DNA of 64,000 nt from Raillietiella orientalis (Eukaryota). This document shows positions 1 to 64,000 of the stretch, one piece after another (position 1 is the first letter of the stretch; every line of letters begins with the position of its first letter). The stretch is taken from the NCBI GenBank assembly GCA_036172245.1, contig JAYWIR010000012.1, positions 1,612,001-1,676,000 on the forward strand, given 5' to 3'. The translations under genes were made by a program, and so were the position numbers. The notes below the pieces were generated by a model, which did no database searches, was not told the DNA's origin, and saw only the letters and a program-made list of their open reading frames with translations.

Positions 1-520
1 AAATAAATAGGAAATGGGATGGACCGGCCTCACGCTATTCCGCCTGATTCCCGAGGCCTCGCGCAGAGAAGGGACGAAAGAGGGGGAGGAGCTCTCACCA
101 GATTAGTCCGTCCACAAGTGCTCGAAGACTTCCCGGATTGAGCCATTCCGCATGCCCTCCGCACGTGAGCGATGGTGCGAATGGCCCTCTGGGGTGTCAG
201 CCGCGTCCCCGCTCCTCCGGCTCGGCGGCCGTCGTCCCTCACACTCGGCAGAACTTCCGCGACGAGGAGGCTGGCAAGCCTGGAGACGTGACCACCTCCA
301 TCAGGAGGTCACCGGGGACGACGGCACCGCGGCACTGAAATGCTCCAGAGATGCGCTCCTGTCCCCGACGCAGCCTTTCGCATCCCAGAAGTACGTGACG
401 GAACTTTCCCTCTGTCCTGCAGCGGAACGTTCCTTGGGCCACTCTCTTCCCGCTGCGGCGCAGTGCCGTCCCTCGTTTCCGGAGAGTACCCAATATGCAA
501 GCAACATGGCTGCCCGCAGC
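1..520 (-). mobile_element. Decayed LINE 3' fragment (ORF2 C-terminal zinc finger plus start of 3' UTR), type C
   Basis: ORF 239..589(-) contains FRCRTEGKFRHVLLGC (Cx2C...H...C-like zf-RVT pattern). Bases 1-100 align with 12217-12320. Confidence 0.55.
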
Positions 521-559
521 TACCGGAGAGGGAGGGCGTCGGCGTCGGAAAGGACGCCC

Positions 560-3000
560 GGAATCTCGAAATTGTATCAGGGAATCCATTCGGGGGCCCC
601 AAGCTGGAACTTTTGGGGTGGTCTTGTTGGCTAGGAGAGGGTTCTTCTACTGGCCAGTAAACTTGGTGACCCCGGAAACCCTGTTGGTCACCTCCCATGC
701 TGCAGGAGCCTCCCTTTCCTCCTGATCCCAACAATGAATGAATGTCCTCAATGGTCGCACGCTGAGATCTGCAGAGTGTCGTCCGTGGCCCCCAGTCCAC
801 CGTCCAGTGTCCCTGCAAGGGAGGGGTTCCCAAGCCAGGCATGGCATTGCTTTTAGGGAAGGTTTTCTTGTTTCTTGGGTCCTCAAGAGATGCTAAGGAA
901 CCGCCCGCCTCTTTAGGAGGAACCCACGAAGCTCTTTGACACCGTCCACTTCACCCAAGAGTGTGTATGACTCTTCAAGATACAAGGGGTGCCCCGGGAG
1001 GGGATCATCTTATGAATCCAGGAAGAGCTACGGAGGAAGGTCCGTTCCTCTCATGCTAGGGAAGAAACACCGGAGGGAACCACCTTTTCCTTATTCTCTC
1101 TGGAGGGACTACCCGGAGAGTAGACTACTCTCACACTCCTTGTTTCTTCTCCGAAAAGAAGTCGGAAGAATCTTCCGAATTTTTTTTCCGGGAAGAACCC
1201 CTAAGGAGACCGCTGCTTGTCCCCACCTCTGAAGAGAACCCCGAAGGAATACGTTTGAATTTTCTCTGAAGGGTCGCTCCTAACGGCAGCAGCGCACTTC
1301 TTCACTCTCTGGAGAGGTATCCGTCCCCCAGCTCCATGGTACGAGATGTACAGTGCCCCCTCCCGAGAAGGGAGCGGGTCCGCTTGCACGACCAGAGGGA
1401 AACCCCCAAAAGAACCGGTTCCTTGATTCCTGGTAAAACCCCGAGGGTGAACTTCCAGTCCCGGAAGTCAAGGGGGACATCCGAGGGTTTTCGGTTTCCA
1501 CCAGTGCCTTCGCACCCGAAGCCCGCGGGCCGACCGGCGTCGTCCTGCGAGGGGGACTCGAAATCCCATTCTTCAGCGCCCTTCTTTCCCCGGACGGGAT
1601 TCGAACTCGCGACGCCGGGTGCCGCGCGCGGAGAGACGGCAGCACAACACGGCTACCAACGCGGGCCTGGCTCGGGGGGTGGTTGGACTTTCCGCCTGCA
1701 TCCGCGTTTCCGGTAATCCCTGAATCCAAGCATTCCTCTTCAGTGGATCTCCACTCGTGATCCTCCCTGAGCGACTCATTCGGGAGAAGTGGATGACCCA
1801 GACCGCTTCGCCTGCGGGTGCGTGGGAGGACGGATGCCAATCCTTCGCAGTTTTCTGCAGTCTTCGGAAGGCAACGCGAAAGGAAGCCCAGTTAGAGTTC
1901 TGCAGCCTCTCCGAGAGGGCCAACGTCCTGAATGATGCTCGCTCCTGCACCTTTTCCGTGGAGAATGAGTCAGCTCGCCTATCTTGACGAAAGGGAACAA
2001 GTCCTTAGACCACACTACAGATCTGGAGGACCCCCACAGAGATCTCATAAGGCTTGAAAACTTGGCGGCTCACCATCCGGAGTGACCGGGTAGAAAGGCG
2101 CGCAATTCATGGAGAGCACGCAAGGAAATCGTCCAAAGCATGACCACCTGCAGCACCATGCAGCTCTTCTCATCGATCTCATTCTGAATCACCCTGAAGA
2201 CACCTCCACAGAAACAGTCTGGACCCCGGAAGACCGATGTCCATCCCTATACGCTTTTCGGATATCAGGAAGAACACGTTCTTCTCGAACAGACACGCGC
2301 CGTCTGTGCCGCTGAGGTGGTGGCCTCGCAGATAGCAAGCAGTCATGTGGATAGCAAAACGTGAGAAGTTTTCTGCACCCCTTTTCTGCATCGTGAGGTC
2401 GTCACCTTGGCAACTTGAAAATCCCCCTTTGAAAGGTGTCCAAGCTTGGTGCACAGAATTTCGACTTGACGACTGCCCGCCACTGGTTTTGACACGCGTC
2501 GATGTAATTTCTTCGTCGGAACTGCCGAAACAGAAACGAGTACTGAACCGTGACGGGAATTCGAGAAGGACGGCTATCCCACCCGGGAAGAGAGATGGGG
2601 GAGGGACACTCCATTTTTAGAATTCAATGATGAATTTCAGTGCATGCGCGGAGCAGTCGGAAGAGTTTTGGGTGCTTCGCAACCTCCTGATTGATCCCAG
2701 GGCTCCAGGTTTGCAGCGTCGATGAACGGCTGGCTGGAAGATTCCTGTAGTCCCTGTGGTTTTTCGGAGTCCCGCAGTGGAGCGAGCTCACGCACCCGGT
2801 TCAAAAGGAAATCCGCCTGCTGTCAACGTGCTGCTGCTACTTCCCGACACATCGACTGTGCCCGCAGTGCTAACATGCCTACCTGCCAATCAGGTAGGAG
2901 GGCCTTCTAGATGAATGCAGATAATAAACAAGCAGGTACTTGAATCTCGTATCTCAGGATGCCTGTCTCCCTGCGCCTACAGGACTCGTTAGTCGGCACA
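560..3000 (+). mobile_element. Decayed LINE ORF2 5' part (AP endonuclease and linker), interrupted by SINE copy 1
   Basis: LEIVSGNPFG (~565) resembles the I-S-W-N-x-x-G start of L1 endonuclease, and GVVLLARRG (~617) resembles GVAIL. Heavily frameshifted; the right boundary is a guess. Confidence 0.4.
809..1667 (-). mobile_element. tRNA-derived SINE, copy 1
   Basis: Minus-strand head GCGTTGGTAGCCGTG...GAGTTCGAATCC (B-box at 1597-1606). Body is colinear with 7 other copies. Confidence 0.85.
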
Positions 3001-4557
3001 CCCTCCTCTTTCTCCTCCTTCAAGGGAGTCTAGGACATGGTGTGGATCTATCGGCGGAGGAGCTACTGCCCTCAGCATTCTGATGCAAGGCCCTGAAGGC
3101 TTTTTTTTTTTAAATGCTTTCCTGAAACTTTTCTTTCCGAATGGGGAAGGGAGGACCCTTTTGTGTGACTGGGAAACGACTGATCACTAAGATTGAATCC
3201 GCAGCCATCTTTTCGCATCTCCTCTAAGGCTGGTTGGTTTCGTGGATCACGGATAAAATGAAATTTTTGTTCAGCGGAAGGAACTCTTCCGTGTCTTTTA
3301 TCCATTTTTCTACGAGTTCACCCCGGCGCTGTCAGCAAGGGACATATAGCGGGTCTACGGGCTGTCAGGGCGAAATTGAAAAGCCTTTATGTAGCGTGGA
3401 AAAAACATTAAATAAAAAAATGGCTGCAGCCCAGTGGAAATTGAAGAAATGGGGATTCTTTGCATCCTCGTCTGCAGCTCGTGGAGCGCTCCTTGAATGG
3501 ACACGCGGCCGGCCGAGGCAAAATGATTTTCCCGTGCCTAGTTTTGCCAGAAGGGGCAAAAATAAAATGGAAAACATTTGTGGATAGGAAGACTGGAATA
3601 TCCTCTTTGCACCGCAACTAGCGGCGGCCTGAAAGCCGTTTGTCTTTGGAGTACCAAAAGCAGACCTCTCGCAGACGGCTGCTGGAGCGAAGGAAGCCTC
3701 GGGAACCGTTCGCGTCCAGGTGCTCCTGAGCGAGTCGCGGCTGCGCCCTCGCACACCCACAGAAACCGAGCAGCGGTCTAACGGCGGCTGACTTCTGCGG
3801 AAGCGGCGCGGAATCCAAAAGAGGAGACGTAATTGTGCCCCGGGGAGCGCGCTGCCTGCCGAATTACCCCTGGATGAATTCCCGTTAATATGGTAACGCA
3901 GAGGTTTCCGAAGAGCGAGTTCTTTCAAGGACTCCAAATAGGGTTACACCGGAAACCATAAATTCGCACGAACCCAGCACGAAAGTTGTTCTCGAAGACG
4001 TTCCCGATGATGGCGATTGTCTAACTGCCTTCTTTGTTTTCTGAAACCACCCGACTTAATGTGAGTCCTCAGCTGGCGTTTCGGGAAAATTTTTCAACGG
4101 GAGGTCAAGAGAGGAGGGAGACAAGAGAATCAGGAGAGGGCCTGGCTCTGAACTGGCTCCTCCCGCAGGAAGGTTAGATGGTCCAAAGACCTGCAGAAAT
4201 CTTCCAGAATGCCAGAAATGCCAAGCGGCACCTTAGAAACGGGTGGAGAGGACTTTGTGCTTTTCCTCACAGGTGGCCGACTTTTTTCTTTTTTCTTGTT
4301 TCCAAGCATTGGATGATTGAAATTGGAATGACGCAGGATCAAACTGATGGAAATGGCGTTCGCTTTTCTGGCTGTGTCCGTGAAGATCAAGTGCGTTCAA
4401 ATCAAGTGAGGCCAAATCGCTTCTCGCTACCCGCCTAATGGTCCTGCAGGAACTTCGAGGTGGTTCCTGAACCTTCCAGTCAACCTGGCGACATGATCCT
4501 TTTGTGGGATAAGAGTGCTTTCTCAGAGCGCATTCTTAGATGCAGATTCCACTGGAT

Positions 4558-5362
4558 TGCGTTGGCAGCCGGTGGCTGCGGCCTCTGCCTGTGGTGTCAA
4601 ACGTTGCGAGTTCGAATCTCGCTCGGGGAAGGACAGACGCCGAGAACCGAGAGAGTCGTAGATTTCGAGTTCCCCCCGCAAGATGACGCTGGTTGCCCCA
4701 TATTTGGGTGCGGGGCTGGTGGAAGCTGGTTGTCCTCGCTGAGTGGCCAGAATTGGGAGTTGACCCTTCAGGTCCTTCCAGGAATCAAGGACGCGGTTTC
4801 CTTCAAGGTTTTTCCCCTCCGGTTGTGCAAATGGAGCTATTCAATCTCCCCTCGGGGAGGATCCGCCTCCATGGACTCGTGGATTGATACCTCTCCAGAG
4901 TGTACAGAAGTGTGCTGCTCCCTTCGGGGAGATACCATTCAGAGAAATCGAGAAGCGTCCCTTCAGGGTTCTCTTCAGAGGAGGAAACCAGGAGCGGATC
5001 CTTTCCGCGGGTCCTTCAGAAAAAATGTAGCGGTCCCCTTCTGGGGTTTTCTCCGCAGTGAACAAGGAAGAGTTCCCTTCGAGGCTCGCTTCCAAGTTTG
5101 AGAGGTAAGAACTCCTTCTCCTGGGGTCCCTCCTGCATTTGTGGCATGATCCCCTCCCCGAGGCACCCCCTATCTAGGAGACTTACTACACGCACCCTCT
5201 GGTGGCGTGGACTGAACTCAAGAGCTCCGTAAGTCCAAAAGGCAAACGATGGTTCTCGAGCGGACCAAAAAAAAAAAAGGCCGAAAAAAAAAACAAGAAA
5301 AAGTTGAAATGAAAGCAGCTAAGACAGAAAAGAACCCAAAGAGATGCTCGTCATCATCCGGG
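4558..5362 (+). mobile_element. tRNA-derived SINE, copy 2
   Basis: Head GCGTTGGCAGCCGGTGG...GAGTTCGAATCTC (B-box 4610-4618), conserved body, A-tract at 5267-5301, partial tail module. Confidence 0.85.
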
Positions 5363-6210
5363 AGTCTGCCTCGTTTTGCGACAAGCGAGATCCGCATAAG
5401 CGATTGGGAGCATTTGACATCCAGCCGTTCCTCGAAGATACTTTCGGGTGGTTAGGAAGTTCGGTTTCCGGTTTCAGGAGTCCCACATCGGGCAACAGGG
5501 TGTAGCCTGGAAGTCCTCTTCGTTCCTCCTTTTCGCACCTTCTCGCGACCAGGGGCGTCCAAGCAGCTGCAAGCAATCCGAAGTTTTTCAAACGTCCAGC
5601 AGTCCTGCAAATGAGGCTTTGGAGTCCTGCGACTGCTCCTGGCAACTACTTTCAGAGAGTGAACAAATGAAAGCAAAGAAAGAAGCTTCGTTTTCTCAGG
5701 GACTCTTGGTCGACTGGACCACGCCCAAGGGCTGTTCACTGGAGACCCTCCTCTACCTTGTACCTCCAGGACATCGCCGGAGTATTTCCTGCTGCTGCTA
5801 CCGCCATAACCTGCTCCAAGAGGGGTAGTTCCAGGCTAGTTCGCTCCCTCAAGCCCCCTTCAAATCTCACCGCCTACAGGGTCTCACCCCTACTCTCCCC
5901 AACTGAGCAGCCTGTGACCCCCGAAGGCGGAACTCCCGGAGACCGCGAAGGATCATCCACGGTGGTTGGATGCAGACTCGACTCTTGAGTGCTACCGTCT
6001 TCAGGGGTGGTCGTTCGGCGCCCCCCTTAGCACAACCCGCTCTTCAAATGGGATTTGATGAGCAGTGCTGACCTACGGGCTGGGGGCGTATCTCAGAAGC
6101 CTTTAACGCTCTCCTCTCAAGAAGCTATCATCAGAGGCTAAGAGCTGAATCCGTTGTATCTTCGGAGCTGCTAGGCATCATCCCTCCAGAAATGCAGCAT
6201 CGACAGAGCC

Positions 6211-6645
6211 ATGCCTAAAGGCTGCTCACGAGGAACCTTCCTCCACGTCAGAGCAGCAGATCTCGCCGAAGAGGCTTCTGTGCCATCCCCGCAGCTTCAG
6301 GTGCAAATTGGCTCCTACGACCTCCTTTTCCCACTCCTCTCCTCGCTTTCACCGCCTCGATCCTCCTTTTCCTACTCACCCCAACTTAGCGACCTATCGT
6401 CCCCTGACTCTGGAACGCCATCAGGCAGCGAAGGATGTGAGGATGTGTCTCTCTGGCGCTTTGACACAGGTTCTACTCTGGAGTGCCACTTCATCTGCAA
6501 GACTGGGCACAATCCAAGGCTCTGGACTTCGACTTCGAAGGCGGAGGTCTCACTGTCCACAGCGCCGGTTTTTGGATTCGACTGCCGAACCACAGGATTT
6601 GGTGCTACCCCACTCACACGCTTCTTACTCTCTGGAGAGGCTATC
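6211..6645 (+). mobile_element. Possible LINE ORF1 remnant with degenerate zinc knuckle
   Basis: ECHFICKTGHNPRL at ~6481-6522 resembles Cx2Cx4Hx4C. No other support. Confidence 0.3.
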
Positions 6646-6647
6646 CC

Positions 6648-7003
6648 TTAGGGGGGTGAGGGGTATCAACAGCTCGATGAACGCTATGAAGCGTCGCTTC
6701 CCGAAGGGAGGGACGGCTCCATTTCCGCAATCGGAGGGGAACCCCGAAGGAAACCACTTCCTTGACTCCTGGAAGACTCCGGAAGGTCAACTTCCAATAT
6801 CGGCCAGTTAACGGGGGCATCCGTCTTCCACCTGTGCTGCATCCGAAGCATACAGACCAACCAGCGTCATTCTGCTGTGGAGGACTCGAAACCCACGATT
6901 CACCCATCCCTCGGTGTTGGTCCTTCCCTGGGCTGGATTGTAACCCTAGACTCTTGGTTCCACGCGCGGAGGCCGCAGCCACTCTGCCGCCCAACGCAGG
7001 CTC
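6648..7003 (-). mobile_element. tRNA-derived SINE, copy 3 (5' half only)
   Basis: Head GCGTTGGGCGGCAGAGTGG...GGGTTACAATCC. Aligns with the 5' ~350 nt of the other copies. Confidence 0.8.
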
Positions 7004-8346
7004 TCATGCGTGCGAAGGCTGGAATGACCACGCCGAAACCTCGGCAACCCTGCCGATTTCTGGACTCCTCGTTGTAGGAGAAGAACCCGAAGCTCATTTC
7101 GTGCTCCACCCCTGACCCCCTACCCCATGCTTTGCCCTCCCCGGACGAGGAAACCAGAGGCGCTCCGCACTTCTGATCACGAAGAACCGCCACGATCCTC
7201 GTGATCAGGCTTGGGATCATGCAGGCCGCTTGGTGCTGAGCAGGTAGGCAACCTTATGAGTGCCCCCGTGAAAGATCGTCCGTTGCACTCCTCGTCTAGG
7301 CAACCCCTACGGGCAGGGCGCAAAGTTTCGAGCGAGCGATTTCTCTGTGATTGCGTCTCGGAAGGATGCTGCAATCATCCGAGGAAATCCAGTCGGAAGA
7401 ATTCATCATTTGATCTGGTTTCCGTGCCGACGCACTGCATCGTGGGTCCAGGAAACGTGACGAATTACGAGATGAATTTTTCATGATGCTGATTAGGAAT
7501 TGATTTATTACCATGGTTCCCAACGAGAGGAGCCTTGCAAAATCAGAAACATCTCCCTCTTGAGCAATTCCTTACGGCCACAGGCGTTTCCGATCAGTTG
7601 GCAGCGAGGCCTCCTTACTTCCCGGAAGCCACGGTCGCGCGCCGCCGCCCCAGTTCTCTACTCCCAGCCTCCTCGCCGGTGAGTGCGAGGTACCGTCGGA
7701 GCCGACAGGGGAGGCCGCGACCCGGTCCCCCTTCCCGCGACGTGAGACGCAAGTGTGCGAGTCTTGGATCCTACGCTGCTACCTCCGAGTCACCAAGAAT
7801 TCCCTCGATGCGGCCGTCGAAGAGAGCCGGCGGCGTGCTGGAAGGGTCGCGCATTCAGCGTCCCGACATTGCCAACTGTCCAACCTGTCCGGGACCGAGC
7901 CTGTCGCTCCAAAATGATGGCATTTTGGAAATAAGTTCTCTGTAGTGGTCGCGCGTGAGTACAGCCAGACGCGCTTGGCGGGAGCAAACGTCTTCGACGA
8001 TGAAAGAACGGAAAATGGAGGAAGACCTGGTAGGCAAATAGCCGCAGTTTGGTCCGCGACGGAGCGAGAATACAAGAGCCCACTTGTTGCTGGCGATTCT
8101 CCTCTGTTGGCAAACAGAGAAGGTGAAAAAGTGTGCGCGGCGACGACTCATTGGATAGTACTGGTATCACTGCACCGACTTGCAGTAGACAACTCTCCAC
8201 GACGAAAAGAGGAGGCGACCTTCATGGTCACCTTCTCTTTTCATGGCTTTTTCCACGTATCCGGTTACGCCAGGACACTTATTTCAAGAGTAAACCACGT
8301 GGCAGGCTGCCACTATGACTCAAAGGCAACAGATGGTTACCAGCGC

Positions 8347-8990
8347 AGCGCCCGTCGTCAGTCCACCTTGGGTGAAGAAGCGCCGAAGCAAGTCCAAAGC
8401 CTTGCCCTCCGGGAAGGCGGACCGCGGGAGCGAGTCTCCGCCACATGTCCTCCAGAGCACTGCAGTCCTACAGGAGGTGCGAGAAAGATTCCACCGCCCC
8501 TCACCTGGAACACTTCGGGAAGGCAACTCCCCGGAAACCAGGTGCCAGAGCAATCCCTTCCCTTCCCCCAACTAATTTTTTTTGGGGGATTGTTTGGTTG
8601 GTTGTTTTTTTGGTGTTTGTTACGGTTTGCTTTCATCTTCTATTTTTGCTTCATCCCCCTTCCCCTTCGTGGATGTGATGGACCTTTCCGCCCCATCCCC
8701 TTCTTTCTAGTGTAACAATTGGAATTGGTGGGCCATCGGTTCCATCGATTTCTCTGAGAATAAATGCCCCGTCGCACCCGGGTGTGAAATCACATCCTTC
8801 TTCAGCTCGCCTCCGCTAAAGAATCGCCACAACAAATCCGTTGCAGTGTCCTGCGGTTTGATGCCGAGGAGAGTCTCCGCCACAAGTCCTCCAGGACACT
8901 GCAACCCAACAGGAGGTGCGGAAGTGAATCCGTCACCCCGCACCTTAGACATTCTGGGAAGGTAACTCCCCCGGAAACCAGGTGCTTGAG
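8347..8990. repeat. ~200-bp direct repeat pair (8347-8550 and 8791-8990) flanking the 8551-8790 insertion
   Basis: Shared blocks GAGTCTCCGCCACA, ACAGGAGGTGCG and CCCCGGAAACCAGGTGC at a near-constant ~440-bp offset. Confidence 0.85.
8551..8790 (+). mobile_element. 5'-truncated LINE subfamily B 3' UTR with terminal hairpin
   Basis: Colinear with the reverse complement of 35278-35530. Ends AATAAATGCCCCGTCGCACCCGGGTGTGAAA. Confidence 0.8.
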
Positions 8991-11529
8991 TTGATTGTAC
9001 TGAAATCCCCAGTGCAGAAACCCCAGTGCACAGCATCCTGCATCCACAGCAACGGGAACACGGAGACGTCCGCATACAGGGAAGGAACTACGACTTCTTC
9101 GGAAGCACACCAAGCAGGTCACTCCACTGAAGGAGTCCCTTTGTCCGGGAACGAGTGGCAGTGTTCACCAATTATCTCGTCTTGCAGCCATCCAGTTTTT
9201 CGATTCCTGCAATGCTGCAGAAGAACTCCCACCCCGTCGGTTGGCTGCTGTCATTTCTCGCCCTGAGTGCAGACAGTGCTGAGGCAAGGGACGAGAGGGC
9301 TATCCAGGACCACAGCATTCAATCCTGCGGGACATCTCTCAGCTGTTTGCGTAGGAGATTCTGCAGCGATCGCAGTTCTTCTGGGAGCCCTTCCAAAGTT
9401 GCTACCCAGGACTTCAGAGCATCATGCCTGGCGGCATGATGCTCTGAAGTTCGTTCCGGTTTATGGGGAGGCAGGAGATCCACGACTGGTCTACAAGTAA
9501 TGAGGACGGATGCCTCAGGGACTAGTCAAATCCAGTCCTACGGCGTAGGTTGCGCGACAGAAGCGAAAGTCCTGCGCTTCCAGCGCATCGCCGGGGCACA
9601 CCAATGGGAAGACCACAATTTTCCATACAGAATGAGAAGTCGAAATGGTAAAAGGTAGACAATGAGAGGCTGTGCAGGCTTCCGGGAAGCACTGCGGAAC
9701 ACCACCAGCAACAAATTGCCGCACACCTCTGTTCCCGTTTCGAGAGGCGGTTCATGGAAAACCCGCAAAAGCTTGCCGAACCGCTTGCTGACGGCGAAGA
9801 TTCAATCCTGCCCATGGGATTCTCGCTTGATTCGCAGCATTCGCAGGAAAAGAAGAAACCATTGGAAGATGTGCTGAATGGGAATGGATGCCGGTTATCA
9901 TTTCTTTTGCCTCTCAGACCAGGTCTCCGAGCGAGCGATGGGCACACCATCCCTGGATTCACAACGGACAGGAACAGGGGGACGAAATGAATCCAAAATG
10001 CTGAGAATGCACCCGATTGCTCTTGAGATTTCGGGCAAGCTACTCCTTCCATAGGAAACTTCCATCACTGAGATGCAGGAACCTTTTGCTGGAGCCCTCA
10101 AACGAAGAGTGCATTTCGGAGACGGCCATTCATCTCGGGACCCACTCTGGAAGTCACGCCGTGACAGGCAAAAAATGTGCTTGAGAAGGTTTGCAAATGT
10201 TCAGAAATTGTCGTGATGTGCTCATGTTGAGCGCATCATTACAGCGGGGCCGGAAAAAGAGCTACCGTGGAGAAATCGAGGATTTGTGGTGCGCTCCTTC
10301 GCGCGGAATGACGTCACGTGCAGCTGCTTTTAAACGCTGAGGTCGTCTCGTGCAGCTTTACCGATCATCAACGACGACGCTTTTTTGCGAGATGAGGCTC
10401 CTAGATCTCAGGACGAAAAAAAATTGGTTGCTAAGATGATCCGGGAAAAACTTTTTTGTTGTGTCATCTGCCTCGCCTTGTGTCATGGATAGGTCGTAAC
10501 TTACTTTGAGGATGAAAAAATCTTTTTAGAGAAGCAATGCTATGAACTGTGACATGGAGTAAATTTCTGGCACCCTGTCTCCTAAAGCAAACTTGGCATC
10601 TGCGAAAGTGATCTCTGTGAACACTGGCTTGAGAGAGCGGCTTCGAATGGAAACACCGGAAGCGTGCAACACTCGAGCTCTGATCCTTTGACTCCACCAA
10701 TTGATGCTGCATTCGACTCGGTTCGCCGATATGCAGGAACCCGTTGATCTGAGGCTGCGACCAGCCCAAAAACATGTCATTTTCCCCAAGGTTTGCTATC
10801 GTCAGCTAACGGTAGGTACCAAATTCGTGTAGCCGTCGGCTAATTCTTCCAGAGAACGCGAATGGAAATCTCATTTCCACGGCTCGCAGTTTGTCGAGAC
10901 TCTGCTTCGAGTATCTGCAGAAGTGGACAACTGCCTTGCGACAGAGGAATTCATCTCTTGATTTCTAGCACGTCTGAGTCATCGAACTACTGGAAATTCG
11001 AGTATGTTTCCGGAGCCGTAGCACGGGAACAGACCTGCCGCAGACTTGAAAAGATCTCTCCCTGATTGGAAGGAAGAAGACTACGATGTCGCTTTCTGGA
11101 GTTCCGCTGTATTTCATGTTCAGCCGACTTCATGATGCTGGAATTTGCATCCTCGTGATTCATTGCTTCGGAAATTTCTCTCCAAGAGGTAGAGGGACCA
11201 TTAGCCTGATCGCTGCGCAGTCCGTCCAGCCGAAGCAGCGTAGCAGAGGGATAGCGTTTCCCAGGAAAACTACGCAAAGGGGCTCCGAACTCCTCTACCA
11301 TGTCCACGAAAACAACTGAGAGAGAGGAGAAAATATCGAAATCCGATGCACTGCTTCCTTCTGGAGCAGCAAACAGCGCTCCACCAAATGTGGATCGTCC
11401 GTCAGACTTCTCTCTATGGACATCTTCTATGCACCCAGCACCGGATGCAAGAAGCAAGCAAGAGGCATTTTCTGAGACGAGTATTTCCGTTTGTCCCTAT
11501 CTCTTTCCGACCGACGGGGGACAGTTTTG

Positions 11530-12052
11530 GTGAGAAACCACTAAATGGTTCCTCCACCTACTGTTAGACTGCGGTGCCCTCCAGATACTGCGGTGGAGGC
11601 TGTCTTCAGTGCTTTTGCACCCGGAGGACTCCGTCATGGACTTGCTTCGGGGATTCTTCGTGAGCACCGTGATTACAACGGAGTACTGCATCTGAGCCAT
11701 CATCACAGCTCTCCGTGTGTTGGAGTCTCCGGAGGAGCAAAAAGAGGGCACCTGCGTTGCAGCAGCCTTCAAGAGGACGGCTGCGAGGTGGACTTATCAG
11801 CAGGAAGAGACCTTCAGGGAGATCACTAGCATCCAGCTGCGGTTCTGGGAAGAAAAGGGTGACCGATGCCAAAGACCCTATTCCCTACTCTCCCTTTCTT
11901 CGTTTTAATTATATACTGTCCCCTCTCTCCCGCTTCTGAGAACCCGGCCTGCGTGCCGGTAAACCTTCCCTCTGAACTTCTTTTTGTTGTTTCTGGAAAC
12001 GGCGTTTCCAGTTTCTTTGTTCTTTTTTTTCATAAATAAACGCCCCGGTTGA
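11530..12052 (+). mobile_element. 5'-truncated LINE subfamily A (ORF2 C-terminus plus 3' UTR)
   Basis: AAAFKRTAARWTYQQEE matches the A C-terminus (AFxRTTARWPHLPEE). Pyrimidine-rich UTR ends AATAAACGCCCCGG. Confidence 0.75.
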
Positions 12053-12087
12053 TCTTTTCTTTCGGATATCCAAGCCATCTATCTCAA

Positions 12088-12325
12088 GTAAATAAATAAA
12101 TAAATAAAAACAAAGCAGTTGGAGATTGACATGCGTTGGCGGGACAAGAAAATGACGGCTCTCGCAGGGGGCAGAACTAGGGAGGAACGGAGGAAGAGGA
12201 GAGCGGACAATGAATAAATAAATAAATGGGAAATGGAATGGATCGGCCTCACGGCATTCCTCTGATTCCCGAGGGCTGTCGTCTGGTAGGGAAGGGACTA
12301 ATAGGGGCAGGTTGCTCTCAGCCCG
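12088..12325 (-). mobile_element. Type C LINE 3' UTR fragment with (TAAA)n runs
   Basis: 12217-12320 aligns with 1-100. (TAAA)n at 12088-12108 and 12214-12227. Confidence 0.55.
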
Positions 12326-14559
12326 GCAAGACTGGGTGAAAACCTGAGGCAGTTTCCAAGGTAGCGAGGAGTTCCAAGATGCTCTGAATTGAAGCTTAAG
12401 AACTGTGAACCTATTCTCTTGCTACTCAGGTATCTTTAGAGAACTCTGCAGGATGAGGAGCAAGTGTGGAGAATGTGCAATCTGTTTGGATGGAATTCAT
12501 GTGGATAAAGGGGGTAAGTAGACTTCTCGGTCAGGTTTCAACTGAGACCTCGAGGAACCGAGCTGTGCGGGAAATACCATTAAAGCTCTCGGATGGCCTT
12601 CGAATTTCAACCTCCGTTTGTTCTGGAGCAGTGGATGGATGTTGAATTTTGTGGTTCTCAGATCCAAAGCATGCAAGATTTGCGAACCAGGAAGGCGAAA
12701 TTTCCTCCACTCAGGTTCTCGGATTCCAAAACGGAAGCACATGTTTTTTTTTGTTTCTGAGCTCCTCTATTGAAGGCTAGTGGAAGCAGAAGACACACTG
12801 CTCATAGACCAAAGGAAAGAAATGTCCTGGCCGAAGGAGATCCTCGCATATTCCCTCAAGCAGTCAGTGCGTTCAGGCTGCTAAGAAGGAAATCCCCACA
12901 TTCATTGACATACTGTCTTCAGCAAGCACCGTCTGCAAATACAAGTGGCGTCTTCTGTTCCGGCAACGCGCTTTCCGGTGAGTCCCGTGAGCACCGTGTC
13001 GAATTTGACGGGGAGAATAAAGCAGGATCGGAAATTAGTGCTGCCTAGATGTGCTCGATGCTCAAGGCCCTTGGTCAAACTCCTGTAGTCTCACTCGAGC
13101 TGATTCCCGGCGACTTGAAGTCACAAATGCGGAGACAGCAGGAAGAGGAACAATCGAGCAAATCCGATGCGCGAGGGATACACGAACACAACTTGCTTTT
13201 GAAGGATTTCGAAAAGGGACGTGCAGAGGAGCGGTGACCTCTGGCAAAGTCCAGATGCTGCCAGTGGGTGGTCTTCGGGAAAGCAAATTGGAATGCAGCA
13301 CCGGAGACTGTTTTCCGGTGAGGCTGAATCCCTGAAACAAAATGGCACTGTGCAGTCAGTGTTGTGACATGATTCCGAGGTCATTCACTCAGTCTGAAAA
13401 GCGCAGCTGGAGAGCACGGGTCTTGACTTCTCCAAACGCTAATTTCATCAGCAGATCATCAGCTTCCGAACCGATGAGGAGACACGACTCCAACTCTTTC
13501 TCGACGCTTCGTCAACGCTTTCGAGCAGCAGGAAGAGTCGCCAATGATACCTGAAACTAACTCTTGGAGAGTTTCAGAGAAGAAGAAAAGCATTTTTGCC
13601 TCCTCAAAACGGATTTCTGGTGCTGCCTTGCATCAGAATAGCTCTGTCTTGACCTCAGTAATTTCGGATACTGAGAGAAACAGTAGCCTTGCATCTGCGC
13701 TGACCAACGGATGATTCTCTCTGATTTTCCGGTTTGTCATCTCCTTCAGACCTAATTGATCTGAAAGATGGCAGGATGCTGAGGGCGTTGCATCCAGGAG
13801 GCAAGGATGGAATCGTCAGCAAGGATGCTGGGAGTCCCGGATTCTTTTAAAGAGCCATAGAAACCAGGAAAAATTGCTGTGTTCGAAATACAGAAGTTTT
13901 CCCCAAGTTACTTTAGTTTCTCTTGCTCCCTACATCTTTACTTCTTAACCACCCTCCCTCGAGAAGCCAGCCTTGTCTCCCTGATGCATCGTCTACAGCC
14001 TCCGGTCATCCATTTCCTTTGGATCAAGAGAAAACCCATTATATGTGATTGCCTTAGGGCGTTTCTCAACGTGACCACTTCCACTACGCATTCGTTCCCA
14101 AAACTGTAGAGCAGATACGCCCAAGGAGCTAATCGTGGTCCCACGCTCACACACGAGCACCTGCAAAAAGCAGAAGACACCAGAAAAGGATACTTGAGCG
14201 CATGCGCACTCGTGCAATGCCTAGAGGCTTCCTTCATTTTTCCTTGAAATGCGCCCGATATCTCCTTCCTCGTCACTTCCCAGCAAACCTTCTTCGTTCA
14301 CAGGAAGAGCGATTAGTCTGGACCTTCCTGATCACGAGGCAGATTCAGGATTTCCTCCTGCTGCAGGCTTCAGTCAGGATCGCTTTTGCATCATCGTCGT
14401 GCGGTAGCGGGCGTGGCAGGGGAGACAACTTTTCTTGAGGCTGGGTCAACACATAATGCTCAGGTTCCGTCTGTCGGCTTCGTCATGAGGAAAGAAATGA
14501 AGTGCATCATAAACTTTTGCCACGGTCGACAAGTTCCAGCGACCATCCACTACTGTGCA

Positions 14560-15010
14560 GCCCAGTATTTCCAGGGTTGCTTCTCGTGAGAGAAGGGCTG
14601 ACGGCAGGCTCTTTGACCGCAACGAGATGCTGCATCCGCGTTATAGTGACTGTCCGCCACGTATTGGAGTCTTGTTCGCGGCGAAGAGAGGCCACCAGCA
14701 TGACAGCCGCCTTCGTAAGGACGACTGCAAGGTGGCCTCATCTTCCAGAAGAGGTCACCATGCACAGCCGCTTCTAGAAAGAAAGGAACAAGTAAAACTT
14801 AAGAACCTTATCTGGACCCACCCGTCTTTTTCTATTTATCTATTGGCTCCTCCCTCCGTTACCCACTTTTTTAGAAATTGGTCTGTGTGTTGGTGTTCAT
14901 CTCCAATGACCTTGTGCTTTTCTTTTTTTTTGGCATCTCTTTCATTCAGAGGACGCTCTTTCCCTCTGATTTGTGGTTCATTTTTTAAATCAACTTCCCG
15001 GCGTCACCCT
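14560..15010 (+). mobile_element. 5'-truncated LINE subfamily A (C-terminus plus 3' UTR)
   Basis: ORF 14502..14777 ends ...AAFVRTTARWPHLPEEVTMHSRF*. UTR is closely similar to 36490-36712. Confidence 0.8.
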
Positions 15011-15759
15011 TTCTCGTCCTGAATTTTCGGTAAGCATCTGAGATTCTTCCCACTCTTCGTTTGCTGATCCTCTAGAAACAAAAATCACTTTGCGATTCGT
15101 GGATTCGGGAATATTTCGAGATCTCAGTTTGGGGTTCATAATAATCACTTTTCAAGTTGATCCTTCAAGATGGAAGGATCAAATCTTTCGATTTTTCTCC
15201 TTTCTGTTACATCGTAAAGATTCAACCCTTGCAGAAACTTTCATGCTCGCACCTTCTTTCATGACCCTTAATAAAGAACAACCATTTTTTCAATTGCGGC
15301 GCCCTAGCTGATTCGCAAAACCCTGCTTCCGAGAGCGGAAAGAAGGACGACGTCTTCTTCGGTGATGCTTACAGAAAATGCTGGCTATCCTAAGCTCATC
15401 TTCTCGCACTGATGACCACTCTAAGAAAAGTCATCACTTTTCTTCATGCCGCATTCTTTCCAAAGCATAATGTTCCCTCGAAAAGCTTCTCCAGTCTCTG
15501 GAACTTTGGACTTCACGGAACAAATAGAAGCATAGCTGGAAAAGATAGGAAAGCGGTACTCAAGTGACCTCATGTCTGGAGTGTGCGGAGATGAGCACCC
15601 CTCCTTTTTCTTTTTCCTAGTCCAGTTCGTTCTTCAAGAAGATCAGTGTTGTTTGGCAGTAATCACTGCGACGTCATGTAAGGAAGCAACGCCTTATGAG
15701 AAGCCGGGAAGCTCCAAGAACAATGTTCAAATCCTTGAAAGAAAGACCTGTTGTGATGG

Positions 15760-16780
15760 TTTATCACCCGGATTTTTCCGGAGCATTTATTATGATAATA
15801 ATAAAAGTACATTAAATCAGCCATTGGTTCAACACCATCGTCCAGCTTACCAGTCTCCGGTACAAAGACTGATGAGGTCCACTCCAGCAGCGAAGGGAAG
15901 GGAAAAGCACAAAAACAAACAGCAAAGAAAAGAAGGGGGAGGGAAAAATTTTGGGGGAGAGGGGAGGGCAGGGAAGGGATTACAATACTCCGGGAGACGT
16001 CCCCTGCATCCTGTCCAGGATGCTGACAAGTATTCTTGTGTTGCTTAAGTAGAGCCATCTTGAACACAGTCTTCAAAAAGATCCGCACCCAGTGGATGGA
16101 ATCCCTGCCGTTCTGGCCTCTTCTTGTCGCGTTCCAGGCTGCCACGATTCCACAGACACAGCAGGGGACTGCTAGGGACGCGGCTGGCGGCAGAGCGGCA
16201 CGCATGAAGAGACGCCGAAATATATCCCTGGGGCCGCCTACCGGGATTTCTAGGATCGTCGACAGACGAACCCAAAGGGGTCGGAAGACGGCACTGTCCA
16301 GCAGAAAGTGCGGGAAAGTCTCTTTCTCGCTGCACCTTTTACAACTGACATCCGCACTCCCCCGTGTTCAATGATGGAGGCGTGCTTTGCGTAGGATTCC
16401 CCAATGCAACACCAGCAACGCCAACTCTTGCCACCTCAGGTGGACAATGCCACTGTCCCAACACGCTGGGGATCACTTCACCCTCCCTCGGAGGTATCGC
16501 GAGCAGTTCGCCCCAGCGTAACAGTCCTTTTGGCGGGACGCTTGAGATCTCTGAGTCCGTGAGCTACCTAGCTGTCCACGCACATAGCAGTTTCCTCTTT
16601 CCTGCAAGGTAGCAGGATACTTCCCACTTTGCCCGTAGATTGTTGTAATGGCGAAGTATCCTGGATCGCAAGAAAAAGAACACGGGGTGTAGTCTCGCCG
16701 TGACCTGACCTGATGCTGAAAAGGCACGCGTCATCATAACTGGCATGTGGGGCTTATTCAAAAGCTCAACGAACCGGTTC
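15760..16780 (-). mobile_element. 5'-truncated LINE subfamily B
   Basis: Minus-strand LHWG and ETFPH motifs, homologous to 17542-17892 and 35778-36017. Terminus AATAAATGCTCCGGAAAAATCCGGGTGATAAA. Confidence 0.8.
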
Positions 16781-17032
16781 GAAGACTAGCGCGAAAAGAG
16801 GAGGACGATGCTGAAACCATGGACTTTCCCTTTCGCTTTCAGGTAACCAAGCAACAACTTCGACCGTTGAAAAAGTTGGAAATCCCAAGAACCAGCTCTG
16901 TTTATTGAGAGAACGGAGAGATCACATAGAATAGAACCAGAACTTTTCAATCTTTACCAGCTTCCTGTGCTGTCCGCACGAGGTCACGGTGTCATCCTCC
17001 AAGTCGTCCTCGGACATGCGCATCATTTGATC

Positions 17033-20000
17033 TTTCACCCGGGTAAGCCGGGGCTTTTATTATTTAAAAAACATATTAACAATTATTAATTGCTGTCAAT
17101 TGATTTTTAATTGTATTTGTGTTCCTGTCAGAACACATTGTTCGTATTTGTTATGCACTTGATTTCCGAATTGAGTGCCGGTAAGGCCTTCTCCACTCGC
17201 GAAGGGGACGGGAAAAAGAAAAAAAAAACAAGAAACGAAAAAAAAAAGTTTGGGGGACAATGTTTATGGGGAGGGAAGGGAAGGGAAGGGATCTCTGTTC
17301 GCCGAGGGGAGGCCTCTGCATCTGGTTCCGGATGCGAACAAGTGCTGGCAGAATTTTACTCAGCCGGCGCCAACGGGAAGCCTTCTCCATGGAGATGACC
17401 GCCCAGTGGATGGCATTCCGACTACTGTGGCCTCTGATTGACGCGTTCCACTTATCCAGTATTCCTAGTATGCAGCAGAGAACTGCTACACACGCGGCAC
17501 CTGGCAGGGAGTTCCGCATCAGGAGGAGACGAAAAATATTTTCAGGGTCGCCCACCGGTACGTTTATGGCCGACGAGAGTCGATCCCACGTGAGGCGGAG
17601 GGCACACACACTCGATTAGTAAGTGGGGGAAGGTCTTCCTCTCCCCACACTCTGTACAATGGGCATCCAATCTCCCAATGCCCAGTGAGACAGGCGTGCT
17701 CTGCTCAAAAATCCCCAATGGAGCACAAGCAGCGCCGTCTCCTGCCAATCCAAAGGGAGGGTGCCACTGTCCCAATACGCCGGGGGCCACTTCACCTCCT
17801 CCGGAGGCATGCCGAGCAGCTCGCGCCAGAGCACAATTCCATTTGGCGGGACACTCGGGGTTGTAGCGTCCGCTAGTTCCCGGGACGTCCACGCCTTCAT
17901 TAGTTTTTTCCTGCCTCCGATGAGGCAGGACACTTCATAAGAAGCCTTCTCATCATTTGATACCAGTTCTTGGATGGCGATATTCTGATAGTCTCCTTCA
18001 TCGCTGATGTCTCAAGCCATGGGGCGAAAGATATGGCAGCCATATTGGATTGACAAAAGGAGCCACCATGAGGCGCCTCCTTTTGTCGATGTGCTGCTGT
18101 GCAATCTCCAACTTCCAGATCACCTCTTCATTCCGAGGTTACCAGGACTCTGGTAAGCCTACTATGATGAAATGGACAGCCACCTGAACGCCCACCGTCG
18201 ACAGGAAGGAAGAGAAATCTTCGTGTTTGGTCCCCTTTCTTTCTCGAGCACTGCTGCACATCTTTGTGGAATTCGCGTCAGAGCGTTTCGTAATACAGAG
18301 GATGAGAAACTTGGAAGCGGCGCTCTTCAAATCCGGCTCCTCGGTGTGACGTAAACGCGCACGATCAGTATGGAGGCCAGCAATGCGATCTGAAAATTCG
18401 GAGTGAGCAGCGCAGGTTCGACCAGGCTAGCTTGACGCAGCCCACTCATGGCATCTATCGCACTGCGATAGTGTGATGCAGTCCACGGACAAATTCGCAA
18501 TGTTTTTTTTTTCTTTAAAATAAAAGGGGAGTTGGAACCTCAAGGAGGGATCCTTACTATTGGCCTAGAATGATGGAAATCCTTTGGTTCTTTTGTTTTC
18601 TTTTTTTTTTTGGTTCGCCAAGTGCTGAAGAACCGTTCGCCTCCTCAGGGGGCTGACTAAATCCTTTACCCGCCACCCGAGGATGCGTGTCAACTCTTCA
18701 AGCTACAGAGGGTAACCTTGAAGGGACCACCCTTTGGATCCAGGAAGGCTCCGGAGGAAGCAGTCCATTCCTCTAACTCTTGGTAGGAGAACCGCGAATG
18801 GAAGCCTCGCCCTGGTTGTCTCCGAAGGGAATCCCGGTAAGATCTCTTCCTTATTCTCTCCGGAGAGACCCCTTGCTTTGTGGGGACTGCTTCTCGTTTC
18901 TTCTTGAAGGAACCCGCAAGGCAATCGCGCCCTGTTTCCTCCTCTGAAGAGAACCTCGAGAGGGACGCTTCCAGATTCCTCATAAAGGTCGCTCCCTGAA
19001 GGTAACAGCACCTTCCGACACTCTGGGGAGGCAACCCTTCGAAGGGGGTATCAATCAGCTCCATAATAACCAGGCTTTATTTCCACAACCCAAGAGGAAC
19101 TTTGAATGGCTCCTTGACTCTTGGAAGGACCCCAGAGGATGAACTTCTAATTCCGGCCGGTCAACGGGATCATCCAGTCTCACCGGCGCTGCATCTGAAG
19201 TTCGTGGGCCAATTAGCGCCGTCCTGAGGGGATCAAGTCGGAACCCCGACTAGAAATGAATGCGTCATTCCTTTCCAGGTATTCGAACCAGCAGCGATTG
19301 GTACTGCGCATTCGTAATGGTGAGGCTCTTGTGCCGCGAGTTCTTCGCCAATGAATCTTTCCAACTGCTTACGGAAGAAAACCGCGAAAGCAGATGGGAG
19401 GCAGCAAGCATTTGAGAATGCGCCAGCATCTTTGATTAAAGGAAAAACAAAATTTGCAATCGTGTTTCCGTGGAGGCTCCTTCTTGCGCCTTTGAGAAAG
19501 GCCGTTGGACAAAGGGACTGGGTTTTGTCCAGAGTCACCTTGAACATCCAAATCCATTCCTTTTCGCGTCACTTCTTCTTCATAACGTGGTAGTTGGCGT
19601 CTCGAACAGCCCTTGTCTTTAGAGAAGGTACCTCGTGGTCAGCACAATCCCTTTACCGTTCCTCAAGCGGTGGTTCGTTCCTCCTGAATTTCTGGACGCG
19701 TCTTTCGTTTCGAGGGGCGGCAGCATCAGCAACCTTCCTCTTCCACTCCTCTTCGCAGAGATCATAGTAGTTGCAGAGGGTCGATGATTTAGGAACTGGA
19801 AGACGGCAATGGGAAACCGAAGTATGTGGTAGTCCCCTCTCGCAGGCGGAAACAGTAGAAGCTTTGAGAACCAGAGAGCTTGCCTCAAAGCACGAGTGAA
19901 AGCATCTCGTGAGAGGCAGCGGAGCTGCGGGATCTGCTCATCTGATCGGACCCGGAAGAGAAAGCATTCCCAGTTCGGTTTCAAGACGTCTCTGGTCACC

Positions 20001-20100
20001 ATCGAGCTTCATCCTGCGTCAGGTGAGCTGCAAACCTGCAGCGGCTTCCCCTGAGGGACTCCTTCAAGACTGGTATCTGAAAGCAGAGGACTGGACGGGA
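17033..20100 (-). mobile_element. Decayed LINE subfamily B (RT N-terminal motifs to 3' end), interrupted by SINE copy 4
   Basis: LLVLHWG and HCTECGERKTFPHL (17542-17933). FVFPLIKDAG and RKQLERFIGEE (19233..19547-) resemble early RT motifs. Terminus AATAAAAGCCCCGGCTTACCCGGGTGAAA. May be more than one element. Confidence 0.7.
18503..19340 (-). mobile_element. tRNA-derived SINE, copy 4 (with tail module and poly-A)
   Basis: B-box GGTTCGAATAC (~19279-19289), conserved body, two A-tracts. Flanked by TTCGCAATG (18494-18502) and TTCGCCAATG (19344-19353). Confidence 0.85.
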
Positions 20101-22442
20101 AGTGGCGCACGCTCCCAACGAAATTCTGGAACGGTCGGTTCCCCTTCCCTCCCCCCTGTGTAGAAGTGATTTTCGTGTTTCATGGGATCTCCGCTCAATT
20201 AAAACCGACCGGGACTTCAGTCCTCCACCACAAACTCTCCTTCATGTGACCTCGTTACCTTGCATGTGTCTTCGTGTTTTCACACATTTTGAGGTTTAGT
20301 CCTTGCAGCATCCCTCCTCAGCCGGAGAGAGCAAATGTATGAGGATGTTCTCTGAAGTTCCAGTACCCACATCTTGAAGATCTTCCGAAGACTCGAACGA
20401 GTTTCCTGCTTACGCTAGCATCATTACTCTCCTCCTAAGGAATAATTTTGTTTACATCCACCACGATGCTTTGGCTACTCGTCGTCGCTGCTTGGTCCTC
20501 AATGGTGAAAATGGCAAACCACTTGCAGTTTCCTTGTGTTCATCGCGAACCACCCATTCTCTGCCGTTGAAGCAGCACAGATTCTTAGAAAACTCTACAT
20601 CTTAAAACTAGTTCTTAATCCTTGTAGATCTGAAGATTATTCTGCTGCGTGACCTCGGAATTCTCGGCTCCCGATCTTAAGTTTTCATAAGAGAAAGCGC
20701 CCAAGGACACAAGAGGAGAGCGGATGCGCGACGCTCGCAGAGATCCGAGATGTCTATTCGAGGAGACGATGTACTGCCGAAATCTGTGCCCTCACCCCTC
20801 ATAGGGACTGCAGGTCTCGAACCCAAATTCGAAAGACTGAACACATGATTCCTGATGAGCAGCGTAGATCAAGTATGAGGGTGCGTCCTCCGTTTTCTCA
20901 GGACGGGGTAAGGTCGCAGCCGTGACCGCGAGCTGGATGTTCCTTGGTCAGGGTCTCCTATCGTCTGTACGTTAGCTATAGAATTTACACCTCCCTCATC
21001 AACAACCCGCAGTCTTCGATAACTGTCTCTGTGCGCAGAATTGCAGAAGCCGAGTGCGTCTCTACAACAGAAATTTGATTTTCTCTTTTCAGCTTCTCAT
21101 GGAGCGAAGTCGATTACTGACAACCTCGACATGTCTCAGTTCTGATCTGGTGATTCACCCCGCGTCTTTGTGCTCTTGGTGTTCTTTTTCTTACTTATCT
21201 TTAAGAAGTCTATCTCACCATCTAGGTCAAGAGGAGAGTTGTGGTTTCCAGAATGTTAGAGCAACGTTTTTCGAGTTCCTGAGTGCAGAACTTCAAGAAG
21301 CAGGCAGATTCCCTCCCTTGGATCTGATTAGAGTCCTATTTATTCTGCTTTCGTCTTCCGTCTTTCATCTGAGGCGTCCATGAAGTATCAAGGAGGATGA
21401 TGAACCCCAACCAGTTTTGCGTAGTTGTTCGGAGGCGCTTCGTCCAAGTGGTCATCCGGCGACTGACCTCAATCATAGAGCAGACCTCGCATCCGTAGCG
21501 GCTGAGGTTCTCTTCTGCACTTCTGTTCCCCTTTCTGTTCAGCAGATTCCTCTTTCATCATGCCAAGATTTAGAGTTTCCTTCGGAGCATTTTCGAGAAT
21601 AACAGAATTGTGAGAGTTCATGAGGAAAGAAACATCACGGTGAAACAGCCTCAAAAGGATGAAAAGATCAGTATCTTTTGGGCACCCATCCCTGGTGATC
21701 CTCCATGCTACCCTTTGAAGAAGAATGCGAGAACGGGATGGAGAAGCAGGTGCGCAAATCCTGAAGAACTTTGAGCGAAAACGAGGGTCCGGTGATGACC
21801 AGTGGAGGGAAGGACTCGCCGTTTTCCTAAGAGAAAGATGAGATCCTCGAGGATACCAAATTCCAAAGACTCTTCTCTTGGTATGCGAAGGCAGCTAGAA
21901 TCTAAACAGAACATTCTCCTAGTTTCAAGTGTTCCGGAGATGAGTCTTCCGGATGGCGAGCACTACAAAGTACCTGGCGAAGACCCACTTTTAATGGAGA
22001 TTTTCTCTTCAGAAAACATCCTTTAGTGCTTGCGTAGGGGTTGCTGCATGCGGAAGCTCAGTGGATATTTCTCTACCGCACTAGAACTACACAAAACATG
22101 CACAAAAATGTTCTTCGCGGCCACAATATATGTAGTCGTGCAAAGGCTGAGGCATCCTGAACCTTCATTTACTCAGGATGCTACGGTCCTTGTGAGCACC
22201 AGGAGAAACTGACTCGGTAGCGAGCTTCCTGCGGAGATTCCCAGAAGGAACATAGGCAAAGAAACGAAGACGAAGGAAAAAAGGACACTGGTCTTTATTC
22301 GATTCTGTCGTTTGAAAGGCGAAACAACTACCTTGAAGTCCGACTAAAAAGGAGTGTAACTCTAGCAGCAGATCGATCTATGATGGGTTTATTGATCCAT
22401 TGTCGCTCACAGTTATCTCATGGCTGTTGTTGAACTCTCAGT

Positions 22443-23290
22443 GATCATCATCCGGTTATGGAGGCTCACTTATTTACATAAAGCCATGAAAATACATTGG
22501 TGTGGTAAAACCCATGGTTTTAGCACGTGCAATGAACCTGCCGAATGCCGGTGCGCAGTCCGGCGAGGTCCGCTTCGGCAGCGTGGAGGAAGGGGAAACA
22601 GAAAAAATAAAAATAATTAAAAAAAAATAAACAAATAAAACAGAAGAGGGGAATTCTTACGCAAAAAGGGAAGTTGACGGAGAGGAAGGGATCACAGTAC
22701 GCTGCCAGGCGTCCTCTGCATCCTGTCCAGTATGCTAGTAAGTTCTGTCCTTGTACCGCCCAGGTGAGGCCATCTCGAGGAGATCTTCAGGAATACTCGT
22801 GCCAGTGGATGGCGCCCTTGCCATTTCTGTCGCTTCTTCTGATATTCCAGGCTGCCACGACAGCAGAGAAATGCAAGGGACGGGCTGGCTGCAATACGGC
22901 ACTCGTGGAGAAGAGTTCCAGAATGTCACTGGGGCCTCAGGATACCTAGGACCGTCGTGAGGTGACCCAAAGAGGATGGAGGTCCAGCAGCAGGTGCGGG
23001 AGAGTCTCCTTCTTCCCCACTTGCCTCACGAGACATCCATGCTCACCCGTGTCCAGTGGTGAAGGCGCGCAGCGCACAGGATTCCCCTATGCAATGCCAA
23101 CTCCTGCCACTTGGGGGGGGGGGGGAGGGAGCCATGACTCCAGTGCGCTGGAGCGACTTCACCTCCTCCGAAGGGATGTCGGGCAGCCCTTTTCAGCGTA
23201 GAAGTCCTTGGTGTGGAAACTCGTGATCTCGGCGTCCGTCACCTCCCGAGTTGTCCACCCGTCCAGAAGTTTCTTCTTTGCTGTAATGCA
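22443..23290 (-). mobile_element. 5'-truncated LINE subfamily B
   Basis: GKKETLPHLLL-type motif at ~22985-23020. Stop region and UTR are homologous to 15880-16330. Confidence 0.75.
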
Positions 23291-23292
23291 AC

Positions 23293-24150
23293 ATGGCCTA
23301 GGATAATGGAAACCCTTTGGGGTTGCCTTTTGCTGCATTTCTTCTAGCTTTTTTTGAAGGTGTCCCTTTTTTTTTTTTTTGGAGGGGATTCGCTAAGCGC
23401 CGAAGAACCGTTGGTTTCCTCAGAAGGGGACCCACGAGGCTCTTCAATGCTGTCCACGCCACCCGGGTAACTCCTCAAGTTAGGGAGACCCCGGATGGAG
23501 ACCATCCTATGAATCCAGGAAGACTCCATTCCTCTTACGCTTGGGAGAATATTCCAAAGGGAAACCCTTTTTGTCCTTTCCGAAGGGACGCTAAGGAGGC
23601 GAGTCACTCTTCATGTCTTCTCAGAAGGGACCCCGGGAAAGACACTTTCCTGAATTTCTTCTCTGGAGGGAACCTGCAAGAAAACTGCCTCCTGTTTTCT
23701 CCTCTGAAGAGTATTCCGAAAGGACTCTTCCAAATTTCTCTGAAGGGCTGCTCTCTTGAAAAAGCAGCGTCTTTCTTAACACTCTTCTGAACACTCTGGC
23801 AACTTAACACTTGACACACCAACCAGCTCCATGGAACACGATGGAAGGTATCCTTTAGAGGAAGGGAACGGCTCCATTTTCACAGCCCAGATGCGAACCC
23901 CGAAGGGAGTCGGTGTCTTGATTTCTGTAAGTGCCTGGAGGGTCAACTTCCAATCCAGGCTAGTCAACGGGGCATCCCATTTATGGCTTCCACCAGTGTC
24001 TTTGCATTCAAAACCTAGATAAACCAGCGTCATATTGCGGAAGAACTAGAAACCCACGATGCACCCGTTTCTCTGCCATCCCCGGGTGAGATTCGATCCC
24101 GCAACGTTTGGTACCACGCGCGGAGTCCTCAGCCACTCGGTCTCCAAGGA
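23293..24150 (-). mobile_element. tRNA-derived SINE, copy 5
   Basis: Head GAGACCGAGTGGCTGAGGACTCCGCGCGTGGTACC...GGGATCGAATCTC, conserved body, A-tract, partial tail. Confidence 0.85.
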
Positions 24151-27039
24151 GGATGCAAGAGGAATCCCACAGTGGTCCAGTTTCCACGCTAGACGGTCCT
24201 CTAAAACGTCAGATCAGAAGGGAGAACGACTCGAAACGCCATGGATACACCGAGACGTAGCACCGATTGGAAATTCTATGAAAGTATTGGCATCCCTGCG
24301 ATGTCCGTCCTAGGTGGGAGGCACTCATTGATGAATTCAGACCCCATGCTTTCCATTTTTCATTTCATGTGGCATGAAAGAACTGCACTTGGTCCATGAA
24401 TCTTCACTTTTGGAACTCTGCACGTTAAATCGATTTCTTGATGGCACTTCGGTGGGGTCCAGTCTGTCTAACGAAACAAATCCCTTCCCGATTTGACCCA
24501 GAAGGTAGAATCGAGCTGCTTTGCCCTAGGCCGTGAGCATAATGCAATCTTCGATTGGTGGGTCTACACCAGCTCAGCTGCGTTCGTATTGAGCATCGAC
24601 GAATACTGCTGAGTAATTGGATTCGAAGTTGGCTCCCCCCAACGGCATTTGGAAGCTGCAAAGAGTGGAAATCTTGGAACGATGGCAGTGAGCTCATAAT
24701 GAGTCCGTAGCAAACTGATGGACTCTGATGCTGAGGGCGCGGAAAAAGCGATTTCGACAGCACTAAAATCATGGACCATTTTTGCACTAATAGGGGCTTT
24801 CATTGGTACGTTCACCTATCACTTTCTCTACCTGTGAACGGCATGGAGCTTTGCTCAAAAGTCTTCCTGGCTCTTTGCCAGGATGTGAACATGGGCACTG
24901 TTCCAGATCATTCGCCAGAGATTTAAGATCGACACAAACGTGCCCAAAGGCTGACCTATTCCTCCACATGAGCTCTACGGAACCTCTTTGACGCTTTTGC
25001 CAATCACCAAGATCTGGCAGCAGCTCCAGGTAATCTCATTCTTCCAAATCTCTTCGTACGAACCGTCCATCAGCCCCCTGCTTTCCGGGAAGTTTAAACC
25101 TAACGACTCCAGAACGTCAGGAACTGCTCTGCAGTAGTGGTTGGGTGCCAGCTTCTTTGCCGGACGAGTCTTGGATCACTTCTTGGAGTATCCTGACTTC
25201 CACAGCCACCGTTTCCGTTCTGTCACCATTGCGCAGGAACAGGCTGCCGAACGGAATTTTTTTTATATGTCACGGGGGTGGTATCACAACAGAGCAGCAG
25301 CTATAAGAACGAGACTTCGGCACGTAGAGGCGGAAAGTCCGGAATCCTCATCAACTGATGGGTTGTCATCGAAGAGTACCCCGCAATTTGAAAATAAAAC
25401 TCGACGTGCAATTCTTGGTCAATTGCTTGCGCAAGTGGCGAGGGGCGAGCGCATTCTGAATCTTTGCATCTTCCCACGTCTCCTCAAGGATCAGGTAGGA
25501 TCTTGGTTGCAAATGGTTCCTGCTTACTCCGAGCACCCTTTAAAGAGAAAAGGATTGGTTGTGGAGGTCAATGCGAACCTGGCAGACAAATGTTGTCATT
25601 CAAAGGTGCGGCAAGTAGCGCCATGATGGAGTGCTTGTTAAGAGGATGGTGCCAGTGGTAGAGGTGACCGGATCGAAAACTGATCTGAGCATCCTTTTGA
25701 AACCACCTGACAAACGTCACAGGCGCTGAAAGGGTGGTCCCCAAACCCCGATATGTCTCAAGGATTCACTTCCTGGACAGCTGACTCGGATCGAGTCGGA
25801 TAGACAAAATTTTTCGCCCGTTTACGCGAAAGTGTTTATTCAATGAAAAATAAACCAGTCAGGAACACGGTTCCCGACCAAAGACAAAGGAAGTTCAGGA
25901 ACGAAAGATCGAAACTCGGGTTCGAATTCCTAAATGTCCGACGGAGAACAGAGAAACCAAGAAAGACGACGCTTGGTGTGGGGCGAGCTTATCACCCAGA
26001 GAACGAAGAATGAGCTACCATCCAGAAAAATAGGTATGACCGGACGAGAAGAATTCCTTCCCATTGTCATGGCAATTTTCCTGCCCTCAGTAATAGGATT
26101 TTCTTGTATCCTTAGTCTGTCGTGTGTGAAGAACTCGTGCTGGAAGGAATGGACACGACCTTCCTTATTCCTCGTTCGTAGTCACGGAAGCATCTCGCTC
26201 GTTCTCTTTGATTCTTCTTTGACAAGCATTTGGTTCCCGCTCCAGGAATCTGACTGACCATGTGTGGCCTCCACGTGTCCCTCTGCGGACCTGCTATCGC
26301 AGTAACGCACATGCGTGCTGCCCCATCCATCCATCTCTCGATACACCGGTGAGTTTGCAAATGGAAAGCTTCAACAAAAGCAGCAATAGATCCCGCTCCG
26401 GGGAAGCAGAGCTCATTCCCAAGGTTCGCAAAACGCTGCTTCTTCTCTTCGATGCAGAAGCTCTGGGAACGGATGTGACCAGCAGAGTGTGCGCAAGACA
26501 GAAACCCCTCAACAAGTTTCTGTCTGGACGGGGATCCGAATTGGATAAGCGAGGGCAGCGCTAATTTTTTCATTTTTTTTCAACACCTGATCAGAAGATC
26601 ACAAACTGGAGCGTGGTTCCAGGTGGAAGGGAGGAAAAGGAGAGGTGAAAAATGGGAAGAGGTGAGCGTAGGATGGGATTGCATTCCACGACATAAAAGG
26701 ATTCCGAACAATGCGAAAGCTCCTTAAGTATGCATTAGTTTGTGGTGCGGACGCGTTCCGGAGAGAAACCAATCAAGAATTCATCGGAGAAGCAGCGCAT
26801 TTGCATCTCAATGTTCCATTACGTCTCTCAGTCATCTCCATGTATGGGTAGCTCGCTTGCCCACATAGTAGGTTAAGTCTTCCCTGCCCCGAGTGAGCAC
26901 TGGAGCTGTGCGCTGCGGATCAATGCGAGTCGTTATCAAAGCAAACAGCATCCCCCATCTTCTGATTTCTCGGGAACGCTTAATTAAAAGCACCTCTCCT
27001 CGATGCACCGAACGGCGCGCTGCGCACAAATTTCCCCAA

Positions 27040-27218
27040 CTCACTGGACAAAAAAATAGGGAAATAATGGGATGTCCCGAGCAGCGTGGAAAATCGAACG
27101 CCCCGGCGAAGAGCAGAGAGTGGAGCGAGAGTGGGTGTGACGCCAGGGCGTCGCTCCGAGTGGACATGCAGCATCGAATTTCACAGAGAAGCCGCGAAGC
27201 AAAGGGATCAGAAGAAAT
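27040..27218. repeat. ~180-bp direct repeat, left copy (partner 30827-31006)
   Basis: Identical 32-bp core CGAGAGTGGGTGTGACGCCAGGGCGTCGCTCC and colinear flanks. Confidence 0.9.
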
Positions 27219-30200
27219 TTTTCACTCGATGACGTCAGGGTGTTTAATTATGAAAAAAAAAAAAAAAATGGATTGGGAACGCCGTTCCCAGGAGCAACAG
27301 AAAGAAATTCAGAGAGAGCGGGCACCAGCACGCAAGTCGGCCTTTTAGGAAATCCCGGAGGGGGTCAATAAATAAATAAATAGGAGATAAGGACAGGGAT
27401 CTTTGGTAGAAGCCTCTTCTTCCTTCTCAGAATGGACGCGGAATGGCTGCGATCTCCGACTCTCCACTGAAGCCGAGTCGGGGATCGTCGGCATTCTTCC
27501 TGCAATCGAGGCCATCTGGCAGGCGTTCCCGTGAAGGCTGCTGCAACTCGGGTGCCTCCCTTCGCTGTGCCAGAGACTCCAGCATGTGGTGGGCTGTGAC
27601 GATGGCACGGATGCAGTATCTTGCTGTGATCACGGCGCTCCACCACAAAGCCTTCGCAGCAGGTCCATAATAGTGTCCCCGGAGTGCAGCAGTGCTGAAG
27701 GCAGCCTCCACCGTAGTACCTGGAGGGCACCGCAGTCTAACAGCAGGTGAGGGAACGATCCGATCGCCGCGCCTTGGATAGTTTGGGAGCGCAGCTCCCC
27801 CAGAAGAAAGTAACACTCTCTCTGGAGAGACTGGCGAGCGAGAATTCAGGGAAACGTCCAGTCTTCTTTCCATCCGGGGAGCCTGGGAGTTGCCTCTGGA
27901 AGGATTCTTAACATTGACTTTATGTGGGGGAATCAAGGATGGCGAAAACATTGAACAGAAAGAACTCCCCGGATCTCCCGTAAATAAAACGACTGTTCCG
28001 GAATTCTGTTCCATCAGGAGAATGGCGACTCCCATCTGCTCCCACTAGCCGTGTTTCCTTCATCCAAGGAGAGGAAATTTCCTCTTCCTCTACACGCCTG
28101 CCCATGGCGAATCCGCCTCCTTCTTAGCACCGGAATGCATTCCAATCAGAATCCTCGAGTTTACTCTTGGAGAGAAGCGTGCAACTTCGCTCTCCTCCTT
28201 GGAGCCGGTCTTCTTCCCGGTCCCAAGGAGGGCAGAGAAGGTGAGCCCTTAATACAAACCGACTGCTCGGTCGAACTGATTTCTCAGCTTCGTCGGTGCT
28301 TGATTTTTCCGGAACCGGAAAGACACATCCCAGAAGCTGATTTCTGAGGACCCACGATTCAACACGAGGCTTCCAGTTTTTCCGAAATGACAAAGAAGCA
28401 CCGGAGATGGGTGCCGCTCTTCAAGAAGGACGTGCACCTGTCGTTGCAAGCTCTGACTACCCTCCTCTCCCCTAATTGGGGGAACTCGAGCCCATCTTAG
28501 CGCGGTGGCAAACTCCATTTATCTCGGAGTGATGGGGAAGCAACTGAAAGAGTGACCAAGATGGTCCGCATCTTCGAGCGAAGAAAACGAGATCCCGCAT
28601 GCAAATCTGAGGAGAGCTCAACGATTCCTGTTACCAAAGACGAAGATGATGCATCTGGAGATCCATTGTTTTCGACCTCCGAGTGCTTCCAGGGAACAGA
28701 ATCAAGGAGTGAGGTTCCCTTGGAGGTTCCACGGTCCCCTTAGAGGAAGATCCTACATCTCGTACCATGGAGATGGTGGATTGATGATGTCTCTCCAGGG
28801 CGCATAAGGGCTTCCGAGAAATTTCGGTAGTGCCTTCGAGGTTTTCTTCAGAGGAGCAAATAAGAGCGGTTCCCTTGCGGGTTCCCTCTGGAGAAGAAAT
28901 TCCTAATAGAGGATCCTTTTGGGGTTCGCTTTGGAAAAGAAAAATGAAGGGGATCCCTTCGGGGGTCTTTCCAGATAGAAGAAGAAAAGGAATTCCCTTC
29001 GAGGATACCTCCCTGGCGTGAGAGGAACGGACTTCCTTCACTGGTGTCCTTCCGGGATTCATAGGGTGGTCCCCTCCCGGGGTACCCCCTATCTTGAAGA
29101 ATACACGGACCCTCGGATGGCGTGAAACAACGTTAAAGAGCTCCGTGGCCTCCAGGCGCGCGACTGTTCTTGAGGTATTCAGCGACCAAAAAAAGCTGAA
29201 AGCAATTAAATTTAAAATTTATTTAGTTAATACTAAAAATATTTTAACACATTTTATACAGCGAAGACAGACCCCTTGTGAAAGGCCATTGTCTTCCACC
29301 TGACCTTAGTGATGACGTCGGATGCTGTCCTCAGTCTGACTGCCGAGCTTATTCAGCGACTGGCTCAAGCCGACGAGGGATGAAACCAAATGGGAAGAAA
29401 CTCAGCCTACGGCGAACCTTCATCCAGGAGGGGTCAAGCAGCTTCGTGGGACTTTCGCGTTGAGAGCTGGAGGATCAAATCCAGTCAACATCTGCTTGCC
29501 TGGCGGTTGAAAGCTTGGCCTGCCAGGAAACCGAACCGCTTGGAAGGGGTCGGATTCCAGGTTCGACTCCTGCGCAGAGGACGCAGACCGACAAGCAAGT
29601 CATGGTCTCCGTGGAAGGCGAAAGGGACGGATGAGCGCTCTGCGGCGCCTCGTTAAGTCGCTCGCAAGATGCAAAGAGCAGCATCATGTAGTCGTATCTC
29701 TCACCGTCCGACCCGTCCGCCGATCAGCCTTCCAAGGAGGCAGACGGACCTCCAACCGACCACACGGACCCTTCCGCTGCTGCAAGCACTGCAGAGACCA
29801 CAGTCCTCTAGACGAGCTGAGACAATGGGGTGGGCCGCCTGTCTTCGGATCCGTTCCATACCAGATGAGTTGAAAAGACGGAGACAGTTAGCCGAATGTC
29901 CGGGAGCTCGACTCGAACTGGGCCCTTCCATAAGCTTCCTGCAGTTACATTTCGAGGAACACGCTCTCTGATGTGATTTGTGCCAAGCTCGGTGATTCTT
30001 CTGCGCTGGTGTGCACTTTGTTTGGTGCAGCTGCAATTCACGTATTCTGAAACTCTTTCTCCAAGAGTGAACCCACATTTCTGGCCGGCTGGAGTCCAGG
30101 AACGCGCCTTTTGATCTGACAGTTCCGCATCAAGATGTACGTGAAAAAAAAAAAACATCAACCACAAATGGATGCTAGAGCAGAGAGATTCTCGTTCCAG

Positions 30201-30826
30201 ATGCAGTAAACAAGTCTCTTTGCCTGCAGTTCGAGAAAACGAGGTAACCGCCAATTTTCGAGAGGCATATGATCAGCCCCCCGGGAGGCGGAATTTCTTC
30301 GTGTGCTGGCTGCTGCAGGAAGAACACTGAGATAAGAACGTGCACTCTCCAGCAAAACTTTCCCCCGGGTTACCAGGGAGATGAAATCGATCCAGGAGGA
30401 AAAAGGCAGCAGCGCCGCTAGGCCGCTCATGCCATCGTGTCTTTCCGCGTCGAAGAACAACTTGCAATAATGCAATCAAGGAAGCTGTCGGTTACTCATC
30501 CCAGCTGGAAAACTTGAGGGAGAGGATGCCATGAATGATGATTTTCCGATGAGGCTTAGGATGCCTTCTCCAGGAGCTGGGGCTCTCAGGAGTTTGGAGT
30601 CATGTTTCAATGATGTCCTATTCGAGGTCGCTCTTCGATCACACGCGGACTGGGACTTAGAGTTCCATGCGTACGGGCATGAACGGATGTGATGGGGCGT
30701 CCTTTTGAATGACCTCAGGGTCGGTTGCGTTGGTTTCCTGGAAAGGATGCGAAAGCCGAGGCGTTTCAGCCCAGATGCGTTCTTCTTCAACAACGCTTAG
30801 GCTCTGAAGCAAGCGAATGTCTTTGT
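27219..30826 (-). mobile_element. LINE subfamily A, apparently long but internally deleted (ORF1 remnant, endonuclease, no RT, C-terminus, 3' UTR)
   Basis: PGHSANC knuckle-like motif (~29890), EISFWDV (~28345), GVAILL (~28030), A-type C-terminus AAAFTGTPARWPRLQEE (~27500). Decayed terminus AATTAAACACCCTGACGTCATCGAGTGAAA at 27220-27249. Confidence 0.55.
28790..29200 (+). mobile_element. tRNA-derived SINE, copy 6 (3' half only)
   Basis: Aligns with 4890-5280 and with the reverse complement of 61870-62400. Ends at the first A-tract. Confidence 0.8.
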
Positions 30827-31006
30827 CTCGCTAGGGAAAAAAAAAATAGGGAAACAATGGGATGGCCCGAGAGGCGTGGAAAATCGACCGCCCCAGTGAA
30901 GCGCAGAGCGTGAAACGAGAGTGGGTGTGACGCCAGGGCGTCGCTCCAAGGGGACATGCAGCATCGAATTTCACAAAGTCACGAAGCAAGGAGATCAGAA
31001 GAAAAT
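30827..31006. repeat. ~180-bp direct repeat, right copy (partner 27040-27218)
   Basis: Same 32-bp identical core and colinear flanks as 27040-27218. Confidence 0.9.
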
Positions 31007-31011
31007 GGGGC

Positions 31012-32200
31012 TTTTTCATCCGGTGACGCTGGGGCATTCGTCACTTGCTAGAAAGTAGACAAGGGAAGAGTCGGCGGGACGTCACGTGCCGCCAAGCTAG
31101 GCAATCCGAAGGAGAGGTCCGCAACGGGTCATAGAGGGGAGGGAAAGGGGTCACGGCCCATGACGTTGGATCCTACGCATACTCTCCAGGATGCTAGCGA
31201 GCTTTTCTTGATGGCTACTCAGGTGGGGGACCACCTCGAGACCGTCAGCAGGAACCGAGTGGCGAAGAGAACAGAGGTGCTTCCCGTCATTCCTGCCGTC
31301 CTCGGACCCGCAGCAGCCAGACTGTGAGCATGGTAGCTCGCATGAAGGCAGACTTTAGGCCGTTTCTGGGGACGTCCATCGGGACGGGAAGGAACGCGAA
31401 CATAACGCATAGCACGGAATGAAAGGGAGATGGGGGGATGGGATGAATTTTTCCTTTCCCCGCACCTGGAACAGTTTGGACTTACTCTCCCCTTCGTCTA
31501 GTGGTGATGCTTCCGTTGTATGGAAGTGGCCAATGCAACATCAGCAGCACCACTGAAGAAGAAGGAAGGGACTGTTTCTCATCATTGAAGACACCTTTAG
31601 AATGCCTTTTGAGTTTCCGAAGAGCTCTCCCCAGCGTGGAAGTTTATCGGGAGGCGCCGTAGGTTGCCGCAGAGTCAGAGAGCTGAATCGCTCTCCAGTC
31701 ACCAAGAGGTTTCCAGGGACCCTAGATCTCTTCGCCGGTAGGCAAGTGCCATGTACCTCGTGAATGGAGGGCATTGCTGCGGCGATGGGGGTTGATTCCG
31801 GGTGGCCTAACATGATCAACTCGCTGTCCACCTCTTTCGTTATGCTTCGCAGAAACTATTTGCGAAGCGAAAGTCTTTGCACCAGCTTTCAAGATGTGAA
31901 GAAATCAGCTCCTTTGAAAGATGAGGGACTGCCCCCTCGTACCAGAACGCTCCCTCTGACTAGTGAGGAGCACCCATTCTTGGAGTGAAAATCAAGCAGA
32001 TAATGGAGGTCAGCTCCCTCCCTGGTACTGTCTTTGCACGCACAAGGGGAAGTACTCCGCCCCACCGTTTCGCTGCTTCCAGCACCCTGCCTTCTCTTAC
32101 CTTTCCTTTTCGTGTTCGTCGTTGGCAGCTGACAGCTGACTCGTCTTTGTGTCCGAATTCATCCATTTTCCTGAACCACGAAATCCTCTACCTCTCGACG
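31012..32200 (-). mobile_element. 5'-truncated LINE subfamily B
   Basis: ORF 31541..31831(-) (SELIMLGHP...TCLPAK...RWGELF) is homologous to 35966..36277(-). Terminus GAATGCCCCAGCGTCACCGGATGAAAA. Confidence 0.7.
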
Positions 32201-34483
32201 GAATGTGATCGTGCGAAGAGATAATTAGTGGTCACAAGTGTCAGATGTCGCAACTCAGGCCGATGGCAGCCAGCACCGGTATGCTCTCTGCTGGATCCAG
32301 ATGCCTGTGAGAAGAGGGGAAAACGACTCGCGTTCCCAAAAGACTATGCAGCTTCTAAGTGAACTGTGGGAATCTCACTGCAGTCTTTCGACGCGACCAA
32401 CTGAATCGAGGACGAGCATCTGTCCAGAGAACCTTTGCCAAGAACTTTGCAGTATGAAAAAAATCATCACGTCCGGAGCCCAGTGTCACCTCTATGCCAC
32501 ACGATGCCACCACGTCCGGGTAGAGGCATCCTCTCAGAGAGCAAAGACAAGATGAGGAACACCAGATATTGCTACTTTCCCTAGAGGTGATGGAAGGTGT
32601 CTCTCGGTCCTGAAGGTCAGGTGTCTGCCTCGACGCGTGCGTTTCGGTAAAATCCACTGAAACACGCTCCTTCGTAAATCCGCGTCCACTCTTTGGCCAT
32701 CCGAGAACGTTGCCGCATGATCTGTAATGGATTCTTTTTGCACATTCTTTGTGCTGCACATCTGTCAGCAGTCGCTTGTGCAATCGATGGGCGCAAACGC
32801 GTTTCTGAATAACGAGACGAAGGTTCAGGAAAGGACAGCAACAGGAAAAAAAACGAATCCGCCTTGGGATCCCAGTTGGATTCCTTGTTGAACCGTCACT
32901 TATCTGCTCATCTTAGGCCTGTTTACTTTTTTTTTCTAGTATCCCGAAGATGCAGGAGCAGTGATGCTGACAGCTTTCTTGCGCGCCGCGAGACCAAAAG
33001 GCCTTCCGAAAATCGAAATTCGCGGTTCGCTCGTCCTGCCTCGTTTGAGGTACAGAAGATGCAAGAGAAGGCGGGCTTGGATCTCTCCTAAGCTAGGATG
33101 TGGCTGCATCTGACACTGACTGTAGCAGAGATGACTTGCTGCTACTTTTAGTGTTTAGCTAAACCCTTGTTTGCCTCCAGATCAAACTGGGCAGAGAAAG
33201 CTCTCAGTTCTTCAGTGTCAGAAGAATACCCGAGGTTCTGGCCTTTGCAACTATAGTGGGGCTCATATGAAATCCGGGAAAATTCCCGTGGAGCGGGAAC
33301 CTTGGAGCCTGCGGAGGCACGGATTTCTTAAATGACTCGAGTGAATTCCCGGCGACTGCTGCGGTTTTACTAGCCGAGGAGCTCCGTGACTCTCAAACGA
33401 AGAGTACAACTAGGAGACAGGAGTGCCTATTGTACTAGGATACATCCCTGAAACTTCGGACTCAGAGCACCTGAGACAATGATATCGCTCCATTAGCTTC
33501 TTCGTTTATTCTTTCTGTGTTAGAGAGAAGCCTACACACCATAACTCCTTGCATTCTCGGAACGCCAGTCTGGCATCCTGGAAGTCAACAGTGGCTCCCT
33601 AAGACACCCTAAGACACCGCCTCATGCTAGCACGATGCAGGGTGTAGTTTCTTTGTGGGTTCGAAGAACGATAGCAGCTGCGAAAGGCTTCATTGGAAGA
33701 TGAACAGGAAATTGAGAGAACGTAGACAGCAAAACTCTGAAGAGTTCAAGAATTCCTGGATACTTTTCTTTGCCGTCTGATTGCTGCATGCACGTGTGCT
33801 CGTGTGTGCCCAAGTAGGAACACTCAATGAATAATGCGCGCGTCTTCAGAAACTGCATAGCCCATGGTCGATGCAAAAGAGAATCCCTAAAACGGGATCG
33901 GAACAGGAAAAGAAACGCCTTCTTGCTCAAGCCACTTTCCTTTTCTTACTGCAGGTACAGTTTCGACTTTTGAGTCTCTGTGGGAAATCATGGATCCGTC
34001 ACTGGTGTGCTGCGGCACCCCACATCCTCCGGCGATGCATGGGAGCGCAGGAATTCTTTCGCTGCTTCCGTATAACCCACATAGGGGAACTGGATTTTGC
34101 TACCCCCTGAGGCATCCATCCTTATTTCTGGTAGCTCACCGTGGATCTCCTGTCTCTACAAACACTAAGACGACTGGCGGGGGCAAACACTGTAGTCCTG
34201 GGTTGCAATTCTGGAACTGCTCCCAGAGGTACTTCGTCCCTATGAAAACTGCCAGGAGATATACTGCAGAAATGGATGCAGTGATCCCAGATGGCCGTCA
34301 CATCCCTTTTCGCAGCACTTTCTGCCCTCAGAACAAACGATGATAGCAGCCAACCGTTTGGGTGAGAGCTGTCCCGTAAAATTGCAGGAGTCTGGAAACT
34401 CCTTGACGGCTGCAAGACGAGAGAGCTGATCACCGCCGCCACTTTTCCGGTGGAGGAACTCCTTCGGTAGAGCGACCTGGTGG

Positions 34484-34844
34484 TTCAACACCTGGCGACG
34501 CCGGGTGTTATTATAAAAATAATCAACATACATATGTAGGGCCATCGGCCCCACACCGTCTGAAAATGCTCGGAACCTGCCGAGTAACCGGCACGCAGGC
34601 CGGAGAGGTTCGCCTCGGCAGGCAGAGGTGGGAGGAGCAAACAAAAATAAAAATGAAATAAAAATCAATAAAAAAAAACTCTAGGGATACTACGGAAGGG
34701 GATCACTGTCTGCTAGAGGGCGTCCTCTGCATCTTTTCCCGGATACTGGCAAGTTCCATCCGAGTATGTCCCAGGTGGGACCATCTAGCTGCCGCCTGCA
34801 AGAAGCGCAGGGCGAAGCAGATGGCGTCGCTATCCTCGACAGGA
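34484..34844 (-). mobile_element. LINE subfamily B 3' end nested in A
   Basis: Homologous to 22540-22810. Terminus ATAATAACACCCGGCGTCGCCAGGTGTTGAA. Confidence 0.8.
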
Positions 34845-34928
34845 GACCTCAGATCAGACAAGAGTACCCTCTGAATTTAAGCATATTAAGAAGCTGAGAA
34901 GAATCTAACCAGGATTCCCCTAATAAGG
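34845..34928 (+). pseudogene. Fragment of the extreme 5' end of eukaryotic LSU (25S/28S) rRNA, degenerate and non-functional
   Basis: GACCTCAGATCAGACAAGAGTACCCTCTGAATTTAAGCATATTAAGAAGCTGAGAAGAATCTAACCAGGATTCCCCTAATAA matches the conserved LSU start (ACCCGCTGAAYTTAAGCATATYAATAAGCGGAGGAAAAGAAACYAACxxGGATTCCCCTAGTAA). Confidence 0.9.
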
Positions 34929-35277
34929 GTGACCTGTTTGGTGTGCCCTCCGAAGAACTCGTGGTTCCTTCTCTGTGTGCAGACACCTCTGTGTTCCCGC
35001 TGCGTTGGAAATGTTCAGGATCTTCTGCTGTTGCCACAATGGGGACTCCAGTGCCATTAGCGCAAGCACCCGGTTTCCGGGGGAGTTGCCTCCCCGAACT
35101 GTTCCAGATGCGATGGAATCTTTCCCACATTCCCACACCTCCTGCTGAACTGCAGGAGAAAGTCACGGACATGTGGCGGGGACTTGCTTCAGCGGTCCGC
35201 CACCTGCGGGACACCAATGAGGACTTGCTGCGACGCTTCTTCACCGAAGGTGGGCTGACAGAGGCGCGATGACACGG

Positions 35278-36308
35278 TCTCACTCCCGGGTGTGACGGGG
35301 AGTTCATTCCTCTTGCAGGAGTTGATGGAGCCAAAAAGCTCAGATTCCAATCACTACATTAGGGAAAACGAGGGGGATCACGTGGTCCATCACGTACACG
35401 AAGGGGAAGGGGGATGAAGCAAAATTAGAACAAAAAGAAAACAAACTATAACAAACAATAAACGTCAACAAAACAATAAAGACAAAAAACAAAACAGAAA
35501 AAAAAATAAATTTGGGGGAAGGGAAGGGATCATTTTTATGATGGGCGAGGCCTCGAAATCCGTTGAAGGATGTCGGCGAGCTCCTCCTTCTCCCTTTCCA
35601 GTTGGGGACACCTCAAAGCTATCCGCATGAAGCGAATGGCGTGCAGGGCAGCCCCCTCGTCTCTCCGACCTCTCTCGGCGTGGCACTTCGCCGCGACGAC
35701 ACTGCGCACGCAGCACAGAGCTGCGATTGCGGCTGCGGGCGTCATGGCGTCCCACACGAAGAGGGACCTCAAAGAGTCTATGGAATCGTCCACGGGGTGT
35801 GGAGGGACGCAGAGAAACTTTCCCATAATTTCCGGAGAGCGACACACTGCACTATGAGGTGGGGGAAAGTCTCCTTCTCTCCACACCTGGCACAATTGGG
35901 CGATGCGCTTCCCCTCGTCCAGTGGTGCCGGAGCGCATTGCACGGAAGACCCCAGTGCAGTATCATCAGCGCCGATTGCTGCCACGCGAGGGGAAGCAGC
36001 TTTCTATCCATAAACACGGGGGCACTTCCAACTCTTCAGGCTGAATGAAGAAGAGTTCTCCCCAACGTTCCAGTCCTTTGGAGACGGTTCTTGCTGTTTC
36101 CGCGTCAACCAGCTGCCGCGGAGTCCAGCCACCGATAGGCTTCCTGCAGGTCGAGATCTCATAGGAAACCTTCCATTTCGACGGTAGGCAGGTGGCATGT
36201 ACCCCGACAGTGGTGGACACCTCTGCGGCGAAGGGCGTGGCTGCTGGGTAGACCAACGTGGTCAGCTCACTACCCAATGCCTACAGTGTTCTTCCGCTGT
36301 TCTTCTCG
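35278..36308 (-). mobile_element. 5'-truncated LINE subfamily B nested in A
   Basis: ORF 35778..36017(-): ILHWGLPCNALRHHWTRGSASPNCARCGEKETFPHLIVQCVALRKLW (clear zf-RVT). Terminus GAATGAACTCCCCGTCACACCCGGGAGTGAGA. Confidence 0.88.
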
Positions 36309-37639
36309 ATGGTCGTGATCGTAAAGAGATGCTACCTATGTGCCAAAGTGGTTGTCCTCCATATGTTGGATTCTCGTTCGCAGCGAAGAGAAACTACCAG
36401 CATGGCAGTCGCCTTCATAAGGACGACTGCAAGGTGGCCTCATCTGCCAGAAGAGGTCATCAGTGAGATCCCCACCATGCACAGCCGCTTCTAGAAAGAA
36501 TGGAACGAATAAAAGCTAAGAACCTTGTCTGTACCCTCCTTATTTATCTATTGTCCCTTCCCTACATTACCCACTTTTTTAGAAGCCGACCTGCGTGCCG
36601 GCGGTCACCTCTACTGAAATTTTTTCGGCATCTCTTTCATTCAGGGGGTGCTGTTCCCCTCTTATCTGTGGTTTATTTCCGAAATAAACGCCCCAAAGTC
36701 ACTGGGTTAAAACTTTTGGTTTGGGCCAAGTGCACTGATCAGAGATGAGCATTTTTGGGCAGACTTTTGTACGGATTCGCACCAAAAATTCACTTTTCAG
36801 AGCGTAACGTGGTGTGCTTTGGAAGTGAGTGGTCGGCTGGCAGGTTCAGGGAACAGCAGGTCACTTTCGACGGTCTCTTACCAGGATCTGGTATTCAAGG
36901 GGTGAGGGCTTATCCTTTATGCCGGAAACTTCGAAACGGAGTGGCAATTTGAAATGCGATGCTCACCTCTTGAGCCGTCTCTTCAGCTGAGCGTAAAGTG
37001 GAATGAACACAGAAGTGGTGCATTCGACTTTCGAACTCTTCTTACGACTGGAAGCTTCCCAGGGTGGAGGAGCACGAGGCACAATCCAAAGCGAAAAATC
37101 AGGCTTCTACTATGTGAGCTCTTCTGCTGTGGGCGCCTGTGTCGGCTAGCTGACTCGAGCAGCTACAGTGACCGGACCGAGTAGAGAAAACTGGCATGAC
37201 GTGGCAGCTGATCTCCGCGGCGATGATCCAAAGCAGTACCCACTCGGGAGCCCCAGGAAATCTGTGCTCCAGCAGCCAGCTCAGCAACATAGCAACGCCG
37301 CGATGCTGGAGCAAGAAATGCGGGCACTTTGGTGCAGACAACTCTCCAAGTGGGAAGGGAATCAGGGGCTCCAATGCACGTAGCTGATGAGTGAAAGTTG
37401 AGGGAGTGAAGCCAGTAATTTGTCACTGATGGGTGGGATGAAACAGATCTCTCCATAAATTGATAAAAGATAAACCTCCCTACAAATTTCCGCGATGTCC
37501 TTAATTAGTGGGGACAGTGGATAGTGTTCCGATGGAAAACCGTGTGGAAGTATGATAGGGATGCAGCCGAGAAGTGTGAAAGTTCAGCCCAACTGAGCAA
37601 CGCCGGAAATCATTGGCGCCAGTGGTACATCGAAGATGT

Positions 37640-38215
37640 TTCTTGTTTTTTTTTATTTTGCGCCAACGGTCGGTCGTCTAGGTTCGCGACCTGTCGCGGG
37701 ACGGTGTCGAGGAAGGAAGAGGATGCTCTTCCTGGTCGCTCCTGAATCGTAGGTACACTGCCGTGAACCGTCTCCCTTGGTCGGTTCGGGAGTGGATAGG
37801 GTGGTCCCCGGTGTCTCAGCGCGCGAGAGCGCTGCTCATTTTCTTCTGCCTGTTTTTCTTCAGGACTTTCAGCTTTCTCCTCCAGGATGTGATACCGCAC
37901 TGTGATACCACACTTTTGCAGGTTCTGATGGTTCCCCTGAAGTGGCACAGCTCGTCCAGGTTTACGAACCACGTGCCGTGCAGGTACACCGTGTGCTGGA
38001 GTCGGAAGTCCTGATGTTCTTGCTCAGCTTCACCTCGGTCCTCTGGGTGATGACGCATCCCAGATGAAGCGCTACGTCGTCCTCCTGGAGGTCATGTGCG
38101 AGCGGCATCTTCCTCTGGTTGCAAAACTGGGGCATGCGCGACTTCATGTGGTCCACGATCTCCTCCTGGAGGCCCTTGCAAAGCTTCTTTTAGTGTAGGT
38201 TGCTGCTAGGGCTCG
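37640..38215 (-). pseudogene. Probable processed pseudogene fragment of an unrecognised protein
   Basis: GC3-rich codons across frameshifted ORFs: KKLCKGLQEEIVDHMKSRMPQFC... / FRLQHTVYLHGTWFVNLDELCHFRGTI / KCGITVRYHILEEK. Downstream AATAAAAAAAAACAAGA at ~37641-37657. Confidence 0.5.
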
Positions 38216-39304
38216 CAACTAAACGACTTTCTAATTGGAATTCCCGTCTCCCCAAAAAGATGGCTGGCATCGATGCTGGGAGCAATGCGTTTAAGCTAAT
38301 GGGGGTAAATTTGCAATGCGGGGGTGTTCAGTAGTGAGGCGGTTACTGCTTTCCGATGTTCCTGAAACTTCCTCAGCTACGAGCTCATTCGATTGCCACT
38401 ACAGTCTTTCGCAAGTTGTAACCTAAGATGGTGCCAGCATTCGAGATGACATGAAGGTGAACGATGCGCTGAGGGATCAAAAGGTCATTTCGACTCCTGA
38501 GCACCCTCAAACGATGTCTGATGAGCGTTCCAGATTTGGACGATTGTGGCACCATCTGCAGGGATTCCTTTCCGATTTCGCGCTTGCCGACGTGCTAGGA
38601 TCCCTCCCTGCATCTGACTCGAGATCTTCTCATCCGACCAGGAAATGGAACGGAGGCAGACGGACAGGAACTCGCTTTCAGGTGGACTCCGCTTGGGGAA
38701 CCAGGAGCGTTCCCTCCGGAAAGAACCGGCATCTGCGGGGAGCGACTGCCGGAAAATAAGATCTCATGATGCTCCGAGTAACCATGCAAGGGGCAGCCGA
38801 GCACAGTGGGAGCAAATTGATGTGTGGCGGCAGCAGCATCCATTAGGTGAATAGCAGAACGAACAGATTCTGCGCTTTCTCGCTGATCCGACGCCAGCGT
38901 GGCCGGGCAATCAACGGCTGATTCGTGCCATAAAGAAAGTGTTGGGCCGCGATGCTGGAGCGAGGAATCCGCATCGCATCGATGGGAACTGGAAGACCGG
39001 ACTCATTAATGTTGTAGAAGTAAAGTTCAGCTGTAGGAGATGTGGTGGTGTTTTCTGGAGCAGATGGTGAAGAATAGATCTTCATATCGATTTCATTCCT
39101 TGACAGGCTTCGTGATCTGAAAATCAGGGAAAAGTTGGCCAAGGAATGATAGCGTGACTTTTATGCTGCAAGTTTTCACATTCAACTTTATTGATGGGAT
39201 CCATGGGGAGAAAAGAAGGGGCTGGTGGCAGTGGTAGAAGATTCACGGTGTTCCTCTGACTCCATAATCTCGTATGACCTCGCATCCGATCATGCAAAAT
39301 TAAT

Positions 39305-39900
39305 ATCTTTTTTTCTTTTTCTTGTTTGTGCGACTACTTGGGAACTCGGCTGGTGTCAGAAAAGTCTCGCTTGGGGGTGGTACAGCTGACTCGCAGGAAT
39401 GCTGACAAGACCCACAAATTCGCATGCTGAGGTGCCAATTCTCGACCAGATTTCCTGAGGATCGAGGAGTCAGCGTGCCAGAGTGTGGTGGCAGGCATCC
39501 CCCAAAGGCTGGTACGCGCTGCAAGCTTCGACCCTGAAGTGAGAGGCTGCAAACCGAAGATTCTCCATGCCGTCGCTCCGGAGCGTTCGCTCAAAACCAC
39601 AATGAACAAATGAGTTGGGAACGCGGTTCCCAAGGCAAAGCAAAAAGAGGTCGAAGAATCGCTGCAGCAGGACCTTGGTGATGTCCTGGCGCTGAAGACA
39701 ACCTCCACATCCCAAAACCTGGAACAGTTCGGGGATTTCCCGGAAACAAAGCGCTGAATGGCACGGAAGCTCCGGTTTGGGAACAGCAACGCGTCCTGTT
39801 TTCACCACACCGGGAACACCGAAGTGACCAAGCACAAAGGAGGGACCACCAGTTCCTCGGGAAAATTAAAAGAGTTTTTCCCATCGATCTGAACGACGCT
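39305..39900 (-). mobile_element. Decayed LINE 3' fragment ending in an A-rich tail
   Basis: LPCHSA and GKSPNCSR zf-RVT-like remnants (~39715-39770). A-rich tract at 39307-39328 on the minus strand. Confidence 0.45.
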
Positions 39901-39920
39901 AAGTGCCCCGAAATGCCCAC

Positions 39921-40425
39921 TTTATGAATCCAGGAAGGCTCTGGAAGAAGGAGAAAACTCTTTGTTTCTTCTCCGGAGGGAACCCTCAGAGAAGCTGCTC
40001 CTTCTTTACTCCACTTAAGAGAACTCCGAAAGGATACTTTCCAATTTCGGGAAGGGTGCTCTCACCGAAGGAAGGAACACACATCTGATACTATGGAGAG
40101 GCAACCCATTCGACATCAACCAGCATCAACCAGCTCGATGGTGCGCGATGGAGGATCCTCCCAGAGGGAGGGAGGGCGGCTCCATTCCAGCCTGAAGGGA
40201 ACCCCGAAGGCTCCTTGATGTCCTGGAAGAATCCCAGAGGGCCTACTTCCAATCCAGGCCAGTCAACGTGGGCATCCCGGTTTGGGGCTTTCACCAGTGC
40301 CTTCGCACCCAATGCCTGCAGGCCAACCAGCGTCATCTTGCGGGGGAACTTGAAACCCACGAAGCACCCATCTCTTTGGCATCGATCCTTCCCCGGGTAG
40401 GATTCGAACCCGTGACCCTCGGTAC
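39921..40425 (-). mobile_element. tRNA-derived SINE, copy 7, inverted 5'/middle segment
   Basis: B-box GGTTCGAATCC (~40400-40410) and conserved body down to CCTTCCTGGATTCATA. The A-box part of the head is missing. Confidence 0.85.
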
Positions 40426-40435
40426 TCTCGAACTT

Positions 40436-40591
40436 GCCTTGAGGTCGTACCCACTCAAGCTAGGGAGGAGATTACCCCTTAACTTGAAGAGTCACGCTCA
40501 CCCTCGGTGATGTGGGAAGCGTTAAAGAGCCTCCTTGTGAGCCCCCCTCAAGAAAGCGAACGGTTCTTCAGCATTTGTCAAACCAAAAAAG
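40436..40591 (+). mobile_element. tRNA-derived SINE, copy 7, forward 3' segment
   Basis: TACCCCTTAACTTGAAGAG...GTTAAAGAGC...GGTTCTTCAGCA...ACCAAAAAAG aligns with 29084-29195. Confidence 0.8.
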
Positions 40592-40749
40592 ACAATGCAG
40601 AGTGGCGGAGTCCACGAGCTCAAACGTCTTTCCGTTGCTCAGAAATTAGGCCTTTCTCGCAAAGGTGCAGAAGAACTCCCAAAACGCAGGTGGGCAAACG
40701 CCGTTGCTTGTCTTAGGGAAGCCGGAGCTGTGCAAGGGATGAGATGGCT

Positions 40750-41200
40750 AGGCGGGATCACCTGTTCTGCAGTACATCTGCCAACGGATGGCTCATGAGG
40801 TCATCACAGGGAATGGAGTTTTCCTGGACGCATTCCCAGGTTCTCAGCCCGAGACTCAACCGCCTCCTGCCTTTAAGCAGCAAATTTCAGAGGGCAGCAG
40901 GAGATCCACGTCTGGGCTTCCAGAAGGGAGGAGAGTTGCCTCAGGGTGAAGCCAAATCCCCGCATCCTGTATGGAAAGCGCTGCAGCAGCGAGAGCAGCT
41001 CTTCGCTGCCGGGGACAGGGATGAAGGATGAGGAGCACAGGCACACACCACGGGGAAGTCCACAACTTGTTACAAAGTGCCAGCATTCGAAACTGCACCA
41101 ACAGTCCGATTTTTTTCCAGTTGTGCGAAGTCCTTGAGGCGGATCCTGGACCTCGCAGGTCCCCAAAGAAACTTTACCCGATAGAAGTCCCCAAGACAAA
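40750..41200 (-). mobile_element. Internal fragment of LINE subfamily A ORF2
   Basis: ORF 40856..41101(-) QFRM...SPW...IWLHPEA...GSPDVDLL matches the end of ORF 56875..57537(+). Confidence 0.75.
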
Positions 41201-43966
41201 AAGCCAGTAGGACATCAGAAGTAGAGATTAAAGCTGCAGTAGGAAAAATTCCTGGAAAAAAAAAGGAAGAAAGAAGCTTTTAAGAGATAGTGGTGGTAAT
41301 GCATCAAGTCTTGAAGAAGTGAAATGTGTTGAACAGCGCCCGTTTGTTGCGGGAAGGCACAGGAAGCAAACAGACTCCAGTCCCTTGAATGCAGATGCTG
41401 AAAGCATGTGGACGGAGATTTTCCGCTATCACAGTCTGTCTCTTTTCCCCTTCCTCCCGATGCATTCTGAGAGGTTTGCGAGCGATGACTCACCCTGAGT
41501 TCCGAACATATACCTCCGTGGGGTTGATCACACCACATCTTTCTTGACGTGATCCCGCTTGCCTGTAGGCAACTCCCCGTTCCCTCCGTGCTTCATTACT
41601 GACCGCGTTTGTGAGATCCCTTGACACTCCGCTATGCCTGCTCCGACGTATTGGACACTCGTTTCCGCATTGCCTCTCCCACTGCCGTTGGCGAATATGC
41701 GTAGGCACAAGCGAAGTTCAGGATCAGCAGTTTCCTTCCTTAGAGCCCCTCTTTTGAGTTCGTTTCCCGTAGTGATCTGGAAGCTGCCAACTCTGATTTT
41801 TCTAGCACGTCCTTTTCGATTTGGGTCGCTGATTTCTTATCCCTTTCCGAATGTAACGCGAACGGGGAACACATGTGACCGTCCGTTCTTCCAAGAGGAA
41901 CGCACTCCTGGTCCGCAGCCATGTGGAAAACGGGTTGCGGAAATTGGAAAACGGGAAGCTGGGAATTTCCACACAAAGACCTTTTCTGGAGAGCTCGCTT
42001 CCTTCCCCCCTGCTGCATCCGTCCTGACCCAACAGTCCCTAAAACACCTTTACCTGAACCTGTCTTCGGCGGGAACAGAACAGCCAGGTTTGCGTGTCAG
42101 GCGATTCACCTTGGAGCAGTGAAACCTTCCCTCGCTGCGACCGTCTTCTGGGAAGAAGCTTGACATTGGCACTGAAATTTAGAAAAGACATGAATGGGGC
42201 GAATTTCCCTTAGGAGAACTCATCTGCAAATTTACTTTCCGTTCTGCCATGCTGATCAATACAGGTTTCTCCCGTATTTTCTTACATCACATAAACCATG
42301 GGAGCATTTTCTGCCATTTCCATCACCTCGTCAGGAGGTTGGAGGTTTTCATTCAGCTTGGAAAGCGCATGAGAAAGGAAGTGCCCTGTTTGGAGTGCAA
42401 CAGAATGCGTGGGAGGAGTAGAGTTCCTTCATTCCCCACTTCATCCATTATATCCTTCCATGGTTGTTCAGGTTGCTCACAGGTAGCATCGCTGGCAGTA
42501 GCCTATTCTGTGTTTCTAGCAGATATCCCGGGATTCCCACGGGAAATACCACCTCCCTTTCAAGAGTTAGGGTCTTCTCGAAGATCGTAAGCCTCTTGCG
42601 GACCTTGTGTGTTTCCGCGTCACTACACGAGACATCCTTCCACGAGGGCACGCGCTGCCAAGGGCAACACCTCCGGAAGCGAATTGCGCCAGTGTCTGCT
42701 TGCCTCTTACAATCTTCGAACGCTGCTGGTTTGCTCTCAAACGCGCAGGTGACCTCGAACATGAAGACTCTCCTCTTCGTAGCACTGGGCCATGTCGAAG
42801 GTTGAAGTCCTCCCTTGGAAACTGGAAATTAATAGGAGGTTTGAGACTAAGGAGTTGGATAATGAGAATTAGTAGGGCTGGAGAGTTGGTCTATCGGAAC
42901 AGGGGAGGAGGGGGGAGAATGGAAAGTGGGGAGGTGCATGAAATGGGATAATCAATATAATTCGAAAGGAAAAATGTCTAACAATTAGAAAGACGAGTAT
43001 TATTTGTGGTAACTAGAAAGAGGAAGGATTATTTATGATATGTGAGAGAAGACGTCGACTGGTTAAATGCCAGCGCCTAGCAGGGATCCTCTGGCGTTCT
43101 GCCGAGCCTTCTCACGAGCCCTCAGTTGCATTTGATGACTGCCTTGTTGATCGTGCAATGGTAGAGCACCCGCTGGAGAAACGCTTCCCAGGCTGGGCAT
43201 CTGCACTCGCCGTGAAGCCTGCCTCAGAATGGAGTGACCCTTGGTGCTTCACTCAATTGAGCCGCATGCGCGAAAGGACAATCAGCGAATCGCACGTAGT
43301 TGCACCTTAGGTGAACGAAGCTGTGATACTCATCAACACAAGACGTGATCGGAACGTCTATCCATGCGGGAATGCCATGCCACCCAGCGCGCGTATCCAG
43401 TAGTGAGTTTCCCCGCCTACGCTCATCGAAATTCGAATCTCCGAGGACGAGCCGTGACTCTGTCATCGAAGGTTCATGTGGGTTTCGGTCTGTCCACTGC
43501 TGAAAACCTTCTGCCGACATGACCAATGTCGGAAGACTTAGTTGTTTTATGCCAGAGATAAAGTCGCCATCTATCGGTGCCATTTGTGATCTTTTCTCTA
43601 CTTCTGCACAAAGGGTGCCCTGGGCAAGATGTTTAACTGACTTATCTGATGATGTTATAAGCAGCTCTCTATAGCAGATTTTTCCACCCTGTCCGATAGG
43701 ATAGGAAGGTAGGAGCCTCCTCTGGAGAGATGAGCTTAGAAGCATTTCAGAAGCTGTTCTGCCTGACATGCGCACTCATTTCGTGATAGCCATCCAATGT
43801 GGGTGTTGAAGAATCCTCACCAACCCTTCTGGACCCCCTCATTACTCACAAATATATTACCCTCAGCATAATATCCTTCATTCAGCATCCCCGAGCCTTT
43901 GGTTACTAACAAGGCACGGGAGGTAGATCTTCCTTCTCGAAGTGAGCTTTTTCTCCACAAAGGGAA

Positions 43967-44056
43967 GTCTCAGTATACCGAGTCTCAGTAGTCCAAGATA
44001 CTGAGTTCTGTCCATGAACTCACTATACTGAGTACTCAGTATACCGATACTGAGCT
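43967..44056. repeat. Cluster of CTCAGTA/TACTGAG motifs including a perfect 20-bp palindrome
   Basis: TATACTGAGTACTCAGTATA at 44024-44043. Six exact motif copies plus one variant, in both orientations, within 90 bp. Confidence 0.85.
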
Positions 44057-44099
44057 CTTGGACCAGCAGCTGGTGTCGGTGGCTTCGCTGAAAATTTAC

Positions 44100-45370
44100 C
44101 CCAGAAAGATGACTTTCCCGAGTACTTGAACTCTTTATTAGTTTCTAGCAATTGTATGGCTTGCTTTCCTATCCGAAATGGGAGTTTCCTAAGCCCCTTG
44201 TAGGAACCACAGCAAAGTGCAAAGTAGCAGATTTGTTCAGGTTGATGGTCATTCCGGCATCTCTTCACAGACTGAGCATCCTAAGATGCTTTCTTACTGT
44301 CTCCGAGTTCACAAGTACAGAGAAGTCGCGTGTTGAGTACAGAGGGTGAGCAGAGGGTGGTTTCTTGAATCGTACATCAAAGATTCGAGAACTTAGAGGC
44401 ATTTTTTGTTGTCTCACTTTTGAATACCCAAGCACTTTTCGTAAGGTCTGAACGTTCGACCGATCTGAAATGCGGGTTTCAGTAGAGAAGTCCTGCTTTA
44501 TCGATCCGAAGCCACCCGCACCAGTTTTATGCAGTGAGGAACTCCGTAAAGAATGCCATCCCAAAGGCATTAGCAAGATCGATGAACGCCACGAAAATGT
44601 CCTCTGCGTGATTCTTGTTTCGTCGTGTCTTGGTTGCATAACAGAGTTCTGCTTCACCACCCCATCAAAAGTTCAGACTTCAATGTCTCTCACCTTTGAG
44701 GGTTCATTGTGCATGGGCCATTTCCAAAGCCTTCCTTTCCAAGAACTTCTTAAAGCACCTCATTTACAGACGCTAGACTCCCACCTGTCGATTCTGGTAC
44801 CGTCAGACAACTCGACCGCAAGGGAAAACGATTATTAAGATATTAGTGCTCATAGATGTTTCCAGAATCAGGTTATTTTGTTTGCCCGAAGACAAATGTG
44901 AAGAGTATTTCCACCCTATGATTCCATCATATCCAAGAAAGCAGTTTCTGTCTTCTATGGAATTCTGGCCACCCCCTGGAGTTTGAAAGGAGCAGGGTCG
45001 ACTTGGAGCATGTCTGCCCGCATTTCTTCCTTGGGCAGGAGTGGGCGCAAGTGTGCCGTAGATTCCAATAAGTTCGCGAAATATCCATCGGCAAGGGGGA
45101 TTGGAAAGCGGCATTGGGTCTCCTTGCAGCCAAGTATGGATCTCAATGCTCTTTTTCAGTTGAGCCAATGCAGCCTTCGGCTGTCCGAACTGTTAGTCGA
45201 GTCGACCATTTCCCGCCGGCGCAGCTGTCGTGGCGGTTTTATTCCGAGAATCTCACGGCTCTTCTCCATAAGCTGGGACAGGTGGCCTCAAGTGCAATTC
45301 AGAAATTCAATCTCCAATCTGATGTCTCCTGAAATGGAATCTTTGATTTCAGAAGACATCAGATTCAGAT
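44100..45370 (-). mobile_element. Very old LINE RT remnant
   Basis: Ordered degenerate motifs YFANL, KVRQQKMPLSSRIF (cf. GVRQGxPLSPxLF) and EFKYSG (cf. FKYLG). Confidence 0.5.
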
Positions 45371-46794
45371 GATTTAAGAGAGAAGTCTTTCTCCCCCCCC
45401 CCTTCTTTCTCGTCAAGACCTTTGCGAGCCGAATTTTTCAAGTATTCGGCTTGCCTATGAGCCCTACTTTCAGCTTTTCGATTTCATGACTATGCATCTA
45501 TCTAGGAGGTGGATGTTGTCAATATATATAGAAGATCGACAACGCTTTATTCATTGTTTCTAATGCCTTCATCCAATCTGTGAAGGGAGACTAGGACATT
45601 TCTTGAACTTTTTTTCCGCCGGTAGACCCGCCTCTAAAACAGTCTACAGAGCTTCACGGAGAGCTGCAGTCGCCCGATGGAGTCATCATTTGACGCAAGG
45701 GCAGGAACGCTCCAAATGTGGATTGCAAACACATCTGAGAATTCCCCCCGTCTGCTGCAGAAGACGCAGCATTCGTGACCACCATAGGCAATGCCCTTCC
45801 CTGGCGATGTTCGAGAAGACCGCTCATCGGATGCCACGGTCTGAGCCGTATGTCGGCATAAAGCCATCTTCCGCTTCAGGTGCTCTGGAATATCCCGAGT
45901 TCTCGTCGAACCTCTCGCCTCACACTTCTGGAAATGCAAGCACTCATTCTCTCTCGGAAGCCGACACCCCTCTTTAGGGAGAAAGGAAAGGAAGCCCCTG
46001 GTACTGGGTCTTTTTTCTTTCGTGTGCTTTTTTCACACGGTGGCCTGCCTCTCCAATTATTTCTTCTACGTTCCAGAACACACTCCGACAGGGCCCCGGT
46101 TCAAGAAATTGTGCCTGACGATTCGAGATTGCTGCGTCATCTTAGTCATTCATTGACCCGCAGATTTCGTCACATACTGTTTGTTTCTTTATATCGAAGA
46201 CTTCACACAATGATTAGGAAAGTGAAAGTACTCTCTCCGAATTAATTGCTATCTCAGAAAGCATTTGGACTCTCCTCAGAGAACTCCATGTGCTTCCTGT
46301 GATAAGGGAATTTCTCAATAAAAGAAAAGGGGAGAGAACAGTTGGCAGCTGAGACCGGAAAGGAGATGAAAATCTCTGGAACCCTGAGGAACAAAAAGTG
46401 GTGCTATTGCATTTCCCAGCATGAGAGAAGGCAATCCCAATTTGAAGAGAGGGCTGCAAGGTGGGCGTCGCTTCCCTTCAACAGCCTTTCCGGGAGTGAG
46501 GCTGAACAAGAGCTGAGCATCTCCAAAAAGACTTGTCATGTGCCTGGCAGCCTTCGATGCCCTCCATGCAACAAGAGAATGCCGACGCGAGTGCTCTTCG
46601 CTGGTGACCTGCACGGAATTTCTCTAACCTACTTGCTTCTTAGCGAGTTGACCACCTTCCCCTGATAATAGGGCAAGGTTACATCAACATTAGGCTTCTG
46701 ACGGTGTTGTTTGATTTTCGGGTAACTCGTTCGAGTACCTCGACATGAGGGATGTGCTCTTCAGGTTGCACAAGGGACAGGATTTGGTGGGAAG

Positions 46795-47912
46795 TTTATC
46801 ACCCGGTCACGCCGGGACGTTTATTAAATAAACAAGTCGGGAACAAAGTTCTCAACCAAGGCAACAAAAAAATCTAGGGGGCGGGATCCACCGGCACACA
46901 GACCGGGAAAACGAAAAGTCCGGAGCAAGGAAGGAATAGGAGCACAACAAAAAAAGAAACAAAAAACAAACCGGGAGGGAAGGGGCACGGATCTTTGGTG
47001 ACGCTCCGTAATCACCAGGATAAAAACTAAAAGCATCAAGAAAGCTACGGAGGGTAAGAAAACTAGGAATTAGAAACATAAAGAAATAAATAAAGGAAGG
47101 GAGGGAGCAAGGCTCACCGGGTTCGCCGTTCCAAACCGTCCGTAAACCGGCGGTGGATGTCGGTGATCTCTTTTGCTTCTTCTGTCAGGTGAGGCTGCCT
47201 GGCAGACGCCCCGATGTAGGTGGTGCCATCCTGATGACCACCCTTTGATGCCCGGTGATTATCTGCATCTGTAGGGCCAAAACGATGGCGCGGATGCAAC
47301 CCATGGTTTCATTGATTGCGCCCACCGAGAGGCCGCTCAGCGCGAAGAACAGCCGCAGCGTCGCTTGCGGTATCCTCCTGGTGCAGAAGTGCTGTTGCCA
47401 GCCTCTGCCACAGTTCATGGAGGGCACCGCAGTCCAAAAACAGGTGCAGCGGGATCGACTCCGTCGCCCCACACCTGCCACAGTTCGTGGACGCAACCCC
47501 TCCGGGAACACGATGCCGTCGCTCGTTTCACTGGAATGCCCAGTGAATGAAGAGCAGTACGGCCTGTTTTCAAAAGAGGAGGGACAGCGAACCGTCCACA
47601 CAATGGGGAGGGACCAGCTCGAGGGCAACACTAAGAAGTTCTCCCCATCGAAGGAGCCTCTTTGCCATAGCACGAGGAGTGGCAGAATCCTCCAGCTCTC
47701 TCCTCTTCCAGCCGCCGGGGAGTTTTCTTCTTCCCGCGATGGTGCAGGAAACCCTCCACCTCGCCGGTAGGCTGCTGTCGTCACTTGCCCTGAGGACAAA
47801 CAGAGCTGAGGAGAATGGTATGGCTGCCAGTGTGGAAAACTTCACCGCGTCCTGCATCACCTCTTCCAGCGGTCGTGGTAGTAGATGTCTTAGGGAAAGG
47901 TGGGAAAGGAAG
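46795..47912 (-). mobile_element. 5'-truncated LINE subfamily A with short TSD
   Basis: SLPARWRVS...RLLRWGELL and A-type C-terminus. Terminus AATAAACGTCCCGGCGTGACCGGGTGATAAA. TTTGGTGGGAAGTT at 46783-46796 and 47913-47926. Confidence 0.8.
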
Positions 47913-49028
47913 TTTGGTGGGAAGTTCATGTTGTAACGCGTCCGATCCGGCGTCCGAATTCTGCAGCCAAGAATTCGTGAGCCATTCGCTCCAACTGGTA
48001 GCAATAACAGCTCCCAGAAACACGTCGTTCTTACACGCCTCTATCCATGAAGTTAGAAAATGAAGTGATTGCAAAGCAGATTTCATAATTCTCTCCATTC
48101 AGCCTGTGTGCTGTTTGAGCTGGAGCTTCCAGTGCGAAGGAAGGCAGTCTCGACAACATTTCGCCAAGAACTGAACCGAAAGAACTCGCCTTTATACAAG
48201 AGTCATGTCTGAATGGTACCGTCTTGGCTAGATGGTTGAAAAGATTCACAGAATGCAATTCAATCTCCGCACGAGAAGAAAGGCAGAATTTGAAGGCTTA
48301 ATGGATCCCGAAAAATAATGAATGAATTAGGAGAAGCATCAACTTTCTTGGAACGTAGGTCGAATTTTCCTTTCAGCCGTGAGTATTTGCGGCAGTAGAA
48401 TTGGGGATTTAATTTACCTGCAACGCTGAGTTCTTATCATGAAATGATGGAATGATGAACGATTCGTCAGCAGCCATCTTGGCGACCACGCTTCAGCTCA
48501 CCCTGTGAAACCAATTCGGTTATAAGCTGTAGGCTGGCTTGGGGGCTTGAAAAAACTCATTCTTCTCCATCATTAGGTGTGTCCATTTTCCTTAGAGAAG
48601 ATGATTTCTGAGGCGTGAGATGAGAAATCTCATTCTACCTGAAGAACACAGATGCTGATCGTTCACGCTTTTTTCTCTTTGGCGTTCTTAATGGCCACGT
48701 GACTGAAATCGGAAATTTCAGTTTCGAGTAACCGAAAATGAGCTCCCGAAATCGAGGGGGAAAAAAAATTTCTTCTTCTTCCTTTTTTGTTTCTCAAGGA
48801 TCTGTGTTTTTTCCTGACTGGCAGGAGGCGAAGTGGGAGCTTGTCTCTCGTCCTTGCATCTTCTTTCAAGAAGCCACCAGCGGAATGTTGAAATACATCT
48901 TCGCCTTCATGATTAAAAAAATTTATGAGTGAAAATGGCTTTGGGGTGCAGCTGCTTTCGGTATTCATTTTGCTGATAGCGCTTGGGAGGCTCCTGCGCC
49001 ATTCTTTCGCGGCTTTTTCCACCTGAAT

Positions 49029-49850
49029 TTGGCCAACTTGGACACAGGAAATCCAAACTCCTCTGGACGTTCCTATGGATGCGCACGTACCCGGAACCGT
49101 TCAAGCGTCGCTGCATGGTCCATCTCATCTGAAGCAGAGAGATATTTTTCTTGTAGCTTGGAAATGCTGACTCGAGATTTCCTCCCCCGAGAGGTTCGGG
49201 GGGGTCGAAAGCATTTCGAAATAACGGAAGGTGTCCGTAATTGTGGTCTCTCAGCTTGGCAGAAAACTGATGCGTCGAAGACTTTCGTTTCCCCCAACCT
49301 CTTCCATTGCGAGAGAGACTGGGGATTCATCCGAAGGAAGACTGGAGGCTGGCGGCTGAAGGACGGAGACGGATGGCGAAGAAGCTTTTGCGACGCGGAG
49401 GGTCCGGCCGAGTTCGTAGCGCAAAAATTCCGATCCGACACCTCATCAGATGACGGAAAAAAAACCTTCTCTTGGGGGAACTTCCTCAGTGTCATTGGCA
49501 GGCATCCTCGTACGCGGCCTATGCGCACCATTGCCAACGGAGATGGGTCCCAGTCGGATGTGTCCCTAGATGCCCCGAAGCTTCGGGGATTTCGAACAGT
49601 GCGAGCCCGTTTCCAGAGAATTCTCCGGAACCCGATATGGCTTCTCCAAAATACCGAAGACCAAAAAGCTGAAGCCCTCGCTTCCGTGTTCACCATTTTC
49701 CAGACGGAGTGGGCCTCTTTTAGAGCAGCAGCATTTCCCCTTCTTCCCCACCACTTGAGGCTTCTGGAAGTTTCCACGCGCTGCCGCTTCACTTTTATGC
49801 AAATGCTCTCATCTCCTGTAATCTCAGTCTCGAGGAACCGGAAAGTTTAG
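49029..49850 (+). mobile_element. Old LINE ORF2 post-RT remnant (273-aa ORF)
   Basis: GLSAWQKTDASKTFVSPNLFH and RRKTGGWRLKD resemble the LSxxGRxxL and KxxGGLGLxD motifs that follow L1-type RT. Confidence 0.45.
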
Positions 49851-52831
49851 CGAACAGAACGGACCCTGAGCCCGTAAGAACCGGAATGGCAGATTTCATT
49901 GGACCAAGGTTCATTAGGCTGCTGCCGGTGTTCGTAATGTCCTTACAGGTTTTCTTGCATAAGGAAATGGCTGAGAGCAATCGATAAGTGCTTAGCGCTG
50001 CAATTCCCGAATTCAGAAAGAGCTGTTTTTAGCTTTGGGATTCAGACTCCTCATTGCAATAAGTAAGCCGGGTCCCTCTCTCCTCAGGTGCGAATACCTG
50101 TATTTCTTCACTTTTGCCGTGTTTCCCAGTTGTCCTTTGGCAGGTAGCCGAGCAGGTCGGCAAAGGCGTCCTCTTGGAGGACAGACGCCTCCGTAAGCAA
50201 CAAACAAAAACGAGAGCGGATCAAAAGTCTCTATTAGAGAATCAAACAATCTCAGCCTCGGCAAAGGGGGGGGGGAGGGAGGAGAAAAAGGGGGAGCAAG
50301 CACTCCGAACGGGAAATGAGCGAGATGTGACTGATTTTCCCCGTCTTCACTCTGGAAAGGGAAAGGAAATTGCCGATCGCCGTGCTGAGCTCTCCAGCAG
50401 CAGAAATACCTCACAAGCAGGGCAAAGTCCGAAGCGATGCGAGAAGTGCTCACGTGAGCATCCGTTATTTAATGCATCTTGCGTGCTCGACCGATTGGAA
50501 ACCCTGAGCACTCAGAGCATGTGACGAAGGGAAGCCAAACCACGTTTCATTGTATCCTCGATAAGGAAGAAAAAAATCGATCCGTCCTCACGACGCGGGT
50601 TCCGCTCCGTGGTCATGAAGTCATTGGGGCAAACCGGAGTGTGGCGAAGCCCGGGCCGCCCACCGACGGGAAGACTGCTTTCCGTTCCCAGACGTTCTAC
50701 GATCGGCGGACGCACCGCGCCTGGCCACTCCAGAGGACGATGATCGCTTGTTGAGTGGAGCAGAACCTGGAAGCATTCCCGTGCTCACCGGCATCCACTT
50801 TTTCCACGCAGGCAACGAAGCTGGAACACGCGGTGCAAGGCCGGTCGTGTAGTCGTCCACGAGGATTCCTCTACGAGTGGCATCTCTGAAATTCGTGGAC
50901 TATTCAAGGACGCGTTTCCAGAAAGCAAGCTACCGAATTTCTCTTCTCTAGGTTCTTGGCTGCAAACGTATTATGGGCTGCTGGTGTTAGAAAGCACTTC
51001 GCAGAGTGCCTTCTAGCACTGCAGAGCACATCAACTCCATCTGAACTTCAGACTTCGTACTTCTTGATGTGACTTTAGCGGTACGGACTTATTTTGGAAG
51101 AAAGTGGGATGCAAACAACAGAATAAGGGTCCAGTTACCTTCAGGATTCTCCGTTCCTTCTTCCTATGCACCGTTCAAGCTCAAGCACCCACAACGTTGA
51201 AGAAGTGGTCGGATGCTGTACTCTCGCTTCCCACAGGGTCATCTCCACCTGTTTGCGTGCAGTGGTTTGGCTCTGCCCTTCGTTCGGTGGAAGGTCGAAG
51301 GTGGTGGTTCTCGGAAAATCTAAGCCACCTAAGTCACCCTTTGCAGGATCAGGATATTGGCAGAGAGGATTTCCAAAACGCGAGGGCCGAAAAATCGTTG
51401 GAAGAAGGCAAACGTGACTCTTTCGTGATTCGGGAGAGGGGGGGGGGAGCAACCCTCAAAGTGGAGACCCGCAATCGAAGAAAAATAATTATGCATCAGT
51501 CAGAGAACTGTGGCATCCAGCAGCCTGCGTGCAGAAAATGATGACAGCAAAAACACCGAGCTACCCACTCACTGTTCTTACACGCACTTGATTCCCGTTT
51601 ATTTTGGTCCGTTCTTGCACATTGGGGAACGAGGGCAGTCGATAAGTTGTTCTGGGAGTCCCGTGATGGCCAGAGTGATGCAGATGCGAGAGCCGCATGG
51701 GACAGGATCTCGTTAAAATTCCACGCAATAAAATGGGATTCTGCAACATTCATAGCTTAATAAATAACCCGAATTACTCATATTCCTTCCTTATCTTCAT
51801 TGCAGACGAGATACGGAGCTTGTGACCAGTCGTACTGGACGTTCATCTCTTCCATTTTTAATGGCTTGAATCCTCAACGGCAGCTGGAACGCACCAGCGT
51901 TCGGTTTCATCTCTGCAGGCTGCTTTGACTCTGGTCCCCATTCTAACGCATAATTCTTTCTGTCTGGTACTGACGGATGGAACGCAAAAATGAAATTATT
52001 TTCTCTAAGAATGGATGCGAAGTGATCGCAAAGCTGCGACGTGGAAAAAAAGATTGTCTCGAACACACACTGAGCCCTGATTGACGTATGAGCCAGAACA
52101 AGTCCGTGGAAATCCACAGTCTCGTAGAATCGCGCGTTGTGCCATCCAGACGGGTGGCCGAAAGCTTAGCAGATGAAAACCGCGAAGAAAAGAACGTGTG
52201 AAGTTTCCGAAATCCTATCGAGCATGCTGGCCTCAACCTGGTCACCATGGAAACGTGCTCTATTCAGGAACCGCACAAATGTTGCATGACGTACAGGTTG
52301 CGATAGCTACGGTCCCGAAAATCGACGGTTGCTTTCCTGATTCCTAATGATGGATAGAAAAGCGATTTCGTCTTGATTCTGCTAATCACCAAAAGACATG
52401 GGATGGCGTCACAAGTCGCTGCGACGCTTCCGGGACTTGTTTGCTTCGGTCCATGAGGATCTCAGCACTGAAATTCTTGAACAGGTGCGAATCAGCACAG
52501 CATAGACACTCGATCTGGACTTGTGAATCCTTCGGGTGCTGGAATCCGGCCGAAAACACCGTCTCGTTGCCTCTCGAAACACCGATGATCAGCTGCAACG
52601 TGCTCTTCTCAAAAAATGCTGAGGAAGAAGTACAAGTTCTTTCCTGCTGCGGGAACAACATACAGTAAGATTGAGATGACAGAGAGGTTATCAATTTCTC
52701 GCGCAAGATTTCTGCCTCCCGATGAAGCTCCAGCTACCAAAACACCAATTGGTAGAGACTCTTCCTTGAAAAATGAGTGAAATCAACAAAAATCGAGGAG
52801 TAGGATCAGTAGGATCGCAGCAGCATGCCAT

Positions 52832-54140
52832 GTTCCGCTGGGGCGTTTATTGTAAAAAAAAATATTTACAAAAAAACAGGCATATGAAATATATAAAAAT
52901 GCCATTTTTTCCAAGTGGTTTCACATCACGACTGAGAAGGGCAATGCCTCGGAGGCGCTGCTCCTCGTGAGCAGCTCCCCAATGAGCTCCGCACAGGTGG
53001 AGTGGAGGAAAGGGTAAATAAAAACAAAAAAACACATATGCTCAGTTTAAAAGAAATGTTAGGAGGACAGGGGGGAAGGAGAGGAATCTTCTCCATGAAG
53101 AAGCAGACAATTGCGATGACCTTATCATCCGACTGACCTCTTTCGGAGAGGCTTCCCTCTGTCGCCGCAATCCCACGGAGGCGGCGCAGAGCTGCGTGGG
53201 AAGCTGAAGACGACATCGCGTCGCGCGTGAAGAGGTGCAGAAAGATCTCTGCCGCTGCCCATCGGAAGTGGGAGGGCCGTAGCAAAGCGCTCCCGGACAC
53301 TCAGGAGGACAACGCAGTCCAGCAACAGGTGCGGGAAGGTTTCCCGTTCCCCGCGCCTGGCACGGTCCGGGGATACATTCCCTCTTGTCCGGTAGTAGAC
53401 TCGTGCGTTGCATGGAATCTTGCAGAGCAACAACTGCAATGCCGAGTTTCGCCACTTCAGGGGAAGCGTGGAGCTGTCCACAAACAGTGGATGTGTTCCT
53501 CCCTCTCCAAGGGTAATGTTCAGGGGCTCCGCCCATCGAACAATTCCTTTTGGGAGGGCGGCGGGATGCATGCGTCAGCTGGTTGACACAACCATTCAGC
53601 ATTCCGGTTACTTCTTTTTTCCCAGGATCTCGCAAGACCATCGCCACGTCCTCTCCGTCGCGTTGTGTTGAGCACGGCTGCAAGTGGGGTGTTCCGTGCC
53701 CAAGTGGTCTTCTGTGGACAGTCCATGATTCCTTGCAGCGAGCAGCGAGAAGCAATTCGAGAAGTTCGAGAAGCGATTTCATCATGATTCTGAAAATCAT
53801 CAAAAATTGCTTTCAGGCGCTCCCAAGTCCGTGATCATCTTACCACATTAAGATAACCACCAGGAGTGCTTCTGAATTTGCCTCGGCTCTCTACGATTCG
53901 TCTGCGATTTGGGAAGGACGGCTCCGCGGTTAAACGACGTTGAGGATGGCGAGCCGCTGAGATGGCAGGCACAAAATGCGTCGGAACCCCAGTGTCGCGC
54001 TGCGAAAGATGTTTCGAGGCCAGGAGTCCCGCTCCCCGGCAGCAGGAGGGGACGAATCTGAACGCAGTTGCGTCAGCTGCGTGTGTTCCGCTAGACCTCT
54101 TCCAGGACCATACTGCCTCTTGGTGTATCCGAAGCTCACG
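52832..54140 (-). mobile_element. 5'-truncated LINE (B-related)
   Basis: ORF 53125..53571(-): IPCNARVYYRTRGNVSPDRARRGERETFPHLLLDC. Terminus AATAAACGCCCCAGCGG. Confidence 0.8.
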
Positions 54141-54799
54141 TGATTTTTTACCCTCGGAAGATCCAGTCGTATCGGCTATGGTTTTGACGTGCCTGATGCC
54201 TCCAGAATCTTTTCCTGAATACCTTAACTCTTGGATCGTTAGGCAAGCAATGTTCGCCCCAGAGGTGGAAAATGGAATTCTATTCCTCTCGTCAGCAAAA
54301 GGCGTGCTTTTCCATTAGCGGAGCAGTCCGATGCAAGTGTTTGGAGCCTCGTCGTCATGCACAGCATGGAAGGCTCCCCGATTGAAAGATTTCGGGTTCG
54401 CAACTTTTTTTTTTTTAAATTAAAACAGAAGACCTCTCCATAGAACTTTCATCCCGAAATTGTGGTTTGGGAAAAAAGAGGGAAGAATTCTGGGTTGCGT
54501 GTTCGAATTGACCACGCCCCCATCTTCGGCAACCGATTTCGTCGTTTCCTAATGTCCAGACGCTTCGCTGGAGACAATTCCTGCGCAGTTCGCGCAAAAC
54601 ATGAGATGATGGACGCTCGGAATTTTTCGCTCCCTTGACGAAAGAACTGCTTGGCAACTCGCTGGAGGCGACTGCAATCGAAAATCGAATGAGAAACGTC
54701 CGGGTCCTCTTGGTATTTGCCTTCTTTTGTCCAGAAAAGAGTGAGGTGGAAGCGAAAACTCCTCTGTTTGCTTCCAGTCGCGGACGTGAGTGCATTGCG

Positions 54800-56330
54800 T
54801 TGCTTCTCATATTGCACAGACCGATCACGGGAGCCTGAGGAACTCGCTGAAGACTTCAGCCAGGTTATGTTAGGTAAGGTGAGAAGAGGTGAGGTTCAGC
54901 CAAATTGGACTGGCGGTGTCATCCCTTTGGAAAAACCATGGCGGCCAACTCCTGACGAAGAGATTACTGAGAAATTCCGTCTCTGACGTCATCGCTCTTA
55001 GCCGAGAACCTGAATCGCACGATGAAACCCATGCAACCCACTTGGCTGTGCCGGGGAAACCCGAGTTATGCCCGAAGGGAAGAACGGAGTCCCCTCTGGC
55101 CCTCTTTTCTTTCCACATGTCCAGAGCTTTCGAGTCCCGTTCTCGGCCTCCTAGGAGGCGCCAGAGGAACTGCGTAGGACTCTCCGCGCGGAGACAGCGT
55201 TACCGACCTGGACCCTCCTCCCGGAGGACTGGGTTCACCCAGCCGAAGCAGTCGTGTGCCAGCTATCCGCTTCGCTGGAAGGTATCTGCGGCTACATCTT
55301 CTTGATCTCCGGCCCGCTGGTGCCGCGCATCCTACGGGGCTCCTGCCAGTGCCGCGTTCACCTGCTTTTCCGCGCCGCTGACATCATTGGGAGCAGCAAT
55401 GTTCCGGGCATCCCCACTACTCCTGACTCACTGAAAGGCAGGCAGCAAAGGTAACATGCATAAGAGAATGGAAAACGAAAAAATCGTAAGCCAGGGAACT
55501 GCTCTTTCTGAGCCTACGAGGCTCCAGCGTGGAGCGTTCCCATCTATGGGAGCACTTTATAAGGACCTTATAAGACGGGAGCCACGTGCACTGTTTCTGC
55601 GTAATCCTTAGTGCACATTCCCAGAAAAGCTCTGGAATGTCCACTGATAAGCAAAACTGCTTGGTGGAAAGTCAAACGTTTACTGCTGTTGAGGCTCAAG
55701 GAAGAACGGAAGGCAAGACATCCACGAGTTTCCAAGGGAACTGCTCCCATCCTTGGGTGGAAGGTTCGTCAGACGAGCTTCGTCCATTCTTTTCCGAGTT
55801 TTTGTCTGCTACTGCGTGATGTGGTCATTTTTTTTTCCTGCGCCGAGACGATTGAACAAAAGTTTGGATGAGAAAATTCCGAAAGACCCGAAGACCGAAT
55901 GCGAAGCTCCGCAGAACCATTTTCAAACGATCCGGAAAGTCCAGCTTGCAGTTTGTCGTCGCAATCTGCTCTTTAACTTTTGCTGGGGTCCGGATTTGCT
56001 CTCTGCAAAAGACCATTGCACGGGTGACCGTTTATGTGATTTGGGGCGGGAAAATGGGATGTGTCCGATCTGTGGCGCATTGGACCTTGAGGAGCCGACT
56101 GTGCAGATTTGCGATTTCGTTGTTGAGAGTTGCATGCCTGAGCTCCGGGTGAGCCAAGGAGCGGGAAGAGAGACATAACGGCCATTTGGCAGGTTTCTGT
56201 GTTTTTTCTGTGGATTGAGGGAGACAGTTGCGAGGTGGGAGGTAGAATGATCGAGAAGTCGCTCGTGAGGAAGCGGCAATGTTGGGCGTGAAAGGAGAAT
56301 TTGTAGATGTGTTCCGCACCACCATCAAGA
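54800..56330 (+). mobile_element. Patchwork of old LINE ORF2 remnants
   Basis: LLTKRLLRNSVSDVI (early RT-like), LLPEDW (cf. A-type DLLPPxE) and MCPICG (zf-like). Probably several elements. Confidence 0.35.
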
Positions 56331-56399
56331 GAAAGTCAGTTCCTGCTTTTTCAACCTCCTCAGTAGCATGGCCTCAACTGCAGTGTTGAGTCGCGCTGC

Positions 56400-57850
56400 A
56401 TGGTCGAGCAGCAGCGAGAGCGGCTACCGACCACAGACGTAGGGATAGGCCACGGGAGCAAACGCTGGGAGCCTTGGCGGTCGCAATCGATCTGCACGAA
56501 GCATTCGACTGCAGGAATAGGAACTTCTAGAGTTCTTGCGGCGTCTCGGTCATCCAATAAACCTACTGGCCTACTTGCTCTCTTGCTGACGCCAAGCGGT
56601 TACGAGCATCTTTTTCAGCTGCTGTCACGATTACGGCGTGTCGGTGCGGCTGGGAATAAGGCAAGGAGACACTTTAAGCCCTCTGCTCTTCAGCATCTTC
56701 TTCGAGTTGGTGCTCAACGCTTACAGGCTGATGCTGGCCGAACTGCGAGCCCCTGTCCACTGCTACCAACGCGGACAACCTGCTTCTCCTGTTGCTCATG
56801 TACACCCCGGGGGCTCGAAGATTATTTCGAGCTGATCCTTCGGGGAGCGGGCAAGTTTCAGAAGGAGTAAGAGCGTGGTCATCCCGGTGGGAGCAGCGAG
56901 GGAAGAGCAGTCCGACTGGATCTGCCTAGGGATCCTCACGGGCAGGTACTTCAAGTACCTTGGAGGGCGGTTGGGCGACTTCTGTGGTGCAGAAGCGTGG
57001 TCAGACTGCCTTAGGAAGGCAGAGAGTGCCCTTGGTCCATTCCTAGGTGGCGAGTTCGTCTTATCGGAACGGGTCTCCGTCTTGAACTGCTTTGTTGCCC
57101 CCCTCTCCTCCCCTTGTCTTTTGTTTGCTCGCCCCTTATTCCGTCAAGATCCGGGCGCAACGCCTCCTACGCAAAGGGTTGTATGGCGCTGCGAAATCCC
57201 AGATACGATTGAAAGACTTGGTGGCGCCGCGTCAGAATGCTGGCTTGGGCACCCTGGCCATCGAAAGATCGGACTTCAGTTGCAGTTCCGAATGAGCACT
57301 ATGTGCGATACTCTGGTGCACTACTCGCCTTGGTATCTACCTGCGCGCCTTCTCCTTCGACGCTGCACCGGCAGCAAAGGACTTGTTTCATTGCTGCCGC
57401 TTTCGGCACACCAGCAAAGAATCTGGCTTCCCGCTGAGGCAATTTGCCTTGCTACTGGAAGCCCAAATTTGGATCTTCTGCCGCCCTATGAATTGCAATG
57501 CATGGCGGCAGGAGACCGTTGCGTCATGGGCTGCTAATACGGGAATGTGACCGGAAGACCTTCGGGGTCCATGACATCTGCTGAGCCTGGAAGAGGTAAT
57601 GCAGGACCAGAGGTGAAATCGCCTAGCCTCCACACCCCTTGCCGCATCGCCGTCTGCCCTTAGGGAAAGCAACGACAGTTGCCTACCGGCGGGGTGGGAG
57701 TTTTGCACCACTGCAGGAGAGACGAAGCTCCTTGGAGGCTGGAAGACAAAGGGACTGGTGCATACCTCCACTCCTTCGAATCGGACCAAGGGATTTCTCC
57801 GGTGGAGCGAATTGTTAAGTGTTAAGAGGGTTTCGATCCATCCGTCGAGT
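56400..57850 (+). mobile_element. LINE subfamily A reverse-transcriptase core and downstream region (frameshifted)
   Basis: IDLHEAFD (~56487), GIRQGDTLSPLLFSIF (56638..56835), disrupted (Y)ADN and YFKYLG (~56947), in the canonical non-LTR RT order. Confidence 0.9.
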
Positions 57851-60649
57851 GGATGCATTCCATGACTCGGAGCGTGGTACCCTCAGGATCGTGCAGGAAA
57901 GACAACGGCACAGGCGCGGGGGTGTCTGACCGAGAAGCAGCCCACTAGTCTGCCGGGCAGATGAGTTCTCTAGGCGAAATCTGCGCAGGCTCAGGCATAG
58001 TGACTTCCCCGTGCTTTCGGCAGTCAACCCAGCAGGCATATGGGATGAAGCGAGGATGTGGGTCGGCGCAGAGGCGGAATTCTCGAAAGGAACATGCGAT
58101 GGGAACGCAGTTTGCTAAGGAATGGCCGTGTGCAAAGGAACAGGAAGCGGAATCTGGAGCAGTTCGTGAATTCTTAGAATAGTTGGCGTGATGGGGTACG
58201 GAAGGAGAGTTGGATACAAGAATGGGGTGGTTACCGACTGCACCCCATTCTTAGTGGAGACGGAAGAGGAGTGTGGGAGCCAGAGTTGGAGCGGTCTTGC
58301 AGGTTTCCGGAGTATCTCGCGCGACGAATGCATGTTGAACGCGGTAAAGCAGAAGTGGATGCATGCAAGATGAAGCAAGAGAAATGGGTGCAATAGGGAC
58401 AGAATAGCCGTTCGTGGAAAGAGCGAGAGTAGGTCATAGAACGTGTGTGAACTCCAGAAAAAGTTCAAAGTTCCGGCCAACTTCAGGCACTCCACCGACC
58501 GCAGCGACGTTCTCGCCCGTCGGCAGTGGAGTGTGCGAGCGTGCCGCGTGGGAGTGTCGCCCTTTCACCTCTGTGGGCTGGTAGGTAGTTCGGTGACCGA
58601 TTCAGTCCATTCCATCATTCTTCTTCCATCATGGGAAGTTCTGGGATTTATGGATGACTTCAGAGGCCGATGTGCTCCCAACGTCGGATGGGAACCACCT
58701 TAACGTGCAGCTTCCTTGATTTTCAATCTTCTTTCTCATGAAGCCTCCAGTAAGGTGCCTTCGCTACTGCAAGCACCACAAGAAGGGACGAGGGTTGAAA
58801 GGCTGGAGATTGTAAGAGTGAACTGAGATGTAGAAAAATCTGGCTGCAGAAAGGGATGATGCGTGTTGCGTTGGCACCATCCGCTGAGGTGTGGGTAACC
58901 TGACATCCGGCTCGTTGCAGCTCTCCAGCTTCGCAGGTTTCCAGAGCGTGCGGCTGAAAGTCGTGTCGGAAGCCATTTTGTTCTTTCAGAGATATAAGGA
59001 TTATTGAGTTTCCCTGTTCCAGAGCAGCAGGAAGGGGGAACTGGACGCCAATCGGCGAACCTGATCTCAGGCAGCAAAAGCTTTCTCCTGTGCTCTCCTC
59101 CTTCTAGTAAAAGTTCTCCTAGCACGTCAGAGGGATCCTCCCGAAATTCTCAGCACAAGATGGATCTCGCGCAAGCAAACCGAGAGCCAGAGGATAATTT
59201 CGGAAGGGAGGAAGCCTCCACAAAAAGAGTCTTCACGTTCCCCCGCAATGAAGTCCCCTAACCGACGCATCCTTTGAAGTCCCTCTTGAGCACAAATTCT
59301 TTCGATCGCAGCTTCTCCCGTGCTCCCGCATCAAAGTCGGAAAGTCGATGCAATCGTACGCCGGATCCCCTTCCGCGATAATCGAATTTCTGCGTTTTGA
59401 CGGATACCCTAAACAAGGCGTCAGCCGCGGTTGTCATGGACACGCCGAGGAATCTGGGAAAGGCCAAACAAGATAAAATAAGGGTGAACAATCTTACGGG
59501 CATGGACCTCGAAAATGAATCGCGTATCTCATGGACGGAATGCGTAGGCCATCGTGGAAGGCACTCACACAGAGTGGGCGCTTTCCCTTCTCGACAAACG
59601 AAGAGAAGGTGTTCCCGGAAGTGATGCCGTCGGAGCTGCGGATGAGGACGCCGCGTTTTCTCCTGGCCTTTGCTCGAACCTTCGTGCCTGAAAGAGCAGC
59701 TCCGACCACGTCTCCCGCAAGTTCCCGCGTAGGGTGAGGAAAATTTACGGAAGACGTGTTGCTTAGTCCTCTCCGGCAATCCGGTCACCTCTGATCCCTA
59801 CCGACGCCGCGGTTCCTCTCCGTACCAGTCGTCCCGACGCGTCCCCTGCCTGACGTTCTTCCTCCTGGGAGAGCACGGCTTGGGATGCAGGCACAGCCGG
59901 TTTCTGGCACATGGGCCCACGGAGCAGCACACTCAGCACACAGCACACTCGGGCACAGCTGCGGCGCTTCTCCTCTGTCCAGTTTCCCTAAGATGGAGCG
60001 TCACTGTCCTCTGGACAGCGGACCCTCGGACGGTCTAACGCACGCTACCGTCTGCGCAGCCTGCAGCCACACACAAGAAGTACCCGTTGCCGCACCCGAA
60101 AAGAAATGCGCGGCGAGTGGTGTGCGCCTCGTTATTCTCAGGCAGCCGCTCTGAAGACGACCGGTGTCTACATTCGAACTGGACTCGTTTCGTCCTCCGG
60201 AGTTGGTCGGGATGTCCGTCTGCTGATCCGATGGAATCCAGGTGCTCCATCCACATCGACTTACGTGGCCAATGACGGTTCCCCGGATGAGCGCAGGCAT
60301 CTTTCACGCTTGAGTAAGAGAGGATCGAACATCTCCTCCATTAGGACCCGGACACAAGCTGGTCCGATTCTTTAAGACATCCCACCACCCATCCCGATCA
60401 TGAGGAAGGAATAGGTCATCTCGAAAGCTGCCACTTTGCCTGCGCCGAAAAAAACAATCCCAAACTTCTACCAGCTGGTCAGCTGGACCACTGCGTTCCT
60501 CCTCTTTCCTCCTCGCCCCCTCCGTGGATCGCCGTAGTTGTTCCATTTTTCATTTTCACTTTTAGATAGCTCCAACTCTAACTACGTGGTTACAATATAC
60601 TCCCGAAAGCCTCCAGAGATGGTGATCCCTCTTTCTCTACAGGAAACGG

Positions 60650-63600
60650 CGTTCACGTTCCATTAAACTATAAGGCGTCTCCGGTTTGGTTACCCGAACT
60701 TGTTCTACTCGTTCTCTCAATGATCCTGGAAGAGGATTTTCTAATCGCTTTATCGGCATCAAGCTAGATTTGGAGGGATCTGTCTGGCGTGCGTTCCTTC
60801 CTGTGACGCCATTGTTTCTTCCAGGATTTCGCCCCGATATCCCCAAGACTTTGCCATATGGTATTTGGGAATTGGGACGCCGTCTCTTCTTAATATCTTT
60901 TTTGGAGGCTTTTGGAGGATTCAAACAAGATCCAATCTTTCACTTGGGCTCGAATTGATCATCTTTGGAAAAATGAGAGCTTTGAAGATGCCACCAAGGG
61001 AAAAATCTCAGCTATGCCGCACCTCTTTGACTTCAGACGGCAGCTGCATGAATTATCTGGAGTCATCCATAACCGAAAACTTTCCTCTCCTTTCCATCGC
61101 TGCTTTAGCTTCAGGAGGCTTCTGGAAACGCAGGGAGGCAGGGTAGATGCTGACGAGGACGCAGCACTCCCTTGGTCTCGCAGCTTCAGGGGAAATCGCG
61201 CCGGCACCTCCTACAATGGAGCACATGAGGATCCATTCGAGGAAATCTTGGAAACCAACCGCGCTCCTCTATCTCTCTCCATCCAAGGTGGCAGAGAGGT
61301 TCAATTGCTTCGAATTCCTCCAATCTGAGAGCACAACGCGATCGACGCTGCTGAGACGTCTTCTCCCGATTGAGGACGCTGTACCAGAGTGAACTTATAG
61401 CAAGTCGAGGCCGGACCAACAAACACTGACCTCATAATCTTCCGAGGGTGGAGATCATATCACTGTGGAGACACACAGATCCCTATTAGGAGCAGGGAAG
61501 CGGGAGGAGGGTTATGGTGGAAACGGAAGGGATTTGTCAGGTTTATTGTGCCTGGTATTCTGAAAATGATCGCCTCCAGCTCTTTGCGATCTCTTGTCTC
61601 CAAGCGTTTCCATCTTCGGGCTGTTCGGAGCAGTCCTTTCTACATCTGAAGGTGTCTTCGTGGGTCTTTTGGAATTCTGGACACCACAACGCACGCTGCT
61701 TTGGTTGGTCCCTTTTGTTTTTTTTGTTTTTTATTTTTAAAAAGGCCAGTAGCGACCCTCACGAGGAGATCGTGACTATTAGCCTAGGACGATGGAAATC
61801 CTTGGGTTCTTTTTTCTTCTGTATGCTGTTTTCCTCTCAGCTTTTTTTTTTTTAAGAATTTTCTTTTTTTTTTGGTTCGCTAAGTAACCTCAAGAGCTGG
61901 TCGCGTGCCTCGCGGCGCACGTGGCTCTTTTTAAACATTAAACACAGTTTTCTTTCCACGCCTCTCCGCCCGCGGCAACCCGCAGGGGGCGTGTAATTCT
62001 TCAGTGTAATTCTTCAGGATAGGGGGCACCCCGGGATGGGGGTCCGCCCTATGAATCCAGGAAGGGCTCGGAGTCCGTTCCTCTCACGCTTGGGGAGGGA
62101 TTGCACCTCCCACCCTGGTTGTCTCCGAAGGGGAACCCTGAAGGGAATCTCCTTCCTCATTCTCTCTGGAGAGACACCCCCCTGGGAGAGGGGTGGTCCT
62201 CTCCATTTCAACTTTTCCGAAGGGAACCCGGAAAGGATCCGCTTGTAGGAATTTCTTCTCCGGAGGGAACCCGCAAGGGAACCGCTCCTGTTCACTCCTC
62301 TGAAGAGAACCCGAAGGGACGCTTCCGAAATTCCGAAGGGGCCCTGAAGCTTCTCGCAGGGAATCGCTCTCGCTTGCTTCCTTGTGCACACTCTGTGAAG
62401 AGGCGACGACTCGGAGGGACCCCCACAACAGGGGGGGTCCGCTCCTTTGAACACCTGAAGAGGTGCCCGTGAGGGCTCCTGCTCCATCTTGAAACCGGAG
62501 GGGTCCCCCGGTGGGGGGGTCCGCTCTCCGTTGTACGACCAGAGGGGGAACTCCCCACTCCTTTTTATTCCTGGGAAGACCCGAAGGTCAATTTCCCATT
62601 GTTCCGCCCTTCATCGGCGGCCTCCGGCTTAATCCACCACCGGTACCACGCCCGAATGATTAGGCCAACTAGCACCATTGCAGGAGAAACTCGAAACCCA
62701 AACGACTCAGTGGCGTCAGTTATCTGCCGAAGTATTCGAACCTGCGACGCATAGTGCCACGCGCGGAAGCCTTAACCACAAAGCCTCCGACGCGGGCCCT
62801 TTTGTCGAAAGAAGCAACTGAACAGTTCCTTGGGATCCTCATGCGGGAAGAACGGGCCGTGCTGCACTCGTTGCCATCCTCTCTGCAGGTCCAGGCATTC
62901 CACGAGAAGATACGGAAACGTTTCTCTTCCACCTCATCTCTCGCAGTGAACACCTACTTTCCCCAGAGAGGACCTAGCTGAGGAGATCGTCTCTGAGTAA
63001 GATCCAATATATTGTTAATGCCAAAAGACGCAGGACTTTCGTAGGGATTCGCGACTGTTCCCAAAAATCGGGAGAAACTTCCACCGAGCGATCATGAAGG
63101 TCCATGCAAGTCTCCCTCCGGCCCAATCTCTTGGCCTCGGACACTTTCTGCTGCTGCCGAACTGGGTTTGCATCTTTCCAAAGGTACTTCTTTCTGGCCT
63201 CATGCCAGATCATCTATCGTGGAGATCTCCTCATCGTGGAGATCGGTCTGTGTCAGGCCTGCACTGAGGCACTGAGGCATTTTCGTGTGTGCCTGTAGCT
63301 CTGACTCTTCCTTTGCTTATTTCCCTCTTCCACAAGCTTTATGTCTTTCGGAGACGTCGTATATCCTGTAGTTTCTCTCTGGCTCCAGGAGCTTGCATCC
63401 AATGGTTCATTGGTGGCGTCTGCCAGGTACGATGTCCAGTCGTGCGGCAACTCTTTGCCTCTGATGTTTGTCGAGTACCTCGGCTACCTCTTTGAAAGAA
63501 GCAGCCAGCTTCCCTCTGACGCGCCAGATGCAGTTGCAAGGACGAAAAAATCTTTCTGGAACATCGGGTCTGCGGGGATGTTCCGACGGTCCCTCGGACT

Positions 63601-64000
63601 CTCGCTTTAACTTCCCAAGAGTGAAAAAGATGCGGAGGGTGAGTGCACCCTGCCCTGCATTCTGTCCCAGAGAAAAGCTCTCCAGGGATGCTTCCGTTTG
63701 TCACCTCTCCACAAAACTCCACTCGCACGGGTGCGATAAAAGCGCCCCCTGTTAGGTTCACCCACGCCCGGTGCGCTTCTGGAACGGGAAGCTTCATCCG
63801 TCGGGATGACTCCTGCTACCTGAACCTCCCTGTCCCTTATGCATAGGCATCTCCCGCCCCTGCTCGCGTGCCATCATCCCACTCAGTGAGCCTCAGCATC
63901 GATAAGGCACCGAGATCTTCCCGCCTGAGCAAGGGACGCCTGTAGAAACACCGTGAGCGGTCTCCATGGACTTCGAGCCAGCCTCCTGTCCGAAGATGGA
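60650..64000 (+). mobile_element. Decayed LINE ORF2 (endonuclease to RT), interrupted by SINE copy 8; runs off the window
   Basis: SFTWARIDHLW (~60935; cf. endonuclease SRID), IGLCQAC (~63242; cf. GLRQGC) and EYLGY (~63473). Confidence 0.55.
61719..62797 (-). mobile_element. tRNA-derived SINE, copy 8 (longest, ~1.08 kb)
   Basis: Head GTGGTTAAGGCTTCCGCGCGTGGCACTATGCGTCGCAGGTTCGAATAC, internal repeats, internal A-tract, tail module and terminal A-tract. Flanked by GGTCCCTTTTGT (61707-61718) and GGGCCCTTTTGT (62794-62805). Confidence 0.9.

Follow-up and report, generated by a model that had tools for sequence, protein, structure and literature searches.

Locus structure and genomic context

The window, by which we mean the whole 64-kb stretch of DNA that was analysed, carries a composite insertion whose two parts stand in opposite orientations: a minus-strand 3' end of a repeat family, here called B, and a plus-strand fragment from the start of large-subunit (LSU, 28S) rRNA. 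A short joint separates the two parts, and a single target site duplication (TSD) flanks the whole. It sits inside an older LINE copy, referred to as A, and the three A paralogs that were compared are uninterrupted at this site. Read in the orientation of B, the order is TSD, antisense rRNA from position 92 to position 1, joint, B in the sense direction to its 3' end, and TSD.

The GC content of the window is 51.6%, with an observed/expected ratio of 0.82 for CpG and of 0.46 for TpA, which is strongly depleted; this is a dinucleotide profile that we take to be unlike that of vertebrates. Old repeats form a patchwork across the window, with 32 self-matches at E ≤ 1e-10. Among the 25 listed repeat pairs of at least 150 bp, most were 64–75% identical, and the youngest of those listed (27050–27217 and 30840–31004, same strand) shared 88% identity over 168 bp. 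A Pfam search of 395 open reading frames (ORFs) of at least 75 amino acids, in sets of 143, 150 and 102, gave zero, one and two ORFs respectively with any family, none of them above the curated cut-off. One of these matches, to SCIFF, was rejected as plainly spurious. The window held one weak trace of a reverse transcriptase domain (RVT_1), at 56590–56832 on the plus strand (E 0.0034, 17.5 bits, below cut-off, with the motif RQGDTLSPLLF), some 1 kb upstream of an A paralog (57636–57823).

The interrupted element and its target site duplication

Comparison with the paralogs of A allowed the target to be reconstructed on both sides. The left part of the interrupted copy (34029–34471, plus strand) is collinear with 9594–9115 on the minus strand, and the right part (34944–35530, plus strand), which includes a CCHC-like motif at about 35090–35160, is collinear with 9122–8553 on the same minus strand, each at 68% identity. 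Taken together, the flanks 34303–34479 and 34929–35095 align with one continuous stretch of that paralog (9291–8956, minus strand), with an overlap of 8 bp. The empty site is found uninterrupted at 9106–9122 (minus strand) in this best paralog, and also at 57807–57823 (plus strand) and 47627–47643 (minus strand) in the two others.

The left TSD copy, GCGACCTGGTGG, spans 12 nt (34472–34483), and each of the three A paralogs has a single copy of it. The right copy, GTGACCTGTTTGGTG, spans 15 nt (34929–34943) and was delimited by comparison with the paralogs and by 8-mer matches to the left copy. The two copies differ by two mismatches and an indel of 1–3 nt: the first 8 nt are secure, and beyond them one indel and one mismatch are required. 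The target is GC-rich, and B ends directly at the TSD. The first-pass annotation had placed both parts inside a single TSD pair, and this holds, since the pair surrounds the B 3' end and the rRNA together and the duplicated sequence is single in three of three A paralogs. Two details of that description had to be revised, because the duplication is not a perfect match (12 against 15 nt) and B and the rRNA are not in direct contact, 8–9 nt lying between them.

The TSDs of two B insertions (15749–15790 and 34466–34500) both start with CCAYCA in the orientation of B, and the bases beyond are similar. This similarity possibly indicates a target preference of the B endonuclease, or it may be due to chance. 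The likeness of the flanks had also raised the idea that the two B copies share one composite; this was rejected, the left flank of the copy at 15787 having no match to A.

The B element

The B part of the composite occupies 34484 to about 34835 (minus strand) and matches four further B copies elsewhere in the window, with identities of 59–67%. These are located at 22534–22775 (66.8% identity to the B part), 15787–16106 (59%), 17177–17414 (59%) and 35467–35641 (61.5%). No match to the other copies extends beyond 34831, and therefore the rRNA piece is not part of the B repeat; it is absent from all four other copies (4/4), in which B sequence occupies the corresponding place. A T-rich 3' untranslated region (UTR; 34484–34702, minus strand) was delimited by alignment with the copies beginning at 22534, 15787 and 17177; it terminates in ...GGTGTTGAA at 34484 and carries no poly(A). 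Upstream of it lies the 5'-truncated end of an ORF (34703–34834, minus strand) in a frame common to the copies, consisting of 43 codons (34834–34706) followed by a TGA stop (34705–34703).

The same terminus, ...GGTGATAAA, closes a second B copy directly before a candidate TSD of its own, which is 11 nt long with one mismatch (15749–15759 and 16641–16651). Chance alone would yield about 0.3 matches as good as this one in the area that was searched, and the candidate therefore counts only through its location. The longer copies carry a C..C...H....C motif further upstream in the shared minus-strand frame. The shared 3' end, the frame with the CCHC motif and the target duplications in two copies are the features that identify B as the probable 3' part of a non-LTR retrotransposon, an assignment that is well supported rather than demonstrated, and on the same features B appears to behave as a TPRT element.

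The protein evidence for this assignment is weak. A zf-RVT match at 35781–36035 (minus strand), the best for that family in the window, reached E 5.3e-4 and 21 bits against a cut-off of 27.5, and the read-through frames of B gave zf-RVT at E 0.1 and 0.23; a protein atlas agrees with this family, as a lead only. Pfam found no reverse transcriptase domain (RVT_1) in any of the B copies, all of which are short. A word-based homologue search with the 234-amino-acid B ORF returned 1979 candidates, none at E ≤ 0.001. A profile of five B copies, searched against 1.84 billion proteins, produced one match (E 6.5e-6) that covers the CCHC stretch only, and in the protein concerned Pfam identifies Fer2_3 and Plant_tran and no reverse transcriptase. 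The name LINE, under which B was originally annotated, is sustained by the shared 3' end, the CCHC frame and the TSDs, and from the protein side weakly.

Three of the B copies (15760–16640, ~17100–17940 and 22445–23290) share a nearly identical 5' endpoint, about 850–880 bp from the 3' end. Instead of random truncation, this suggests either a short non-autonomous derivative of B or preferential truncation at this point. Another B-type 3' end, the one with the best zf-RVT match, lies at 35440–36035 (minus strand), about 500 bp from the chimera; it and the interrupted A copy are arranged tail to tail. A hairpin in the B 3' UTR (34576–34622) found no support as a conserved structure, as the four-copy consensus folded at only −4.89 kcal/mol and a double change was seen in one of 11 pairs.

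The ribosomal RNA fragment

The stretch at 34845–34932 on the plus strand corresponds to positions 2–92 of LSU (28S) rRNA and is antisense to B, its last 4 nt (34929–34932) being common to the TSD. From 34845 onward the plus strand reads GACCTCAGATCAG.... In a search restricted to 136 nt and run in 3'-truncation mode, the Rfam model of eukaryotic LSU rRNA (RF02543) matched from 34844/5 to 34932 over model positions 1–92, with 52.4 bits and E 3.7e-12. Position 1 of the model is aligned with 34844 as a mismatch, GACCUCA follows from 34845, and the agreement continues to model position 92 at 34932. By manual count, 76 of the 89 aligned positions are identical across model positions 1–92, with a deletion of 3 nt. 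Beyond 34932, none of the next seven positions agrees with the model (0/7), and therefore the rRNA homology stops sharply at that point; its other end is sharp too.

The first-pass annotation had paired a minus-strand B 3' end with a plus-strand fragment from the 28S 5' end, in the manner of an inverted 5' segment. Its reading of the two parts is borne out by the RF02543 match and by the four other B copies, and the rRNA is indeed antisense to B. The fragment was also said to begin near the 28S 5' end, and the alignment places this start at model position 1–2; the stop at the mature 28S end is thereby located to within 8–9 nt, relative to a pan-eukaryote model.

The score of this match depends on the length of sequence searched: against a gathering threshold of 50 bits for RF02543, the piece obtained 52.4 bits in 136 nt, 28.4 bits in 1 kb and 34.1 bits (E 1.9e-4) in the whole window, and at gathering thresholds the entire window gave no Rfam match. 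It was nevertheless the best of three matches in the whole-window search, the other two (a Brucella sRNA and a miRNA) being implausible, and it is the only credible RNA match within the 64-kb window. The same search found no rRNA or snRNA pieces at other repeat junctions in the window, where the rRNA piece itself occurs only once. The subthreshold scores of the wider searches could be taken to mean that the resemblance to rRNA is fortuitous or that the composite is an assembly artefact. We regard this as scarcely credible, given the bit score and E-value of the narrow search, the 76/89 identity at the start of the LSU rRNA, where conservation is strongest, and a set of mutations and a TSD that are as expected for an old genomic insertion.

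The piece is a pseudogene fragment of 92 nt with broken pairs. Two base pairs of the first helix are disrupted, as indicated by the NC marks of the RF02543 alignment, and all four CpG of the model consensus inside the piece have changed (4/4). The B part shares 52–57% identity with the other copies in pairwise comparison and the rRNA piece shares 85% with the model, figures that are not comparable as measures of age. The insertion is old, decayed and inert, with no sign of function.

Junctions of the composite

The joint between B and the rRNA (34836–34844), TCGACAGGA, is 8–9 nt long and has no likeness to A, to the other B copies or to the rRNA model. It could represent untemplated or end-joining filler, additional 5' bases of the host 28S or of a longer precursor, or the end of ITS2; at most these 8–9 nt upstream of the rRNA piece could be ITS2. 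At the right junction, model positions 89–92 of 28S (consensus GCGA, here GTGA) coincide with the first 4 nt of the TSD, which read GCGA in the left copy. According to the structure line of RF02543, this GCGA site lies within a five-base hairpin loop formed by positions 88–92. The microhomology between 28S and the target for which the first-pass annotation had suggested a check was located, as the 4 nt GCGA at 28S 89–92.

No A sequence lies between the B and rRNA parts, and no second TSD was found around either half; a TSD belonging to the rRNA piece itself, which would have separated it from the B insertion, was sought and none was detected. These observations bear on whether a tailless 28S retrocopy and a B insertion could have landed side by side in two independent events. 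Each kind of insertion does occur alone, according to the available part of PMC2912911, and, the divergence figures of B and of the rRNA not being comparable, the halves may differ in age. Against this, the lack of intervening A sequence and the single duplication that flanks the composite, with no second one for either half, make two events improbable.

The 4-nt overlap can be read in two ways. In the first, the overlap marks the site at which the target DNA primed on the rRNA. In the second, end joining would have incorporated a free run-off cDNA of the 28S 5' end, or an RNA-templated patch, into the 5' junction during resolution of the B insertion, with no priming by the target. The filler of 8–9 nt at the B/28S joint resembles end joining, and an overlap of 4 nt would also suit microhomology-mediated joining. 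However, the overlap is situated exactly where the 3' end of the second nick, that is the TSD boundary, meets the rRNA, as priming predicts, and under capture the cDNA would require a primer of other origin. We therefore consider capture unlikely, albeit the least unlikely of the alternatives. With a 4-nt overlap in one event, the case for priming is suggestive rather than proof.

Proposed origin of the chimera

The first-pass annotation had interpreted the locus as twin priming in trans, in which the second priming takes place on a second RNA. Our results support this interpretation, the mechanism itself being read from its product and each of the suggested checks that was carried out having given the predicted outcome, and we assign a probability of roughly 0.7 to a single retrotransposition event having produced the two-RNA chimera in this way. 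In the proposed sequence, a first nick in the older A copy would prime reverse transcription of the RNA of a B-family LINE, and the B cDNA would halt about 350 nt from the 3' end of B. The 3'-OH of the second, staggered nick (...GGTCGC) would then anneal through 4 nt to GCGA in the LSU rRNA loop, and the second cDNA would extend from that loop and run off at the rRNA 5' end. The two cDNA ends would be joined with the 8–9 nt of filler, and filling in of the staggered nicks would leave the target duplication of 12–15 bp. The net product would be a LINE insertion with a tailless 28S retropseudogene at its far end. The anatomy, the single TSD, the orientation, the rRNA start and the 4-nt overlap are observed; we infer from the product this order of events, the enzyme that did the copying and the use of mature rRNA as the template.

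The position at which the second cDNA ends is informative as to its template. An end at rRNA position 1–2 points to RNA rather than to rDNA. If the rDNA unit is several kb long, as we assume, a DNA breakpoint would presumably fall within about 10 bases of the 28S border by chance about once in 1000 cases.

A related question is whether the two parts were already joined before they were inserted. Under such a scheme, an antisense B copy at the ITS2/28S border of the rDNA unit, or a ligated RNA, would have been transcribed and retrotransposed as a single RNA, and some chimeras do derive from fused RNAs, as reported in the accessible portion of PMC13174262. However, the 5' end of B would have to land by chance almost exactly at 28S position 1, only a few nt away, and the joint has no second copy in the window. 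Furthermore, the routes through fused RNA are described in that portion as giving chimeras of the same orientation. Template switching or RNA ligation leaves the parts in the same orientation (PMC13174262, same portion), and therefore neither fits the antisense arrangement of B and 28S. A fused template is accordingly improbable, to about the same degree as two separate insertions, and twin priming in trans remains the reading that we prefer.

Comparison with known systems

Chimeras of this general type have been catalogued for human L1 (PMC13174262, Cell Genomics 2026; the statements below reflect the portions of the article and its tables that were accessible). The 5S rRNA, tRNA and U5 segments in that catalogue are mostly antisense to L1, commonly start at position 1 of the RNA at the junction, and are cut at loops or at tRNA-half sites. 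These chimeras of L1 and non-coding RNA (ncRNA) lie within duplications of 7–19 bp, and their authors proposed twin priming. The present composite shares with the human 5S/L1 and tRNA-half/L1 chimeras an antisense RNA whose position 1 adjoins a 5'-truncated LINE, a 3' truncation within a loop, and one TSD, of 7–17 bp in the human cases, around both parts. It differs from them in its RNA, which is 28S, in a LINE that lacks poly(A), and in a target without TT/AAAA-like character (PMC13174262, accessible portions).

In the human 28S/L1 chimeras, too, one TSD encloses a 28S fragment that adjoins the 5' end of an L1. Among the 18 rows of Table S3 in PMC13174262, as accessible, 15 are sense and the segments lie mostly at 3636–4115, the three antisense segments covering 1645–1760, 4134–4495 and 4530–4616. 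None of these 18 begins at 28S position 1, the nearest starts being 254 and 313. The literature searched, whose coverage left out most subscription journals, contained no report of an antisense chimera between the 28S 5' end and a LINE.

Two further systems were compared through the available part of PMC2912911. In classical twin priming, an L1 copy acquires a 5' inversion, with microhomologies at the internal priming site. The two primings from a staggered break, the inverted 5' segment and the microhomology are the same in the present case, but a single L1 RNA is used there, whereas two different RNAs, B and LSU rRNA, would be involved here. Tailless retropseudogenes of tRNA, rRNA and snRNA are also known from that source. 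They resemble the rRNA piece in being 3'-truncated copies that reach the RNA 5' end, with no A tail and with a TSD; they stand alone, whereas here the TSD is shared with a LINE fragment (PMC2912911, same part).

Insertions of L1 are marked by a poly(A) tail and by cleavage at a TT/AAAA-like site, and the B insertion has neither. Given the lack of poly(A) and the GC-rich target, the B-28S composite is not classed as an L1 (ORF2p) event. Its architecture and the explanation for it have thus already been published for human L1; the differences lie in the 28S 5' end, in a LINE without poly(A), in a target that is not A/T-rich and in a genome whose composition we take to be unlike that of vertebrates.

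Significance

The value of the locus is that of a clean natural record: the empty sites are present in the same window, the rRNA start is at position 1–2, and the priming site, which lies in a loop, is readable at a resolution of 4 nt. We see an even chance that twin priming in trans extends beyond mammalian L1, in that a LINE lacking poly(A), in a genome with a non-vertebrate-like profile, used its second nick to prime on the exposed hairpin loop of processed LSU rRNA at nt 88–92 and copied this RNA to its 5' end. If the host is non-vertebrate and B is not an L1, a mechanism catalogued for human L1 would extend to another type of LINE. If the reading of twin priming beyond mammalian L1 is true, it would place large-subunit rRNA within reach of the integration complex, and antisense chimeras of ncRNA and LINE would be a general by-product of TPRT and a possible source of new SINE heads.
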